DNA of 64,000 bases from Comamonadaceae bacterium (GCA_027488735.1 JAIYBB010000002.1:11053-75052), one strand, 5' to 3'; positions 1 to 64,000 are shown, numbered from the stretch's first letter. Notes: generated by a model from the letters alone, not told the origin. Numbers and translations are program-made.

Positions 1-372
1 ACTTTGGTCGAGCGAGGTTTTCGCATCGTCAGCGGGCGCACCGAAAGCCACGTCATGCTGGTGGATTTGCGGGCCAAAGGCATCACCGGCAAAGCTGCCG
101 AAATCGCATTGGGTCAGGCACACATCACCTGCAACAAGAACGGCATTCCCAATGACCCGGAAAAACCCATGGTCACCAGTGGCATCCGCTTAGGCACACC
201 TGCCATGACAACGCGCGGCTTTGGCCAGGTACAAGCACGCATGACCGCACATTTGATTGCAGATGTGCTTGAGGCGCCCGAAGACAGCGCCCACATCGCC
301 AAAGTACTCGCCAAAGTGGCTGATTTGGTGGCGCCGTTTCCTGTTTATGGCAAGACCGTTTTGCATCCCTGA
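1..372 (+). CDS. glyA: Serine hydroxymethyltransferase, C-terminal part (5' end upstream of window)
   Basis: Frame open from base 1 to TGA 370-372. Translation ...HVMLVDLR...[33 protein letters not shown]... is the conserved SHMT C-terminal domain. Confidence 0.9.
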
Positions 373-446
373 TGCAGGTTTAGCGCAGCAGTTGTTTTTT
401 CAGTTCAAGCAAATCCGAAACCGTTTATCTATCAAAGGGAGTTCAT

Positions 447-1700
447 ATGGCTGGTCGTAATTTCTTATTTGTCCCCGGTCCCACCAACGTGCCAGAGCGT
501 ATCCAACGCGCCATGATGGTTTCCATGGAGGATCACCGCTCACCCAATTTCCCCCACCTGACCCATGCCATCATGGCCGGTTTGAAGGATATTTTTCGCA
601 GTAAAAACGGCACGCCGTTTGTTTTCCCCTCGTCTGGCACCGGTTGCTGGGAAGCCGCGCTGACCAATACCTTGTCCCCGGGCGACAAAGTGCTGGCAGC
701 GCGTTTTGGCCAGTTCAGCCATTTGTGGATTGACATGTGCCAACGCCTCGGCTTGGACGTGCACATCGTCGAATGCGAATGGGGCACGGGCGTACCGCTG
801 CAACAATTCGCGGACATTTTGAAAAGCGATACCCAACACCAGTTCAAAGCGGTGCTGGCCTGCCACAACGAAACCGCAACAGGTGTGACCTCTGACATCG
901 CCGGTGTGCGTGAGGCATTGGACGATGCTGCGCATCCCGCATTGCTGTTTGTCGATTGTGTGTCCTCGTTGGGTTGTATCGATTTCCGTTTCGACGAATG
1001 GGGCGTTGACATGGCGGTCAGTGGCTCACAAAAAGGATTGATGCTGCCCGCCGGTCTGGGTATTTTGTGTGCCAGCTCGAAGGCACTCGACATGCATAAA
1101 ACCGCCACACTCAAGCGCGCATATTTTGATTTGCAAGACATGTTGCAAAGCAATGCCACGGGTTACTTTCCCTACACACCTGCGTTGACGCTGATGTACG
1201 GCCTGATTGAATCCATGAAAATGATTCAAGAAGAAGGTTTGGACAATGTGTTTGCGCGCCATCACTACCTGGCAGAAGGTGTGCGTGCAGCGGTGACGCA
1301 AGGTTGGCAGCTCAAGCTGTGTGCAGCTGAGGCCAAGTGGTATTCCGATACAGTAACGGCGGTAATGTTGCCTGAAGGCATTGCAGGCACAGAAGTGATT
1401 GCGCGCGCATACCGTCGCTACAACTTGTCCTTGGGCGGCGGCTTGTCTAAAGTGGCTGGTAAGTTGTTTCGCATCGGCCACTTGGGCGACATGAACGAAG
1501 TGCATCTGATGGCCGCGATCAGCGGTGCTGAAATGGCCATGCTAGATTGTGGCGTGAAGGTGCAGCCTGGCAGTGGCGCGGCAGCAGCGGGCAATTACTG
1601 GCGTCAACATGCCGCACCTGCAGGATTGGGTGCTCCTGTGATCAGCAAGGATGAACATGCAAAAAATCGTATTTCTGGACAGGCAATCGTTAAGGGCTGA
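447..1700 (+). CDS. Class V aminotransferase, serine--glyoxylate / alanine--glyoxylate aminotransferase-like
   Basis: 417-aa ORF with ATG 447 preceded by AAAGGGAG. N-terminus GRNFLFVPGPTNVPERI and SGSQKGLMLPAGLG (PLP-lysine region) are typical of this family. Confidence 0.85.
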   Translation: MAGRNFLFVPGPTNVPERIQRAMMVSMEDHRSPNFPHLTHAIMAGLKDIFRSKNGTPFVFPSSGTGCWEAALTNTLSPGDKVLAARFGQFSHLWIDMCQRLGLDVHIVECEWGTGVPLQQFADILKSDTQHQFKAVLACHNETATGVTSDIAGVREALDDAAHPALLFVDCVSSLGCIDFRFDEWGVDMAVSGSQKGLMLPAGLGILCASSKALDMHKTATLKRAYFDLQDMLQSNATGYFPYTPALTLMYGLIESMKMIQEEGLDNVFARHHYLAEGVRAAVTQGWQLKLCAAEAKWYSDTVTAVMLPEGIAGTEVIARAYRRYNLSLGGGLSKVAGKLFRIGHLGDMNEVHLMAAISGAEMAMLDCGVKVQPGSGAAAAGNYWRQHAAPAGLGAPVISKDEHAKNRISGQAIVKG

Positions 1701-2604
1701 GCTGCGAGCGCCGTCGTTTGCGCACGAATGGACAGAGCATGTGCAAACCCGACCCGATCAAGTGGTCGAGCGTTTGCAGCATGCGACCGTTGCCATCAGC
1801 AACAAAGTGCCGATTCGCCGCGACACGCTGGCTCAGTTACCAAACCTCAAGTTGATCGCCATGGCCGCCACCGGCTATGACGTGATCGACATAGACGCCT
1901 GCCGCGAGCACGGTGTGGCCGTCGCCAATATCCGCAACTATGCGGTGCATACCGTGCCCGAGCATGCGTTTGCATTGATATTTGCTTTGCGTCGTAATTT
2001 GATGGCTTACCGTGACGACGTATTGAACGGCCGCTGGCAAACCGAAGAGCAGTTTTGTTTCTTCGATTACCCGATCCAAGATTTGCATGGCAGCACGCTG
2101 GGCATTTTTGGCGAAGGTGTGTTGGGCCAAGCCACCGCCAACATTGCGCGCGCCTTAGGCATGAAAGTGCTGTTTGCCGACCATGCGCCGCCCAAAGCGG
2201 CTGGCGTGGATTTTGTGTCTCCCGAGCAAGTGTTTGCCGAGTCCGACATCATCAGTTTGCACTGCCCGCTGACCCCTGCTTCTCGGCATTTCATTGGCAT
2301 GCCGCAATTGCAGCAAATGAAGCGCAGCGCCTTGCTGATCAACACCTCGCGCGGCGGTTTGGTGGATGAACAAGCCCTGAAAACAGCGCTTGAAACCGGT
2401 GTGATCGCCGGTGCCGGGTTTGATGTGTTGACGCAAGAGCCGCCGAAAAACGGTAATCCGTTGCTCGAGATCAAAACACCGAATTTCATTCTTACGCCAC
2501 ATGTGGCTTGGGCTTCGCAACAGGCCATGCAGTTTTTGGCGAACCAGTTGATAGACAACATCGAAGCGTTTGTAGCCCACAAGCCGCAACATTTGGTGAC
2601 TTGA
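1651..2604 (+). CDS. D-isomer-specific 2-hydroxyacid dehydrogenase (glycerate dehydrogenase / hydroxypyruvate reductase-like)
   Basis: 317-aa ORF with motifs GIFGEGVLGQ (NAD fold), LINTSRGGLVDE and TPHVAWAS. Start at ATG 1651 or 1657 overlaps the upstream gene by 44-50 nt. Confidence 0.85.
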   Translation: MNMQKIVFLDRQSLRAELRAPSFAHEWTEHVQTRPDQVVERLQHATVAISNKVPIRRDTLAQLPNLKLIAMAATGYDVIDIDACREHGVAVANIRNYAVHTVPEHAFALIFALRRNLMAYRDDVLNGRWQTEEQFCFFDYPIQDLHGSTLGIFGEGVLGQATANIARALGMKVLFADHAPPKAAGVDFVSPEQVFAESDIISLHCPLTPASRHFIGMPQLQQMKRSALLINTSRGGLVDEQALKTALETGVIAGAGFDVLTQEPPKNGNPLLEIKTPNFILTPHVAWASQQAMQFLANQLIDNIEAFVAHKPQHLVT

Positions 2605-2648
2605 CCACGGGATAGGCACGCATTGCGCGTGCCCATGCAGTGCGCAGA

Positions 2649-3569
2649 TTATTCGCCGTCGTTGACAGGTTGTTTTTGCAAAGCCAAGGCATACAAAGCA
2701 TTGCGTGGTGCGCCGCTGATATCTGCGGCCAGCCTCACCGCGGTTTTCACTGGCAATTCAGACAAAAGCAAATCTAATATCCGCTCGGCATGCAACAACC
2801 GATCGGGCTGTGGCAGCAAGGCATGCAGCACCAAAGCAAATTCTCCTTTGCTGCGTTGTGAGTCGGCTTGCAACCATGGGTGAAATGACTGCGCTGGCAG
2901 GCTTGTGACTTCTTCAAATTGCTTGGTCAATTCACGCCCGACGGTTAACAAGCGGTCACTGCACACCGCCAAATCTTTGGCCAGCGCTTCGATGCGGTGG
3001 GGGGCTTCTAAAAACACCTGTGCCCTGGGTTCTGCCGCCATCTGGCGCAACTGGTTTTGGCGCTCTGTGGCTTTGGCTGACAAGAAACCCACGAAGACAA
3101 ACCCACTGTCTTGTACACAGCCGCTGACACTGAGCAAGGCTGTGACGCTGCTAGCGCCCGGCAAGGGCATGGTGCGAAAACCGGCTTGTCTGACCAGCGC
3201 CACCAAACGTGCACCGGGGTCGCTCACGCCAGGTGTACCTGCATCACTTAAATAGACCACCCGTTTGCCCTGTTGCAAATGCACAATCACTTGCTCGGCT
3301 GCCGAGGCTTCGTTGTGCTGATGCACTGCCAGCCAAAGGCTGCCGGTTTTGTCCACGCCATATTGGCGCAGCAGCATTTGGCTGTGGCGAGTGTCTTCGC
3401 AGGCCAGCACATCGGCCAGTTGCAGCAGGTACAAGCTGCGCAAGCTGATGTCCGCCAAGTTGCCAATTGGCGTAGCCATCACATACAAACAAGCCCCTGG
3501 GTGTTCTTGGCCTTCACAGGCGGCAAGCGCCGCCGGGAGCGCAGCTTCAAAGCGATGATTCAATGGCAA
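2649..3569 (-). CDS. rsmI: 16S rRNA (cytidine1402-2'-O)-methyltransferase RsmI
   Basis: LYVMATPIGNLADISLRSL..LACEDTRHS..YLSDAGTPGVSDPG..LPGASSV matches RsmI along its length. Start is uncertain: TTG 3569/3563 or ATG 3479. The 434-aa ORF to 3953 is an artefactual extension over yraN. Confidence 0.85.
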   Translation of the reverse strand: MPLNHRFEAALPAALAACEGQEHPGACLYVMATPIGNLADISLRSLYLLQLADVLACEDTRHSQMLLRQYGVDKTGSLWLAVHQHNEASAAEQVIVHLQQGKRVVYLSDAGTPGVSDPGARLVALVRQAGFRTMPLPGASSVTALLSVSGCVQDSGFVFVGFLSAKATERQNQLRQMAAEPRAQVFLEAPHRIEALAKDLAVCSDRLLTVGRELTKQFEEVTSLPAQSFHPWLQADSQRSKGEFALVLHALLPQPDRLLHAERILDLLLSELPVKTAVRLAADISGAPRNALYALALQKQPVNDGE

Positions 3570-3964
3570 CCTTTCAACATGAACACCAGCCAACGGTGTC
3601 AACAGATAAGCGCAGCAGCAAACGCAAGGGCGATGCAGCCGAGGACGAGGCCTTGGCATTCTTGCAAACCCAAGGATTGCAGTTGCTGCAGCGCAATTAC
3701 CGCACACCCGGGCGTGGCGGCGGCGAGATAGACCTGATTGTGCGCGACGGCCATGGCACAGTGGTGTTTGTCGAAGTCCGCAGCCGCAGTCGCGCCGGCT
3801 TCGGTGGGGCGCTGGCCAGTATCGGCGCCACCAAACGCCAGCGCATTGTCTACGCGGCACGTTGCTATCTGGGCCGCATGAAACATTTGCCGGCCTGCCG
3901 CTTTGATGTGGTGGTGGTTCAGTCGGGCGAGCTGCAATGGATAAAAGCGGCATTTGGGTGTTGA
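3563..3964 (+). CDS. yraN: YraN family (UPF0102) endonuclease-like protein
   Basis: 133-aa ORF. GGGEIDLIVRDGHGTVVFVEVRSRS...CRFDVVVV..ELQWIKAAF is the YraN signature. Divergent from rsmI, as in many proteobacteria. Confidence 0.85.
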   Translation: MATFQHEHQPTVSTDKRSSKRKGDAAEDEALAFLQTQGLQLLQRNYRTPGRGGGEIDLIVRDGHGTVVFVEVRSRSRAGFGGALASIGATKRQRIVYAARCYLGRMKHLPACRFDVVVVQSGELQWIKAAFGC

Positions 3965-4017
3965 TAATCTTTCAGCACGATCGCGAGGCCGTCATATTGC
4001 AAAGGTATGATCGTGCC

Positions 4018-4617
4018 ATGCTAGAACAACGCATTGAACAGCAGTTCATCGATAGCGCCGACTTGAAGTACCAAGCCGCGCAAGTTTTGAGCAAGCCCAT
4101 GGCGGCGGCTGTTCAATCTATTTTGGTCAGCGTCACGGGCGGCGGAAAAGTCTTGGCTTGCGGCAATGGGGGGTCGGGCGCATTGGCACAGTTGTTTGCC
4201 GCCACCTTTGTCGGACACCACGAGCGCGAGCGGCCAGAACTGGGCGCTATTGCCTTGAATACCGACGCGGTGCTGCTGACTGGCGCTGCAAACAATTACG
4301 GTTTCGAACAGGTGTTTGCCAAACAGGTTCGTGCATTGGGCCAACCGGGTGATGTGTTGTTGGTGGTGTCTGCCAGCGGTCAGGCAGACAACTTATTACA
4401 AGCGATACGCGCAGCGCACGAGCGCGAATTGTCGGTCGTGGCTTTGACGGGTCAAAGCGGCGGCAAGATCCGACAGGAGTTGCGCGAAACCGATGTACAT
4501 ATTTGTGTGCCGAGCGACAAAGCGGTGCGCATACAAGAGGTTCATTTGCTGGTTTTGCACGGTTTGTGTGACGGAGTGGACAGTCAATTATTGGGTGAAC
4601 AGGAGACTACAGAATGA
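4018..4617 (+). CDS. SIS-domain protein, DiaA / phosphoheptose isomerase family
   Basis: MLEQRIEQQF...KVLACGNGGSGALAQ...DVLLVVSASGQ...VVALTG..GG are SIS-fold motifs. Conserved position between yraN and a BON-domain gene. Start is taken at the internal ATG 4018. Confidence 0.8.
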   Translation: MLEQRIEQQFIDSADLKYQAAQVLSKPMAAAVQSILVSVTGGGKVLACGNGGSGALAQLFAATFVGHHERERPELGAIALNTDAVLLTGAANNYGFEQVFAKQVRALGQPGDVLLVVSASGQADNLLQAIRAAHERELSVVALTGQSGGKIRQELRETDVHICVPSDKAVRIQEVHLLVLHGLCDGVDSQLLGEQETTE

Positions 4618-5255
4618 AATTTGTACATTTACGAACCACAAGTGCTGTGCTGGTGTTGGCGACATGCATGACGGCATGCGCACCCTTTTTGGTCGCTGGC
4701 GTGGCGGGCTCTGCCCTGGTTGCCACCGACCGCCGCACATCAGGCACTCAACTCGAAGACGAAACCATCGAATTACGTGGCTCAGCCAAAGTACGCGATA
4801 TGTTTGGTGAGAAAGTGCATGTCAATGTCACCAGTTACAACCGCCAAGTGCTGCTCACGGGTGAGGTTCCCTCAGACCGAGAGCGCCAAGCTGTGGCCGC
4901 TATTGTGGAAAAAGTGGAAAACGTGAAGTCGGTAGCGAATGAGTTGTCTGCCATGCCCAATGCCAGTTTAGGCAGTCGTTCCAATGATTTGGTCATCACC
5001 GGCAAAATCAAAGCTACCTTGATCGACAGCCGCGATTTATTCGCCAATGCTTTCAAAGTGGTGACAGAACGCAATACGGTGTATCTGATGGGGCGCGTGA
5101 CGCAACGCGAAGCGGACAGCGCCACAGCGCTGATTCGCAATGTAGGCGGCGTCAACAAAGTGGTGCGCATGTTTGAAATCATCTCTGAAGAAGAGTTGCG
5201 TCGCCAGCTGCCCACACCCTCTGAAAAAGCAGACGCGGACAAAGCCAAAAAATAA
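4614..5255 (+). CDS. BON-domain periplasmic lipoprotein (YraP/OsmY family)
   Basis: Lipobox-like N-terminus LATCMTAC. Two BON-like repeats (VHVNVTSYNRQVLLTGEV and FKVVTERNTVYLMGRV). ATGA overlap with the upstream gene. Confidence 0.8.
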   Translation: MKFVHLRTTSAVLVLATCMTACAPFLVAGVAGSALVATDRRTSGTQLEDETIELRGSAKVRDMFGEKVHVNVTSYNRQVLLTGEVPSDRERQAVAAIVEKVENVKSVANELSAMPNASLGSRSNDLVITGKIKATLIDSRDLFANAFKVVTERNTVYLMGRVTQREADSATALIRNVGGVNKVVRMFEIISEEELRRQLPTPSEKADADKAKK

Positions 5256-5278
5256 TCTCAGACGGTTGTATGGCTCAC

Positions 5279-5308
5279 AAGCCACGTCTTATCAGGCGTG
5301 GCTTTTTT
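5279..5308 (+). terminator. Rho-independent terminator after the BON gene
   Basis: Stem AAGCCACG (5279-5286) / CGTGGCTT (5297-5304) followed by a T-run to 5308. Confidence 0.6.
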
Positions 5309-5313
5309 GATGG

Positions 5314-6219
5314 TCAACGCAAACGTTTGATCAAGCTGGAGGTGTCCATGCGGTTGCCGCCCATGGCTTGCACATCCGCATAAAACTGGTCCACCAAAGC
5401 GGTGACTGGCACGCGAGCGCCATTGCGTTTGGCCTCGTCCATCACCAACCCTAAGTCTTTGCGCATCCAGTCCACGGCAAAGCCGAAATCGAATTTATCA
5501 GCCACCATGGTTTTGCCTCGGTTGTCCATTTGCCAGCTTTGCGCCGCGCCTTTGCCGATGACGTCGAGCACCTGCTCCATGTTCAAACCGGCTTTTTGGC
5601 CGAAGGCCACACCTTCAGACAAGCCTTGAACCAGAGCGGCGATGCAAATTTGGTTGACCATTTTGGTGAGTTGACCAGCACCGCTGTCGCCCATCAAGGT
5701 GAAGGCTTTGGAGAAGGCCATGCCCACGGGTTTGGCTCGCTCGAAAGCGGCCGCTTCACCGCCGCACATGACGGTGAGCATGCCGTTGATGGCACCGGCT
5801 TCGCCACCTGACACGGGAGCGTCGACAAAATGCACGCCTTGGGCAATGGCCGCTGCAAACAACTCGCGCGCCACATCGGCGGAGGCGGTGGTGTGATCAA
5901 TCAGCAATGCGCCGCTTTTTGTACCGGCCAATGCGCCGTCGGCGCCGAGCATGACGGCGCGCAAATCGTTGTCGTTGCCGACGCAGCAAAACACCATGTC
6001 AGCGCCAAGGGCTGCTTCGCGGGGTGTGGCGGCTGAGGTGTGGCCGGGAAATTCGGCACACCATGCTTTGGCTTTGGCGGGGTTGCGGTTGTAGACGGTG
6101 ACGTGGTGGCCGGCGAGTGCCAAGTGTCCGGCCATGGGGTAGCCCATGACGCCCAAGCCGATGAAGGCGACTTTGGTGGCTGCGCAGGGTTCGTAGGTTT
6201 TGGGGTTGGTGCGGGGCAT
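5314..6219 (-). CDS. NAD(P)-dependent oxidoreductase, 3-hydroxyisobutyrate / tartronate-semialdehyde reductase family
   Basis: VAFIGLGVMGYPMAGHL Rossmann motif, with family-wide similarity beyond it (DAPVSGG..GA, GAGQ..K..NQ). Start is taken at ATG 6219 (MPRTNPK...). The longer ORF to 6381 runs through a non-coding hairpin. Confidence 0.8.
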   Translation of the reverse strand: MPRTNPKTYEPCAATKVAFIGLGVMGYPMAGHLALAGHHVTVYNRNPAKAKAWCAEFPGHTSAATPREAALGADMVFCCVGNDNDLRAVMLGADGALAGTKSGALLIDHTTASADVARELFAAAIAQGVHFVDAPVSGGEAGAINGMLTVMCGGEAAAFERAKPVGMAFSKAFTLMGDSGAGQLTKMVNQICIAALVQGLSEGVAFGQKAGLNMEQVLDVIGKGAAQSWQMDNRGKTMVADKFDFGFAVDWMRKDLGLVMDEAKRNGARVPVTALVDQFYADVQAMGGNRMDTSSLIKRLR

Positions 6220-6303
6220 GGCTGTGTCCTTGTGTTTTTCTGATCTTAATGTGTCGGTCGTGGTGCTGGATGTGGGGGCGCGGTCTGTGGTGCTGCTGGA
6301 TTT

Positions 6304-6382
6304 GGTGGTGTGGGCTGTAGGGGCGGGGCCTCCTCCACACTTACGTAACGTCGTCAGCCCCGCCCCCACAGCCCACACCACC
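6304..6382. repeat. Long imperfect inverted repeat (26-bp arms, 27-nt loop)
   Basis: GGTGGTGTGGGCTGTAGGGGCGGGGC (6304-6329) pairs with GCCCCGCCCCCACAGCCCACACCACC (6357-6382) with one mismatch. Confidence 0.8.
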
Positions 6383-6503
6383 TCGAGTCACACAGTACGT
6401 AACGTCGTCAGTTCTGTCACTAAAGCCCGCACTCAAGTGCATCATCGCGCGCAATACACACAGCCCGCACCACCTCGATTCACACATTCCGTATCGTTGT
6501 CAG
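6371..6503. repeat. Direct repeats of a ~41-nt unit ending (T)ACGTAACGTCGTCAG
   Basis: 6371-6411 and 6463-6503 align with about 7 mismatches. A third partial copy lies at 6335-6357, inside the hairpin loop. Confidence 0.7.
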
Positions 6504-6517
6504 CTCCGAACTAAGCT

Positions 6518-7573
6518 TCATGACACATGACGTGCCGCCTCTTCGGCAGTGATCACGTTTGAAATCATTAATTTCTCAATCGACTGCGCCATGGTTTGCA
6601 TGCCAAACTGCGCGCCAGTTTGCAACGCATTAGGCAGTTGCGCAGTTTTGCTCTCGCGAATCAGGTTGCGCACCGCCGGTGTGGCGTACAACACTTCATG
6701 CGCGGCGACGCGGCGTTGACCATCCGCGTGCAAGCACAAAGTTTGCGTGATGACCGCCAACAGGGACAAACTGAGTTGGCTGCGCACCAAGGCTTTTTCC
6801 TCGGCCGGAAACACATCAACCAGTCGCTCCACCGCTTGCGTGGCACTTCGCGTGTGCAAGGTGGCCAATACCAAATGCCCGGTTTCGGCGGCGCTCAGCG
6901 CGAGGCGAATGGTGGTCAGGTCGCGCAACTCGCCAACCATGATGACGTCTGGGTCCTGCCGCAAGGCTGCGCGCAATGCCGTATCAAAGCTGTGACTATG
7001 GCCGGGCACGGCACGTTGTTGCACCAAACTTTTCGCGCTGGCATGTTCAAACTCGATCGGGTCTTCGAGTGTGAGTATGTGAAGCGCTTGCGTGGTGTTG
7101 ATGTGGTGAAGTAGTGACGCCAAGGTGGTGGATTTGCCCGAACCGGTAGCGCCGGTAACCAGTAGCAAACCGTGGGGTTGCTGCACCCAATCACGCAGCA
7201 CCGCAGGTGCGCCTGTGTCAGCTAAGGCCGGGATGCGTGAGGGAATCGCGCGCCACACCGAGGACCAGCCGCGTTGTTGCCCGAACACGTTGACACGAAA
7301 GCGGCCCAGTTCGGGCACTGACACTGCGGTGTCGTGGTCTTGGCTGTGCTTATCGTTAACGTGTGCATCGGACACAGCGCGAGATGCCAAAGGCCAATCA
7401 GGCAATGCACTGGCAAGCAGTGTGTGCATGCTGTCCGCACTGACGGGCGCAGCGTCCAGCGCTTGCAATTGCCCGAGGCGGCGCACCATGGGCGGCAGGC
7501 CGGCGCTCAGGTGCAGGTCCGAGGCGCCTAAGTGGCGCGTGTGTGAAAGCCATTCGAGCAAAAGCGGGTTCAT
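6518..7573 (-). CDS. pilT: Type IV pilus twitching-motility ATPase PilT family
   Basis: ASDLHLSAGLPPM, Walker A GATGSGKSTT, TLEDPIEF, DPDVIMVGELRD, AAETGHLVLATLHT. Start is taken at ATG 7573 (MNPLLLEW). Confidence 0.9.
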   Translation of the reverse strand: MNPLLLEWLSHTRHLGASDLHLSAGLPPMVRRLGQLQALDAAPVSADSMHTLLASALPDWPLASRAVSDAHVNDKHSQDHDTAVSVPELGRFRVNVFGQQRGWSSVWRAIPSRIPALADTGAPAVLRDWVQQPHGLLLVTGATGSGKSTTLASLLHHINTTQALHILTLEDPIEFEHASAKSLVQQRAVPGHSHSFDTALRAALRQDPDVIMVGELRDLTTIRLALSAAETGHLVLATLHTRSATQAVERLVDVFPAEEKALVRSQLSLSLLAVITQTLCLHADGQRRVAAHEVLYATPAVRNLIRESKTAQLPNALQTGAQFGMQTMAQSIEKLMISNVITAEEAARHVS

Positions 7574-7603
7574 GCGTGGCGGTTGCTTGTTACAGTTAGC
7601 CAC

Positions 7604-8296
7604 ATGATGAGTGAGATTCAACAGCGTTACCAAGCCGTGTGTGAACGCATCACACAAGCGGCGTTGCAAGCAGGCCGAGCGGCAGCACAAGTGCAGTTGC
7701 TGGCGGTGTCCAAAACCTTTGCCGCTGAGCAAGTGCGCGAAGTGGCCGCTTTAGGGCAACGCGATTTCGGCGAAAACTATGTGCAAGAAGGCGTGGACAA
7801 AATCATTGCATTGAAAGATGTGCCCAGCTTGGTGTGGCATTGCATAGGGCCTTTGCAAAGCAACAAGACGCGACCGGTGGCCGAGCATTTCGATTGGGTG
7901 CACAGCGTCGATCGTTTGAAAATCGCGCAACGCTTGAGCGAGCAACGACCGGCAGATTTACCGCCGCTGAATATTTGTTTGCAAGTGAACATTGACGGCG
8001 GCCCGACCAAAGCCGGTGTGTCATCAAGCGATGCGCTGGCGCTGGCGCAGGCTGTGTCAGCTTTGCCGCGTTTGGTGTTGCGCGGCCTGATGACGATTCC
8101 CGATCCTGTGGATGGTTTTGACGCACAAGTGGCGGTGCATCTGCAAGCCAAGCGATTGTTTGAAGACTTGCATGCGGCGCTCGCTTTGCCTCAGTTTGAT
8201 ACCTTGTCTATGGGCATGAGCGCTGACTTGGAAGCGGCGGTTAAGGCCGGTAGCACCATGGTGAGGGTGGGGACGGCGGTGTTTGGAAGACGTTAA
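7604..8296 (+). CDS. yggS: YggS family pyridoxal-phosphate homeostasis protein
   Basis: LLAVSKT (PLP lysine), FGENYVQEG, WHCIGPLQSNK, TLSMGMSADLEAAV..GSTMVR.G. Start is ATG 7604/7607 (the ORF opens at 7583). Confidence 0.9.
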   Translation: MMSEIQQRYQAVCERITQAALQAGRAAAQVQLLAVSKTFAAEQVREVAALGQRDFGENYVQEGVDKIIALKDVPSLVWHCIGPLQSNKTRPVAEHFDWVHSVDRLKIAQRLSEQRPADLPPLNICLQVNIDGGPTKAGVSSSDALALAQAVSALPRLVLRGLMTIPDPVDGFDAQVAVHLQAKRLFEDLHAALALPQFDTLSMGMSADLEAAVKAGSTMVRVGTAVFGRR

Positions 8297-8305
8297 CTTA
8301 CTCTT

Positions 8306-9820
8306 CTAAAACCTCGGCAACTCCGGGTGACTCATCTGCCCGCCCCGCACCAGCATCTTGCCGTACTCGGCGCAGCGTTGCAGGGTCGGTATCACTTTGC
8401 CAGGGTTGAGCAAACCGCTGGGGTCAAACGCGCGTTTCACACCGAACATTTGTTCGTTTTCAGCTGCTGAAAACTGCACGCACATGGAGTTGAGTTTTTC
8501 CACGCCGACACCGTGCTCACCAGTCACCGTGCCGCCCATGGCCACACTGGTTTCCAAAATATCCGCGCCAAAGAGTTCGCAACGGTGCAGTTGGTCGGGG
8601 TCGTTCGCATCAAACAAAATCAGCGGATGCAGATTGCCGTCGCCGGCGTGAAACACATTGGCGCAGCGCAAACCGTATTTCTTTTCCATCTCGGCAATCG
8701 CCAACAAGATGTCTGCCAAACGCTTGCGCGGAATGGTCGAGTCCATGCACATGTAGTCTGGGCTGATACGACCACTTGCAGGAAACGCGTTTTTGCGTCC
8801 GCTCCAAAACTTCAATCGCTCGGCCTCGTCTTTGCTGACCGCAATCGCGGTCGCGCCGCAGCTTTGCAACACAGCGCTCATGCGGCCGATTTCTTCTTCC
8901 ACTTCTTCGGGTGTGCCATCGCTCTCGCACAGCAATATCGCTTCGGCGTTCAAGTCGTAACCCGCGTGCACAAAATCTTCCACGGCGGCGGTCATGGGCT
9001 TGTCCATCATTTCCAAGCCAGCAGGAATAATGCCTGCCGCAATCACCGCAGCCACCGCGTCACCGGCTTTGCGCAAATCGTCAAAGCTGGCCATGATGCA
9101 ACGCGCGAGTTGCGGCTTGGGCGTGAGCTTGACGGTCACTTCAAGGGTGATGGCCAGCATGCCTTCAGAGCCAACCACGAGCGGCAACAAATCCAAACCG
9201 GGCGCGTCCAGCGCATCGCCGCCGAACTCTATCCATTCGCCTTCGATCGTCAGGCCTTTGACCTTCATCACATTGTGCAAGGTCAAACCGTATTTCAAAC
9301 AATGCACGCCGCCGGAGTTTTCCGCCACGTTGCCGCCTATGCTGCAAGCTATTTGGCTGGACGGATCGGGCGCGTAATACAAACCCAAAGGGGCAGCGGC
9401 CTCGCTGATGGCCAAATTGCGCACACCGCTTTGCACCACAGCGGTTCTGCTGTGCGCGTCCATTTTCAATATGCGGTTGAACTTGGCGAGTGACAAGGTG
9501 ACGCCTTGCGCATGCGGCATGGCACCTCCCGACAAACCGGTGCCTGCACCGCGCGCAACCACCGGCACTTGCAGCGCATGACACGTGCGCAAAACCGCTT
9601 GCACTTGTTCATAGGTTTCAGGCAAGGCCACGCACAAAGGGCGCTGGCGGTACGCGGTCAAACCATCGCATTCATAAGGCGTGGTGTTTTCAGATGAAGA
9701 CAAAACTGCGTGCGCGGGCAACACTTGTCGCAATGCTTGAACCACTTGCGCGCTGCGTGCGGCAATTGCGTTTGCAGCGTTTTGCAAACTTTGAATATCG
9801 GGGGAAGAAATAGCGTTCAT
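8306..9820 (-). CDS. FAD-linked oxidase, GlcD (glycolate oxidase subunit D) / D-2-hydroxyacid dehydrogenase-like
   Basis: 504-aa ORF with VVARGAGTGLSGGA FAD-binding motif and a C-terminal GTVTGEHGVG..K domain. Confidence 0.8.
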   Translation of the reverse strand: MNAISSPDIQSLQNAANAIAARSAQVVQALRQVLPAHAVLSSSENTTPYECDGLTAYRQRPLCVALPETYEQVQAVLRTCHALQVPVVARGAGTGLSGGAMPHAQGVTLSLAKFNRILKMDAHSRTAVVQSGVRNLAISEAAAPLGLYYAPDPSSQIACSIGGNVAENSGGVHCLKYGLTLHNVMKVKGLTIEGEWIEFGGDALDAPGLDLLPLVVGSEGMLAITLEVTVKLTPKPQLARCIMASFDDLRKAGDAVAAVIAAGIIPAGLEMMDKPMTAAVEDFVHAGYDLNAEAILLCESDGTPEEVEEEIGRMSAVLQSCGATAIAVSKDEAERLKFWSGRKNAFPASGRISPDYMCMDSTIPRKRLADILLAIAEMEKKYGLRCANVFHAGDGNLHPLILFDANDPDQLHRCELFGADILETSVAMGGTVTGEHGVGVEKLNSMCVQFSAAENEQMFGVKRAFDPSGLLNPGKVIPTLQRCAEYGKMLVRGGQMSHPELPRF

Positions 9821-10158
9821 ACCGCTACTGTAAACCGTGTGAGCCTAGGTTTGAAAACAGCCCTGTATTCACCCTGTTTGCGCAGCGAAAAAACAGCCAC
9901 GGTGCAAATACATCGTTTGTAAGAAGGAGGCATTCAAGTGCTGCTTCAAGGCTCACAAGTCCATCAGCTGCAGTGTCAAGAAACTCACAGCGAGTCAATA
10001 CCGGTAGTTGAGTTGCTGTCGAAAAACACCTTGTAAAGCGTGAATGCCAAGGTGTGTATTTCATGCATTTCTTATTCGAAAAGCATTTATAAAAAATAAC
10101 TGCGAATTGGCATTCGATTTGCCCATGAAGACCCATCAGTCATTGTTTGGAGGTCATC

Positions 10159-10902
10159 ATGTTCAAGTCATCAAATGCATGCAAATGGTTGCATTGTGTT
10201 TTCACCCGCATCGGTTTTAAAGCGCTAGGCGGGTGTCTTTTGTTGTGGTCTGTCTTGCCACCAGCGCTGGCGATACAAATACAACGTATCGAGGGCGATG
10301 TGTTTGTCAGTGGTGACATCGTCGCCAACGACGACCTGAAATTGCGTGCGGAGTTTGACACCGCGCCAGTGAAACGTTTGATACTGGTGAATTCTCGGGG
10401 CGGGCATTTGACTGCCAGCCTCAATATTGCGCGTTGGCTCGCCACCCGGCCAGTCACGACCTTGGTGGTCGGTCCGTGCTTGTCGGCCTGCTCATTGATT
10501 TTCATGGCGGGCAAAGAGCGCATGTATGCCACGGGTTTCGAGCCGCGTCTGACGGTGATCGGTATCCACGGACCAAGCCTGCCGCAAACCGGGCAACTGT
10601 TGCCCGAGCGCGCTGGCGAAATGTTGGCGTTTTACAAAGAACGCATGGGAGAAAAATACGACGCGCAATTGCTCCACACCGCTTTGTATGAGATGAAAGA
10701 CGCCACGGGTTTTGTCTTGGTGCGAGAAATCAGCCGCAACCAAGCCAAAGACCGCATCACCTTGCATTGCCCGACCGCTGGCACGCCGCGCTGGCGATGC
10801 ACCGAGTACCCGCGTTTGGATGCGTTCACCTTGGGCTTGGTCACCAACATAGAAACCGTGAGCTTGCAACTGCCAGACAGCATGCGCCCTAGAATGCCTT
10901 GA
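10159..10902 (+). CDS. Hypothetical secreted protein
   Basis: ATG 10159 lies 5 nt after GGAGG. Signal-peptide-like N-terminus ends in PPALA. No family recognised with confidence. Confidence 0.55.
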   Translation: MFKSSNACKWLHCVFTRIGFKALGGCLLLWSVLPPALAIQIQRIEGDVFVSGDIVANDDLKLRAEFDTAPVKRLILVNSRGGHLTASLNIARWLATRPVTTLVVGPCLSACSLIFMAGKERMYATGFEPRLTVIGIHGPSLPQTGQLLPERAGEMLAFYKERMGEKYDAQLLHTALYEMKDATGFVLVREISRNQAKDRITLHCPTAGTPRWRCTEYPRLDAFTLGLVTNIETVSLQLPDSMRPRMP

Positions 10903-10953
10903 CAGTCAGCGCATCACTGCGCAAAAGTCTGCACATACAAGGAGACACACGGC

Positions 10954-12288
10954 ATGGGCGACAACAACATCACACTTGGCAACCTGTGGTTGCCGTTCAC
11001 GCCGAACAAAGATTTCCACCAGTCGCCCCGTGTGTTCACCGGTGCGGATGGCATGTACTTCACGACAGCAGACGGCAGCAAAGTATTGGACGGCATCTCC
11101 AGCCTGTGGTGTGTGGGCGCAGGACACAACCGGCGCGAAATCAACGAAGCCATTTACCAACAATTGCAAACGCTGGATTATTCGACGGCGTTTCAATTCG
11201 GCAATGACCGCGCATTCGAAGCCGCGCACATGATTGCCGCGCTCGCCCCCGGCGACTTGAACAAAGTGTTTTTTTGCACCTCAGGTTCGGAAGCGGCAGA
11301 CACCGCCATGAAGATGGCGCTGGCTTACCACCGCGCGCGCGGTCAGGGACAACGAAGCGTATTCATAGGACGTGAACGCGGTTACCACGGTGTGGGTTTT
11401 GGCGGCATGAGTGTGGGCGGCATTGGCGGCAACCGCAAGTTGTTTGGCTCGGCCATGTTGCCGCATGTGGATCATTTGCGCTTCATCCATGACCCGGTCA
11501 ACCATGCGTATATCAATGGTGAGTTGCCGGTGTTTGCCGAGGACTGGTTGCTCGAACTCGAACAACGCCTGTTGCCCTTGCATGACCCGAGCAACGTAGC
11601 AGCCATCATCGTCGAGCCGGTGGCGGGCAGCGCGGGCTGGTACCTGCCGCCCAAAGGCTATTTGCAGCGCTTGCGCGAGATTTGCGACAAGCACGGCATT
11701 TTGTTGATTTTTGATGAAGTCATCACCGGCTTTGGTCGCATGGGCAAGCCGTTTGCCGCCGACTATTTCGGTGTCGTGCCCGATATGTTGAACTTTGCCA
11801 AATGCGTCACTAACGGCGTGGTGCCCATGGGCGGCGTGGTGTGTCGCGAGCATGTGCATGACGCCATCATGTCTGTGCCCACACCTGCCCACGTGATCGA
11901 GTTTTCACACGGCTACACCTACTCGGGTCATCCGGTGGCGTGCGCGGCAGCAGTGGCCACCATGAAGCTTTTGGCTGATGAGAAGCTGTTTGAACGCGCC
12001 GCTGCCATGGGCCCGGTGCTGGGCAACGCGGTACACGCCGCCATCAAAGGCTTGCCGCATGTGATCAGCATCCGCGCGCTGGGTTTGGCGGCTGCGGTGG
12101 AGCTGAGTCCATCTGACAAAGGCGTGGGCGCGCGTGGCTATGCGGTGTTCTTGGAATGCTTAAAGCACGGTGTGTTGGTGCGCAGCGCAGGCGACAACCT
12201 GGTGCTGGCGCCTGCCTATGTGGTGGAAAAAGCGCAAATAGAGCAGATGGTCGGTGTGCTGGCGCAGGCGATCAAACGCGTTGCCTAA
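10954..12288 (+). CDS. Class III (omega-amino acid / beta-alanine--pyruvate type) aminotransferase
   Basis: 444-aa ORF with SGSEA.DTA.K, LIFDEVITGFGR.G and YTYSGHP motifs. RBS AAGGAG lies upstream. Confidence 0.85.
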   Translation: MGDNNITLGNLWLPFTPNKDFHQSPRVFTGADGMYFTTADGSKVLDGISSLWCVGAGHNRREINEAIYQQLQTLDYSTAFQFGNDRAFEAAHMIAALAPGDLNKVFFCTSGSEAADTAMKMALAYHRARGQGQRSVFIGRERGYHGVGFGGMSVGGIGGNRKLFGSAMLPHVDHLRFIHDPVNHAYINGELPVFAEDWLLELEQRLLPLHDPSNVAAIIVEPVAGSAGWYLPPKGYLQRLREICDKHGILLIFDEVITGFGRMGKPFAADYFGVVPDMLNFAKCVTNGVVPMGGVVCREHVHDAIMSVPTPAHVIEFSHGYTYSGHPVACAAAVATMKLLADEKLFERAAAMGPVLGNAVHAAIKGLPHVISIRALGLAAAVELSPSDKGVGARGYAVFLECLKHGVLVRSAGDNLVLAPAYVVEKAQIEQMVGVLAQAIKRVA

Positions 12289-12328
12289 ATCGATGGAACA
12301 GGGGCCACGAAAACCCTTGACGCTGGGT

Positions 12329-13507
12329 TTATGGCCCCACCACTTTTCGCAAGCTTTGCTCGAACACATCCCCGTTAGATTGGACGATTCGCACTTTGAC
12401 CGGTAAATAACCGTGAGCAGGTGCCAGCCATATGTCGGCGGTCTGGTCGTGGTTTTGCAACGGCAATCGGCTGACTTTCAAAGCCGTCAATTTGCCTGCG
12501 GGCAAGTCCAATAGTTCGCTGCGTGCCACTTGAAAGGACCACAGCTCTGCGCTTTTAGACGATACGATTTGAAAGCTCAGTAGTTGTCCGGTTTGACGCA
12601 ATTCGGGGGTGCCTGCCAACACTGCGGCGAGTTGTGCAAACATGCTCAAACGGTCTTGCGCCGCCACTTGCAGAGCTTGCGGCGTGCTGTTGGCGCTGAA
12701 CACCACTTGCCCCTTCTCGCGCTCGAAATGCGCGGCCACCTCTTGTTTGTTTTTCTCGCCAAAGCGTTTGGGTTGCAGCCCTTGGGGGCCGAGTTGGCCG
12801 ACGCTGGTTTGTATGCGCGAACCCAACAGCATGTGGCTGATGTCCAGCTTCATCTGGTAATTCACTCCGTCGTGTTGCCAAAGCAATTCACCATTGGCAT
12901 TGAAGCGAATGCCTTTGCTTTCACCCAGCACGTCATATTGCAATTTAACCGGCTGCGGCCACACAAAACGGGCTTGTGTCAGCCAGGCCGGTGCTGCGGG
13001 GATGTCTGCAGTCTCAGTGGCAGGCACAGGCACTGAGGTTTCAGTGGGCGGCGGTGCGTCAGATGTTGCGGCTTGCGTGGCTTCGGGCAGGGTGTCAGCC
13101 GTCTCCACAGAAGGCGCTCTGGTGATGGCTTCTTCAGGGGGTGTTTCTGTTTGTGCCAACGGCGGCTCTTCACTGGGCACGGCCTCGGATGAAGCCGCGG
13201 GCTCGGGCTCAGTTGGCGCGGACTCCGGGGCAGGGCTGGGGGCATAAAACCCTTGTTCAGGCTCGCTGAGAGTGGGGCGAGGCTTGGCGGGTTTGCGAGG
13301 CGGCGCAACGGTCGGCGCTGCAATGGCGGTCACCACGGAGGGGGCAGCGACTTGCCATTGCAAGCTCAGGCGGGTGGTGTCGCCCGGTTGGGTCGGCCAC
13401 GACACCGACAAGGCGCGCAAACCGGCCAGGTGCACACACAGCACCAACAACAGCAAAGCTGCCAGCACAAGCCGGTGTTTCAGGGTCGGTGGATAGAATG
13501 CATGCAT
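12329..13507 (-). CDS. Membrane-anchored proline-rich protein, DUF3108-like
   Basis: N-terminal hydrophobic helix, a Pro/Ala/Glu-rich linker, then a beta-rich C-terminal domain. The family assignment is from memory only. Confidence 0.5.
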   Translation of the reverse strand: MHAFYPPTLKHRLVLAALLLLVLCVHLAGLRALSVSWPTQPGDTTRLSLQWQVAAPSVVTAIAAPTVAPPRKPAKPRPTLSEPEQGFYAPSPAPESAPTEPEPAASSEAVPSEEPPLAQTETPPEEAITRAPSVETADTLPEATQAATSDAPPPTETSVPVPATETADIPAAPAWLTQARFVWPQPVKLQYDVLGESKGIRFNANGELLWQHDGVNYQMKLDISHMLLGSRIQTSVGQLGPQGLQPKRFGEKNKQEVAAHFEREKGQVVFSANSTPQALQVAAQDRLSMFAQLAAVLAGTPELRQTGQLLSFQIVSSKSAELWSFQVARSELLDLPAGKLTALKVSRLPLQNHDQTADIWLAPAHGYLPVKVRIVQSNGDVFEQSLRKVVGP

Positions 13508-14516
13508 GAAATTAGCAACATACAAAGACGGGTCACGCGATGGACAACTGGTGGTGGTTTCCAGAGATTTAAGCAGTGCCCATTATGCGAGCGGTATCGC
13601 CCAGCGCTTGCAACAGGTGCTTGACGACTGGAATTTTTTATCGCCGCAGCTGCAAGACATTGACCAAACATTGAACCAAGGCAGAGCCCGGCATGCCTTC
13701 CCGTTTGACCCCAAGATGTGCATGGCACCGCTGCCGCGTGCTTACCAATGGGCGGACGGCTCGGCCTACATGAACCATGTTGAGTTGGTACGCGCTTCGC
13801 GCAACAGCGAAGTACCGGCCAATTTTTACGAAGACCCGTTGATGTACCAAGGCGGCAGCGATGACTTTTTGGGCCCGTGTGATGACATCATCGCGGTCAG
13901 CACCGAGCACGGCATTGATTTTGAAGCCGAGGTGGCCGTGGTCACTGGCGACGTGCCCATGCAGTGCAACGCAGACGAAGCCTTGGAAAGTATCCGCTTG
14001 GTCATGTTGGCCAACGATGTGTCATTGCGCCGTTTGATTCCGGGCGAGTTGGCGAAAAATTTCGGCTTTGTGCAGGGCAAACCTGCCACCGCGTTCAGCC
14101 CCGTGGCGGTGACACCGGATGAACTCGGCAGTGCTTGGCAGCACGGCCGCTTGCACCTGACGATGCGGGTCGATTGGAACGACAAACGCGTGGGCATGTG
14201 CGACGCTGGTCCCGAGATGACATTTCACTTCGGCCAGTTGATCGCTCACTTGGCCAAAACCCGCAATGTAAGGGCCGGCAGCATCATCGGCAGCGGCACG
14301 GTCAGCAACCAAGCGGTCGAATCCACGGGCCGCAAAGACTGGCCCAAAGGCTACAGCTGCATCGCCGAGAAACGCGCTATTGAAACCATTTTGGACGGCA
14401 AAGCGCAGACCGAATTCATGCAATTCGGTGACACCGTGCGCATCGAAATGAAAGACAAAGACGGCCAAAGCGTGTTTGGCGCCATTGACCAAAAAGTCTC
14501 GCCGCTGCGGATTTGA
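13506..14516 (+). CDS. Fumarylacetoacetate hydrolase (FAH) family protein
   Basis: 336-aa ORF MKLATYKDGSRDGQLVVV... with G.DFE.E.AVV and GSGT FAH-fold motifs. Confidence 0.75.
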   Translation: MKLATYKDGSRDGQLVVVSRDLSSAHYASGIAQRLQQVLDDWNFLSPQLQDIDQTLNQGRARHAFPFDPKMCMAPLPRAYQWADGSAYMNHVELVRASRNSEVPANFYEDPLMYQGGSDDFLGPCDDIIAVSTEHGIDFEAEVAVVTGDVPMQCNADEALESIRLVMLANDVSLRRLIPGELAKNFGFVQGKPATAFSPVAVTPDELGSAWQHGRLHLTMRVDWNDKRVGMCDAGPEMTFHFGQLIAHLAKTRNVRAGSIIGSGTVSNQAVESTGRKDWPKGYSCIAEKRAIETILDGKAQTEFMQFGDTVRIEMKDKDGQSVFGAIDQKVSPLRI

Positions 14517-14560
14517 TGCATCGCCCCTAAACACGGTTTGTTGGCGCTGACGACAGCCTG

Positions 14561-14680
14561 TTACACCTGACCCGGGTCGGCGGCCATTTGGTCAAATTTT
14601 TTGAAATATTGGCGTGCCATGGCCACCAACTGCGCATCGCTGGGGTGGTCTATCCAGACGATGGCGTGGTAGGTGGACAT
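14561..14680 (-). CDS. Possible small protein (39 aa), unknown function
   Basis: ATG 14680 lies 11 nt downstream of the dksA-like stop. Translation is MSTYHAIVWIDHPSDAQLVAMARQYFKKFDQMAADPGQV. It is below the ORF-track length cut-off, and no further support is available. Confidence 0.3.
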   Translation of the reverse strand: MSTYHAIVWIDHPSDAQLVAMARQYFKKFDQMAADPGQV

Positions 14681-14691
14681 GGTGTGCTTTC

Positions 14692-15096
14692 TTAATGGGC
14701 CGCGTGTGCGTTTTCAAAAGTGGTTTGGCAGGCCGCGCAACGAATAGCCTGGGGTGCGGCCTGTAAACGCGCGTCAGACAGCGCGCTGCCGCATTTCTGG
14801 CACAGCCCATACACGCCTTGGGTGATGCGAACCAGCGCGTCGTCAATGGCTTGCAATTGCGCAATTTCGTTTTCATCAATCGCAAATGCCAAGTCGCGTT
14901 GGCTGTTGATCAGCCCCGGGTCGTCTTGAATGTGGTCAAACTGCTCGAACGCCAGTTCTGCGCGACTGACTTTGCCGTCGCGTTGTTCTGACATGCGCTC
15001 GAGCAAGTCTTCACGCATGCGCTCCAAGGTTTGTCGGTAGGGTTGTGTGGCTGCGGGTTTCATGGGGTACTTTCGGTCACTCAGAGTACCCATCAT
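14692..15096 (-). CDS. DksA/TraR family C4-type zinc-finger protein
   Basis: C-terminal CQKCGSAL...IRCAACQ four-Cys finger preceded by a coiled-coil-like region. Alternative start at ATG 15063. Confidence 0.8.
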
Positions 15097-15196
15097 GAGT
15101 TGGGTTTCCCGATGTGGGCTTGATCTTTGTCAACAAAGCCGCTGCTGGTTGGGCGCAAGGCACAATCTGGTCCATGGCAAACAGGACAATGGCACC

Positions 15197-16003
15197 ATGA
15201 AACAGATTGACTACAGCATTTACGACACACTGCGCATCACCCGTCGCGGGCCGAACGACAGCGTGCTCGATATCCAAATGAAAGCCACGAACGGTAAGTT
15301 GCCTACCGCCGGGCACCAGGGGCATGCCGATTTGTGCGAGATATGGCGTGACATCGGCCGCGACGACAGCGTGCGTTGTGCGGTGCTGCGCGGCGAAGGC
15401 ATGGGGTTTTCCGGCGGCGGCGACATGGCGCTGGTGCAAGACATGGCCCAAGACTTCGAAGTGCGCACCCGCGTGTGGAAAGAAGCGCGTGACTTGGTTT
15501 ACAACATCATCAACTGCGACAAGCCGGTGGTCAGCGCCATGCACGGCCCGGCGGTCGGTGCGGGTCTGGTGGCCGGTTTGCTGGCCGATATTTCCATTGC
15601 CGCCAAAAGCGCCAAGATTGTTGACGGCCACACGCGATTAGGTGTTGCTGCCGGTGACCACGCGGCCATCATCTGGCCTTTGCTGTGCGGCATGGCCAAA
15701 GCCAAATACTATTTGATGTTGTGCGAACCGGTCAGCGGCGAAGAGGCCGAGCGCATCGGTTTGGTGTCGCTGTGTGTGGACGACGACAAGTTGCTGGACA
15801 AAGCCTATGAAGTGGCCGACAAACTCGCCGCTGGCAGCCAAACCGCGATCCGCTGGACCAAATATAGCTTGAACAACTGGTTGCGCCAAGCCGGGCCGTC
15901 GTTTGACACCTCGCTGGCGTTGGAATTCATGGGCTTTGGCGGACCGGATGTGCGCGAAGGCGTGAATTCGATCAAAGAAAAAAGGCCGCCGCATTTCGGT
16001 TGA
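15197..16003 (+). CDS. Enoyl-CoA hydratase/isomerase (crotonase) family protein
   Basis: [14 protein letters not shown] and [16 protein letters not shown] oxyanion-hole motifs. Start is taken at ATG 15197. Confidence 0.8.
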
Positions 16004-16004
16004 C

Positions 16005-16841
16005 ATGAACGCCAGAACCTGGGCCATTGTCAGCAGCGTGGTTGCGCTGCATCTGCTTGCTTTATGGGCATTGCACATCGGCTTGATCAGACGCGTGGTC
16101 GAGGTGGTTGTCCCCGTGATGCTGGTCAGCGCCACACAACCGCCGCCTGAGGTCAAGCCGCCTCCCAAGCCGGAACCACCGCCGCCTGAAGTCAAGCCAC
16201 CACCCAAACAGGAACCGCCGCCTCCCAAGCCGGAGCCACCGCCGCCGGAGGTCAAGCCGCCTCCCAAGCAGGAGCCACCGCCGCCAGAGGCTAAGCCACC
16301 AGCACCACCGCCCAAACCGGTGTCAACCCCAGTGCCGCCGCCGCCCGCTGCCCCGCCGCAGAGCGCGCCACCCGCGCCAGAGGTATTGGCTGCGCCCAAA
16401 GCCGCCCCTGCTGCGCCAGCGATAGTGACTACGCCCGCACCCGCCCCACCACCACCGGTTGTGGCTCCTGCGGCGCCGGTGCCCGTTGCCCCGCCTACAC
16501 CCCCGGCACCCGCGCCCGCCCCTGCGCCAGTCGCAGCGCCTGCACCGGCTAAAGTCGAGTTGCCTTCTTCCAAAGCGGATTACTTGCACAATCCCCCACC
16601 AGACTACCCGCGCATGAGTGTGCGCTTGGGCGAGCAAGGACAGGTGGTGGTGAAGGTGTTGATTGGCGCAGACGGTGTGCCGCAAAAAGTGGAATTGCAC
16701 ACCAGCAGCGGGTTTGCGCGACTGGACAAGTCGGCCTTAGACGCCGCCATGCGATGGCGCTATGTGCCGGGCAAGCGCGGTGGCGTGGCCGAAGCCATGT
16801 GGTATCAGGTGCCGATCACCTTTAACTTGAAAAAAGAGTAA
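16005..16841 (+). CDS. tonB: Energy transducer TonB
   Basis: N-terminal anchor helix, (PPPEVKPPPKxE)n proline-rich spacer, C-terminal YP..S.R.G.QG.V.V....G.V domain. Followed by exbB and exbD. Confidence 0.9.
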   Translation: MNARTWAIVSSVVALHLLALWALHIGLIRRVVEVVVPVMLVSATQPPPEVKPPPKPEPPPPEVKPPPKQEPPPPKPEPPPPEVKPPPKQEPPPPEAKPPAPPPKPVSTPVPPPPAAPPQSAPPAPEVLAAPKAAPAAPAIVTTPAPAPPPPVVAPAAPVPVAPPTPPAPAPAPAPVAAPAPAKVELPSSKADYLHNPPPDYPRMSVRLGEQGQVVVKVLIGADGVPQKVELHTSSGFARLDKSALDAAMRWRYVPGKRGGVAEAMWYQVPITFNLKKE

Positions 16842-16843
16842 CT

Positions 16844-17533
16844 ATGAACATTGACCATGGACTGATGAATGTATGGATTGAAGGCGACGCAATCATCCGC
16901 GCGGTGGCATTGCTGCTGTTGGCGATGTCGCTGGCGTCATGGTTGGTGATTGTTGTCAAGACACTCAATCTGCTGTCGGCGCGCAAGCAAGCACAGCGCA
17001 TTGAAGCGTTTTGGCACAGTGCCAATATCCACGACGCGATCAAGACCTTGGGCGATGAGGCGCACAACCCGTTTCGCGAAGTGGCCAGCAAGGGACAGCA
17101 AGCCTTGTCGCATTTAAAGACAAATGCTGCCCAGACAGAACTGTCCAAGCAACTCGACACCAGCGACTGGGTGACCCGCGGTTTGCAAAACGCAATCGAC
17201 GATGAGGTGGGCAAATTGCAGTCGGGGTTGGTCATTTTGGCGTCGGTGGGATCGACCTCGCCATTCGTGGGATTGTTTGGAACGGTGTGGGGCATCTACC
17301 ATGCCTTGATGCAAATTGGCATGGCGGGACAAGCCACTATCGACAAAGTGGCAGGCCCGATTGGCGAGGCCTTGATCATGACCGCGCTGGGTTTGGCGGT
17401 GGCGATTCCGGCGGTGCTGGCCTACAACGCATTGGTGCGCGCCAACAAATCCATCGTGGCACGCATGAACCGTTTTGCCCACGATTTGCATGCCTTGCTG
17501 ATCACCGGTTCGCGCGTGAAAACAGGGGCTTAA
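16844..17533 (+). CDS. exbB: MotA/TolQ/ExbB proton-channel protein
   Basis: GLFGTVWGI...AL..TALGL.VAIPAV..YN motif block, and its position between tonB and exbD. Confidence 0.9.
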   Translation: MNIDHGLMNVWIEGDAIIRAVALLLLAMSLASWLVIVVKTLNLLSARKQAQRIEAFWHSANIHDAIKTLGDEAHNPFREVASKGQQALSHLKTNAAQTELSKQLDTSDWVTRGLQNAIDDEVGKLQSGLVILASVGSTSPFVGLFGTVWGIYHALMQIGMAGQATIDKVAGPIGEALIMTALGLAVAIPAVLAYNALVRANKSIVARMNRFAHDLHALLITGSRVKTGA

Positions 17534-17536
17534 ACC

Positions 17537-17950
17537 ATGTCTTTTGGTACCCAAAACGATACCGATGAGGTGATGAACGAAATCAACATGACACCGTTGG
17601 TGGATGTCATGTTGGTGTTGCTGATCGTTTTCATCATCACCATTCCGGTGATGAAACATTCGGTCAACATCGAGTTGCCGCGAGCCAGCAACCAACCGCA
17701 AGATGCCAAGCCGCAAACCATCCGCTTGACCGTGGATGCGCAAGGCAGTTATTTCTGGAACGACGAAGCCGTCGACGATGCACAACTGCAAACCCGCTTG
17801 GCCGAAGCCGCCGCCAAACAACCGCAATCGCCCTTGCATATCCGGGGCGACCGCGCGGTGCGTTACGAGCGCGTGGCGCAAGCCATGGCTGCGGCGCAAC
17901 GCGCAGGCATCACACAAATCGGTTTCATCACAGACAACAATGTCCGCTGA
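17537..17950 (+). CDS. exbD: Biopolymer transport protein ExbD/TolR
   Basis: INMTPLVDVMLVLLIVFIIT signature helix; 137 aa. Confidence 0.9.
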   Translation: MSFGTQNDTDEVMNEINMTPLVDVMLVLLIVFIITIPVMKHSVNIELPRASNQPQDAKPQTIRLTVDAQGSYFWNDEAVDDAQLQTRLAEAAAKQPQSPLHIRGDRAVRYERVAQAMAAAQRAGITQIGFITDNNVR

Positions 17951-17980
17951 AACCAACCACTGACCCATCCAAGGCACACC

Positions 17981-18589
17981 ATGGCAAACCCCACAGGTTT
18001 TAATTTCGACAATTTTTTACCGGGCTTTGATTTTTTGAAGCAATTCGCCCAAGCCAACCCAGCCGCCACCATGCCTGCTGGAGCGCAATGGGTCACGCCC
18101 ACTTTGGACCCGGTCGAATTGGACAAGCGCATTCAAGATTTGAAATCGGTGCAATTTTGGCTAGACCAAAACGCCAAAGCATTGAGCGCCACCATTCAGG
18201 CGCTGGAAGTGCAGCGCATGACCTTGTCTACCTTGCAAAGCATGAATGTCGGCATGGCCGATGTGGCCGCAGCCATGGCTGGCAAACCCGCACAGGCCGC
18301 CACGGCTTCTGCTGAAACAAAAGCTTCAACCGGTCAAAGTACCGTGGACCCGATGCAATGGTGGGGCGCCATCGGTCAGCAGTTTCAAACCATTGCCTCG
18401 CAGGCTGTGGCTGACATGCAAAAGCATGCCAACACTTTTGCTACCGCCACGGACAAGGCCGCGCCAGCCTCGGCAACACCAGCCTCGGCAACCAAACCTC
18501 GCGCAGCCCGGCCCCGTAAAACTGCGTCGACCCGCGCCACCCGCCCCGCCGCAAAACCGCGTTCGCAGCCCCGAAAAGCCAAGCCTTGA
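17981..18589 (+). CDS. PhaM-like polyhydroxyalkanoate-granule-associated protein
   Basis: N-terminal LDKRIQDLKSVQFWLDQNAKALSATIQALEVQRMTLSTLQSM, and a basic Pro/Ala/Lys/Arg tail (KPRAARPRK...KPRSQPRKAKP) as in PhaM. The assignment is from memory. Confidence 0.55.
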   Translation: MANPTGFNFDNFLPGFDFLKQFAQANPAATMPAGAQWVTPTLDPVELDKRIQDLKSVQFWLDQNAKALSATIQALEVQRMTLSTLQSMNVGMADVAAAMAGKPAQAATASAETKASTGQSTVDPMQWWGAIGQQFQTIASQAVADMQKHANTFATATDKAAPASATPASATKPRAARPRKTASTRATRPAAKPRSQPRKAKP

Positions 18590-19842
18590 TGAAACTGTTC
18601 CCAAACGGCCATGCCACCCATCCGCATTGGCAGATGGCGGCTGATATGGTGCTGGCGCAATTGCGCGCATGCATGAAGCAAGACGCCTTTGCCGGGCTTC
18701 CTGCATTGGGCTTGGTCTACATCACCGACCATTTCGCGGCTTATGCGCCAGAGCTGCTCGACCATTTGGCCGACGAGTTGCCCGACGTTCAGCAATGGAG
18801 TGGCACCGTTGGCGTGGGCATTTTTGGCAACAGCACAGAGTACGTAGACACACCTGCATTGAGCGTGATGTTGTGCGATGTGCCTGCGTCAGAGTTTCGC
18901 GTGTTCAGTGGTAACGCGCCGCTGGGACAAGCCATGGTGCAAGGTTTTGAGGCGCACACGGCATTGGTCCATGCAGATTCACACACGCCAGAGCTCAGCG
19001 AATTGATCGTGGACTTGGCCGACCGCACCGAGACTGGCGCAGTGTTTGGTGGTTTGGCGTCCAGCAGAGGTGATGTGGTGCAGTTTGCCCGCAGCCTGAG
19101 CGACAGCGCGCCCAAGCGCGGCCAAGGTGTTTACAGCGGCGGTTTGAGTGGCGTGGCGTTCAGCCCCAGCGTTGCCATGCTGACACGGGTCACGCAAGGC
19201 TGTTTGCCGTTTGGCGAAATACACCAAATCACTTCCGCCAAAGAGCATGTGGTGCTGACCTTGGACGATGCCCCGGCGCTTTACACATTGATGCAGGCCT
19301 TGCATGTGCCCATCGACAACCCGCGTTCAGCGGTAGACAAGGTGCGCGAAACACTGGTGGGTTTGTCCTTGCCCGACCAAGCCGTCTTGCGTGCCACGGG
19401 GGGCTTGGATGATGCGGCCATGGTGAGGCACATCATTGGTTTGGACCCGGTGCGCCACGGCGTGGCTGTGGCACATGCTGTCAGCGAAGGTATGCAGTTG
19501 GTGTTTTGCAAACGAGACGCAGCATCGGCCAAGGCCGATTTGCTGCGCATGGCCACCGAAATTCGGGAATCACTGGAGCCGCTAGAGGCTGAGGCCGAGC
19601 CTTGGGTGACGACAGGCGCTTCACTTGGCATGTCTCGCCAAGGACGCCGAATTGCGGGTGCGATCTACATCAGTTGCACCGGCAGAGGCGGGTCGCATTT
19701 CGGCGCACCGAACGCGGAATTGAACATCATCCGCCGCGCCTTGGGGGATGTGCCGCTGGTGGGTTTTCTCGCGGCGGGTGAAATCGCCAACCAACAGGTA
19801 TACGGCTACACCGGGGTATTGACCGTGTTCACCACCCCTTGA
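18589..19842 (+). CDS. FIST-domain signal-transduction protein
   Basis: About 417 aa. The C-terminal GFLAAGEI... end is typical of FIST_C. ATG 18589 overlaps the upstream TGA by 1 nt. Confidence 0.6.
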   Translation: MKLFPNGHATHPHWQMAADMVLAQLRACMKQDAFAGLPALGLVYITDHFAAYAPELLDHLADELPDVQQWSGTVGVGIFGNSTEYVDTPALSVMLCDVPASEFRVFSGNAPLGQAMVQGFEAHTALVHADSHTPELSELIVDLADRTETGAVFGGLASSRGDVVQFARSLSDSAPKRGQGVYSGGLSGVAFSPSVAMLTRVTQGCLPFGEIHQITSAKEHVVLTLDDAPALYTLMQALHVPIDNPRSAVDKVRETLVGLSLPDQAVLRATGGLDDAAMVRHIIGLDPVRHGVAVAHAVSEGMQLVFCKRDAASAKADLLRMATEIRESLEPLEAEAEPWVTTGASLGMSRQGRRIAGAIYISCTGRGGSHFGAPNAELNIIRRALGDVPLVGFLAAGEIANQQVYGYTGVLTVFTTP

Positions 19843-19993
19843 TATAGCGGCAAGTATGCCGGTTGTTTTACTGTCTATAAGACCACTTAAAAGCTGCACT
19901 AAGTATCATTAAATAGATTGATTTAAATATTTAAGAATTAGTATTTGCATGCGGGTGCGGCAACAGCTTGCGCCCTCTCTTCAGGAGACTGGC

Positions 19994-21283
19994 ATGCAAG
20001 TTCAAACGTTTCATTCGTCTGGTTTTCATCGGCTGGCAACAAGCCCTAAATCGCGGCGCTTGTTCTCATCATTGCTGGTGGTGGGCTGTGTCGCGCTGGC
20101 AGGTGCAACATGCCAAACCGCGCAGGCGCAAGAGGCGGACACATCGCCTGCGGTACGGGACACTTTCAGCATCAGCAGTGCGTATTTTGAAAACAACTAT
20201 GCGAACAATGTTGATTACGCGCAATTCACCATTGATGCCCATTCAGCCTCTGGCAGGCTGGCTATGTATGGGTACGACAAATTTGCAGATTTATTGAATG
20301 GGCCGTGGTCACGCGTGGCTTATGTCGGGGCTACAGGATTACTTACTGGATTCATGGGAGTGGGCCTCTCCTACCACGAGTGGGGCCATGCAAGCCGTGT
20401 TGTGGCTTTAGGCGGCACCGCGACGATGTCCAAATGTTTGGGTGGAGGCTGCCCGGCTCCCCGGGACTTCTTTGGGTATGCCGCTTCACAGTTTTACACT
20501 TTCGAAGGTGGATCAGTTCGATCCTCGGGACGAATTGACCAAGCCAATGCCAGCTCGGGAAAAGCCTTCAGAAGCATTGACATTGGCGGCGGCGTGAATA
20601 ACGACGAGTTGGTGGCGGACAAATACGCTGAACAGCATTTTTTAAATGGCTCCGGTCATTTGTTTGGTTCCAGCGCTGGCAATTTATCGATAGCGCTTTA
20701 CAGCCCAAAGGGACCGAATGGTGATGTCGGACAGGCGGCCTCTCATTACAGGGCTACAGGTGTTGACAAGCAAATCACCGAGCGTGATCTGATAAACATC
20801 AACAAGCTCAGTTTGATCAGCGGCGCCAACATCACATTCGCACGTTCGTTGTATGAGTTTGCAGTCAACGGAAACTACATCACCAAGCCCTGGACCATCA
20901 ACGGTTTTCTGGTCCCCAACCAATACAACTACCTCAGCTCGCGCGGCATCACCCGCAAATGGGTCAGCGGCTACGAGTGGAACGACACCACCAAATTGCT
21001 TGGCTCTTACGAATACGTGGTGCGTGGAGACAAATTCGCCGAGCCGGGTGTGGGTATTTACAAAAACTTTGGTGGTTGGGATGCCTTGGCCAAAGTCAGC
21101 GGCAAGACCGTGAGTTGGGCCAATTGGGAAACCGCATTCAGCAAGCGACTGAACAAAAACTGGAAGCTCACCGCCACAGCTTATGTGTGGGACTCGCGCT
21201 CGCTGCTGGGTGAGCGCAATAGTTTGAAACTCAAGGACGATAAAACTCGTCAGGGCAGTGTGGCTGCGGCGTATGAATATTGA
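19994..21283 (+). CDS. Hypothetical secreted protein with HExxH motif and beta-rich C-terminal half
   Basis: Signal peptide ...ATCQTAQA|QE. A hydrophobic segment is followed by YHEWGHAS. The C-terminal 150 aa show alternating beta-strand-like patterning and end in YEY. Composition is AT-richer than the neighbours. Confidence 0.6.
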   Translation: MQVQTFHSSGFHRLATSPKSRRLFSSLLVVGCVALAGATCQTAQAQEADTSPAVRDTFSISSAYFENNYANNVDYAQFTIDAHSASGRLAMYGYDKFADLLNGPWSRVAYVGATGLLTGFMGVGLSYHEWGHASRVVALGGTATMSKCLGGGCPAPRDFFGYAASQFYTFEGGSVRSSGRIDQANASSGKAFRSIDIGGGVNNDELVADKYAEQHFLNGSGHLFGSSAGNLSIALYSPKGPNGDVGQAASHYRATGVDKQITERDLININKLSLISGANITFARSLYEFAVNGNYITKPWTINGFLVPNQYNYLSSRGITRKWVSGYEWNDTTKLLGSYEYVVRGDKFAEPGVGIYKNFGGWDALAKVSGKTVSWANWETAFSKRLNKNWKLTATAYVWDSRSLLGERNSLKLKDDKTRQGSVAAAYEY

Positions 21284-21429
21284 CGGAAGTTATTAAAGCA
21301 AGTGCAAGCACATGTCAGATCAGTAGCATCGGGTAGAGCTGACAGCCAGTTTCCTGGGCACACCGCGTCAAATGGACTGCTTTCCAGGCGCCATTTACAG
21401 TTGCTATATATATTTTCTAGGAGGTAGTC

Positions 21430-21663
21430 ATGTCCATCGGCACCGTTTTCGTCAATAACCGTACCCAGGCCGTGCGCCTGCCTTTGGACGTGGGTCTACC
21501 CGAGGGTGTCCAAAAGGTAGACATTCGCGTCAAAGGCAAGGAGCGCATCATCTCCCCCATCGGCCAAAGCTGGGACAGCTTCTTTGTTGATGGCCCCGCA
21601 GTGAGCGACGACTTTTTGCCCGAGCGCGCCACGCAGCACCAGCCGGAGCGAGAGGCGCTTTGA
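21430..21663 (+). CDS. vapB: Type II antitoxin VapB (AbrB/SpoVT-fold)
   Basis: MSIGTVFVNNRTQAVRLPLDV...V.I...G..RIISP is the typical VapB/VagC N-terminus. RBS AGGAGG lies 6 nt upstream. Confidence 0.85.
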   Translation: MSIGTVFVNNRTQAVRLPLDVGLPEGVQKVDIRVKGKERIISPIGQSWDSFFVDGPAVSDDFLPERATQHQPEREAL

Positions 21664-22070
21664 TGCTGCTTTACCTGTAAGACACCAACATCATCATCTA
21701 TGTATTGAAGCGGGTCCCCATCGAGGTGCTCTCCACCTTCAACGCCAACGCCAGCCGCATGGCAATGTCCTCCATCACCCTTGCCGAACTCTTGCACGGT
21801 GCATAGAAAAGCAGCCGCGTGAGCGAAAACCTATCCGCCATCGAGGACTTTTGCAGCCGCTTGGAAGTTCTGCCCTATGGCCCCAAGGCCGCGCAGCATT
21901 ACGGAGCCATTCGCGCAGCCTTGGAAAAACTCGGCCAGCCTATCGGCGTGAACGACCTGCACATTGCAGCGCACGCCCGCAGCGAAGGCCTGGTGCTGGT
22001 GACCAACAACGTGGGGGAGTTTGCGCGGGTGCCTGCATTGGAAGTGGAAAATTGGGTGCACACGGCGTAG
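21663..22070 (+). pseudogene. vapC: vapC (PIN-domain toxin) inactivated by two in-frame nonsense codons
   Basis: ATG 21663 overlaps the vapB TGA. One frame runs to TAG 22068-22070 and reads MLLYL*DTNIIIYVLK...LAELLHGA*KSSRV...GVNDLHIAAHARSEGLVLVTNN... Stops are TAA 21678-21680 and TAG 21804-21806. Confidence 0.85.
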
Positions 22071-22345
22071 TAATGTAGATGGTTATTTTCGTGGGGGCGC
22101 ATAAGACACCATCCACAGCTTTCCTTTGATTTTGCGAGGTTTTAGAGTTAGGCAAATTAAGCGGGTCATTGTTTTGTAGAGATGCTCTAAAGCTAAGGCG
22201 AAAAATTACATTAATTTGTACTTATTACTTTATCTATTTTAGTTTATATTAATTACTTTCATTGGTGGCAAAGCATCAGGCAATGAGGAATTTCCTCAGG
22301 TGGTTTTGCCTTTTAAAACAAATTAAATTCTCTAGGAGACATTTT

Positions 22346-23461
22346 GTGAACGTAGAAAGATTGCACTCTATAGCCCTGGCTCTTCAAGACGATCTTCGGA
22401 TTGCAAATATTACAAGCCACATGCAGCAGTTGGTTTCAGCGCTTCAGAACCAAATTTATCAACCGGGTCAACCAGAATACCAACATCAGGTCGGTCAGTC
22501 ACGCCTAGCCCTACAAAATGCACTAAACATTTCAAAAGTTAATAAATTTAGTCCTACTTGGCTTCAGGTATTGGAAGAGATAGGTGCTTCACCACTGATT
22601 GGACTAAAGCTTGGTGAGCGTGTTGGTGAAATCTTTTTGAGGAATCAAATCACCCCGTCTGTAGCGCTTGAGGAACTGCAAGCCATATTTACTGAGTTTC
22701 AAGCACTATCGACTTCTATTGACCAAATGGTCGTAGCTTTCCAGCAACTTAAGATCGGATCTGAGGCACTTACCGCTGGTGGCTGTGAGGTAGGGATTCT
22801 GGTTCCAAGGATGTTTGTTTATAACAGGCTGGACAAGTTCACTAAAGAACTATCGGAACTCAATTTGATTTTTGGTGATTTTGCAGAAGTTGCTACAGGT
22901 GAACGTCCAGGATTTGAAATTCGCACAATTTCCTCGTCTGATCTCTCAATATTTTTTGACACTGCTTCTATGGTCGGTGCCTGTATCGCGTTTGCAATGG
23001 AGCGGATCATTGCGCTTTACAAACAACTCCTAGAAATCCGTAAGTTGCACGGGGAGCTAGTTAAGCAAGGTCTTGCAAAAGAAAGTCTTGAGGGCATAGA
23101 AAATCATGTGAACAGCCATATGGAACAGGGAATCGAAAAAATTGTTTCAGAACTTCTGACAGAGTTCCACAATGGAGCAGACCATAGACGGAAATCTGAG
23201 CTTAGCATCTCACTCAAATACACATTAAAAAAGCTTGCGAATCGCGTCGACCGCGGATTCAATATCGAGGTTCGTATGAATGAGCCCGAGCCAACAGAGT
23301 CGGAAGCAAATGAGCAAGAGGGTCAGTCGGGCAAAGATACTAAAAAACATTACGCGCGAATAGTCGATGCGGCAGAGACCCTTCAGTTTCTCAAGTTGGA
23401 AGGTGAGCCCATACTCCGCCTCACCGAAGACAAGAACGAAGATGAAAAAAAGGCGTTGTGA
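22346..23461 (+). CDS. Orphan hypothetical protein (372 aa), predicted mostly helical, with an acidic C-terminal tail
   Basis: GTG 22346 lies 7 nt after AGGAG (the ORF opens at 22262). Markedly AT-rich gene and flanks. No motif recognised. Confidence 0.6.
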   Translation: MNVERLHSIALALQDDLRIANITSHMQQLVSALQNQIYQPGQPEYQHQVGQSRLALQNALNISKVNKFSPTWLQVLEEIGASPLIGLKLGERVGEIFLRNQITPSVALEELQAIFTEFQALSTSIDQMVVAFQQLKIGSEALTAGGCEVGILVPRMFVYNRLDKFTKELSELNLIFGDFAEVATGERPGFEIRTISSSDLSIFFDTASMVGACIAFAMERIIALYKQLLEIRKLHGELVKQGLAKESLEGIENHVNSHMEQGIEKIVSELLTEFHNGADHRRKSELSISLKYTLKKLANRVDRGFNIEVRMNEPEPTESEANEQEGQSGKDTKKHYARIVDAAETLQFLKLEGEPILRLTEDKNEDEKKAL

Positions 23462-23466
23462 GCAAA

Positions 23467-25748
<2,282 letters not shown>

Positions 25749-25872
25749 GTGCTTGAGGGCCGGACGGGCCCGTTCCAAGAGTGAATCAGAGGGCAGATTG
25801 TGGCAGTAAACATTCTGGCGAGATCAAGTGAATCAATCGGATGAGAAAGCATGCCTGAACCCGCGTGTCAGA

Positions 25873-26799
25873 ATGAAGCCAATGATATTCAACGCTGAAC
25901 AAACCGCCGCCGCGCTGCCCTATTTGCCGTTGGCCAAAGCCATACATGCTTTGCTGTTAGATGCTTCCGTGAATGTGCCGCCGCGCTTGGTGCAGCCCTT
26001 GTTCAGCGGTGGCAGTTTGTTCGTGATGCCCGCCTCAGACCAGCGCTTAGCCATCACCAAACTCATCACCTTTGTCGCTGACAACCCGGCGCGTCAACTG
26101 CCTGCGATTCAAGGCGATGTGGTGGTGTTTGATGCCATCAATGGAAAACGTTTGTGCGTTCTTGACGGCCCGACGGTGACGGCGCGGCGCACCGCAGCCG
26201 TGTCTTTGCTGGCCGCGCAACTGCTGTCACCGAACCCTAGTGGCAAGTTAATGATCGTCGGCGCAGGTGTGCAAGGCCGCTCGCACTTGGAAGCGTTTGC
26301 CCAAGGCCTGGGCGTGAAAGAAGTGATGGTCGCTTCGCGCAGCCGTGCCAGCGCGCAGGCATTGGTGCAACATGCCATCAACCTAGGCTTGCAAGCGCAA
26401 GTCGTGAACAACGCGGATGAAGCATTGGCTGAATGCAGTTTGGTCGTCACCGCCACCAGCGCGCAGCACATCGCCATGCGGGCTCGCCCCAGAGACGACG
26501 CGTTCGTGAGCGCGGTGGGCGCGTTCAGCCCGCGCATGGTCGAGTGGTCACCCGAGGTGTGTCTGCACATGGCGCAGCATGGGCGCATCGTTGTCGACAC
26601 CCGCGACGCCGACCACGAGGCCGGTGATTTATTGCAAGCCGGTTTGGATGTGCCCTGCTTTGCTAGTTTGCAAGACCTGGTTCAGCAACCGCACAAATTC
26701 ACGACCACATCAGGACCGGTGTTTTTCAAAAGCTGCGGTTGGGCCGGGTGGGATTTGGCGGCGGCACGCTGTGTGGTGCAAAGTTTGCCCACAGCATAG
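25873..26799 (+). CDS. Ornithine cyclodeaminase / mu-crystallin family protein
   Basis: G..T..RTAA.S, NAD motif MIVGAGVQG, KSCGWAGWDLA near the C-terminus. Start is ATG 25873 or 25882. Confidence 0.75.
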   Translation: MKPMIFNAEQTAAALPYLPLAKAIHALLLDASVNVPPRLVQPLFSGGSLFVMPASDQRLAITKLITFVADNPARQLPAIQGDVVVFDAINGKRLCVLDGPTVTARRTAAVSLLAAQLLSPNPSGKLMIVGAGVQGRSHLEAFAQGLGVKEVMVASRSRASAQALVQHAINLGLQAQVVNNADEALAECSLVVTATSAQHIAMRARPRDDAFVSAVGAFSPRMVEWSPEVCLHMAQHGRIVVDTRDADHEAGDLLQAGLDVPCFASLQDLVQQPHKFTTTSGPVFFKSCGWAGWDLAAARCVVQSLPTA

Positions 26800-26828
26800 A
26801 CAGGCCAACAGGCACAATCCGCTCACCC

Positions 26829-28958
26829 ATGTCTGTCGATACAACTTCCAACACCGTCGCCGAGCGCAAACCGCTGTCCGTGCCGCAAAAAGCCTTGCGC
26901 AAAATGGGCTTGCTGCGCCCGGTGGACATGGCTTTGCATTTGCCCATGCGTTACGAGGACGAAACCCGCTTGGGCACACTCAGCTCAGCGCGGGACGGTG
27001 ACACCTTGCAATTTGAAGCCGTGGTGCAAAGCTGTCAGGTGGTGTTCAAGCCGCGCCGCCAATTGCAAGCGGTGGTGACTGACGGCAGCGACATCTGCAC
27101 GCTGCGTTTTTTCAATTTCTACCCGAACATGCAAAAGGCCTTGGAGGTCGGGCGCAAAGTGCGTTTGCGTGGCGAGTTGCGCGGCGGCTTCATGGGCTAC
27201 ACCATGATGCACCCGACGGTGCAAGCCGCCGGTGCGCCGCTGGCTGCGGCGTTGACACCCGTGTACCCCAGCACCGCAGAATTGCCGCAAGCCTATTTGC
27301 GCAAAGCCGTGCTGGGTGGCTTGGCGCGAGCGTTACAAAGCGACGCTTTCACAGAGACGATTCCGCGCGAGCATTTGCCGCCTCACACTTGGGGCTTGCG
27401 CGAGAGCTTGCAGTTTTTGCACCACCCGTCGCCAGATGTGTCGCTGGACGAATTGGAAGACCGCAGCCACCCGGCCTGGCAACGTCTGAAGGCCGAAGAA
27501 CTGCTGGCGCAACAGTTGTCGCAATTGCAGGCCAAGCGTGAACGCCAGTTGTTGAATGCGCCGGTGCTGGCGCACAGCACGCGAGCCGATGGCGTACGCG
27601 CGCAGTTGCATGCCGTGTTGCCGTTCACCTTGACCGGTGCGCAAACCCGGGTGGTGACTGAAATCGCCAGTGATGTGGCGCGCGCCGTGCCCATGCACCG
27701 TTTGTTGCAAGGCGATGTGGGCTCGGGCAAAACTGTGGTGGCTGCACTCGCCGCCGCCCAATGCATAGACGCCGGTTGGCAATGCGCCTTGATGGCCCCG
27801 ACTGAAATTTTGGCCGAGCAGCATTTCGCCAAATTGGTGGGCTGGTTAGCGCCTGTGTTGCAGCCGCTGGGTTTGCAAGTGGCTTGGCTGACCGGCAGCC
27901 AAAAGAAAAAAGAACGCGATGCCATGTTGGCTTTGGTGGCCAGCGGCGAGGCTGCGCTGGTGGTCGGCACGCACGCCGTCATTCAAGACAAAGTGCAATT
28001 CAAAGCGCTGGGCTTGGCCATCATCGACGAGCAACACCGCTTTGGTGTGGCGCAACGGCTGGCGCTGCGGCAAAAGCTGTCGGATGCTGAAACCTTTGGC
28101 GAACACAGCGAGGGCACGCCGCAGGAACCGCATTTGCTGATGATGAGTGCGACACCGATTCCACGCACGCTTGCCATGAGCTATTACGCCGATTTGGATG
28201 TGTCCACCATCGACGAGTTGCCGCCCGGGCGCACGCCCATCGTCACCAAGCTGGTGGCCGACACCCGGCGGGATGAAATCATCGAGCGCATACGCGTGCA
28301 ATTGACCGAGGGCCGACAGATTTACTGGGTGTGTCCGCTGATCGAAGAAAGCGAAGCGCTGGACTTGCGCAATGCCACCGACACGCACCAAGACTTGTGC
28401 AACGCCTTGCCCGGCGTCATGGTCGGTTTATTGCATTCGCGCATGCCGCAGGCCGAGAAAAAAGCCGTCATGTCTTTGTTTGTGCAAGGGCAAATGGGCG
28501 TGTTGGTCAGCACCACGGTGATTGAAGTCGGTGTGGATGTGCCGAACGCATCGCTGATGGTGATCGAACACGCCGAGCGTTTCGGTTTGAGCCAGTTGCA
28601 CCAGTTGCGCGGGCGGGTCGGTCGCGGTGCCGCCGCGTCTGCGTGCGTCCTCTTGTATTCGCTGGGCGAGCACGGGCGCTTGAGCGACACGGCCAGCGCG
28701 CGTTTGCGTGCCATGGCCGAGACCGGCGACGGGTTTGAAATTGCCAGACGCGATTTGGAGATTCGCGGCCCGGGAGAATTTTTAGGTTCGCGCCAAAGCG
28801 GCGCGGCCATGTTGCGGTTTGCTGATTTGGCGGTGGACGGCGAATTGCTGCAATGGGCACAACAACTCGCACCTGTCATGCTGGACCAGTACCCGTCAAA
28901 CGCGGCGCGGCACGTGGAACGCTGGTTAGGTGGAAAATCCGATTTTCTGAAAGCCTGA
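26829..28958 (+). CDS. recG: ATP-dependent DNA helicase RecG
   Basis: Wedge domain followed by LQGDVGSGKT, IIDEQHRFGV, MSATPIPRTL, QLHQLRGRVGRG. About 709 aa from ATG 26829. Confidence 0.95.
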   Translation: MSVDTTSNTVAERKPLSVPQKALRKMGLLRPVDMALHLPMRYEDETRLGTLSSARDGDTLQFEAVVQSCQVVFKPRRQLQAVVTDGSDICTLRFFNFYPNMQKALEVGRKVRLRGELRGGFMGYTMMHPTVQAAGAPLAAALTPVYPSTAELPQAYLRKAVLGGLARALQSDAFTETIPREHLPPHTWGLRESLQFLHHPSPDVSLDELEDRSHPAWQRLKAEELLAQQLSQLQAKRERQLLNAPVLAHSTRADGVRAQLHAVLPFTLTGAQTRVVTEIASDVARAVPMHRLLQGDVGSGKTVVAALAAAQCIDAGWQCALMAPTEILAEQHFAKLVGWLAPVLQPLGLQVAWLTGSQKKKERDAMLALVASGEAALVVGTHAVIQDKVQFKALGLAIIDEQHRFGVAQRLALRQKLSDAETFGEHSEGTPQEPHLLMMSATPIPRTLAMSYYADLDVSTIDELPPGRTPIVTKLVADTRRDEIIERIRVQLTEGRQIYWVCPLIEESEALDLRNATDTHQDLCNALPGVMVGLLHSRMPQAEKKAVMSLFVQGQMGVLVSTTVIEVGVDVPNASLMVIEHAERFGLSQLHQLRGRVGRGAAASACVLLYSLGEHGRLSDTASARLRAMAETGDGFEIARRDLEIRGPGEFLGSRQSGAAMLRFADLAVDGELLQWAQQLAPVMLDQYPSNAARHVERWLGGKSDFLKA

Positions 28959-28965
28959 ACACACC

Positions 28966-29928
28966 ATGACACTCACCGAACTCAAATACATCGTGGCGGT
29001 GGCGCGCGAAAAGCATTTCGGCCGCGCGGCCGACGCGTGTTTTGTGTCGCAGCCGACGCTGTCAGTCGGCATCAAAAACCTCGAAGAGGAATTGCAAGTC
29101 AAGTTGTTTGAGCGCAGCGCCAACGAAGTGGCGGTCACGCCCTTGGGCGAGGACATCATCCGCCAAGCGCAAAGTGTGCTCGAGCAAGCCGCCAACATCA
29201 AAGAGATTGCCAAGCGCGGCAAAGACCCGTTGGCGGGCCCGCTGCGTTTGGGCGTGATCTACACCATCGCGCCTTATTTGCTGCCCGAGTTGGTGCGCCA
29301 CAGCATCGACATGTCGCCGCAAATGCCGCTGATGCTGCAAGAAAATTTCACCGTGAAATTGCTCGAGATGCTGCGTACCGGTGAGATCGATTGCGCCATC
29401 ATGGCCGAGCCGTTTCCCGACACCGGCTTGGCTATTGCACCTTTGTACGACGAGCCGTTCATGGCCGCGCTGCCCAGCAACCACCCGCTCGCATCGCACG
29501 ACTCCATCAGCGCCACCGAGTTGAAGGCCGAGACCATGTTGCTGCTGGGCAATGGCCATTGTTTCCGCGACCATGTGCTTGAAGTCTGTCCCGAATTCGC
29601 GCGCTTTTCCAACCACACCGAAGGCATTCGCAAAAGTTTTGAAGGCTCGTCGCTGGAAACCATCAAACACATGGTGGCCGCAGGCATGGGCGTGACCTTG
29701 GTGCCAAGACTCAGCGTGCCTAAAGATGCCTTGTTGTCTTCGGGTAAAAAGAAAAAATCTTTGGACACCTATGTGCGCTATTTGCCCATCATCGAAGGCA
29801 AGGACGCACCACCGACGCGCCGCGTGGTGCTGGCTTGGCGGCGCAGCTTTACACGTTACGAAGCGATTGCCGCTTTGCGCAACGCCATCGTCGCCAGCGA
29901 GTTGCCCGGCGTGATGCGACTGTCATGA
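28966..29928 (+). CDS. oxyR: LysR-family hydrogen-peroxide-responsive regulator OxyR
   Basis: [55 protein letters not shown] carries the redox Cys. recG-adjacent, as in many betaproteobacteria. Confidence 0.8.
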
Positions 29929-30869
29929 ACCAGGCGGCATCTGACGACCACACACCGCGCTGGCGTCAACAGGCCGCGCTCTATTTGCACCTGATTCGCT
30001 GGAACCGTCCCGCCGGTTGGTTGCTGTTGTTGTGGCCGAGTTTGAGCGCCTTGTGGCTGGCCGCAGGTGGTTTTCCCGGTTGGCATTTGCTCATCGTGTT
30101 TGTGCTGGGCACGGTGCTCATGCGCAGCGCCGGTTGTTGTGTCAACGATGTGGCGGACCGCGAGTTTGACAAACACGTCAAGCGCACCGCCAACCGCCCG
30201 GTCACCTCGGGCGCTTTGTCTGTGCGCCAAGCGTTGACGGCGGGTGCAGTATTGGCCTTGTGTGCTTTCGGTTTGGTGCTGACCACCAATGCGGTGGCCG
30301 TGGTTTGGTCGTTCGCCGCTTTGGCTGTCACCTTGGCTTATCCCTATGCCAAACGGTTTGTTGCCATGCCGCAAGCGGTGCTCGGCATTGCGTTCAGTTT
30401 CGGCATTCCCATGGCGTTTGCCGCGGTCAACGGCGGTCCTCTCACGCCCATGGGTGTCTGGCAGGCGGTACCGCCGCTGGCCTGGGCCTTGTTAGTGATC
30501 AATATGTTTTGGGTGCTGGCCTATGACACCGAATACGCCATGGTGGACCGGGATGACGATCTGCGCATCGGCATGAAAACCTCGGCGATCACGCTGGGCA
30601 AATACGACGTGGCCGCCGTGATGGGTTTTTATATTGTTTATTTACTAGGCATGTTGTTGCTGCTCAAACCACTCAACCTGGGTTGGCCGCATTGGTTTTC
30701 GATTGAAATCGGCGCGGTACAGGCGTTTTGGCATTTCGGCATGATTTACAAACGCCAGCGCGAAGGCTGTTTTCGCGCCTTTCGCATGAACCATTGGTTG
30801 GGCGCGACCGTGTTCGCCGGTATTGCAGGCGGGCTGTATTTGAAAAACTTGGCCGCGCCTTTGGCTTAG
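29925..30869 (+). CDS. ubiA: 4-hydroxybenzoate polyprenyltransferase
   Basis: [19 protein letters not shown] and [13 protein letters not shown] aspartate-rich motifs, with multiple TM helices. ATGA overlap with oxyR. Confidence 0.9.
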
Positions 30870-30914
30870 ATTGGCTTGTCAGATCACACCCAAAAAGCGC
30901 AGTGAAAAAGAGGG

Positions 30915-31748
30915 CTAGGTTTGGTCAAACAGGTGGCCCATTTCAATGGAACGTTGGCGGGCGGCTTCCATCGCCTGTGCAATCAAACGTTCAATCTGGT
31001 GTTCTTGCATGCTGGTGATGGCGGCGTAAGTGGTGCCGCCTTTGGAGGTGACACGCTCGCGCAAAACCTCGGGTGACTCACTGCTGCTGCGAGCGAGTTC
31101 TGCCGCACCTGTGAATGTGCCCACCGCCAATTGCTGCGCTTGCTCAGGCGTCAAACCCATGCTGACCCCCGCCTTGGTCATGGCTTCGATGAAATAAAAC
31201 ACATAGGCTGGGCCCGAGCCCGACAAGGCAGTCACTGCGTCCAGCAGTTCCTCGCGCTCCACCCAAATCGATTGACCGACCGCTTGCATCAATGCTTGCA
31301 CTTGTTCGCGTTGTGAGGCGTTGACAGCCGGACCGGCATACAAACCGGTTTGCCCGAGTCCTACCAGGGCAGGCGTGTTGGGCATGGCCCTGACCACGCT
31401 TGGCGTGTCCAACCAGCGGCCAATACTGTCACTGCGCACACCGGCGGCCACGCTCACATGCATAGCTTGCGGGAACATGCCGTTCAACGACAAAGCGACT
31501 TGTTTGAATACCTGCGGCTTGATCGCCCAGACCACCATGCCAGAAGCGTTCAAAGCCGAGGTGGCTTGCTCATGGCATGTCACCCCTAAGTGCTGGCTTA
31601 AGTGTTCGCGCGTAGCGGCTGCAGGTTCAACCACATGAATCTGTGAAGCTGAAATGCCTTGTTTGAGCCAACCCGAGATCAAGGCCTGGGCCATATTGCC
31701 GCCGCCGATGAAAGTCATGGGCAGCAACGAGGAAAAAGTAGCGGTCAT
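30915..31748 (-). CDS. proC: Pyrroline-5-carboxylate reductase
   Basis: FIGGGNMAQALISG, RAMPNTPA.VG.G, SGSGPAYVF..IEA, V.S.GGTT. Start is ATG 31748. Confidence 0.93.
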   Translation of the reverse strand: MTATFSSLLPMTFIGGGNMAQALISGWLKQGISASQIHVVEPAAATREHLSQHLGVTCHEQATSALNASGMVVWAIKPQVFKQVALSLNGMFPQAMHVSVAAGVRSDSIGRWLDTPSVVRAMPNTPALVGLGQTGLYAGPAVNASQREQVQALMQAVGQSIWVEREELLDAVTALSGSGPAYVFYFIEAMTKAGVSMGLTPEQAQQLAVGTFTGAAELARSSSESPEVLRERVTSKGGTTYAAITSMQEHQIERLIAQAMEAARQRSIEMGHLFDQT

Positions 31749-31793
31749 GGTGAAAACCTGATTGAGGCAAAACGCACAAACGGTGATTGTCAA

Positions 31794-33275
31794 TCAATGT
31801 GCGATGGTTTGTCGCACCGCGCGTTCCCAGTCGGCCATTCTGCTGGTGGCTTCATCCCGCGACATGCGGGGTTCGAAACGCCGCTCTACCCGCCAATGCT
31901 GTGCCAATTCATGCGGGCTTTGGTAAATGCCTGCGCTCAAGCCTGCCAAATAGGCCGCACCCAGCGCCGTGGTCTCGATCACTTCGGGGCGCAAAACCGG
32001 AATGCCAAGCAAATCGGCTTGGAACTGCATCAGCAAATCGTTCACACAAGCGCCGCCATCGACCCGCAATTCGGTGACCGGTTGGGCGGCATCCCGGTTC
32101 ATGGCTTGCAACAGCGCAGTGCTTTGAAAAGCAATGCTCTCCAACGCTGCACGCGCAATGTGCGCCATGGTGGTGCCGCGCGACAAACCGACCATCGCGC
32201 CGCGCGCATCGGCTTGCCAATAAGGCGCACCCAAGCCGGTGAAGGCGGGTACCAGCACCACGCCGCCCGAGTCGGGCACGCTCTCGGCCATCGCCTGCAC
32301 ATCAGCACTTTGGTCAAAGGCGCGCAACCCATCGCGCAACCATTGCACCACCGCGCCGCCAATGAACACACTGCCTTCCAAGGCGAAGGCGGGTGTGCTG
32401 TCGGCCTGAGCCGCGCTGGTGGTGATCAAACCGTTGTGGCTGGTTTGATACTGCGCGCCGGTGTGCATCAACATAAAGCAACCCGTGCCATAAGTGTTTT
32501 TGGCTTGACCGGCGCTGAAACAAGCCTGCCCGAACAGCGCACTTTGCTGGTCACCGGCCACACCGCCGATGGGCAAGGCATGACCCAACCATTGGGCTTG
32601 CGTGTGACCGAAGTCGCTGGCCGAAGGGTGTACCCGGGGCAACACAGATGCAGGAATGTCGAGCAGTTGAAGCAACTCGTCATCCCATTGGTTGGTGTGT
32701 ATGTTGAACAGCATGGTGCGCGCCGCGTTGCTCACATCGGTGGCATGGACCGCGCCGCCGCTGAGTTGCCACATCAACCAACTGTCGACCGTGCCGAAAG
32801 CCAATTCACCGCGCTCGGCCATGGCGCGTGCGCCAGCGACGTTATTCAATATCCACTGCAATTTGGTGGCAGAGAAATACGCGTCTATCAATAAACCGGT
32901 TTTTTGCTGAACCACGGGCGAAGCGCCTTGTGCAATCAATGTTTGGCAAGCCGCTGCCGTGCGTCTGTCTTGCCAGACGATGGCCTTGTGAATGGCTTGG
33001 CCGGTGTCGCGCCGCCAAACCACCGTGGTTTCGCGCTGGTTGGTGATGCCGAGACTGGCGATATCGCCGGCGCTGATGCCCGCTTGTTGCAGGGCTTGGC
33101 GGGCGGTGGCGAGTTGGCTGGCCCAGATTTCCTGCGGGTCGTGCTCCACCCAGCCGGGTTGCGGGAAAATTTGGGTCAAAGCCTGTTGCGCCATGGCGAC
33201 GACCGAGCCGTCAGGGCGAAAAATCACCGTGCGAGAACTGGATGTTCCCTGGTCCATGGCCATTAAATACTTCAT
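31794..33275 (-). CDS. glpK: Glycerol kinase
   Basis: [42 protein letters not shown]...N..LMQFQAD. Start is ATG 33275. Confidence 0.95.
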
Positions 33276-33496
33276 AAGTACTCTTTCCGGTGTGAATTGG
33301 ACAGTCTTAGAAAAAATTTCCCAAACCCGATACAAACTATGCCATAATTGAGGGCTCAGCTTTTCAAACAGCTGGGAAATCACGCCCAAACAAATGCGCC
33401 GCAAATGGTTTGCTGTGCAGATGACGGGCCCAAGACTGATCGAGCAAGGTCAACCTTTTCGGGTTGTTCAGGTTTGATACAAGTTGGGAAACAGAA

Positions 33497-33865
33497 ATGA
33501 TCCAGACAGAATCCAGATTAGAGGTCGCCGACAACACCGGTGCGAAGTCCGTTTTGTGCATCAAGGTGCTCGGCGGTTCCAAGCGTCGTTATGCCAGCGT
33601 GGGCGACATCATCAAAGTAAGTATCAAAGAGGCTGCGCCTCGCGGTCGCGTCAAAAAAGGCGAGATCTACAGCGCCGTGGTGGTTCGCACCGCCAAGGGC
33701 ATCCGCCGCAGCGATGGTTCGTTGGTCAAGTTTGACGGCAATGCAGCCGTTTTGCTCAACGCCAAACTCGAGCCTATTGGCACCCGCATCTTCGGACCGG
33801 TCACGCGTGAATTGCGTACCGAGCGCTTCATGAAGATCGTTTCTCTGGCCCCTGAAGTTCTCTGA
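33497..33865 (+). CDS. rplN: 50S ribosomal protein L14
   Basis: [17 protein letters not shown]...; 122 aa. Confidence 0.97.
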
Positions 33866-33875
33866 GGACCTGACC

Positions 33876-34196
33876 ATGAACAAATTACGCAAAGGCGACG
33901 AGGTCATCGTCATCGCAGGTCGCGACAAAGGCAAGCGCGGCAAAATAGCATCGCGCCAAGATGACTCACATCTGTTGGTCGAAGGCATCAATTTGGTGAA
34001 AAAGCACACCAAGCCCAACCCCATGGCTGGCACCACTGGCGGCATCGTTGAAAAAACCATGCCTATTCACCAGTCCAATGTCGCCATTTACAACGCCACC
34101 TCCGGCAAAGCCGATCGCGTGGGCATCAAGATCAATTCCGATGGTTCGAAGGTTCGCGTCTTCAAGTCCAACGGTGAAGCTATCAAGGTTGCATAA
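33876..34196 (+). CDS. rplX: 50S ribosomal protein L24
   Basis: [22 protein letters not shown]...; position in the spc operon. Confidence 0.97.
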
Positions 34197-34198
34197 AC

Positions 34199-34738
34199 AT
34201 GGCACGTCTCCAACAACACTATCGTGAAAAAGTGGTCCCCGATTTGACCGCCAAGTTTGGCTACAAATCGCCCATGCAAGTGCCTCGTCTGACAAAAATC
34301 ACCTTGAATATGGGTGTTTCAGAAGCGGTGGCTGACAAGAAAGTCATGGACCATGCGGTGGGTGACATGGGCAAAATTTCCGGTCAAAAACCTGTGGTGA
34401 CCAAGGCGCGCAAAGCGATCGCCGGTTTCAAAATTCGTGAGCAACAAGCCATTGGCTGTATGGTCACATTGCGTGGTGTGCGCATGTATGAATTCCTCGA
34501 CCGTTTCGTTACCGTGGCTTTGCCCCGAGTGCGTGACTTCCGTGGTATCTCCGGCCGTGCATTTGACGGTCGTGGCAACTACAACATCGGTGTGAAAGAG
34601 CAAATCATCTTCCCCGAAATCGAGTATGACAAAGTTGATGCCCTGCGCGGTCTCAATATCAGCATCACCACCACGGCCAAGACCGACGAAGAGTGCAAAG
34701 CACTGCTCGCCGCTTTCCGTTTCCCGTTCAAGAACTGA
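34199..34738 (+). CDS. rplE: 50S ribosomal protein L5
   Basis: [16 protein letters not shown]...; 179 aa. Confidence 0.97.
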
Positions 34739-34746
34739 GGTGTCCT

Positions 34747-35052
34747 GTGGCTAAAGTAGCTTTGATCGAGCGCGAGCTCAAGCGTGACAAACTGGTCGCC
34801 AAGTACGCGAAAAAACACGCGGAACTGAAAGCGATTTCTACCGACTTCAAGCGCAGCGACGAAGAGCGCGCAGCAGCCCGCCTGGAGCTGCAAAAGTTGC
34901 CACGCAACGCCAATCCGACACGTCAGCGCAACCGTTGCGCTATCACCGGTCGCCCTCGTGGCACCTTCCGTCAATTTGGTTTGGGTCGCGCCAAGATCCG
35001 TGAAATGGCCTTCGCAGGCAATATTCCCGGCATCACCAAAGCCAGCTGGTAA
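34747..35052 (+). CDS. rpsN: 30S ribosomal protein S14
   Basis: GTG 34747. (M)[12 protein letters not shown]...[11 protein letters not shown]...KASW; 101 aa. Confidence 0.95.
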
Positions 35053-35072
35053 GCAGGCAGGAGAAATTCAAT

Positions 35073-35468
35073 ATGAGCATGAGTGATCCCATTGCCGACC
35101 TGTTGACGCGTATTCGTAACGCGCAGATGGTGGCCAAGCCGACCGTGTCGGTGCCATCGTCCAAGGTCAAAATTGCCATTGTCCAAGTGTTGAAAGACGA
35201 GGGCTATATCGATGGCTTCCGCGTCAAAACCGACGACGGCAAATCCGAATTGGAAATTTCCCTGAAATATTACGCAGGCCGTCCCGTGATCGAGCGCATT
35301 GAGCGCGTGTCACGTCCTGGTTTGCGTGTTTACAAGGGACACAACGCCATTCCGCAAGTCATGAACGGTCTGGGTGTGGCGATTGTCACCACCCCCAAAG
35401 GTGTCATGACCGATCGCAGAGCACGCGCCACTGGCGTGGGCGGCGAAGTTCTTTGCTACGTGGCTTAA
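35073..35468 (+). CDS. rpsH: 30S ribosomal protein S8
   Basis: [17 protein letters not shown]... Confidence 0.97.
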
Positions 35469-35481
35469 GGGAGAAACACAG

Positions 35482-36015
35482 ATGTCCCGCGTTGCCAAAA
35501 TGCCCGTCACCGTCCCCGCAGGAGTGGACGTGACCATGAATGAACAGCACATCAGCGTCAAAGGCGCTGGTGGTCAACTCTCTGTCGCCAACAATGCGTT
35601 GGTCAAAGTCGCGCGTCAAGCCGACACCCTCACGTTTGAAGCCGCCAACGAAAGCCGCGAAGCCAATGCCATGAGTGGCACCCTTCGTCAATTGGTCAAT
35701 AACATGGTGGTTGGCGTCACCAAAGGCTTTGAGAAAAAGCTCAACTTGGTTGGCGTGGGCTACAAAGCCGCTGCACAAGGTGCCAAATTGAACCTGGCCG
35801 TCGGCTACTCGCACCCTGTCAATATTGATATGCCCTCTGGTATCAAGGTCGAAACACCGACACCTACAGAGGTCATCATCAAAGGTGCAGACCGCCAACG
35901 TGTGGGTCAAATCGCCGCTGAAATTCGCGCTGTTCGTCCACCTGAGCCTTACAAAGGCAAAGGTATCCGCTATTCGGACGAAAAGATCACGATCAAAGAG
36001 ACCAAGAAGAAATAA
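35482..36015 (+). CDS. rplF: 50S ribosomal protein L6
   Basis: [17 protein letters not shown]...[11 protein letters not shown]. Confidence 0.97.
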
Positions 36016-36026
36016 GGAGCTGCCAC

Positions 36027-36392
36027 ATGCTAAGCAAAAAACAGCAGCGTCTGCGTCGCTCGCGTCAAACCCGTATCCGTATCGCCACGCAAGGCGTTGC
36101 GCGTTTGATGGTCAATCGCACCAACTTACATATTTATGCCAGCGTTATTTCCGGCGACGGCACCAAGGTCATTGCCTCTGCCTCCACAGCCGAAGCCGAT
36201 GTTCGCAAGAGCTTGGGCGCTGTGGGCAAAGGCGGTAACCAAGCCGCCGCAGAAGTGATCGGCAAGCGCATCGCTGAAAAAGCCAAAGCTGCCGGCGTTG
36301 AAAAAGTCGCTTTCGACCGTTCAGGCTTCGCCTACCACGGTCGTGTCAAAACATTGGCAGATGCCGCGCGCGCTGCCGGCCTGCAGTTCTAA
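36027..36392 (+). CDS. rplR: 50S ribosomal protein L18
   Basis: ...[16 protein letters not shown]...[23 protein letters not shown]. Confidence 0.97.
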
Positions 36393-36410
36393 CAGTCACG
36401 GATACACAAC

Positions 36411-36929
36411 ATGGCAAAAGTTCAAGCAAAAATGCAAGACGACAGTCGTGACGACGGTCTGAAGGAAAAAATGATCGCGGTCAACCGCGTCACCAAAGTG
36501 GTCAAGGGCGGTCGAATTCTCGGCTTCGCTGCACTCACAGTGGTTGGCGACGGCGACGGTCGCGTCGGCATGGGCAAAGGCAAATCCAAAGAAGTGCCTG
36601 CTGCGGTGCAAAAGGCCATGGAAGAGGCCCGCCGCAACATGCACAAAGTGTCATTGAAAAACGGCACCATCCACCACAACGTCACTGGCCACCACGGTGC
36701 AGCCAATGTGCAAATGGCGCCAGCCCCCAAAGGTACCGGCATCATTGCGGGCGGTCCTATGCGTGCGGTGTTCGAAGTCATGGGCATCACAGACATCGTG
36801 GCCAAGAGCCATGGTTCATCCAACCCGTACAACATGGTGCGTGCCACGTTGGATGCATTGATCAAATCCACCACAGCCTCCGAAGTGGCGGCCAAACGTG
36901 GCAAGAGCGTCGAAGATCTCTTCGTCTAA
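36411..36929 (+). CDS. rpsE: 30S ribosomal protein S5
   Basis: ...[38 protein letters not shown]. Confidence 0.97.
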
Positions 36930-36944
36930 TCCGGGAGCAGCGAC

Positions 36945-37130
36945 ATGACCATATCTACTTCAACCGTCAAGGTGCAATTGGTGCGTAGCCCCATCGGCAC
37001 CAAAGAGTCCCACCGCGCCACAGTGCGTGGTTTGGGTTTGCGCAAAATCGGCAGCACCAGCGAATTGCAGGACACACCTGCGGTGCGCGGCATGATCAAC
37101 AAGATCAGCTACCTGGTCAAAGTTCTCTAA
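36945..37130 (+). CDS. rpmD: 50S ribosomal protein L30
   Basis: 61 aa; [11 protein letters not shown]...TVRGLGLRK. Confidence 0.95.
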
Positions 37131-37141
37131 AGGCCACAGCC

Positions 37142-37573
37142 ATGCAACTCAACGAAATCAAGCCCGCAGACGGCTCTCGCAAAAACCGCCGCCGTGTTGG
37201 CCGCGGTATCGGCTCCGGTCTGGGTAAAACCGCAGGTCGCGGCCATAAAGGTCAAAAGTCCCGTTCAGGCGGCTACCACAAGGTGGGCTTTGAAGGCGGT
37301 CAAATGCCTTTGCAACGTCGCTTGCCCAAGCGCGGTTTCAAGTCACGCACCTTGCGTTACAACGAAGAAGTCACTTTGGCTTCATTGCAAACTTTGCAAG
37401 CCACAGACATTGACATGCTGACCTTGAAAACCGCTGGCCTCATCAGCCAAATGGCCAAAGTGGTCAAAGTCATCAAGACTGGCGAGATTTCCCGCGCGGT
37501 CAAATTGAACGGCATTGGTGCCACAGCAGCAGCCAAGTCGGCCATTGAAGCCGCTGGCGGCTCGATCGCTTAA
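37142..37573 (+). CDS. rplO: 50S ribosomal protein L15
   Basis: [43 protein letters not shown]. Confidence 0.97.
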
Positions 37574-37590
37574 AGACAAGGAAGAAGCAA

Positions 37591-38907
37591 TTGGCAATCG
37601 GTTCAAGCACAGTCAAATCAGACAAGTACGGAGACTTGCGTCGCCGGCTCGTCTTTTTGCTGCTCGCGCTGGTGGTGTATCGCCTTGGCACGCACATTCC
37701 CGTGCCGGGCATTGATCCCAACCAATTGCAACAACTCTTCAAGGGACAAGAAGGCGGCATTCTCAACCTGTTCAATATGTTTTCAGGTGGGGCTTTGTCG
37801 CGTTTCAGTATTTTTGCGCTCGGCATCATGCCTTACATCTCTGCGTCGATCATCATTCAGCTGATGTCGTATGTGGTGCCCAGCATGGAAGCCTTGAAAA
37901 AAGAGGGCGAAGCGGGCCGCCGAAAAATCACCCAATACACACGCTACAGCACGCTGGGTTTGGCTGTGTTCCAGTCCTTAGGCATTGCTGTGGCGCTGGA
38001 ATCTTCTGCCGGTCTGGTCAATGTCCCGGGCATCGGTTTTCGAGTCACCGCCATGGTGTCACTCACTGCTGGCACCATGTTTTTGATGTGGCTGGGCGAA
38101 CAAATCACCGAGCGTGGATTAGGCAACGGTATTTCCATCATCATTTTTGCAGGCATTGCAGCCGGCTTGCCGCAGTCTATCGGTGGCTTGCTGGAATTGG
38201 TCCGAACAGGCGCCATGAGCATCATTGTTTCCTTGCTGATTGTTCTCTTGGTGGCTGCTATCACTTACTTTGTGGTGTATGTGGAGCGTGGCCAGCGAAA
38301 AATTTTGGTCAACTACGCGCGCCGACAAGTCGGCAATAAAGTCTATGGCGGGCAGTCTTCACATCTGCCGCTCAAGCTCAATATGTCGGGTGTGATCCCG
38401 CCTATTTTTGCGTCTTCTATCATTTTGTTGCCCTCGACCATCGTCAGTTGGTTCAGCGCAGGCTCCAGCCTCAACTGGCTCAAAGACATCTCCGCTGCCC
38501 TGTCTCCTGGCCAGCCGCTCTACATCTTGTTGTATGCCGTAGCGATCATCTTTTTCTGTTTCTTCTACACAGCATTGGTATTCAATAGCCGTGAAACAGC
38601 TGACAATTTGAAAAAGAGCGGCGGCTTCATTCCCGGCATTCGTCCCGGTGACCAAACCGCTAAGTTCATTGACAAAATTTTGTTGCGATTGACGCTTGCA
38701 GGCGCGATCTACATCACCTTTGTCTGTTTGATTCCCGAGTTCCTGATCCTCAAGTACAACGTGCCGTTCTATTTCGGCGGTACGTCTTTGCTGATTATTG
38801 TGGTGGTCACCATGGATTTCATGGCGCAAGTGCAAAACTACCTCATGAGTCAGCAGTACGAATCGTTGCTCAAAAAGGCCAACTTCAAGATGGCTCCAGG
38901 TGGCTGA
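37591..38907 (+). CDS. secY: Preprotein translocase subunit SecY
   Basis: TTG start after [33 protein letters not shown], ten TM helices, 438 aa. Confidence 0.95.
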
Positions 38908-38915
38908 TTGGGCGC

Positions 38916-39134
38916 ATGGCGAAGGACGACGTCATCCAGATGCAAGGCGAGGTTGTTGAAAACCTCCCCAACGCAACTTTCCGGGTCAAACTGGAAAATG
39001 GACACGTGGTGCTCGGACACATATCCGGCAAGATGCGAATGCACTACATCCGCATCCTGCCGGGAGACAAAGTGACAGTGGAAATGACGCCCTACGATTT
39101 AACCAGGGCAAGAATTGTGTTCCGCGCCAAGTGA
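38916..39134 (+). CDS. infA: Translation initiation factor IF-1
   Basis: [40 protein letters not shown]...; 72 aa. Confidence 0.97.
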
Positions 39135-39199
39135 GGCGTTGAACGAAAGAGTTTGTTGGGATACGCAAGGTGCGTGTCCCTGGTTTTTAGGAGAATGAA

Positions 39200-39313
39200 A
39201 TGAAAGTTTCGGCTTCGGTCAAAACAATTTGCCGCAACTGCAAGATCATCCGCCGCAAGGGCGTGGTGCGGGTCATCTGTACCGACCCGCGTCACAAACA
39301 GCGTCAAGGCTGA
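39200..39313 (+). CDS. rpmJ: 50S ribosomal protein L36
   Basis: Read by hand, below the ORF-track cut-off: [45 protein letters not shown] is upstream. Confidence 0.93.
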
Positions 39314-39340
39314 TCGAACAACGCATTCAAGAGGTTACTC

Positions 39341-39706
39341 ATGGCACGTATCGCTGGTATCAATATTCCGCCCCATAAGCACACTGAAATCGGTTTGACA
39401 TCGATCTTCGGTATCGGCCGCACCCGCGCACGCAAAATTTGCGAAGCATGCGGTATCGACTATGCGAAAAAAATCAAAGATTTGTCAGATGCTGACTTAG
39501 AAAAAATCCGCGATCAAATTGCTCACTTCACCATTGAAGGTGATTTGCGCCGTGAAACCACCATGAACATCAAGCGTTTGATGGACATTGGTTGTTACCG
39601 TGGTTTCCGCCATCGCCGTGGTTTGCCCATGCGTGGTCAGCGTACCCGTACCAATGCACGTACCCGCAAAGGCCCCCGCAAGGCGGCTCAATCGCTGAAG
39701 AAATAA
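39341..39706 (+). CDS. rpsM: 30S ribosomal protein S13
   Basis: [26 protein letters not shown]... Confidence 0.97.
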
Positions 39707-39718
39707 AGAGGGACCTCC

Positions 39719-40123
39719 ATGGCAAAAGCACCCGTCAACTCAGCCGCACAACGCGTGCGCAAAAAAGTCCGCAAAAATGTGGCGGATGGCATTGCACACG
39801 TGCATGCTTCATTCAACAACACCATCATCACCATCACCGATCGCCAAGGCAATGCGTTGTCATGGGCATCGTCAGGTGGTCAAGGTTTCAAGGGCTCACG
39901 CAAGTCCACACCGTTTGCCGCTCAGGTGGCTTCCGAAGTGGCCGGCCGTGCAGCCATGGATCAGGGCATCAAGAACCTCGACGTCGAAATCAAAGGACCC
40001 GGCCCCGGCCGCGAGTCTTCAGTTCGTGCGTTAGCAGCTCTGGGCATCCGCATCAATTCCATTTCTGATGTGACGCCGGTTCCTCACAACGGATGCCGTC
40101 CGCAAAAGCGCCGTCGCATCTGA
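39719..40123 (+). CDS. rpsK: 30S ribosomal protein S11
   Basis: ...[30 protein letters not shown]...PHNGCRP.KRRR. Confidence 0.97.
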
Positions 40124-40207
40124 TTTCAACCAAGCCCACCGCCGTTGTTGCAAGCAGCTACGGCTCCCCGTTTTCATTAACGGGCAGATGACAAAAAGGA
40201 AGTTCAA

Positions 40208-40831
40208 GTGGCACGTTACTTAGGCCCCAAGGCCAAACTCTCACGCCGGGAAGGCACCGACTTGTTTTTGAAGAGCGCACGCCGCTCTATCGCCGACAAG
40301 TCCAAGTTCGACAGCAAGCCCGGACAGCATGGCCGTACCTCTGGTCAGCGCATGTCTGACTTCGGTTTGCAATTGCGCGAAAAACAAAAAGTCAAACGCA
40401 TGTACGGCGTGTTAGAGCGTCAGTTCCGCCGCTACTTTGCCATGGCTGACCAACAAAAAGGCAACACCGGCTCTAACCTGCTCTCATTGCTTGAGTCACG
40501 TTTAGACAATGTGGTGTACCGCATGGGCTTTGGTTCTACCCGTGCCGAGGCGCGCCAGTTGGTTTCTCACAAAGCCATCACGGTCAATGGCCATTCGGTC
40601 AACATTCCTTCCTACTTGGTCAAGGCGGGTGACGTCGTCAGCGTGCGTGAAAAATCCAAAAAACAAGGACGCGTGCTCGAAGCTTTGCAATTGGCCACTC
40701 AGGTGGGCATGCCAGCTTGGGTCGATGTCAATATCGACAAAGCCGAAGGTGTTTTCAAGAAAGCACCTGACCGTGACGAATTTGCGGCTGACATCAACGA
40801 ATCATTGATCGTTGAGTTGTATTCGCGTTAA
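40208..40831 (+). CDS. rpsD: 30S ribosomal protein S4
   Basis: GTG start; (M)[22 protein letters not shown]...; 207 aa. Confidence 0.97.
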
Positions 40832-40940
40832 CCGAGGCATCGCCGCCTCCTGAATCCGCCGCTTCGCATACTTTTATGCGGAGGTCATCATCTAGCCTTA
40901 CCGGTGTAACGAACCGAGGGCACTGAGAGGAAAAAAACGA

Positions 40941-41936
40941 ATGCAAACAAATCTTTTAAAGCCCAAAGCCATACAGGTTGAACAACTCGGCCACAACAAA
41001 TCCAAAGTCACACTCGAACCTTTTGAGCGCGGTTACGGACATACATTGGGTAACGCATTGCGCCGTGTGCTGCTGTCGTCCATGGTCGGCTATGCAGTCA
41101 CCGATGTCACCATCGCAGGCGTGTTGCATGAATACTCATCCATTGACGGCGTGCAAGAAGACGTGGTCAACATTTTGTTGAACCTCAAAGGCGTGGTCTT
41201 CAAACTGCACAACCGTGACGAAGTCACGCTCAGCTTGCGCAAAGACGGTGAAGGTCAAGTCACAGCAGCAGACATACAAACACCGCACGACGTGGAAATC
41301 ATCAACTCCGGACATGTGATTGCCAATTTGTCGCACGGCGGCAAAATCGACATTCAATTGAAAGTTGAAAAAGGCCGTGGTTATGTGCCCGGCTCTATGC
41401 GCCGTCATGCTGACGAAGTCAACAAATCCATCGGCCGCATTGTGCTGGACGCTTCTTTCTCACCGGTCAAGCGCGTGAGCTACAGCGTTGAAAACGCCCG
41501 CGTAGAACAGCGCACCGACTTAGACCGTTTGGTGGTTGAAATCGAAACCAATGGCGCTATCACCGCAGAAGATGCTGTGCGTTCATCCGCCAAAATTTTG
41601 GTTGAGCAATTGGCCGTGTTTGCGCAATTGGAAGGCGCCGAACTGCCAGATTTTGATTCAGCTCCCCCACGCTCTGGCACACCGGTTGACCCGATTTTGC
41701 TGCGCCCCGTGGACGAACTCGAACTCACAGTTCGCTCTGCGAATTGCCTCAAAGCAGAAAACATTTTCTACATTGGCGATTTGATTCAGCGCACCGAAAA
41801 CGAATTGCTCAAGACGCCAAACCTGGGCCGCAAATCTTTGAACGAAATCAAAGAAGTGTTGGCTTCACGCGGTTTGACTTTGGGTATGAAACTCGAAGGC
41901 TGGCCGCCCAGCGGCTTGGAAGCCAAGCGTATTTAA
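40941..41936 (+). CDS. rpoA: DNA-directed RNA polymerase subunit alpha
   Basis: ...[24 protein letters not shown]...; C-terminal domain [24 protein letters not shown]. Confidence 0.97.
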
Positions 41937-42020
41937 AACAAAACAGAGCGGTGTTCACACCGCCTCCCCTGGCCGTACCTGATACGGCGGCCGGCAAAAC
42001 AACGTCACAAAGGAAAAATC

Positions 42021-42410
42021 ATGCGTCACGGACACGGACTTCGCAAACTCAACCGCACCAGCTCACACCGACTGGCCATGTTGCAAAACATGATGAACTC
42101 GTTGATCGAACACGAAGTCATCAAAACCACACTGCCTAAAGCCAAAGAGCTGCGTCGCGTCATTGAGCCTATGCTCACACTCGGCAAAGAGCCCACGCTC
42201 TCCAACAAGCGTTTGGCCTTCAACCGCTTGCGTAACCGCGACAACGTCGTCAAGTTGTTTGCAGAGTTAGGCCCACGCTACAAAACACGTCCAGGCGGCT
42301 ACACACGCATTTTGAAGATGGGTTACCGCGTCGGTGACAACGCACCGATGGCCTTGGTCGAGTTGGTTGACCGCCCAGAAGTGCAAGACACACCCGCTGC
42401 AAGCGAATAA
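42021..42410 (+). CDS. rplQ: 50S ribosomal protein L17
   Basis: [24 protein letters not shown]... Confidence 0.97.
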
Positions 42411-42431
42411 CAGTTACAATGAAGAACACGA

Positions 42432-42508
<77 letters not shown>

Positions 42509-42516
42509 AATACACG

Positions 42517-42540
42517 ACGCCCACTTTCAGTGGGCGTTTT
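42517..42540 (+). terminator. Rho-independent terminator after tRNA-fMet
   Basis: ACGCCCACT-TTC-AGTGGGCGT followed by TTT. The hairpin core is repeated at 42554-42573 without a T-run. Confidence 0.7.
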
Positions 42541-42600
42541 GCATTGAATCAGGGCCCACTTTCAGTGGGCGTTGCGTGGAACAAGCCATTCACAAACCCC

Positions 42601-43425
42601 ATGGCACACACACTGACACAGGTTCAAGCCAAAGCCCAACGCATTGAATTGCAAACACCTAGCGGCGTGCAAGTCTGGCATGTGTGGAACCGGGACGCAG
42701 GCCATCCCTTGGTGTTGTTGCACGGTGGCAGTGGCAGTTGGAACCATTGGGTGCGCAACGTAGAGGCACTCAGCCAACAGCGTGCGGTATGGGCCCTGGA
42801 CACACCGGGCTTGGGTGACTCAGAGTTGCCACCAGGCGCGGCAGACGCTGACGATTTACACCATCCCCTAGAGCAAGGTTTGCAATTGTTGTTTGCAGAC
42901 CTAGCGTTAGACATTGTGGGGTTTTCTTTCGGTGGTTTGGTCGCAGGATTTTTGGCCGCTGCATACCCAACGCGCATCAAGCGCTTGGTGTTGGTGGGAA
43001 TTCCGGGCTTGGGCTTGTCCAACCAGATAGCGAACATGCGGGGCTTTCGCGCAGACATGACGCAGCAGCAGCGGTATGAAGTGCATCGCAATAACTTGCT
43101 AGCCATCATGTTGTTTGATGACACACTCATCACAGACGAATTATTGGAAATGCAAGAACACAATGTGCAGCGCGATCGCTTGCGCAAAAGACGCATTGCA
43201 CGCAGTGACGCGATGTTGCCCTTGCAAAAAATGTGGCAGTGTCCGGTGTACGGCATCTGGGGCGAAAACGATGCGCTTTACCAAGGCAGTTTGCATCAGA
43301 TCAAAGCCTTGTTGTCGGGTTGCGATTTGCGCGCCTTTCATGTGGTGCCAGAAGCAGGCCATTGGGTGCAATATGAAAGACCGCAAGCGTTCCATGCTGT
43401 GCTGCAATCTTGTCTGTCGGATTGA
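42601..43425 (+). CDS. Alpha/beta-fold hydrolase
   Basis: HPLVLLHGGSGSW..W, nucleophile-elbow-like GFSFGG, C-terminal GHWVQYE. Start is taken at ATG 42601; the longer ORF reads through the tRNA. Confidence 0.75.
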   Translation: MAHTLTQVQAKAQRIELQTPSGVQVWHVWNRDAGHPLVLLHGGSGSWNHWVRNVEALSQQRAVWALDTPGLGDSELPPGAADADDLHHPLEQGLQLLFADLALDIVGFSFGGLVAGFLAAAYPTRIKRLVLVGIPGLGLSNQIANMRGFRADMTQQQRYEVHRNNLLAIMLFDDTLITDELLEMQEHNVQRDRLRKRRIARSDAMLPLQKMWQCPVYGIWGENDALYQGSLHQIKALLSGCDLRAFHVVPEAGHWVQYERPQAFHAVLQSCLSD

Positions 43426-43454
43426 CTGCGCCCAAGCAAGCGCACAATACGCGC

Positions 43455-43778
43455 ATGCTCTACAAATTCAAATCCAAAGCCGCCGGTGACTTGATACTGC
43501 TTGAACCCCAAGGCAAACAGTTTTTACAACTCATAGGCAAGCCGGTGCAAGCCCAAGGCATCATCGAACCGCAAGAGATGCTTGCAGCCATCGCCGCACT
43601 GCAAGCAGCCATTGCAGCGCAAGAAGCCGAGCAGCAACTTGCCAAAGAACAAGCCAAAGAAAAAGGGCAGCCCGCGCCGGTGTTTGAGAGCATCAGTTTG
43701 CGCCAGCGTTGCAAGCCCATCATCGACATGCTTACCCGTTGCCAGCGCGAACAACAGCCCATCGTCTGGGGCGTGTGA
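43455..43778 (+). CDS. Small conserved protein, DUF1840-like
   Basis: MLYKFKSKAAGDLILLEPQGKQFLQLIGK... The family is recalled from memory only. Confidence 0.5.
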   Translation: MLYKFKSKAAGDLILLEPQGKQFLQLIGKPVQAQGIIEPQEMLAAIAALQAAIAAQEAEQQLAKEQAKEKGQPAPVFESISLRQRCKPIIDMLTRCQREQQPIVWGV

Positions 43779-44807
43779 ATGGCGCATCCCTACCAGGTAC
43801 TCACACCGTCGGTGGTTTTAGATGCATTAAGCGGTTTGGGCTTGGCGGTTGACGGACGTTTGAGCGCACTCAGCTCGTATGAAAACCGTGTGTACTTGGC
43901 GCATTTAGACGACGACACATCCGTGGTCGCCAAGTTTTACAGACCCGGGCGATGGAGCGAAGTGCAGATACGCGAGGAACACAGTTTCACCGCAGAGTTG
44001 GTGGCAGAGGACATTCCTGTGGTCGGCCCCTTGGTGCTCAACAGCATGAGCCTGCATGAAGCCCGCGTGGTGCAGGATGGCGTGGACGGACATTTCTGGT
44101 TCAGCGTCAGTCCACGCCGCGGCGGTCGCGCGCCCGAGTTGGACGACCCCGAGGTGTTGATGTGGATAGGCCGCTTGATGGCGCGCATGCATTTGGTCGG
44201 CGAGCGTCACGCCTTCAGCGTCAGGCCTGCGTTGAACCTGCACACCTTTGGCGAGCAGTCGCGCGATCAGTTGATGTCGCAACAACAAATAGCCGAGGAA
44301 GTGCAGCAGCAATGGCTGTCTTTGTGCGATCAAGCCTTGGCGTTGGTGAAACAACAAATGCCGCCAGAACTCAAATTGTTGCGTTTGCACGGCGACTGTC
44401 ACCCCGGCAATATTTTGTGGACACCTGAGGGCATGCCTGAGCCCGGGCCGCATTTTGTCGACATGGACGATGCGCGCACAGGCCCTGCGGTGCAAGACCT
44501 GTGGATGCTGGTGCACGGCGACACGGCAGAGCGACGCCAGAAAATGGAAATCGTGCTGGAGGGTTATGAGAGCGTGCGCCGCTTTGACCGGCGTGAATTG
44601 CAATGCATAGAACCGCTGCGCACCTTGCGCATCATTCACTACAGCGCGTGGCTGGCCGGGCGGCAAGACGACCCGGCGTTCCCTATGCACTTTCCGTGGT
44701 TCGGTACGTCAGACTATTGGCGCGGTCAGTGCGATACCTTGCGTGAGCAAATAGAGGCCATGCAATCTGACGAAACAGCCAACAGCTATTCGTCAGATTG
44801 GCCGTGA
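43779..44807 (+). CDS. srkA: Stress-response serine/threonine kinase SrkA (YihE/RdoA family)
   Basis: SYENRVY, VAKFYRPGRWS..QI.EEH.F, LHGDCHPGNILW, DMDDA..GPAVQDLWML. Confidence 0.85.
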   Translation: MAHPYQVLTPSVVLDALSGLGLAVDGRLSALSSYENRVYLAHLDDDTSVVAKFYRPGRWSEVQIREEHSFTAELVAEDIPVVGPLVLNSMSLHEARVVQDGVDGHFWFSVSPRRGGRAPELDDPEVLMWIGRLMARMHLVGERHAFSVRPALNLHTFGEQSRDQLMSQQQIAEEVQQQWLSLCDQALALVKQQMPPELKLLRLHGDCHPGNILWTPEGMPEPGPHFVDMDDARTGPAVQDLWMLVHGDTAERRQKMEIVLEGYESVRRFDRRELQCIEPLRTLRIIHYSAWLAGRQDDPAFPMHFPWFGTSDYWRGQCDTLREQIEAMQSDETANSYSSDWP

Positions 44808-44811
44808 AGAC

Positions 44812-46752
44812 TTAAACCAACAAAGCATTCACCCGCTTCACATACGCCGCCGGGTCATCCGGCAAACCGCCTTCGGCCAGCAGCGCTTGGTCAAACAAAA
44901 TATGCGCCAAGTCATGGAAGTGAATTTGCCCGGCATCGCTGTCGATTTTTTTCACCAGCGCGTGCTCGGCGTTGATCTCCAAAATCGGTTTGGCCTCCGG
45001 CGCATTTTGACCGGCTTGTTTCAACATGCGCGCCATTTGCAAAGACACGCCATGGTCTTTCACCACCAGACAAGCGGGTGAGTCCACCAAGCGCGTGGTG
45101 ATGCGCACGTCTTCGGCTTTGTCTTTCAACGCTTCTTTCAGCTTGGCCAGCAAAGGCTTCATGCTGTCGGCAGCGGCTTCAGCGGCTTTTTTCTCTTCTT
45201 CGTCTTGCAGCTTGCCCAAGTCGAAAGCGCCTTTGGCCACGCTTTGCAGTGGCGTGCCGTCGAACTCGTTCAAAAAGCCCAAGGCCCATTCATCCACACG
45301 GTCCGACATCAGCAACACCTCGATGCCTTTTTTGCGGAAGACTTCCAGTTGCGGGCTGTTTTTGGCGGCCGCCAGGCTGTCAGCGGTGACGTAGTAAATC
45401 GCTTCCTGGCCTTCTTTCATGCGCGCTTTGTAATCGCCAAAGCCCACGTTCACGGTGTCGCTGGTGGTGCTGGCAAAACGCAGCAGTTTGGCAATCTTGT
45501 CTTTGTTGGCAAAGTCTTCGCCCAAACCTTCTTTGAGCACCGCGCCGAACTCGGCGTAAAACTTACTGAATTTGCCAGCGTCTTTTTTGTCTTCATCGCT
45601 GGCGTCTGCTGCGGGTGCATCGTGCTTGGCTAAGTCCTCCAACATAGACAACACGCGGCGCGTGTTGCCTTCGCGAATCGCTTTCACGTCGCGGCTTTCT
45701 TGCAGCAACTCGCGGCTCACGTTCAAAGGCAAGTCGGCGGAATCCACCACGCCTTTGACAAAGCGCAAATAGGTGGGCATCAAGGCTTCCGCGTCGTCCA
45801 TGATGAACACGCGTTTCACATACAGCTTGATACCGGCTTTTTTGTCGCGGTTCCACAAATCGAAAGGCGCTTTGCCCGGCAAATACAACAGCTGTGTGTA
45901 CTCGGTGCTGCCTTCCACGCGGTTGTGGCTCCAAGCCAGCGGCGCTTCGAAATCGTGGCTGATGGCTTTGTAAAACTCGGCGTGTTGTTCTTCGGTGATG
46001 TCTTTTTTCGGGCGAGTCCACAAAGCACTGGCTTTGTTGACGGTTTCCCATTCGTCGGTGACCACCATTTCGCCCGGCTGGTCGTTTTCGCCTTCTTTCC
46101 ATTCCTCTTTGCGCATCAGGATAGGCAGGGAAATATGGTCTGAATATTTACCAATGATGGACTTCAGTTTCCAACTGCTCAGGTACTCGTCGGCGTCATC
46201 ACGCATATGCAAAATGATGTGGGTGCCGCGCTCTTTTTGCGTGATGGTTTCCACCTCGAAGTCGCCGCTGCCGCCGCTGGTCCAGCGCACACCTTCTTTG
46301 GCGTCCAAACCGGCGCGGCGGGTTTCCACCACGATCTTGTCGGCGACGATGAAGCCGGAATAAAAACCAACACCGAATTGACCGATCAACGCGCCTTGGT
46401 CTTTCGCGTCCGACTGTTGGTCGCCGGAGAGCTTGCTCATGAAGTCGCGGGTGCCGCTTTTGGCGATGGTGCCCAAGTGGTCAATCGCATCTTGCTGGCT
46501 CATGCCAATGCCGTTGTCGCTGATGGTCAAGGTTTTGGCGGCTTTGTCAAAAGCCACTTTGATTTCCAATGTTGGCGCGTCTTCGTACAAACCGGTGTTG
46601 TTCAGGGCTTCATAACGCAGTTTGTCGCAAGCGTCGGACGCGTTGGATACCAGCTCGCGCAAAAAGATTTCTTTGTTGGAATACAGCGAATGCGTGACCA
46701 GGTGCAGTAACTGGGCAACTTCGGCTTGGAAGGAATGGGTGTGTTTTGACAT
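44812..46752 (-). CDS. htpG: Molecular chaperone HtpG (Hsp90)
   Basis: [55 protein letters not shown]; 646 aa. Confidence 0.96.
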
Positions 46753-46785
46753 GGGCTACCAAAGAAAAATGGATCTGATGAGGGG

Positions 46786-46813
46786 ATATGGGGCAAAACG
46801 GTGCGAAATCAAG
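46786..46813 (-). promoter_or_regulatory. Sigma-32 (RpoH)-type heat-shock promoter of htpG
   Basis: The minus strand reads CTTGATTT-N12-CCCCATAT (consensus CTTGAAA-N13-15-CCCCATnT). The -10 ends 33 nt upstream of the htpG ATG. Confidence 0.65.
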
Positions 46814-46914
46814 TGAAACTCGTTAGCAATAAAATCACGAAAGACGAAAAAATCAATAAAATAGGTTATTATTTTCATGCATTTTAAAATTTATTAACTG
46901 TTAAGGAGACATTC

Positions 46915-47469
46915 ATGAGGCCGATAAGTGTTATTTTGTGGTCGTGTGTCTTGTGTTTGCAAGCATGCGCCGTCTCGCAAAGCGGTGACACCGGTCAGTT
47001 CTCCAAAGCACAAAGCCTGACAGAGTTGGCAGGCACTTATAAAAACCTGGCGGAAAAAACCAAACCACAAGACAAAGAGGCCTACCTGAGTGCAATTTTG
47101 TGGCCGGAAGACTCAGCAATCAATCCTGCTGACATTGACACCATCAAGGTGTCTGTGTTGAATGAAGACACGGTGGAAGTGGTGGCTCAATCATCAAGTG
47201 GCAGCCAGCTCAAAGCCGCCTCATTTGTCCGGGGAAAGCATTTTCAACTTCGCAACGGGCAACTTGAAATCCTCTCAAGGTCGCAAGTGGCAGGCTTTCA
47301 AGCCGGTGAGCCAATGGTGGGGGTTGCCAGCGAAAAAATTGTTATTGGGCTTGATTCTCAAGGCAATGGCAAGGTCAGACAAAACATGAGCGCTACAGGC
47401 ATGGCTTTCTTAATCATTCCTATGCACGTGTCTGAAGAAACCAATTTGCGCTTTGTCAAAATCCCATAA
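46915..47469 (+). CDS. Hypothetical lipoprotein
   Basis: RBS AAGGAG, lipobox LQAC at residues 15-18, AT-richer composition. No family recognised. Confidence 0.6.
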   Translation: MRPISVILWSCVLCLQACAVSQSGDTGQFSKAQSLTELAGTYKNLAEKTKPQDKEAYLSAILWPEDSAINPADIDTIKVSVLNEDTVEVVAQSSSGSQLKAASFVRGKHFQLRNGQLEILSRSQVAGFQAGEPMVGVASEKIVIGLDSQGNGKVRQNMSATGMAFLIIPMHVSEETNLRFVKIP

Positions 47470-47472
47470 AGC

Positions 47473-48255
47473 TCAGGCAAAGGTTTCGTCCCGCCCTAAA
47501 TAGCGCCATTGACCGACAGGCAGTTGGCCTAATTTCACCCGGCCTATGCGCACCCGCTTCAAGCCAACCACGGTCAAGCCCACCAGTTCACACATGCGGC
47601 GTATCTGCCGCTTTTTGCCCTCGGTCAGCACAAAACGCAGTTGCTCGGGGTTTTGCCAATCCACTTGCGCGGTTTTCAGCGCTTGCCCGTCCAGCGACAA
47701 ACCGTGGCGCAGCAAAGCCAGTTTGTCTTCTGGAAACAGCGACTGCACATCGGTTTGCACCTCACCAGCGGGCAAGCGTCCGTATTGCACCCGCACCAAA
47801 TATTCTTTCTCCACACCGGAGTTTTCGCCGATGAGTTGGCGCGCCACGCGACCATCTTGCGTCAGTACCAGCAAACCCACCGAATCAATGTCCAATCGAC
47901 CGGCAGGTGCCAAGCCCATGCGCTGGCGCGGCGCAAAGCGTGTGGTTGATCGATCATCGCGCCAATGCGTGCGGGCTTCGATCAGGTTGATCGCCGGTTC
48001 ATGGCCGTCTTCGGCTTGGCCGCTGACATAGCCCATGGGCTTGTGCAACAAAATCGTCACTTGCTTGTCTTGCTGACCGCGGGCCAATGCATCCACTTCA
48101 ATGCGGTCGAGCGGGCTCACCGGTTTGCCCAGCACTGCCGTTTCACCGTTGACTTTCACCCAGCCTTTGGCAATCCAATCGTCGGCTTCGCGGCGTGAGC
48201 AAATGCCGAGTTCGGCCATGCGCTTGTTCAGTCTGATGGTGGTGGTGTCGTTCAT
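47473..48255 (-). CDS. Pseudouridine synthase, RsuA/RluF family
   Basis: S4 domain RLNKRMAELGICSRREADDWI..G.V.VNG, catalytic GRLDIDSVGLLVLT, KKRQIRRMCE. Start is ATG 48255. Confidence 0.85.
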   Translation of the reverse strand: MNDTTTIRLNKRMAELGICSRREADDWIAKGWVKVNGETAVLGKPVSPLDRIEVDALARGQQDKQVTILLHKPMGYVSGQAEDGHEPAINLIEARTHWRDDRSTTRFAPRQRMGLAPAGRLDIDSVGLLVLTQDGRVARQLIGENSGVEKEYLVRVQYGRLPAGEVQTDVQSLFPEDKLALLRHGLSLDGQALKTAQVDWQNPEQLRFVLTEGKKRQIRRMCELVGLTVVGLKRVRIGRVKLGQLPVGQWRYLGRDETFA

Positions 48256-48968
48256 GTGAGGCTCAGTGTATGGCTTCGCAGCGCGGGCAAATTCAAGATG
48301 CGTATGCCGCCATAAGTGACCTTGATCCATTGCGCTGCTTCCAAACGCTTCAATGCCACGTTCACGCGTTGCCTTGACAAGCCCACCAAATAACCCAACT
48401 CTTGCTGGGTGATGTGGAGCAATTCACCCACGCCCGGAAACAGCACTGGATTGACCAAGGCCGCGAGGTTGCGGGCCACGCGCAAGTCCGGGTTGTTGAT
48501 GCGGTCGATTTCACGCGCGGCAATGAACTGGCCGAGTCGTTCGTTCAACTGGTTCATGATGAAGCGGTTAAAGCCAATGGAGGCAGAAAGCAAGCCATGG
48601 AAAGTCTCAATGGGTAAACCGGCCACCACGCTTGGCCGCAAGGCTTGTACGTTGTAGCGGTAGGGCTCGCGTTTCAACACTGTGCCCTCACCGAACCAGC
48701 CTCCTCGCGACACGCCTGTGAAAGTCAAGCTGTCGCCTTTGTCGGTGTCGATGTTCATTTTGAGTAGACCGTCGATCACGCCAAACCAATACGTGGGCGC
48801 GCGGCCGATGCGGCACACCACATCGCCGCCGAATGCATCGCCGACCACCAGTCTGGGCAAGGTGTGCGCCCGCTCCTGCGGGTTGAGCAGTCCCAGCCAA
48901 GGAATGCCGTCGAGTTCGGCGGTTGTGGGTACGCGGCGGCGCTGGTGCAGGGTCAGGTCGTGGGACAT
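48252..48968 (-). CDS. Crp/Fnr family transcriptional regulator
   Basis: cNMP-binding-like beta-barrel (GWFGEG), C-terminal HTH ITQQELGYLVGLSRQRVNVALKRLE. No FNR-type N-terminal Cys cluster. Confidence 0.8.
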   Translation of the reverse strand: MSHDLTLHQRRRVPTTAELDGIPWLGLLNPQERAHTLPRLVVGDAFGGDVVCRIGRAPTYWFGVIDGLLKMNIDTDKGDSLTFTGVSRGGWFGEGTVLKREPYRYNVQALRPSVVAGLPIETFHGLLSASIGFNRFIMNQLNERLGQFIAAREIDRINNPDLRVARNLAALVNPVLFPGVGELLHITQQELGYLVGLSRQRVNVALKRLEAAQWIKVTYGGIRILNLPALRSHTLSLT

Positions 48969-49105
48969 GGCAAAAAAAGGGGTCAATAAAGTCTAGGTAT
49001 CTACCCTAAATTGTCGTTCAAAAGACAAAAAAGCGTCAAACTTGGTCCTAATATTCGCAACTCTGCGCGGGCGTGAGTCCGCGTGCTTTGTGATTTGAAT
49101 GGCAC

Positions 49106-51052
49106 ATGGACACGACTTTCCCCCGACTTTTGGCCCATCACGCCCGGCAACGCCCCGGCGACGCAGCGTTGCGCGAGAAGGAATACGGCATTTGGCAAAC
49201 CCTCGGCTGGGCTGATTTGTATGCCATGGTTGGGCACATGGCGCATGCGTTTGCCAAAGACGGTTTACAACGCGGTGACCATGTGGTCATCGTCGGCGCC
49301 AACCGCCCGCGCCTGTATGCCAGCATGCTGGCGGTACAAGTATTGGGCGGCATACCGGTGCCGCTTTACCAGGACGCGGTTGCCACGGAATATGTGTTTC
49401 CCATCAACAATGCCGAGGTGAGGTTTGCGGTGGTGGAAAACCAAGAGCAGGTCGATAAATTGCTGGAAATACATGCGGACTGTCCCTGTCTGCAACGTAT
49501 TTATTACGACGACCCGCGCGGCTTGCGCCATTACCCGCAAACATTTTTGAGCCAACTGCAGCAGGTGTTGCGCGATGGTTCGGCACGGGCCGCAGAACAC
49601 CCCTTGTTTGTCGAAGAACAATTGGCACTGGGTCAGCCCGATGATGTCGCGGCCATGTTTTTCACCTCGGGCACCACCGGCAACCCCAAAGGCGTGGTGC
49701 ACACGCACCGCAGTTTGATTGACCGCGCCAAAGCCGGGGCTGACTTTGACACACTGACCAGCCGTGAAGAAGTGCTGGCATATTTGCCGCCTGCTTGGAT
49801 CGGGCAAAACATCTTCAGTTATGCGCAGTGGTTGTATTGCGGTTATGTGGTGAATTGCCCCGAATCAGCAGAAACGGTGACCATCGATTTGAAAGAGGTA
49901 GGACCCACTTATTACTTCGCGCCGCCACGTGTGTTCGAAGGATTGCTCACGCAAGTGATGATCCGCATGGAAGATGCCAGCCCGATCAAGCGCCGCATGT
50001 TCAAGTACTTCATGGACGTCGCGCGTGAATATGGACCGCGTCGCATGGAAGGCAAAGCCATTGGCATGTGGCCCCTCGTGTTGTACGGCTTGGGCAATGT
50101 CTTGGTTTATGGCCCTTTGCGCAACAACCTTGGTTTGTCGCGGGTGCGTGTAGCCTACACCGCAGGTGAAGCCATCGGTCCTGACCTGTTCAGCTTTTAC
50201 CGCTCTATCGGCATCAACCTCAAGCAGTTGTACGGCTCCACAGAAACTGCGGTGTTCGTGTGTTTGCAACCGGACCACCAAGCGTATGCGGACACCGTCG
50301 GTGTGCCATGCGATGGTGTGGAAATCAAAGTGGCTGAGAACGGCGAAATTTTGGTCAAGTCCGCCGGTTTGCTCAAAGGCTATTACAAAAACCCCGAAGC
50401 CACGGCCGAAGTGCTGAGCGCCGAAGGTTGGTACAAAACCAATGACGCGGGCTTCATCGACAGTCGCGGGCATTTGAAAATCATCGACCGCGTGAAAGAT
50501 GTGGGCCGCATCCAAGGCGGCGCGAACGACGGCGCCATGTTCGCGCCCAAGTATGTGGAAAACAAGTTGAAATTTTTCCCATTCATCAAAGAAGCCGTGG
50601 CCTATGGCGACGGGCGCGACAAAGTGTGCGTCATGCTCAATATCGACTTTGATGCGGTGGGCAATTGGGCCGAGCGACGCAACCTGCCGTATGCCGGCTA
50701 CACCGATTTGGCGCAAAAACCCGAGGTCTACCAATTGATTTTGGAATGCGTGGAAAAAGTCAACGCAGATTTGTCGGTCGACACATTGCTGGCCGGTTCG
50801 CAAATCAGCCGCTTCTTGGTGCTGCACAAAGAACTCGACGCAGATGACGGTGAACTCACGCGCACCAACAAGGTACGCCGTGGCTATATCGCCGAAAAAT
50901 ACGCGGTATTGGTGGAGGCTTTGTACGAAGGAATGGCGCAGCAATTCATTGAAACCGCTGTCAAATTTGAAGACGGCAGAAGCGGCAACGTCAGCGCCAC
51001 GTTGACCTTGTCAGACGCCAAAGTATTCAACGCTGTGGAGCGTGCCGCATGA
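49106..51052 (+). CDS. AMP-dependent synthetase/ligase (long-chain acyl-CoA synthetase-like)
   Basis: FFTSGTTGNPKGVVHTH, YGSTE and TNDAG..D..GHLKI.DR.KD motifs; 648 aa. Confidence 0.85.
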   Translation: MDTTFPRLLAHHARQRPGDAALREKEYGIWQTLGWADLYAMVGHMAHAFAKDGLQRGDHVVIVGANRPRLYASMLAVQVLGGIPVPLYQDAVATEYVFPINNAEVRFAVVENQEQVDKLLEIHADCPCLQRIYYDDPRGLRHYPQTFLSQLQQVLRDGSARAAEHPLFVEEQLALGQPDDVAAMFFTSGTTGNPKGVVHTHRSLIDRAKAGADFDTLTSREEVLAYLPPAWIGQNIFSYAQWLYCGYVVNCPESAETVTIDLKEVGPTYYFAPPRVFEGLLTQVMIRMEDASPIKRRMFKYFMDVAREYGPRRMEGKAIGMWPLVLYGLGNVLVYGPLRNNLGLSRVRVAYTAGEAIGPDLFSFYRSIGINLKQLYGSTETAVFVCLQPDHQAYADTVGVPCDGVEIKVAENGEILVKSAGLLKGYYKNPEATAEVLSAEGWYKTNDAGFIDSRGHLKIIDRVKDVGRIQGGANDGAMFAPKYVENKLKFFPFIKEAVAYGDGRDKVCVMLNIDFDAVGNWAERRNLPYAGYTDLAQKPEVYQLILECVEKVNADLSVDTLLAGSQISRFLVLHKELDADDGELTRTNKVRRGYIAEKYAVLVEALYEGMAQQFIETAVKFEDGRSGNVSATLTLSDAKVFNAVERAA

Positions 51053-51831
51053 GCAAACACATAGGCGACGTCATATTGAATGTGCAAAACATATCGCTCA
51101 GCTTTGGCGGTGTCAAAGCGTTGGCGGACATCAGCTTTGATGTGCGCGAACACGAGATACGCGCCATCATCGGGCCCAATGGCGCGGGCAAAAGCTCGAT
51201 GCTCAATTGCATCAACGGCGTGTACACGCCGCAGCAAGGAAGCATCACTTTCCGCGGTCAAACCTTCAGCCACATGGACAGCCACCAAGTGGCGGTCATG
51301 GGTGTGGCGCGCACGTTCCAAAACCTGGCCTTGTTCAAAGGCATGAGCGTGCTTGACAACATCATGACCGGGCGCAATCTGCGCATGAAGTCGAACTTGT
51401 TTTTGCAGGCCATTCGCTTTGGCCCTGCACAGCGTGAAGAATTTGAACACCGCCAACGGGTCGAAGAAATCATCGACTTTTTGGAAATCCAGCCCTACCG
51501 AAAAACACCGGTGGGACAACTGCCGTACGGTTTGCAAAAACGTGTGGACTTGGGGCGTGCGCTGGCGCTTGAACCGCAAGTGCTGCTGTTGGACGAACCG
51601 ATGGCGGGTATGAATGTGGAAGAAAAACAAGACATGTGTCGTTTCATTTTGGATGTGAACGACGAGTTCGGCACCACGGTGGTGCTCATCGAGCACGACA
51701 TGGGGGTGGTGATGGATATTTCAGACCGCGTGGTGGTGCTGGACTACGGCAAAAAAATCGGCGACGGCACGCCCGATGAAGTGCGCAACAACCCCGAGGT
51801 GATAAGCGCCTACCTCGGTACAGGACATTGA
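51049..51831 (+). CDS. Branched-chain-type ABC transporter ATP-binding protein (LivG-like)
   Basis: Walker A GPNGAGKSS, signature LPYGLQKRV, Walker B LLLDEPMAGMN. Confidence 0.9.
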   Translation: MSKHIGDVILNVQNISLSFGGVKALADISFDVREHEIRAIIGPNGAGKSSMLNCINGVYTPQQGSITFRGQTFSHMDSHQVAVMGVARTFQNLALFKGMSVLDNIMTGRNLRMKSNLFLQAIRFGPAQREEFEHRQRVEEIIDFLEIQPYRKTPVGQLPYGLQKRVDLGRALALEPQVLLLDEPMAGMNVEEKQDMCRFILDVNDEFGTTVVLIEHDMGVVMDISDRVVVLDYGKKIGDGTPDEVRNNPEVISAYLGTGH

Positions 51832-51836
51832 CTGCC

Positions 51837-52763
51837 ATGGGATTCTTTCTTGAAACCTTGCTCAATGGCCTGATGGCCGGCATGCTGTATTCGCTGGTGG
51901 CTTTAGGCTTTGTGCTGATTTTCAAAGCCTCTGGCGTGTTCAATTTCGCCCAAGGTGCCATGGTGCTGTTTGCGGCCTTGGCGATGGCGCGTTTTTCCGA
52001 ATGGTTGAACGAAGCGGGCGTGGGCAATTTATGGGTGGTCAATCTGATCGCCTTTGCCATGGCGGGGGCCGTCATGTTCTGCGTGGCTTGGGCGATCGAG
52101 CGACTGGTGCTGCGCAATTTGGTCAACCAAGAAGGCACCACTTTGTTGATGGCCACCTTGGGCATCACGTATTTTCTAGAAGGCTTGGGCCAGTCAATAT
52201 TTGGCAGCGACATCTACAAAATCGATATTGGCATGCCCAAAGAACCGGTCATCGCTTTTCAAAATGTGTTTGAAGGCGGCATTTTGATCAACCAAGAAGA
52301 TTTGATCGCCGCCTTGATTGCCGCCGTGCTGGTGGTCGCCCTGTCGGTGTTTTTCCAGAAAACAGGCACAGGCCGGGCATTGCGTGCGGTGGCCGACGAT
52401 CACCAAGCGGCGCAGTCGATTGGTATTCCGCTCAACCGCATTTGGGTGATTGTGTGGTGCGTGGCGGGTGTGGTGGCCTTGGTCGCTGGCATGATTTGGG
52501 GCAGCAAACTGGGCGTGCAGTTTTCCTTGGCCACGGTCGCGTTGCGCGCCCTGCCAGTGGTGATTTTGGGCGGCTTGACATCGGTGCCTGGCGCCATCAT
52601 TGGGGGCTTGATCATCGGTGTCGGTGAAAAACTCTCCGAAGTGTATTTGGGTCCTTATGTCGGTGGTGGCATCGAAATTTGGTTTGCCTATGTGTTGGCT
52701 TTGTTGTTCTTGCTCGTGCGTCCTCAGGGGCTCTTTGGCGAGAAAATTATCGATCGCGTCTGA
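51837..52763 (+). CDS. Branched-chain-type ABC transporter permease (LivH-like)
   Basis: Polytopic; GLMAGMLYSLVALGFVLIF...FNFAQG N-terminus typical of the LivH family. Confidence 0.88.
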   Translation: MGFFLETLLNGLMAGMLYSLVALGFVLIFKASGVFNFAQGAMVLFAALAMARFSEWLNEAGVGNLWVVNLIAFAMAGAVMFCVAWAIERLVLRNLVNQEGTTLLMATLGITYFLEGLGQSIFGSDIYKIDIGMPKEPVIAFQNVFEGGILINQEDLIAALIAAVLVVALSVFFQKTGTGRALRAVADDHQAAQSIGIPLNRIWVIVWCVAGVVALVAGMIWGSKLGVQFSLATVALRALPVVILGGLTSVPGAIIGGLIIGVGEKLSEVYLGPYVGGGIEIWFAYVLALLFLLVRPQGLFGEKIIDRV

Positions 52764-52765
52764 AC

Positions 52766-53842
52766 ATGTTCTACAGAGAAAACGGCCAATTCAAAACCAG
52801 CTACCAAGCGGACCAGCAGATCTTTCCAATCGTGCAGGACCGTTGGTTCATTTTGGCGCTGCTGCTGCTGGCCTTTGTCGGTGTGCCGTTCATCGCCTCT
52901 GACTACATGTTCAGCGCCATCTTGATTCCCTTTGTCATCATGGCCATGGCGGCGGTTGGGGTGAACATATTGGTCGGTTATTGCGGCCAAATTTCACTGG
53001 GTTCGGGGGCATTCATGGCGGTTGGTGCCTATGGCGCATACAACTTTTACGCCCGCATACCAGAGATGCCTTTGGTCCCGGCATTGATTTTGGGGGGCTT
53101 GTGCGCCATGGCGTTTGGCGTGTTGTTCGGTTTGCCCAGTTTGCGTGTGCGCGGTTTGTACTTGGCCGTGGCCACTTTGGCCGCACAGTTCTTTGCCGAT
53201 TGGATGTTTTTGCGCATCAAATGGTTCACCTTGGACACGCCTTCCGGTTCGGTGTCGGTCTCCAACTTGCAAGTGTTTGGATTGCCGATCGAGAGCGATG
53301 TCAGCAAATACCTGTTTTGCCTGACGCTGCTGTGCGTGGTGGCCTTGCTTGCAAAAAATCTGGTGCGTGGTGCGATTGGCCGCGAGTGGATGGCCATTCG
53401 CGACATGGACGTGGCCGCGGCTGTCATCGGTATCCGTCCCATGTATGCCAAGTTAAGCGCGTTCGCGGTGAGTTCATTCATCATCGGCATGGCGGGTGCT
53501 TTGTGGGCGTTCATTTACATGGGCTCATGGGAACCGAGTGCGTTTTCCGTGAATGAATCTTTTCGCTTGTTGTTCATGGTCATCATTGGCGGCATGGGCT
53601 CGATCATGGGTGGTTTTTTGGGCGCGGCATTCATCGTGGTGCTGCCGATCTTTCTCAACCAGTTTTTGCCGTTCGTGGCGTCTTTTGTGGGCGTGGCTCT
53701 GTCGACCACCGTGGTCTCGCATGCCGAGTTGATGATTTTTGGTGCCTTGATCGTGTGGTTCTTGATCGTTGAACCGCATGGCTTGGCACGACTGTGGGCC
53801 ATTGGCAAGCAGAAGATGCGTGTGTGGCCTTTTCCTTATTGA
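52766..53842 (+). CDS. Branched-chain-type ABC transporter permease (LivM-like)
   Basis: Polytopic; NILVGYCGQISLGSGAFMAVGAY motif. Start is ATG 52766. Confidence 0.88.
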   Translation: MFYRENGQFKTSYQADQQIFPIVQDRWFILALLLLAFVGVPFIASDYMFSAILIPFVIMAMAAVGVNILVGYCGQISLGSGAFMAVGAYGAYNFYARIPEMPLVPALILGGLCAMAFGVLFGLPSLRVRGLYLAVATLAAQFFADWMFLRIKWFTLDTPSGSVSVSNLQVFGLPIESDVSKYLFCLTLLCVVALLAKNLVRGAIGREWMAIRDMDVAAAVIGIRPMYAKLSAFAVSSFIIGMAGALWAFIYMGSWEPSAFSVNESFRLLFMVIIGGMGSIMGGFLGAAFIVVLPIFLNQFLPFVASFVGVALSTTVVSHAELMIFGALIVWFLIVEPHGLARLWAIGKQKMRVWPFPY

Positions 53843-53889
53843 TGGGCGTGTCTGCTGTGTTTTGTAAACCAAATTTGAAGGAGACAAAG

Positions 53890-55212
53890 ATGAAGAAATC
53901 CCTTTTGTTGTTATCAGCCCTGTTGGCAAGTGTGGGCATGGGCGTGGTCTCGCAAGCCCAAGCGCAAGCCAAAGAACAGTTTGTTCCGGTGCTGTCTTAC
54001 CGTACCGGCCCGTATGCGCCTAACGGCACGCCTTGGGCCAACGGCTTTGTCGACTACCTCAAGCTCGTCAATAGCAAAGGCGGCATCAACGGCGTGAAGA
54101 TCGCTTATGAAGAATGCGAAACCGGCTACGACACCGCACGCAGTGTCGAATGCTATGAACGCCTGAAAAGCAAGAAACCCAGCTTTGTACAAACCTTGTC
54201 GACGGGTGCCACATTTGCCATCACCGAAAAAGCCCCCGGCGACAAAATCCCGGTGCTGACCGTTGGTTATGGCCGCAGTGAAAGCGCAGATGGCGCGGTG
54301 TTCAAGTGGAATTTTCCTATCGCGGGCACTTATTGGGTGGCAGCCGACACCATCTTGCAAGCCATCGCCAAAAAAGAAGGTGGCTGGGACAAGCTCAAGG
54401 GCAAAAAAATCGCGCTGGTTTACCACGACAGCCCGTTTGGCAAAGAGCCGATTCCGTTGATCCAAGAGCGTTCGCGCATCCACGGTTTTGATTTGCAGTT
54501 GTTGCCTGTCACGCCACCCGGTGTTGAACAAAAAGCCACTTGGTTGCAAGTGCGCCAGTCCAAGCCCGACTACGTGGTGCTGTGGGGCTGGGGCGTGATG
54601 AATTCCACTGCCATCAAAGAAGCACAAGCCACCGGATATGCGCGCGAAAAAATGTACGGCGTGTGGTGGGCTGGCGCTGAACCCGATGTGAAAGATGTGG
54701 CCGATGGCGCCAAAGGTTACAACGCCATCACGATTCAGCATGGCGCAGAACCTAATTCAGACATCGTGAAAACTTTGCTGTCCCAAGTCCATGGCAAAGG
54801 CCAAGGTACCGGTCCAAAAGAAGAAGTGGGACAGGTGCTGTACTTGCGTGGTGTGATGAGTGCCATGATCGGTATTGAAGGCATTCGCTCGGCGCAAGAG
54901 CGTTTTGGCAAAGGCAAGGTCGTCACCGGCGAGCAAGTGCGCTGGGGCTTGGAAAACCTGAACCTCACACAAGCCAAACTCGATGCACTCGGCTTCAAAG
55001 GCGTGATGCGCCCCATCAGCACCTCTTGCATGGACCACATGGGGGCGGCTTGGACACGTGTTCACACCTGGAATGGCAAAGCCTGGGAATTCACCTCCGA
55101 CTGGATGCAAGCCGATGAACAAATTTTGAAGCCATTGGTCAAAGCCACGGCTGACAAATATGCGGCTGAGAAAAAGCTGACGCGCCGCACCGGTGCGGAT
55201 TGTCAGTCTTGA
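53890..55212 (+). CDS. ABC transporter periplasmic substrate-binding protein (Leu/Ile/Val-binding family fold)
   Basis: Signal peptide MKKSLLLLSALLASVGMGVVSQAQA; about 440 aa; sits inside the liv-type operon. Confidence 0.85.
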   Translation: MKKSLLLLSALLASVGMGVVSQAQAQAKEQFVPVLSYRTGPYAPNGTPWANGFVDYLKLVNSKGGINGVKIAYEECETGYDTARSVECYERLKSKKPSFVQTLSTGATFAITEKAPGDKIPVLTVGYGRSESADGAVFKWNFPIAGTYWVAADTILQAIAKKEGGWDKLKGKKIALVYHDSPFGKEPIPLIQERSRIHGFDLQLLPVTPPGVEQKATWLQVRQSKPDYVVLWGWGVMNSTAIKEAQATGYAREKMYGVWWAGAEPDVKDVADGAKGYNAITIQHGAEPNSDIVKTLLSQVHGKGQGTGPKEEVGQVLYLRGVMSAMIGIEGIRSAQERFGKGKVVTGEQVRWGLENLNLTQAKLDALGFKGVMRPISTSCMDHMGAAWTRVHTWNGKAWEFTSDWMQADEQILKPLVKATADKYAAEKKLTRRTGADCQS

Positions 55213-55238
55213 TTTGAAGCGTTAAACAGGATACAGCC

Positions 55239-56048
55239 ATGAGTACGCCCCGCATTGTTTTGAATGTCAATGGCATCGAGGTCATCTACAACCATGTGAT
55301 CTTGGTGTTGAAGGGCGTGTCCTTGCAGGTGCCCGAACGCGGCATCGTCGCTTTGCTGGGCGGCAATGGTGCGGGCAAAACCACCACCTTGCGCGCCATC
55401 TCTAATTTGCTCAAAGGCGAGCGCGGTGACGTCACCAAGGGCAGCATCGAGTTGCGCGGTGAGCGGATTGAAAACCTCACGCCCGCCGATCTGGTGCAAC
55501 GCGGTGTGGTGCAAGTCATGGAAGGCCGGCATTGCTTTGCCCACCTGACCATCGAAGAAAACCTGCTCACCGGCAGTTACACGCGCACCGACAAAGGCGA
55601 GATCGCCGCCAACCTCGAGAAGGTTTACAACTACTTTCCGCGCCTGAAAACTCGGCGCACCTCGCAAGCCGCATACACCTCGGGTGGCGAGCAGCAAATG
55701 TGCGCCATTGGCCGCGCCTTGATGGCCAACCCCAGTTTGGTGTTGCTCGACGAGCCGTCCATGGGACTGGCGCCGCAAATCGTTGAAGAAGTGTTTAACA
55801 TCGTCAAGGATTTGAACCAAAAAGAACACGTCACTTTTTTGCTGGCCGAGCAAAACACCCACATGGCCCTGCGTTATGCCGACTTCGGTTACATCATGGA
55901 GTCAGGCCGCATCGTGATGGACGGCGCTGCTGCGGACTTGGCCAGCAACGAAGACGTGAAAGAGTTTTATTTGGGCATGGGCGGCGGTGAACGCAAAAGC
56001 TTCAAAGATGTGAAAAGTTACAAACGCCGCAAGCGCTGGCTTGCCTGA
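55239..56048 (+). CDS. Branched-chain-type ABC transporter ATP-binding protein (LivF-like)
   Basis: Walker A GGNGAGKTT, signature SGGEQQM, Walker B LLDEPSMGLAP. Confidence 0.9.
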   Translation: MSTPRIVLNVNGIEVIYNHVILVLKGVSLQVPERGIVALLGGNGAGKTTTLRAISNLLKGERGDVTKGSIELRGERIENLTPADLVQRGVVQVMEGRHCFAHLTIEENLLTGSYTRTDKGEIAANLEKVYNYFPRLKTRRTSQAAYTSGGEQQMCAIGRALMANPSLVLLDEPSMGLAPQIVEEVFNIVKDLNQKEHVTFLLAEQNTHMALRYADFGYIMESGRIVMDGAAADLASNEDVKEFYLGMGGGERKSFKDVKSYKRRKRWLA

Positions 56049-56053
56049 ACCTT

Positions 56054-57301
56054 ATGACCGATAGCTACGATGCGTTAGAAACCCGCGACCCGGCTGCGCG
56101 TGAAGCTGAGTTGCTGCAAGCTTTGCCCAAACAGATCGCGCACGCCCAACAACACACCAAGGCGTTTGCGGACATTTTGCGTGGTGTCGATGCGTCTGCC
56201 GTGACCTCGCGCCAAGCCTTGGCCGCGTTGCCCGTGACCCGTAAATACGAGTTGCTTGAGCGTCAACAAGCGCACCGCGCCAGCGATGTGTTCGGCGGTT
56301 TTTCTGCGTTGTCATTTGGCAAAGCCATGCCGCGTGTGTTTGCTTCACCCGGCACCATTTACGAACCCGAGGGCACGCGCGCTGACTATTGGCGCATCGC
56401 CCGAGCCTTGTTTGCCGCCGGGTTTCGCACAGGTGAACTGGTACACAACTGTTTCAGTTACCACTTCACGCCTGCTGGTTCTATGATGGAAAGCGGCGCA
56501 CATGCGCTGGGTTGCAGCGTGTTTCCGGGCGGCACCGGACAGACCGAGCAGCAGTTGCAAGCCATGGTTGAATTGCGCCCCGCAGGCTATTGCGGCACAC
56601 CGAGTTTTTTGAAAATCATCATCGACAAAGCAGCTGAAACCGGCGTGGCTTTGCCGTCGTTGAAGAAAGCGCTGGTCAGCGGTGAAGCCTTTCCGCCTTC
56701 ATTGCGCGACTGGCTGGCTGAGCGCGGGGTCACGGCTTACCAGTGCTATGCCACGGCAGACATCGGTTTGATCGCGTATGAAACCGCAGCGCGCGAAGGC
56801 TTGGTGTTGGACGAAGGCGTGATCGTGGAGATCGTGCGACCTGGCACTGGCGACCCGGTGGCAGAGGGCGAAGTAGGTGAATTGGTGGTGACCACGCTGA
56901 ACCCGGATTACCCGCTGATACGTTTCGGCACCGGCGACTTGACCGCCCTATTGCCCGGCATGTGCCCGACAGGTCGCACCAACCAGCGCATCAAAGGCTG
57001 GCTTGGACGCGCTGACCAGACCACCAAAGTGCGCGGCATGTTTGTGCATCCAGGTCAGGTTGATCAAATCGTCAAACGCTTTGCACAAATCGGCAAAGCG
57101 CGTTTGGTGATCAGCGGCGAGATGGCGCAAGACCAAATGCATTTGCATATTGAGACCTTGCAACACAATGCAGAGCTGATTGCATCGGTTGAACAAGCGG
57201 TACGCGACATCACCAAGCTGCGTGCGGACATCGTGACCGTGCAACCGGGCAGCTTGCCTAATGACGGCAAGGTGATTGAAGATGCGCGCAGCTACAAATA
57301 A
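56054..57301 (+). CDS. Phenylacetate--CoA ligase (PaaK)-family adenylate-forming enzyme
   Basis: 415 aa; GELVHNCFSYHFTPAG, CYATADIG, RFGTGD..., GR.DQTTKVRG..V.P. Confidence 0.75.
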   Translation: MTDSYDALETRDPAAREAELLQALPKQIAHAQQHTKAFADILRGVDASAVTSRQALAALPVTRKYELLERQQAHRASDVFGGFSALSFGKAMPRVFASPGTIYEPEGTRADYWRIARALFAAGFRTGELVHNCFSYHFTPAGSMMESGAHALGCSVFPGGTGQTEQQLQAMVELRPAGYCGTPSFLKIIIDKAAETGVALPSLKKALVSGEAFPPSLRDWLAERGVTAYQCYATADIGLIAYETAAREGLVLDEGVIVEIVRPGTGDPVAEGEVGELVVTTLNPDYPLIRFGTGDLTALLPGMCPTGRTNQRIKGWLGRADQTTKVRGMFVHPGQVDQIVKRFAQIGKARLVISGEMAQDQMHLHIETLQHNAELIASVEQAVRDITKLRADIVTVQPGSLPNDGKVIEDARSYK

Positions 57302-58349
57302 CCAGCGAGTACCCGCGGCCCTGAGACAGGGCCTGCGGCGACAACACGCGATCAGGCAAAAAGCTTGTGCGCTTGTGTCTTGTGCTCTAGCGCTGTCGTT
57401 GTCGGCTGTGTGCAGCGCTTTCGCGCAAAGTTTCCCCATCAAGGACAAACCCGTCACCATCCTGGTGCCGTTCACGGCTGGTGGACCCACCGACCGATTG
57501 GCGCGTGACATGGCCGAGGCCTTGCGCAAGCCACTGGGTGTGAGCAGCATCGTGGTGGAAAATATACTGGGCGCAGGTGGTGTCATCGCCTCGCAAAAAG
57601 TGGCCCGCGCCGCGCCCGATGGACACACCATTTTGATCCACCACATTGGCATGGCCACCATGCCTGCGCTCAACCGCAACCCCGGGTTTCAGGTCGACAA
57701 AGACTTCACATTTTTGGGCATGATCCACGAAGTGCCCATGTCCATCGTGGCGCGGCCCACCATGCAAGCCAACGACTACAAACAGTTGTCAGCTTGGATA
57801 GGCCAGAACAAAGAACGCGTCAATTTGGGCAACGCGGGTGTGGGTTCAGCCTCGCATTTGTGTGGTTTGTTGTGGCAGGCGGCGATGAAAACCGAAATCG
57901 CCACCATCCCCTACAAAGGCGTGTCCATGGCTATTGCCGATTTGATGGGCGGGCAAATCGATGTGCTGTGCGACCAGACCAGCAACACCATGGCATACAT
58001 CGAATCGCGCAAAGTCAAAGCCTATGCGGTGACCAGCCCTAAACGCCTGAGTCAGCCCGGGCTTAGCCAATTGCCCACCATGCAAGAGTTGGGTGTCAAA
58101 GGTTTTCAAATCAGTATCTGGCATGGCGCTTATGGCCCTAAAGGCCTGTCGGATGCCACGCAGATGAAATGGAACAACGCCTTGCGCACGGTGTTGAGCG
58201 ATCCGGCTTTTGTGAAAAAGCAGCAAGACTTGGGCGCAGTCATGATCACCGATAAACGCACCGAACCGGCAGAGCATCGAAAATTTGTGCTTTCTGAAAT
58301 CAACAAATGGGGCCCCGTCATCAAAGCGGCTGGGGTTTACGCAGACTGA
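57282..58349 (+). CDS. Bug/TctC-family tripartite tricarboxylate transporter substrate-binding protein
   Basis: KPVTILVPFTAGGPTD..AR, NLGNAGVGSASHL, PYKG...A..DL.GGQIDV are Bug-family motifs. The start is uncertain. Confidence 0.85.
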   Translation: MRAATNNQRVPAALRQGLRRQHAIRQKACALVSCALALSLSAVCSAFAQSFPIKDKPVTILVPFTAGGPTDRLARDMAEALRKPLGVSSIVVENILGAGGVIASQKVARAAPDGHTILIHHIGMATMPALNRNPGFQVDKDFTFLGMIHEVPMSIVARPTMQANDYKQLSAWIGQNKERVNLGNAGVGSASHLCGLLWQAAMKTEIATIPYKGVSMAIADLMGGQIDVLCDQTSNTMAYIESRKVKAYAVTSPKRLSQPGLSQLPTMQELGVKGFQISIWHGAYGPKGLSDATQMKWNNALRTVLSDPAFVKKQQDLGAVMITDKRTEPAEHRKFVLSEINKWGPVIKAAGVYAD

Positions 58350-58672
58350 TGATCAAGATATTTTTTATCCAACCTGATGGCGACATACGAGAAGCCATGG
58401 CGCAAAACGGCCAAACCTTGTTGAGTGCGGCGCAAGAGGCCGGCATTGACGGTTTTGTGGCCGAATGCGGCGGCAACTGCACCTGTGCCACCTGTCACTG
58501 CTTCATTGAACCTGAACACCTGAAAGAGTTGTTCGAACCCAGCGAAGAAGAAGAAGCGATGCTGGGCTTTACCGCCATTGCGCGAGAAGGCCACAGCCGC
58601 TTGGCCTGTCAAATCACCATGGAATATTTCATGGACGGACTGCGCGTGTATCTGCCTGAGCGGCAGTTTTAA
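58349..58672 (+). CDS. 2Fe-2S ferredoxin (adrenodoxin/putidaredoxin type)
   Basis: CGGNCTCATCHC...SRLACQ cysteine pattern; 107 aa from ATG 58349, which overlaps the upstream TGA. Confidence 0.85.
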   Translation: MIKIFFIQPDGDIREAMAQNGQTLLSAAQEAGIDGFVAECGGNCTCATCHCFIEPEHLKELFEPSEEEEAMLGFTAIAREGHSRLACQITMEYFMDGLRVYLPERQF

Positions 58673-58691
58673 GCCCAAGCCGGCCGCGCAT

Positions 58692-59462
58692 TTATTGTTT
58701 GAAGCGTTTGCGGGTGAGGTGCAGGGCAATCACCCAAGCCACTGATGCATAAGCGGCCAGTACCCCTAAGTGAAGCAGTGCGTGACTGGGCCATTGGTCC
58801 ATGAACAAAGGCCTGACCAAAGCCACGGCTTGGGTCAAAGGCAGTGCCATGGCCAGCCAACGTACCGCGTCGGGGAGGTTGTCCAGCGGGAAAAACACCC
58901 CGCTTAAAAACATCATTGGTGTCAAAAACAGCGTGAAGTAATAGGTGAAGAAATCGTAGCCTTTGGCCAATGCATTGAATATCAATGCCAGACAGCTGAA
59001 GGTGATGCCCACCACCACCAAGATAGGCCAAGCCAGCAACACTTTCCAAGATTGCACAATGCCCAAGGCCAGCATCACACACAAAATAGCCGAGGCCGTG
59101 AACAAAGCCTTGAAGGCGGCCCACAGCATTTCAGCCAGCAGCACATCGTCCAGACGCACCGGTGCATTCATGATGCCGTCCCAGGTTTTTTGCACATGCA
59201 TGCGAGAAAACGCTGAATACAAGGCTTCAAAAGTGGCAGCATTCATGGCGCTCATGCACACGGAACCGCTGGCCAAAAATATGATGTAAGGCACTTGCTG
59301 CCCATCGAGAGATACCTCACCGACCAGCGCGCCCAAGCCATAACCGAACGCCACCAACCACATCAGCGGCTCGGCGATATTGGCAATCAAACTGGGAATG
59401 ATCAACTTGCGCCAGACCAAAAAATTGCGCAAAAAAACGGGCCAAAATCGCAAGCGCATCAA
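58692..59462 (-). CDS. ABC-2 type exporter permease (NodJ-like)
   Basis: 256 aa, six hydrophobic helices, ATGA-coupled to the upstream ATPase. Confidence 0.8.
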   Translation of the reverse strand: MMRLRFWPVFLRNFLVWRKLIIPSLIANIAEPLMWLVAFGYGLGALVGEVSLDGQQVPYIIFLASGSVCMSAMNAATFEALYSAFSRMHVQKTWDGIMNAPVRLDDVLLAEMLWAAFKALFTASAILCVMLALGIVQSWKVLLAWPILVVVGITFSCLALIFNALAKGYDFFTYYFTLFLTPMMFLSGVFFPLDNLPDAVRWLAMALPLTQAVALVRPLFMDQWPSHALLHLGVLAAYASVAWVIALHLTRKRFKQ

Positions 59463-60382
59463 CCCTCCTCGCGGATTTGCCGCCCGGTCAGTTTCAAAAA
59501 CAAATCCTCCAAATTGGCAGGTCGGTGCAGGCTGCGCACCCCGGGGTAAGCCGCCAAGGCTTGCAACAACGAAGACGCGGTTTGTGTGTAGAAAAACACC
59601 GTGTCACCGCTGACTTCGATGCGTTGCGCTTGCGAGCGCAACTCGCCGTTGGCCAAGGCCTGCGGGTCACCGCCAAACACCTCGACCACGTCCGGCTCGA
59701 GGTGCTCGGCAATCAGGTCGCGCGGCTTGCCCTCGGCGATCTTGCGGCCATGGTCCACCACCAGCAAGCGGTCGCACAAGCGCTCGGCTTCGTCCATGAA
59801 ATGTGTGGTCAGCAAAATCGATTTGCCCTGTTGCAACAGTTGTTGCAAACGCTCCCACATCAAGTGGCGCGCCTGCGGGTCCAGACCTGTGGTCGGTTCA
59901 TCAAGTAAAAGTAACTGCGGGTCGTTGATCAAGGAACGCGCCAAGCTCAATCGTCGCTTCATGCCGCCAGAGAGCTCGCCGGGCTTGGCGTTGGCCTTGT
60001 GGCTAAGTGCGGCAAACTCCAGCAAGGGTTCAATACGTGCATCAATATCAGCGCGCTTCATGCCGAAATAACGGCCATAGACCAGCAGGTTTTCGGCGCA
60101 GGAAAAATCGGGGTCCAGACTGTCGAACTGGCTGACCACACCCAAGCGGGATTTGATGGACAAGGCCTGTTGGGGCATGTCTTCACCAAAAATGGTGACG
60201 CTGCCGCTGTCAGGAGAGGTCAGCCCCAAACACATGCGGAACGTGGTGGTTTTGCCCGCACCATTGGGCCCGATGACACCCAGGCATTCGCCCGGGTAAA
60301 GCTCAAAAGACAGATCGTTCACCACCAGGTTGTCACCAAACCGTTTGGTTAAGTGTTGGCAGTGCAATTGGGGAAGGTTCAT
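59459..60382 (-). CDS. ABC exporter ATP-binding protein (NodI-like)
   Basis: Walker A GPNGAGKTT, signature LSGGMKRRL, Walker B LLLLDEPTTGLD. Start is ATG 60382. Confidence 0.88.
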   Translation of the reverse strand: MNLPQLHCQHLTKRFGDNLVVNDLSFELYPGECLGVIGPNGAGKTTTFRMCLGLTSPDSGSVTIFGEDMPQQALSIKSRLGVVSQFDSLDPDFSCAENLLVYGRYFGMKRADIDARIEPLLEFAALSHKANAKPGELSGGMKRRLSLARSLINDPQLLLLDEPTTGLDPQARHLMWERLQQLLQQGKSILLTTHFMDEAERLCDRLLVVDHGRKIAEGKPRDLIAEHLEPDVVEVFGGDPQALANGELRSQAQRIEVSGDTVFFYTQTASSLLQALAAYPGVRSLHRPANLEDLFLKLTGRQIREEG

Positions 60383-60488
60383 GTCATGTGGAAAAAGCAA
60401 TCCGTGATTGTGCCTTGCAAAGGCGCTTGAGAGCATGCGGCCAGTAGATGGCCCAAGCCGCTAACGGTGGTATAGTTTCAACCCTTAC

Positions 60489-60564
60489 GGCCCGGTAGCT
60501 CAGTTGGTAGAGCAGCGGATTGAAAATCCGCGTGTCAGTGGTTCGATTCCACTCCAGGCCACCA
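60489..60564 (+). tRNA. tRNA-Phe (anticodon GAA)
   Basis: GGCCCGGTAGCTCAGTTGGTAGAGCAGCGGATTGAAAATCCGCGTGTCAGTGGTTCGATTCCACTCCAGGCCACCA folds as a cloverleaf with one C-A acceptor mismatch. CCA end is encoded. Confidence 0.92.
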
Positions 60565-60571
60565 TATCAAG

Positions 60572-60600
60572 ACGCCCAACTGTTCTCAGTTGGGCGTTTT
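60572..60600 (+). terminator. Rho-independent terminator after tRNA-Phe
   Basis: ACGCCCAACTG-TTCT-CAGTTGGGCGT followed by TTT. Confidence 0.75.
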
Positions 60601-60881
60601 CATTTTGGCGACCGCAAGTTGGTGCGGGGTCCGGCGCGATTCTACGTGTGCCATGCCCCTCCAGCATCCGAGCCGGTAACGGCCCCCGAATCTCATACTC
60701 CGCTCTCTCTTCTCACAAAACTTCTGCGAACACTGACGAAGTGGCACACGCAGAACGCCTTATGTGGCAATGACTTATGCGTGTGTCGCATACGAAGGTT
60801 TTGCGTTCGACTTGCTGAGGCAAACCATGTGGTTTGTGTGTTGTCACACACAACGCGTTGAGAAAATGCCCGAAAAAGTAG

Positions 60882-61826
60882 TCACTCCGCAGCACAAGGC
60901 AACGCGTAGAGACCTTGCCGCTGCTGAGTGATCACCAACTTTTTATAAGCCATCAACGGAAGGTCAGCTCCAGCTTTTCCCTTGTCACGTGACTTCACCT
61001 TGAACACATCGATCGGTTTGTCGCTTTGCAAACCGGCGCGCTCCATGATTCGCTCGGCTCGCATGGGCTCACCCTTGAACGACCAAAGCGACCCAAAAAC
61101 GGAGGCCTGAGCCTCGGTGAGGTTGATGTGGCCAAGCTCTGGTAACAGCACCGAGCGGAAGTCCTCAGCAAAGGGGCCGTAAACCGGTTTAGCGGGCTCA
61201 CGTTGCGTTTCTGTGGGGCGTTGGCCCTGTGGGGCAATAAATGAGATTCCGCCGCCGTAAAAGGCAAACCGCTCCTGGAGCGGCAGCCAATCTATGTCAG
61301 CGGCAAATGGGTGTGCGGTCTGGTCGATAGGTTTGGGCGTGATCACCCGCAACCTAGAGGCGTTGACTCGCAGCGCATCGAGGGTCGCCGGTGCGTGAAC
61401 CAAGCCGGACAAGTTGCGAGCCAGAATGACAGGTCCTTGTCGTGCATCGCCTAGCCGCCAGACGCCAGGACCGACTTGATCGATTCCATCGCGGCTGTTG
61501 ATCTCCATTGCCATGCGCAATCTTTGTCGCAACCAATCCTCGTTGAGCGTGACGGCTGCCATGTCCTGTGGCTCGAGCTGGATCGGACCGCATTCAGGGC
61601 ATTGGCAAAGTCTGCCCCCCTTGCCATCAGCAACGACCTGCCCCCGATGCAAGTTGCAGTATGGGCAAAGTGCGTATTGCTGATTGACGGTAGCAGGCTT
61701 TATAGCGGAGCCTAGCAGTGAGCATGCCGCAAGCTCGTTCGGAGACAGCGCGTACCGAAATACGGGCGGTCCCTCAGCGAACAAGCGGCACACCAATGAC
61801 CATGCGTGATGCGCAGTCACGCTCAC
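60882..61826 (-). CDS. Uncharacterised protein: N-terminal Cys4-type zinc ribbon and C-terminal OmpR/PhoB-like winged helix (tentative)
   Basis: 314 aa. The GTG start overlaps the upstream stop (GTGA). CPYC-x16-CQCPEC at residues 54-79. The C-terminus LTEAQASVFGSLW..GEPM.AERIMERAG...IDVFKVK...LVITQQRQGLYAL resembles a Trans_reg_C winged helix. Confidence 0.6.
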   Translation of the reverse strand: MSVTAHHAWSLVCRLFAEGPPVFRYALSPNELAACSLLGSAIKPATVNQQYALCPYCNLHRGQVVADGKGGRLCQCPECGPIQLEPQDMAAVTLNEDWLRQRLRMAMEINSRDGIDQVGPGVWRLGDARQGPVILARNLSGLVHAPATLDALRVNASRLRVITPKPIDQTAHPFAADIDWLPLQERFAFYGGGISFIAPQGQRPTETQREPAKPVYGPFAEDFRSVLLPELGHINLTEAQASVFGSLWSFKGEPMRAERIMERAGLQSDKPIDVFKVKSRDKGKAGADLPLMAYKKLVITQQRQGLYALPCAAE

Positions 61827-63067
61827 TCCTGGAACGCCGGTTCGGACTGAAATGCGTCCTCACCGGGTTGCTGCTCGTTGGCACTGAGCGTTTGACCCGC
61901 ATCAAGGATGCCAAGGGTCACGAGGTAGCCCTCCAGTTGAGCTTGCATCTTGGCGTCGAACTTGTGAAGGTTCAGCCGCCCTTTGCGGGTGATCTCGATG
62001 GTGATGACCTTGGATCGCATCTTGCCCGGCTGTGGGGGGTAGTACAGATTGATGTGCGCCGAATTGATTTGCCAGTTGCGCTTGAGCGGGTTCTCGCTGG
62101 GGAATGCTTCAGCGATCAATTCGGTCACGCACTGTTGGTCGCTTGATGCTGTTGCGGTGCATTCGATCTTGAGATCACCATGTGGGCTGAGCAGGGACAG
62201 TGTCTTGACCTGAACAGCCATGAAGCCGTCGGTCGTCAAGGCTTGAGGTACATCGAAACCCAGTCGGAGTGCAGACAGATCAAGGGTGGGCGGTTTGATG
62301 CGGTGGGCCTCCACCTTGACGCCCAGCAGGTGCTCTGAGAAGGCCTCGAGCAGCATGGTGTGGTACTTGACTCCGCCTTTAACCAGTGAGCGAGCGACAC
62401 CGGTCTTGGCTGAATACTCCAGCACCATGTGAATGTTGGGATTGCCGACGCGGCGAGTCAGGTTCGAGCCTTCGAACTCGAGGCGCAACATCGCCAGGTC
62501 CTTCACATGAACAGTCAACAGGTAGACATCCGGGGAGCGCTCCAGGACATAAGCCACGCTGCCGTCACCGCACTGCAACTCCCGCTGGTAGAACGCCGAG
62601 ATGGCCTGCCGCATTCCGAGCAAGGCTGCCTCAGACGTGTCGGGTTTGCGTTTCACCCCAAGTTCATTCTGCTGAGCCTGTGATCCATGGCGTTCGAAGA
62701 AGTCAACGTCACCGGCCAGGTCAAAGAGTGCTGGGTAATTCACATACAGCCAGAACGAACGATGGATATCGCTTTGGTTGGAAACGAGCCCCATAAGGGC
62801 GACGCCATCCTGCCTTGCAACCTGGAACATCGCTTGTTTACCAGCCGCATCCCCAAGTGCAACACTGGCCATCAATTTGGCAATGAGCGCGTCTCGAGCA
62901 ATTTCGTCTGGCCATGTCCGGATCGCTTCAATTACGGTCCGGGTGACCTCTTGGCCATCCGACCAAGACAGATCGTCGGGCAACGGCAGACCGTTAGCTG
63001 CCAGGAAGTTTTGGAGAGTGTTGTCTACGGGCAGCTCCAGCAGCACATCGACAAAGGTTTTTTTCAT
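61823..63067 (-). CDS. Uncharacterised protein (414 aa), no recognisable motif
   Basis: ATG 63067 lies 9 nt after AAGGA. Long uninterrupted ORF, first gene of a two-gene operon divergent from an XRE/ImmA pair. Confidence 0.65.
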   Translation of the reverse strand: MKKTFVDVLLELPVDNTLQNFLAANGLPLPDDLSWSDGQEVTRTVIEAIRTWPDEIARDALIAKLMASVALGDAAGKQAMFQVARQDGVALMGLVSNQSDIHRSFWLYVNYPALFDLAGDVDFFERHGSQAQQNELGVKRKPDTSEAALLGMRQAISAFYQRELQCGDGSVAYVLERSPDVYLLTVHVKDLAMLRLEFEGSNLTRRVGNPNIHMVLEYSAKTGVARSLVKGGVKYHTMLLEAFSEHLLGVKVEAHRIKPPTLDLSALRLGFDVPQALTTDGFMAVQVKTLSLLSPHGDLKIECTATASSDQQCVTELIAEAFPSENPLKRNWQINSAHINLYYPPQPGKMRSKVITIEITRKGRLNLHKFDAKMQAQLEGYLVTLGILDAGQTLSANEQQPGEDAFQSEPAFQE

Positions 63068-63283
63068 TTTCTTGGTCCTTATGAAATGTCGGTGTTCTGC
63101 GTGCAGGGGATGCTGGCGCTGGCCGACGGGTGGTAAACAAATACCCCGTCAAAGTAAAGTGGCGAGATACAGCGTAATTGTGTCCCGCTTATTTCCGCTT
63201 GTCAAACTACGTAGAACATCTGGGTGAATGTGTATCTCAGTGCTATACTTTGAGGCTGACTTGATTCAGACAGGAGCTTTTCC

Positions 63284-63631
63284 ATGGCATCGACCCTAGG
63301 AGCGCGTTTACGGCGTTTACGAGAGGCCAAAAAGCTGACGTTGCAGCAGGTAGCCGACGCCGTTGGCTGTACCAAGGCGTACATCTGGGAACTGGAAATG
63401 AAGGAGGGGCAACGCCCTTCTGCCGAGCGGATTCATCTGCTGGCCAAGGTTCTGGGGGTCACGATGGAGGACCTGATGAACGAATCAAATGAGCAGGTTC
63501 CCCAAGCATCCGTTGAAGACGTGGCCTTCTTTCGCCAGTACGCTGGCATGACGGAAGAAGAAAAGCAGCGCTATCAACAAGCCCTCAAACTGATGTTCCC
63601 AACTGCGGGGCAAGAGGAAACCAAGAGTTGA
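63284..63631 (+). CDS. XRE-family helix-turn-helix transcriptional regulator
   Basis: LGARLRRLREAKKLTLQQVADAVGCTKAYIWELEMKEGQRPSAERIHLLAKVLGV is a canonical HTH_3. RBS AGGAG. Confidence 0.88.
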   Translation: MASTLGARLRRLREAKKLTLQQVADAVGCTKAYIWELEMKEGQRPSAERIHLLAKVLGVTMEDLMNESNEQVPQASVEDVAFFRQYAGMTEEEKQRYQQALKLMFPTAGQEETKS

Positions 63632-64000
63632 GTGACAGCGCTCAACTGACCCCGAGCAAGGCAGCCAACACCATCCTGCGATGGATTCGCTTGGCCAGTG
63701 GGGAGGCGGCTGCGTACACAGACCTCGACATGGTTCGAGAGGGGTTGCCTGGCACTCCCTACGGAGAAGGCGTCAAGATCATCAAGCCCCCCATGGCGTC
63801 TCCAGTGAGAAGCTTAGAGGGAATGCTGGTGTGCAACCCGAACGATCCAACCGAATGGGGCATCTTCGTTAATGAGGATGCCAGCCCTGAACGTCGTCGC
63901 TTCACGATTGCTCACGAGCTGGGTCACTTTGTCCTCCACAGAGCCAAGCGGCGCACGTTCAACTGCGACAAAGCAGCAGTGCATCTGAGCTTGGAAAGTG
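63628..64000 (+). CDS. ImmA/IrrE-family (COG2856, M78-like) metallopeptidase, N-terminal part (3' end beyond window)
   Basis: Translated by hand, not in the ORF track. The frame is open from TTG 63628 (TTGA overlap with the XRE stop) to the window end and contains RRRFTIAHELGHFVLH (HExxH). Confidence 0.7.
   Translation, partial: MSDSAQLTPSKAANTILRWIRLASGEAAAYTDLDMVREGLPGTPYGEGVKIIKPPMASPVRSLEGMLVCNPNDPTEWGIFVNEDASPERRRFTIAHELGHFVLHRAKRRTFNCDKAAVHLSLES

Follow-up and report, generated by a model that had tools for sequence, protein, structure and literature searches.

Genes and features at the right-hand end of the window

The window, the whole 64,000-nt stretch of Comamonadaceae DNA analysed here, ends with a tRNA-Phe gene, a non-coding stretch, two genes on the minus strand, and a regulator gene followed by the beginning of a peptidase gene on the plus strand. 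The following features were located.

60489..60564, plus strand: host tRNA-Phe(GAA) gene (ARAGORN; Rfam, 69.5 bits)
60559-60564, plus strand: probable integration junction, the tRNA 3' CCACCA (alignment of element copies)
60565..60881, no strand: non-coding arm of 317 nt, the probable P' side of a phage attL site (repeats; block conservation)
60566..60603, plus strand: hairpin terminator, probably phage-borne, replacing the native tRNA terminator (inverted repeat; kept in all element copies)
60640-60653, 60742-60755 and 60775-60785: GCACACGCA-type motifs within the arm (repeat analysis)
60882..61826, minus strand: B314, 314 aa, GTG start, with a four-Cys zinc ribbon, a beta-rich middle and a putative C-terminal winged helix (ORF, AF2, Foldseek)
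61823..63067, minus strand: A414, 414 aa, ATG start, with an acidic N-terminal helical domain and a basic alpha/beta region (ORF, AF2, Foldseek)
63154..63171, minus strand: putative operator O2, TGTATCTCGCCACTTTAC on this strand, immediately 3' of the A414 promoter's -10 (inverted repeat)
63177..63205, minus strand: promoter of the A414-B314 operon, TTGACA, 17 nt, CACAAT (sequence; cross-locus conservation)
63231..63249, plus strand: putative operator O1, TGTATCTCAGTGCTATAC, overlapping the extended -10 of the XRE promoter, TGCTATACT (inverted repeat)
63284..63631, plus strand: XRE-type repressor gene, CapH/ImmR-like (HTH_31, 5.7e-15; capH, 1.5e-24)
63628..64000, plus strand: 5' part (124 of 304 codons) of an M78 metallopeptidase gene, CapP/ImmA-like (Peptidase_M78, 2.6e-11; capP, 1.3e-15)

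The coordinates, start codons and overlaps that the first-pass annotation had given for these genes were confirmed. The ATG of A414 is preceded by AAGGA at 9-13 nt, and its stop is overlapped for 4 nt (GTGA) by the start of B314, which is translationally coupled to it; gene callers elsewhere place the start of B at a GTG two codons downstream, yielding a protein of 312 aa. The XRE gene is divergent from A414 at a distance of 216 nt from its start codon. The peptidase ORF has a TTG start at 63628 that overlaps the XRE stop, carries FTIAHELGHFVLH (HExxH; HELGH) and runs off the window.

The XRE protein matched HTH_31 in Pfam and the PADLOC capH model, the latter over HMM positions 3-98 of 103. 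The partial peptidase matched Peptidase_M78 and capP, and the capP match rose to 2.5e-49 (HMM positions 37-242 of 242) with a full-length homologue 99 % identical to it. Both components known from the CapH/CapP, ImmR/ImmA and DdrO/IrrE switches were thus found: an XRE-type HTH repressor, and an M78 zinc metallopeptidase with HExxH and, as seen in the full-length copy, a C-terminal regulatory domain. The capH and capP matches bear out the earlier reading of an XRE gene paired with an ImmA/IrrE-type peptidase, and define the pair as one of the CapH/CapP-ImmR/ImmA type.

A mobile element behind the tRNA 3' end

In alignments of related loci, the element begins directly 3' of CCACCA behind Phe, Ala, Lys and Glu tRNAs; the same element was also found behind different tRNA-Phe genes and at a non-tRNA CCACCA site, and TGGTGG at the junction is invariant across 17 genera. 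The hairpin at 60566-60603 was conserved in every element copy irrespective of the host tRNA, and on other contigs the same tRNA is followed by different terminators. The hairpin, which had been taken for the tRNA's own terminator, therefore travels with the element. Similarly, the spacer of about 280 nt described as non-coding DNA is indeed non-coding, but it is a conserved attachment arm, probably owned by a phage, that moves behind different tRNAs. Besides the GCACACGCA-type motifs the arm holds a conserved GAGAGAA block, and its blocks are retained in loci that encode B proteins with 50-97 % identity to that of the window. In the inverted arrangement that we call Type II, the arm remains beside the tRNA, which suggests that it is a part of the attachment site and not of the operon.

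The element was followed past position 64000 in copies 98-100 % identical to the window, and both the full-length peptidase and an integrase were found there. These copies continue with DUF2924, a 472-aa serine recombinase, Bro-N, AAA_24, DUF6511, PD-(D/E)XK and a D5-type primase, and farther along with genes for a RuvC-like resolvase, for a ParB-methyltransferase and for both terminase subunits (small and large). The recombinase contains the Resolvase, Recombinase and Zn-ribbon domains (PF00239, PF07508, PF13408). Its gene lies about 3 kb beyond position 64000, hence the absence of an integrase from the window; a recombinase of the serine type leaves no long direct repeat, which explains why a repeat of the tRNA 3' end is missing. 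A recombinase beside the attachment junction, a primase and terminases, all genes beyond position 64000 and seen in the copies, are features of a large-serine-recombinase prophage. The earlier suspicion of a foreign insertion at the tRNA 3' end was well founded, since the locus is polymorphic and the same element stands behind different tRNAs. What had been described as an island of undefined limits is probably a prophage, and its attL edge can now be placed after CCACCA.

The phage family has members in over 200 betaproteobacterial and gammaproteobacterial species, and the A414/B314 pair is present in 65 IMG/VR viral contigs. A small Xis-like protein, p87 (HTH_17, 6.7e-6), is conserved in every family member. 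Cultured carriers include Macromonas nakdongensis BK-30, Variovorax defluvii, Cupriavidus cauae, Hydrogenophaga intermedia S1 and Comamonas granuli.

The A414/B314 operon and its control

Among about 150 related loci, A and B were present and adjacent in every untruncated one. The identity of A (63/56/51 %) falls in step with that of the serine recombinase (74/67/45 %) and DUF2924 (70/50/45 %), and the pair is constant across 22 % to 100 % identity and four gene orders; at 22 %, in Ralstonia, it persists beside DUF2924 and the recombinase. Furthermore, the pair stays with DUF2924, the recombinase and p156 through all four orders and an inversion of the cassette, and a 9-kb element consisting of the cassette only (L001) keeps it. 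Variable defence and toxin-antitoxin cargo (HipBA, AbiE, SMODS-TIR and others) was found in two other slots, ImmA/DUF2924 and B/p87. The constant presence and co-divergence of the pair indicate that it belongs to the phage backbone. With the cargo slots elsewhere, the pair does not behave as swapped defence or moron cargo. The proposal of the first-pass annotation that the operon is cargo and a defence candidate was accordingly not sustained, and a search of PADLOC-DB 2.0 gave no match for A414, B314 or their Type III and Ralstonia homologues. Its other suggestion, an island-maintenance module, comes closer to the truth, yet is unproven. The expected co-occurrence held for A and B themselves, which are always adjacent in untruncated loci, but cargo-type defence genes occupy other slots.

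Neither protein could be placed in a described family, as had been stated before: Pfam gave none for A414, for 60 diverse members of its family or for B314 (Trans_reg_C below threshold), and A414 corresponds to PHROG 37634, of unknown function. The AlphaFold models and Foldseek revealed fold similarities only. In the A414 model (pLDDT 81), an acidic helical N-terminus (residues 1-130) precedes a basic region (about 130-390) with a fold resembling RdgC and CENP-N/Chl4-CENP-L/Iml3 (E 5e-5 to 1e-3, prob 1.0, TM only 0.2-0.36). CENP-N gave E 5e-5 and E. coli RdgC (2owl) E 2.4e-4, prob 1.0 and TM 0.29/0.36, the CENP-N/Chl4 matches being about as strong as those to RdgC; phage proteins annotated "RdgC" (E 1.2e-2) and "Exonuclease" were also matched. 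No sequence relation to the RdgC family (PF04381) was seen in Pfam, in hhalign against E. coli RdgC (prob 0.1) or in a PDB profile search. The similarity suggested by the model would be one of fold level only.

B314 has 608 homologues, and its zinc-ribbon cysteines C54, C57, C76 and C79 are invariant. Its model (pLDDT 85) matched OmpR-family DNA-binding domains in Foldseek with prob up to 0.98 and a weak E of 0.05-0.5, and its profile matched PDB OmpR domains weakly (E 0.09-0.6). The C-terminal domain has a pI of 9.1; the putative DNA-binding domains of both proteins are basic. Pfam and Foldseek showed no enzymatic, pore or NTPase domain and no recognisable effector or defence signature in either protein, and no conserved catalytic-type residues were seen. 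The pair may still include an effector of an unrecognised kind. The function of the pair is most likely DNA binding early in induction.

Regarding the control of the operon, its promoter is conserved among loci sharing 52 % to 100 % identity, the -35 being invariant and the -10 keeping nAnAAT. Repeat search and locus comparison revealed two inverted 18-nt sites that overlap both divergent promoters; these predicted operators, both of them inverted, keep a TGTATC-N6-CTWTAC pattern over the same range of identity, and AGTATAGCA in O1 is invariant across all XRE-type loci. The divergence of the operon from the XRE/peptidase switch noted earlier was confirmed. We infer from the sequence that XRE binds these operators and that DNA damage induces the A/B operon.

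No LexA box (CTG-N10-CAG) was found at the A promoter of the window. In the sister lineage with the Type III arrangement, which is without XRE/ImmA, 19 of 20 loci carry a near-consensus LexA box, CTGTATATTTATCCAG, at the A/B promoter; this SOS box starts 13 nt past the -35 and covers part of the -10. When eight Type III loci were scanned over 13-21 kb, seven had no AT-rich CTG-N10-CAG other than the promoter box, and the eighth (L069) had one weaker site. In the Ralstonia arrangement neither an SOS box nor XRE was found upstream of A. The association of A/B with XRE/ImmA thus holds for the lineage of the window but is not obligatory. The LexA box at the same promoter suggests that damage induction has been conserved through two unrelated repressors, XRE/ImmA and LexA. 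Such gating, if it operates as predicted, would be strong evidence for a role of A and B in induction. The two lineages also amount to a natural experiment in the rewiring of prophage induction signals.

Taken together, these findings make it probable that a temperate phage of about 45-50 kb is situated directly after the tRNA-Phe CCA end, 60565-64000 being its attL end and A414/B314 a backbone operon switched by DNA damage. The large serine recombinase would have inserted the phage at this point, and the operon would belong to its lysogeny-control and integration cassette; two of the four gene orders have it in first place in the early replication operon. XRE would repress both divergent promoters through the two inverted operators, and the M78 peptidase would presumably cut XRE once DNA is damaged; the operon would be silent in the lysogen and turned on by damage, through XRE/ImmA here and directly through host LexA in the sister lineage. 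A414 is presumed to be an RdgC/CENP-N-like DNA clamp and B314 a sequence-specific DNA binder of the zinc-ribbon/OmpR winged-helix type, both non-enzymatic. Their molecular role would be a joint one, exerted on the DNA of the phage as induction begins: to activate the lytic programme or commit the phage to it, or else to modulate recombination or excision.

Alternative roles of A414 and B314

A more specific but doubtful proposal is that clamp and adaptor form a new class of SOS-gated phage induction factors. They would link damage to excision by the tRNA-CCA-targeting serine integrase, as a new two-protein recombination directionality factor (RDF), or else commit the phage to lysis as antagonists of RecA or of a repressor. 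It is unlikely that A414, B314 or both simply serve the DUF2924/serine-recombinase module as its RDF or an accessory factor, produced solely upon DNA damage and reversing integration to excision, perhaps through the attachment arm. The constant company of DUF2924, the recombinase and p156, the retention of the pair in the cassette-only element, the predicted damage-inducible expression and the repeated, conserved arm motifs, which call for a DNA-binding accessory protein, would all suit such a role, and the known RDFs of such integrases differ widely in structure. However, known RDFs are single, mostly small proteins, p87 is the more conventional candidate, DUF2924 and p156 are alternative accessory factors, and the synteny may merely mirror the gene order of the phage family.

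Anti-phage defence or superinfection exclusion borne by the prophage and turned on by the CapH/CapP-like switch upon infection DNA damage is quite unlikely. CapH/CapP pairs, whose models the window pair matches, are placed divergent from defence operons (bioRxiv 10.1101/2022.04.27.489752). In the gene order of the window the operon lies at the prophage edge, apart from the early genes, in a typical moron position. The edge of a prophage is a frequent place for lysogenic-conversion or exclusion genes. In addition, four loci (L201, L202, L209 and L222) keep the four-gene block without a recombinase within 8-10 kb. Yet these remnants are decayed (B is truncated in L201, ImmA in L201 and L209), and Types II and III place the pair at the head of the early lytic operon, directly upstream of AAA_24 (Sak4-like), PD-(D/E)XK and primase. 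The lack of a PADLOC match even for distant homologues, of an enzymatic, pore or NTPase domain and of any swapping, together with recognised cargo in other slots, also argues against defence. Moreover, SOS induces the prophage itself, so that an effector which kills the cell would cut short the burst of the very phage that carries it.

Finally, A414 as a phage RdgC analogue that damps host RecA or recombination or protects phage DNA ends at induction, B314 being the loader or regulator, would agree with the Foldseek matches, the neighbouring recombination and replication genes of Types II and III and the predicted SOS control, but is very unlikely in view of the low TM-scores, the lack of sequence-level relation, and the 130-aa N-terminal domain and obligatory B partner, both absent from RdgC.

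The preferred reading of a damage-switched backbone operon carries a caution for defence discovery: an uncharacterised operon next to CapH/CapP and beside a tRNA has the textbook look of a defence island, yet it is probably phage backbone, which warns against guilt by association with CapH/CapP. With 706 clusters of A414 homologues at 50 % identity, A/B is also a widespread and tractable unknown family.

Comparison with known systems

ImmR/ImmA (ICEBs1, phage phi105), CapH/CapP (CBASS) and DdrO/IrrE (Deinococcus) share with the window an XRE-HTH gene that precedes and overlaps an M78 HExxH gene. The capH and capP matches and the divergence of the pair from the operon it would control are further points in common, and co-transcription of the repressor and protease genes with the integrase resembles ICEBs1. 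Peptidase cleavage and its trigger are predicted here by analogy with these systems. Unlike them, the phage relies on a large serine recombinase, partnered by DUF2924, instead of a tyrosine integrase, and in place of xis or conjugation genes or a known defence system the divergent operon has genes for two DNA-binding-type proteins, both uncharacterised.

The C-terminus of B314 (about 225-314) may be similar to OmpR/PhoB Trans_reg_C in its predicted fold and in the motif pattern LTxxQAxVFxALWxxxGxP...R.GLY, but B314 has no receiver domain; an N-terminal helical region, the four-Cys zinc ribbon and a beta-rich domain are found instead. The main region of A414, which is basic, has a predicted fold that may resemble RdgC and CENP-N/Chl4-CENP-L/Iml3, whereas A414 lacks sequence or profile similarity to them, adds the acidic helical domain and is always paired with B314.

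LexA controls prophage trigger genes such as tum of coliphage 186, the Gifsy antirepressors and the GIL01 early promoters. The single near-consensus SOS box of the Type III A/B promoter is comparable, and host LexA would gate the first genes of induction there; in the lineage of the window XRE/ImmA takes its place. A and B are far larger than Tum and Ant and unrelated to them, and an antirepressor activity for A/B is hypothetical.

As in phiC31, Bxb1, SPbeta and phage WO, a large serine recombinase (Resolvase, Recombinase, Zn-ribbon) lies beside the attachment junction, which, as in temperate phages with serine integrases, has no long direct repeat. Wolbachia phage WO also has DUF2924 with a serine recombinase, and the TerL of the present phage is 54 % identical to that of WO. 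In contrast to these phages, the present one inserts at the CCA end of tRNA genes of several kinds, a property that could interest genome engineers, and brings a new terminator; its conserved arm of about 280 nt with repeated motifs beside the crossover is unusual for serine integrases.

tRNA-Phe junction and the element behind it

The genes at the end of the window are listed below; on recheck, all of the coordinates in the first-pass annotation (tRNA, A414, B314, XRE and peptidase ORF) were correct.

60489-60564: tRNA-Phe(GAA), Rfam match
60882-61826, minus strand: B314 ORF, 314 aa, overlapping the A414 ORF by 4 nt
61823-63067, minus strand: A414 ORF, 414 aa
63284-63631, plus strand: XRE gene (CapH/ImmR-like repressor), divergent from A414 at a distance of 216 nt; Pfam HTH_31, 5.7e-15
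63628 (TTG start) to beyond the window edge: peptidase ORF (ImmA), overlapping the XRE stop, with HELGH; Pfam Peptidase_M78, 2.6e-11

An Rfam scan of the region detected the tRNA alone, and the GC contents of host and phage showed no difference (0.558 vs 0.562). When the exact A414 sequence was looked up, it was present on many contigs, where the last 3.4 kb of the window was 98-99% identical. Beyond the window edge, the 304-aa peptidase was completed in these copies and was followed by two small ORFs, a gene for a DUF2924 protein, and one for a 472-aa large serine recombinase (SerRec) with Resolvase, Recombinase, and Zn-ribbon domains. The recombinase was followed by a 156-aa ORF (p156) and then by an early/replication block in the order 87-aa Xis-like HTH_17 protein (p87), Bro-N, AAA_24, DUF6511, PD-(D/E)XK nuclease, and D5-type primase; farther on along a viral contig, a RuvC-like resolvase, a ParB-methyltransferase, and the small and large terminase subunits were observed. 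Among IMG/VR viral contigs, 65 carried the A/B pair; their length was typically 45-50 kb, and the pair often lay some 1 kb from an end. Taken together, the recombinase, the replication and terminase genes, and the viral contigs show that the region is part of a temperate phage.

The nearest relatives of the large terminase in the phage collection were Ralstonia phage records (72%) and Wolbachia phage WO (54%, for the terminase at L079:18097-20037). According to the literature, WO also has a DUF2924 gene and a serine recombinase, which together with the terminase likeness suggests a distant common module; in the literature searched, DUF2924 was mentioned in WO papers only, and nothing turned up on the A/B protein pair. 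None of 50,697 isolated phage genomes was matched by A or B in tblastn. A414 was 100% identical in cultured Macromonas nakdongensis BK-30 (NZ_NWMV01000030.1) and in Limnohabitans MAGs, behind tRNA-Phe in both cases; either the phage has spread between genera very recently, or one of these organisms is the source of the window.

In an alignment of seven copies, homology began exactly after CCACCA at the tRNA 3' end, and TGGTGG was invariant at the junction. Upstream of the junction stood differing tRNA-Phe genes (with differing T-arms), tRNA-Ala(CGC), or a non-tRNA CCACCA site. Of 80 loci from named genomes, about 50 had a tRNA at a distance of 280-680 nt beyond B314 (Phe 27, Ala 20, Lys 2, Glu 1). 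The tRNA-Phe locus itself was polymorphic, with many different sequences downstream of the same tRNA 3' half on 63 metagenome contigs, and an orthologous locus (L280, flank identity 89%) was occupied by another phage of this family, whose A had just 63% identity. The earlier proposal of a foreign element at the tRNA 3' end was thus borne out. Across the window (60559-60565) and the loci L001-L006 and L157-L236, insertion occurred exactly after CCACCA of tRNA-Phe, -Ala, -Lys, or -Glu, and once at the non-tRNA CCACCA.

The hairpin at 60566-60603, previously taken for the terminator of the tRNA, proved to be phage-borne. In the remaining non-coding DNA of about 280 nt, the blocks conserved across genera were three GCACACGCA-type motifs and a GAGAGAA block. 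The phage family brings its own terminator and a conserved arm with repeated motifs. In a locus with the cassette inverted (L053, Type II below), this arm still adjoined the tRNA, and it therefore belongs to the attachment site (att); the alternative that the spacer is part of the A/B operon was ruled out.

After the identical tRNA-Phe 3' half, the metagenome contigs sharing window positions 60530-60564 (L237-L299) carried at least eight different sequences. One recurrent downstream family started TATTCATTGGGTTTGCAGC...GAAAACGTGCT, and other downstream sequences had hairpins like the phage terminator. In these freshwater Burkholderiales, the 3' end of tRNA-Phe seems to be a hot spot at which integration is frequent.

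Gene orders and the place of the A/B operon

Homologues of A and B occurred in four gene orders.

Type I (the window): att / B<-A / XRE->ImmA->...->DUF2924->SerRec->p156->early genes
Type II: att / p156<-SerRec<-DUF2924<-...<-ImmA<-XRE / A->B->p87->early genes
Type III, without XRE/ImmA: SerRec<-DUF2924 / A->B->(2-7 kb variable)->p87->early genes
Ralstonia, on which gene contexts beyond about 50% identity are based: DUF2924->SerRec->p156->popP1->A->B, then <-HTH, then early genes

Type II corresponds to the Type I cassette inverted, and A/B accordingly head the early operon. A and B were side by side in every untruncated locus, and their identity to the window dropped in parallel with that of the recombinase module. 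Variable genes occupied other slots: cation-efflux genes, Crp/DUF4395, T5orf172, OST-HTH, or SMODS + SLATT + TIR with DUF499/DUF1156 between ImmA and DUF2924, and HipBA, AbiE (AbiEi/AbiEii), AAA_21-RloB, or DUF2971 in the 2-7 kb directly after B in Type III (L046, L049, L062, L064, and L068). Hence the pair is not cargo, contrary to what the first-pass annotation had supposed.

The A family comprised 706 clusters at 50% identity among 1.84 billion representatives, and was found in 217 stretches of a one-genome-per-species set, covering Burkholderiales, Rhodocyclales, Xanthomonadales, Nevskiales, and Acidithiobacillus. Very distant A representatives (P0415 and P0495) used as queries against viral contigs gave no loci, and the sequences in the diverse alignment A5 differed too much for scanning genomes with it. 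A distant A homologue (22-23% identity) was encoded on the Ralstonia solanacearum megaplasmid / pm01 (L075:11884-13113; L300:12331-15068); its GenBank/RefSeq label, glycine hydroxymethyltransferase, is almost certainly a mis-annotation. In strain CFBP2957, the type III effector gene popP1 was cargo between the recombinase cassette and A.

Several individual loci were also inspected. On the Imbroritus primus chromosome (L209:885-8867), SMODS + SLATT + TIR and a DUF1156/DUF499 pair stood in the cargo slot beside a truncated ImmA, with no recombinase within 10 kb. The locus has the look of a prophage end in decay at which defence genes were kept or gained. Locus L004 was ruled out as a four-gene remnant, being a cargo insertion at a contig end. 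Sulfurimicrobium-type phages (L007-L009:12320-12550) carried a DUF2188 gene just downstream of B, and DUF2188 has been associated with CapH/CapP-like regulators (bioRxiv 10.1101/2022.04.27.489752). Finally, a 9.5-kb cassette-only element (L001:2982-12509) consisted of p156-SerRec-DUF2924-p69, cation-efflux/MgtC cargo, and ImmA-XRE-A-B-att arm. It was 96-100% identical to the full phage and flanked by host katG/ferritin genes, and is either a mini integrative element or the product of a large internal deletion.

The persistent synteny with the recombinase, the retention of the pair in the cassette-only element, and the motif-rich att arm would fit A/B acting as a recombination directionality factor or accessory factor of the serine integrase. 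This is unlikely; p87 is the more conventional candidate.

Divergent promoters and their putative repressors

The XRE-A intergenic region was aligned over loci of 52% to 100% identity, including Type II. Amid otherwise variable sequence, the following were conserved.

63205-63177, minus strand: A promoter, TTGACA-17-nAnAAT
63241-63249: XRE extended -10, TGCTATACT
63231-63248: O1, putative operator, TGTATC-N6-CTWTAC, covering the XRE -10
63154-63171: O2, putative operator, inverted copy of TGTATC-N6-CTWTAC, just downstream of the A -10

This is the layout expected of an autoregulated repressor that would shut both promoters. In PADLOC searches, XRE matched capH over its full length (1.5e-24) and the peptidase fragment inside the window matched capP (1.3e-15). 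Sequence and layout both place the pair in the CapH/CapP-ImmR/ImmA family, with cleavage predicted, in agreement with the switch proposed earlier.

In Type III, CTGTATATTTATCCAG was found 13 nt after the same TTGACA in 19 of 20 loci; it had three mismatches to the 20-nt SOS consensus, which is that of E. coli, and its CTG and CAG were intact. This promoter box was the sole AT-rich CTG-N10-CAG in 13-21 kb in seven of eight scanned loci, L069 having one further, weaker site. Any CTG-N10-CAG was present in the 300 nt upstream in only 9 of 105 XRE-type loci. Two non-homologous repressors, both presumably inactivated by DNA damage, thus appear to guard the same promoter in sister lineages. From this strong comparative evidence, we infer that DNA damage is the intended cue for A/B expression.

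CapH/CapP relatives control prophages and ICEs besides defence operons (bioRxiv 10.1101/2022.04.27.489752; PMC13228613), so the switch alone does not imply defence. A new defence or exclusion system, suggested by the first-pass annotation as anti-phage, is improbable: the pair is constant across loci, co-diverges with the recombinase module, heads the early operon in Types II and III, and has no defence or effector signature, and the SOS signal would also induce the phage itself.

The A414 and B314 proteins

Searches of Pfam, NCBIfam, PADLOC, and PDB with A414 and B314 gave nothing, nor did profiles from 60 diverse A and 26 B members have significant matches in PDB and Pfam. The sole library match of A414 was PHROG 37634, of unknown function (1.3e-31). 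No conserved residues suggesting catalysis were seen in either family.

B314 (AF2 pLDDT 85) had four Cys, invariant in the family, that are predicted to form a zinc ribbon. Its C-terminal domain of about 90 residues (pI 9.1) matched OmpR/PhoB-type winged helices weakly, by fold (probability up to 0.98, E 0.05-0.5) and by profile (E 0.09-0.6). In A414 (pLDDT 81), the N-domain was helical and acidic and was accompanied by an alpha/beta region of basic character, which in Foldseek matched CENP-N/Chl4, Iml3, and E. coli RdgC (E 5e-5 to 1e-3, probability 1.0, TM 0.2-0.36) and phage proteins labelled RdgC or Exonuclease. As the A profile showed no relation to E. coli RdgC in hhalign and the PDB and Pfam profile searches also failed, membership of the RdgC family was rejected, and the model suggests an RdgC/CENP-N-like fold only. 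That A/B are an RdgC-like modulator of RecA or recombination is the least probable alternative.

We consider it very likely that A/B are a backbone operon of the phage lysogeny-control cassette, which would stay off during lysogeny until DNA damage relieves its repression, and whose products would be two DNA-binding-type proteins acting at the start of induction. More specifically, we tentatively suggest that they act as a clamp plus adaptor, either in committing the phage to lysis or in controlling recombination. As a whole, this lysogeny-control reading is the best supported and is held with moderate confidence.

A damage-inducible switch at a prophage end is, as an overall kind, already known. 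The uncharacterised A/B pair is new, as are the putative XRE/ImmA-versus-LexA swap at one promoter and the family of serine-integrase phages that insert at the CCA end of several tRNAs and carry a terminator of their own. Whereas serine integrases normally have minimal att sites, the motif-repeated arm of about 280 nt in this phage family is unusual.
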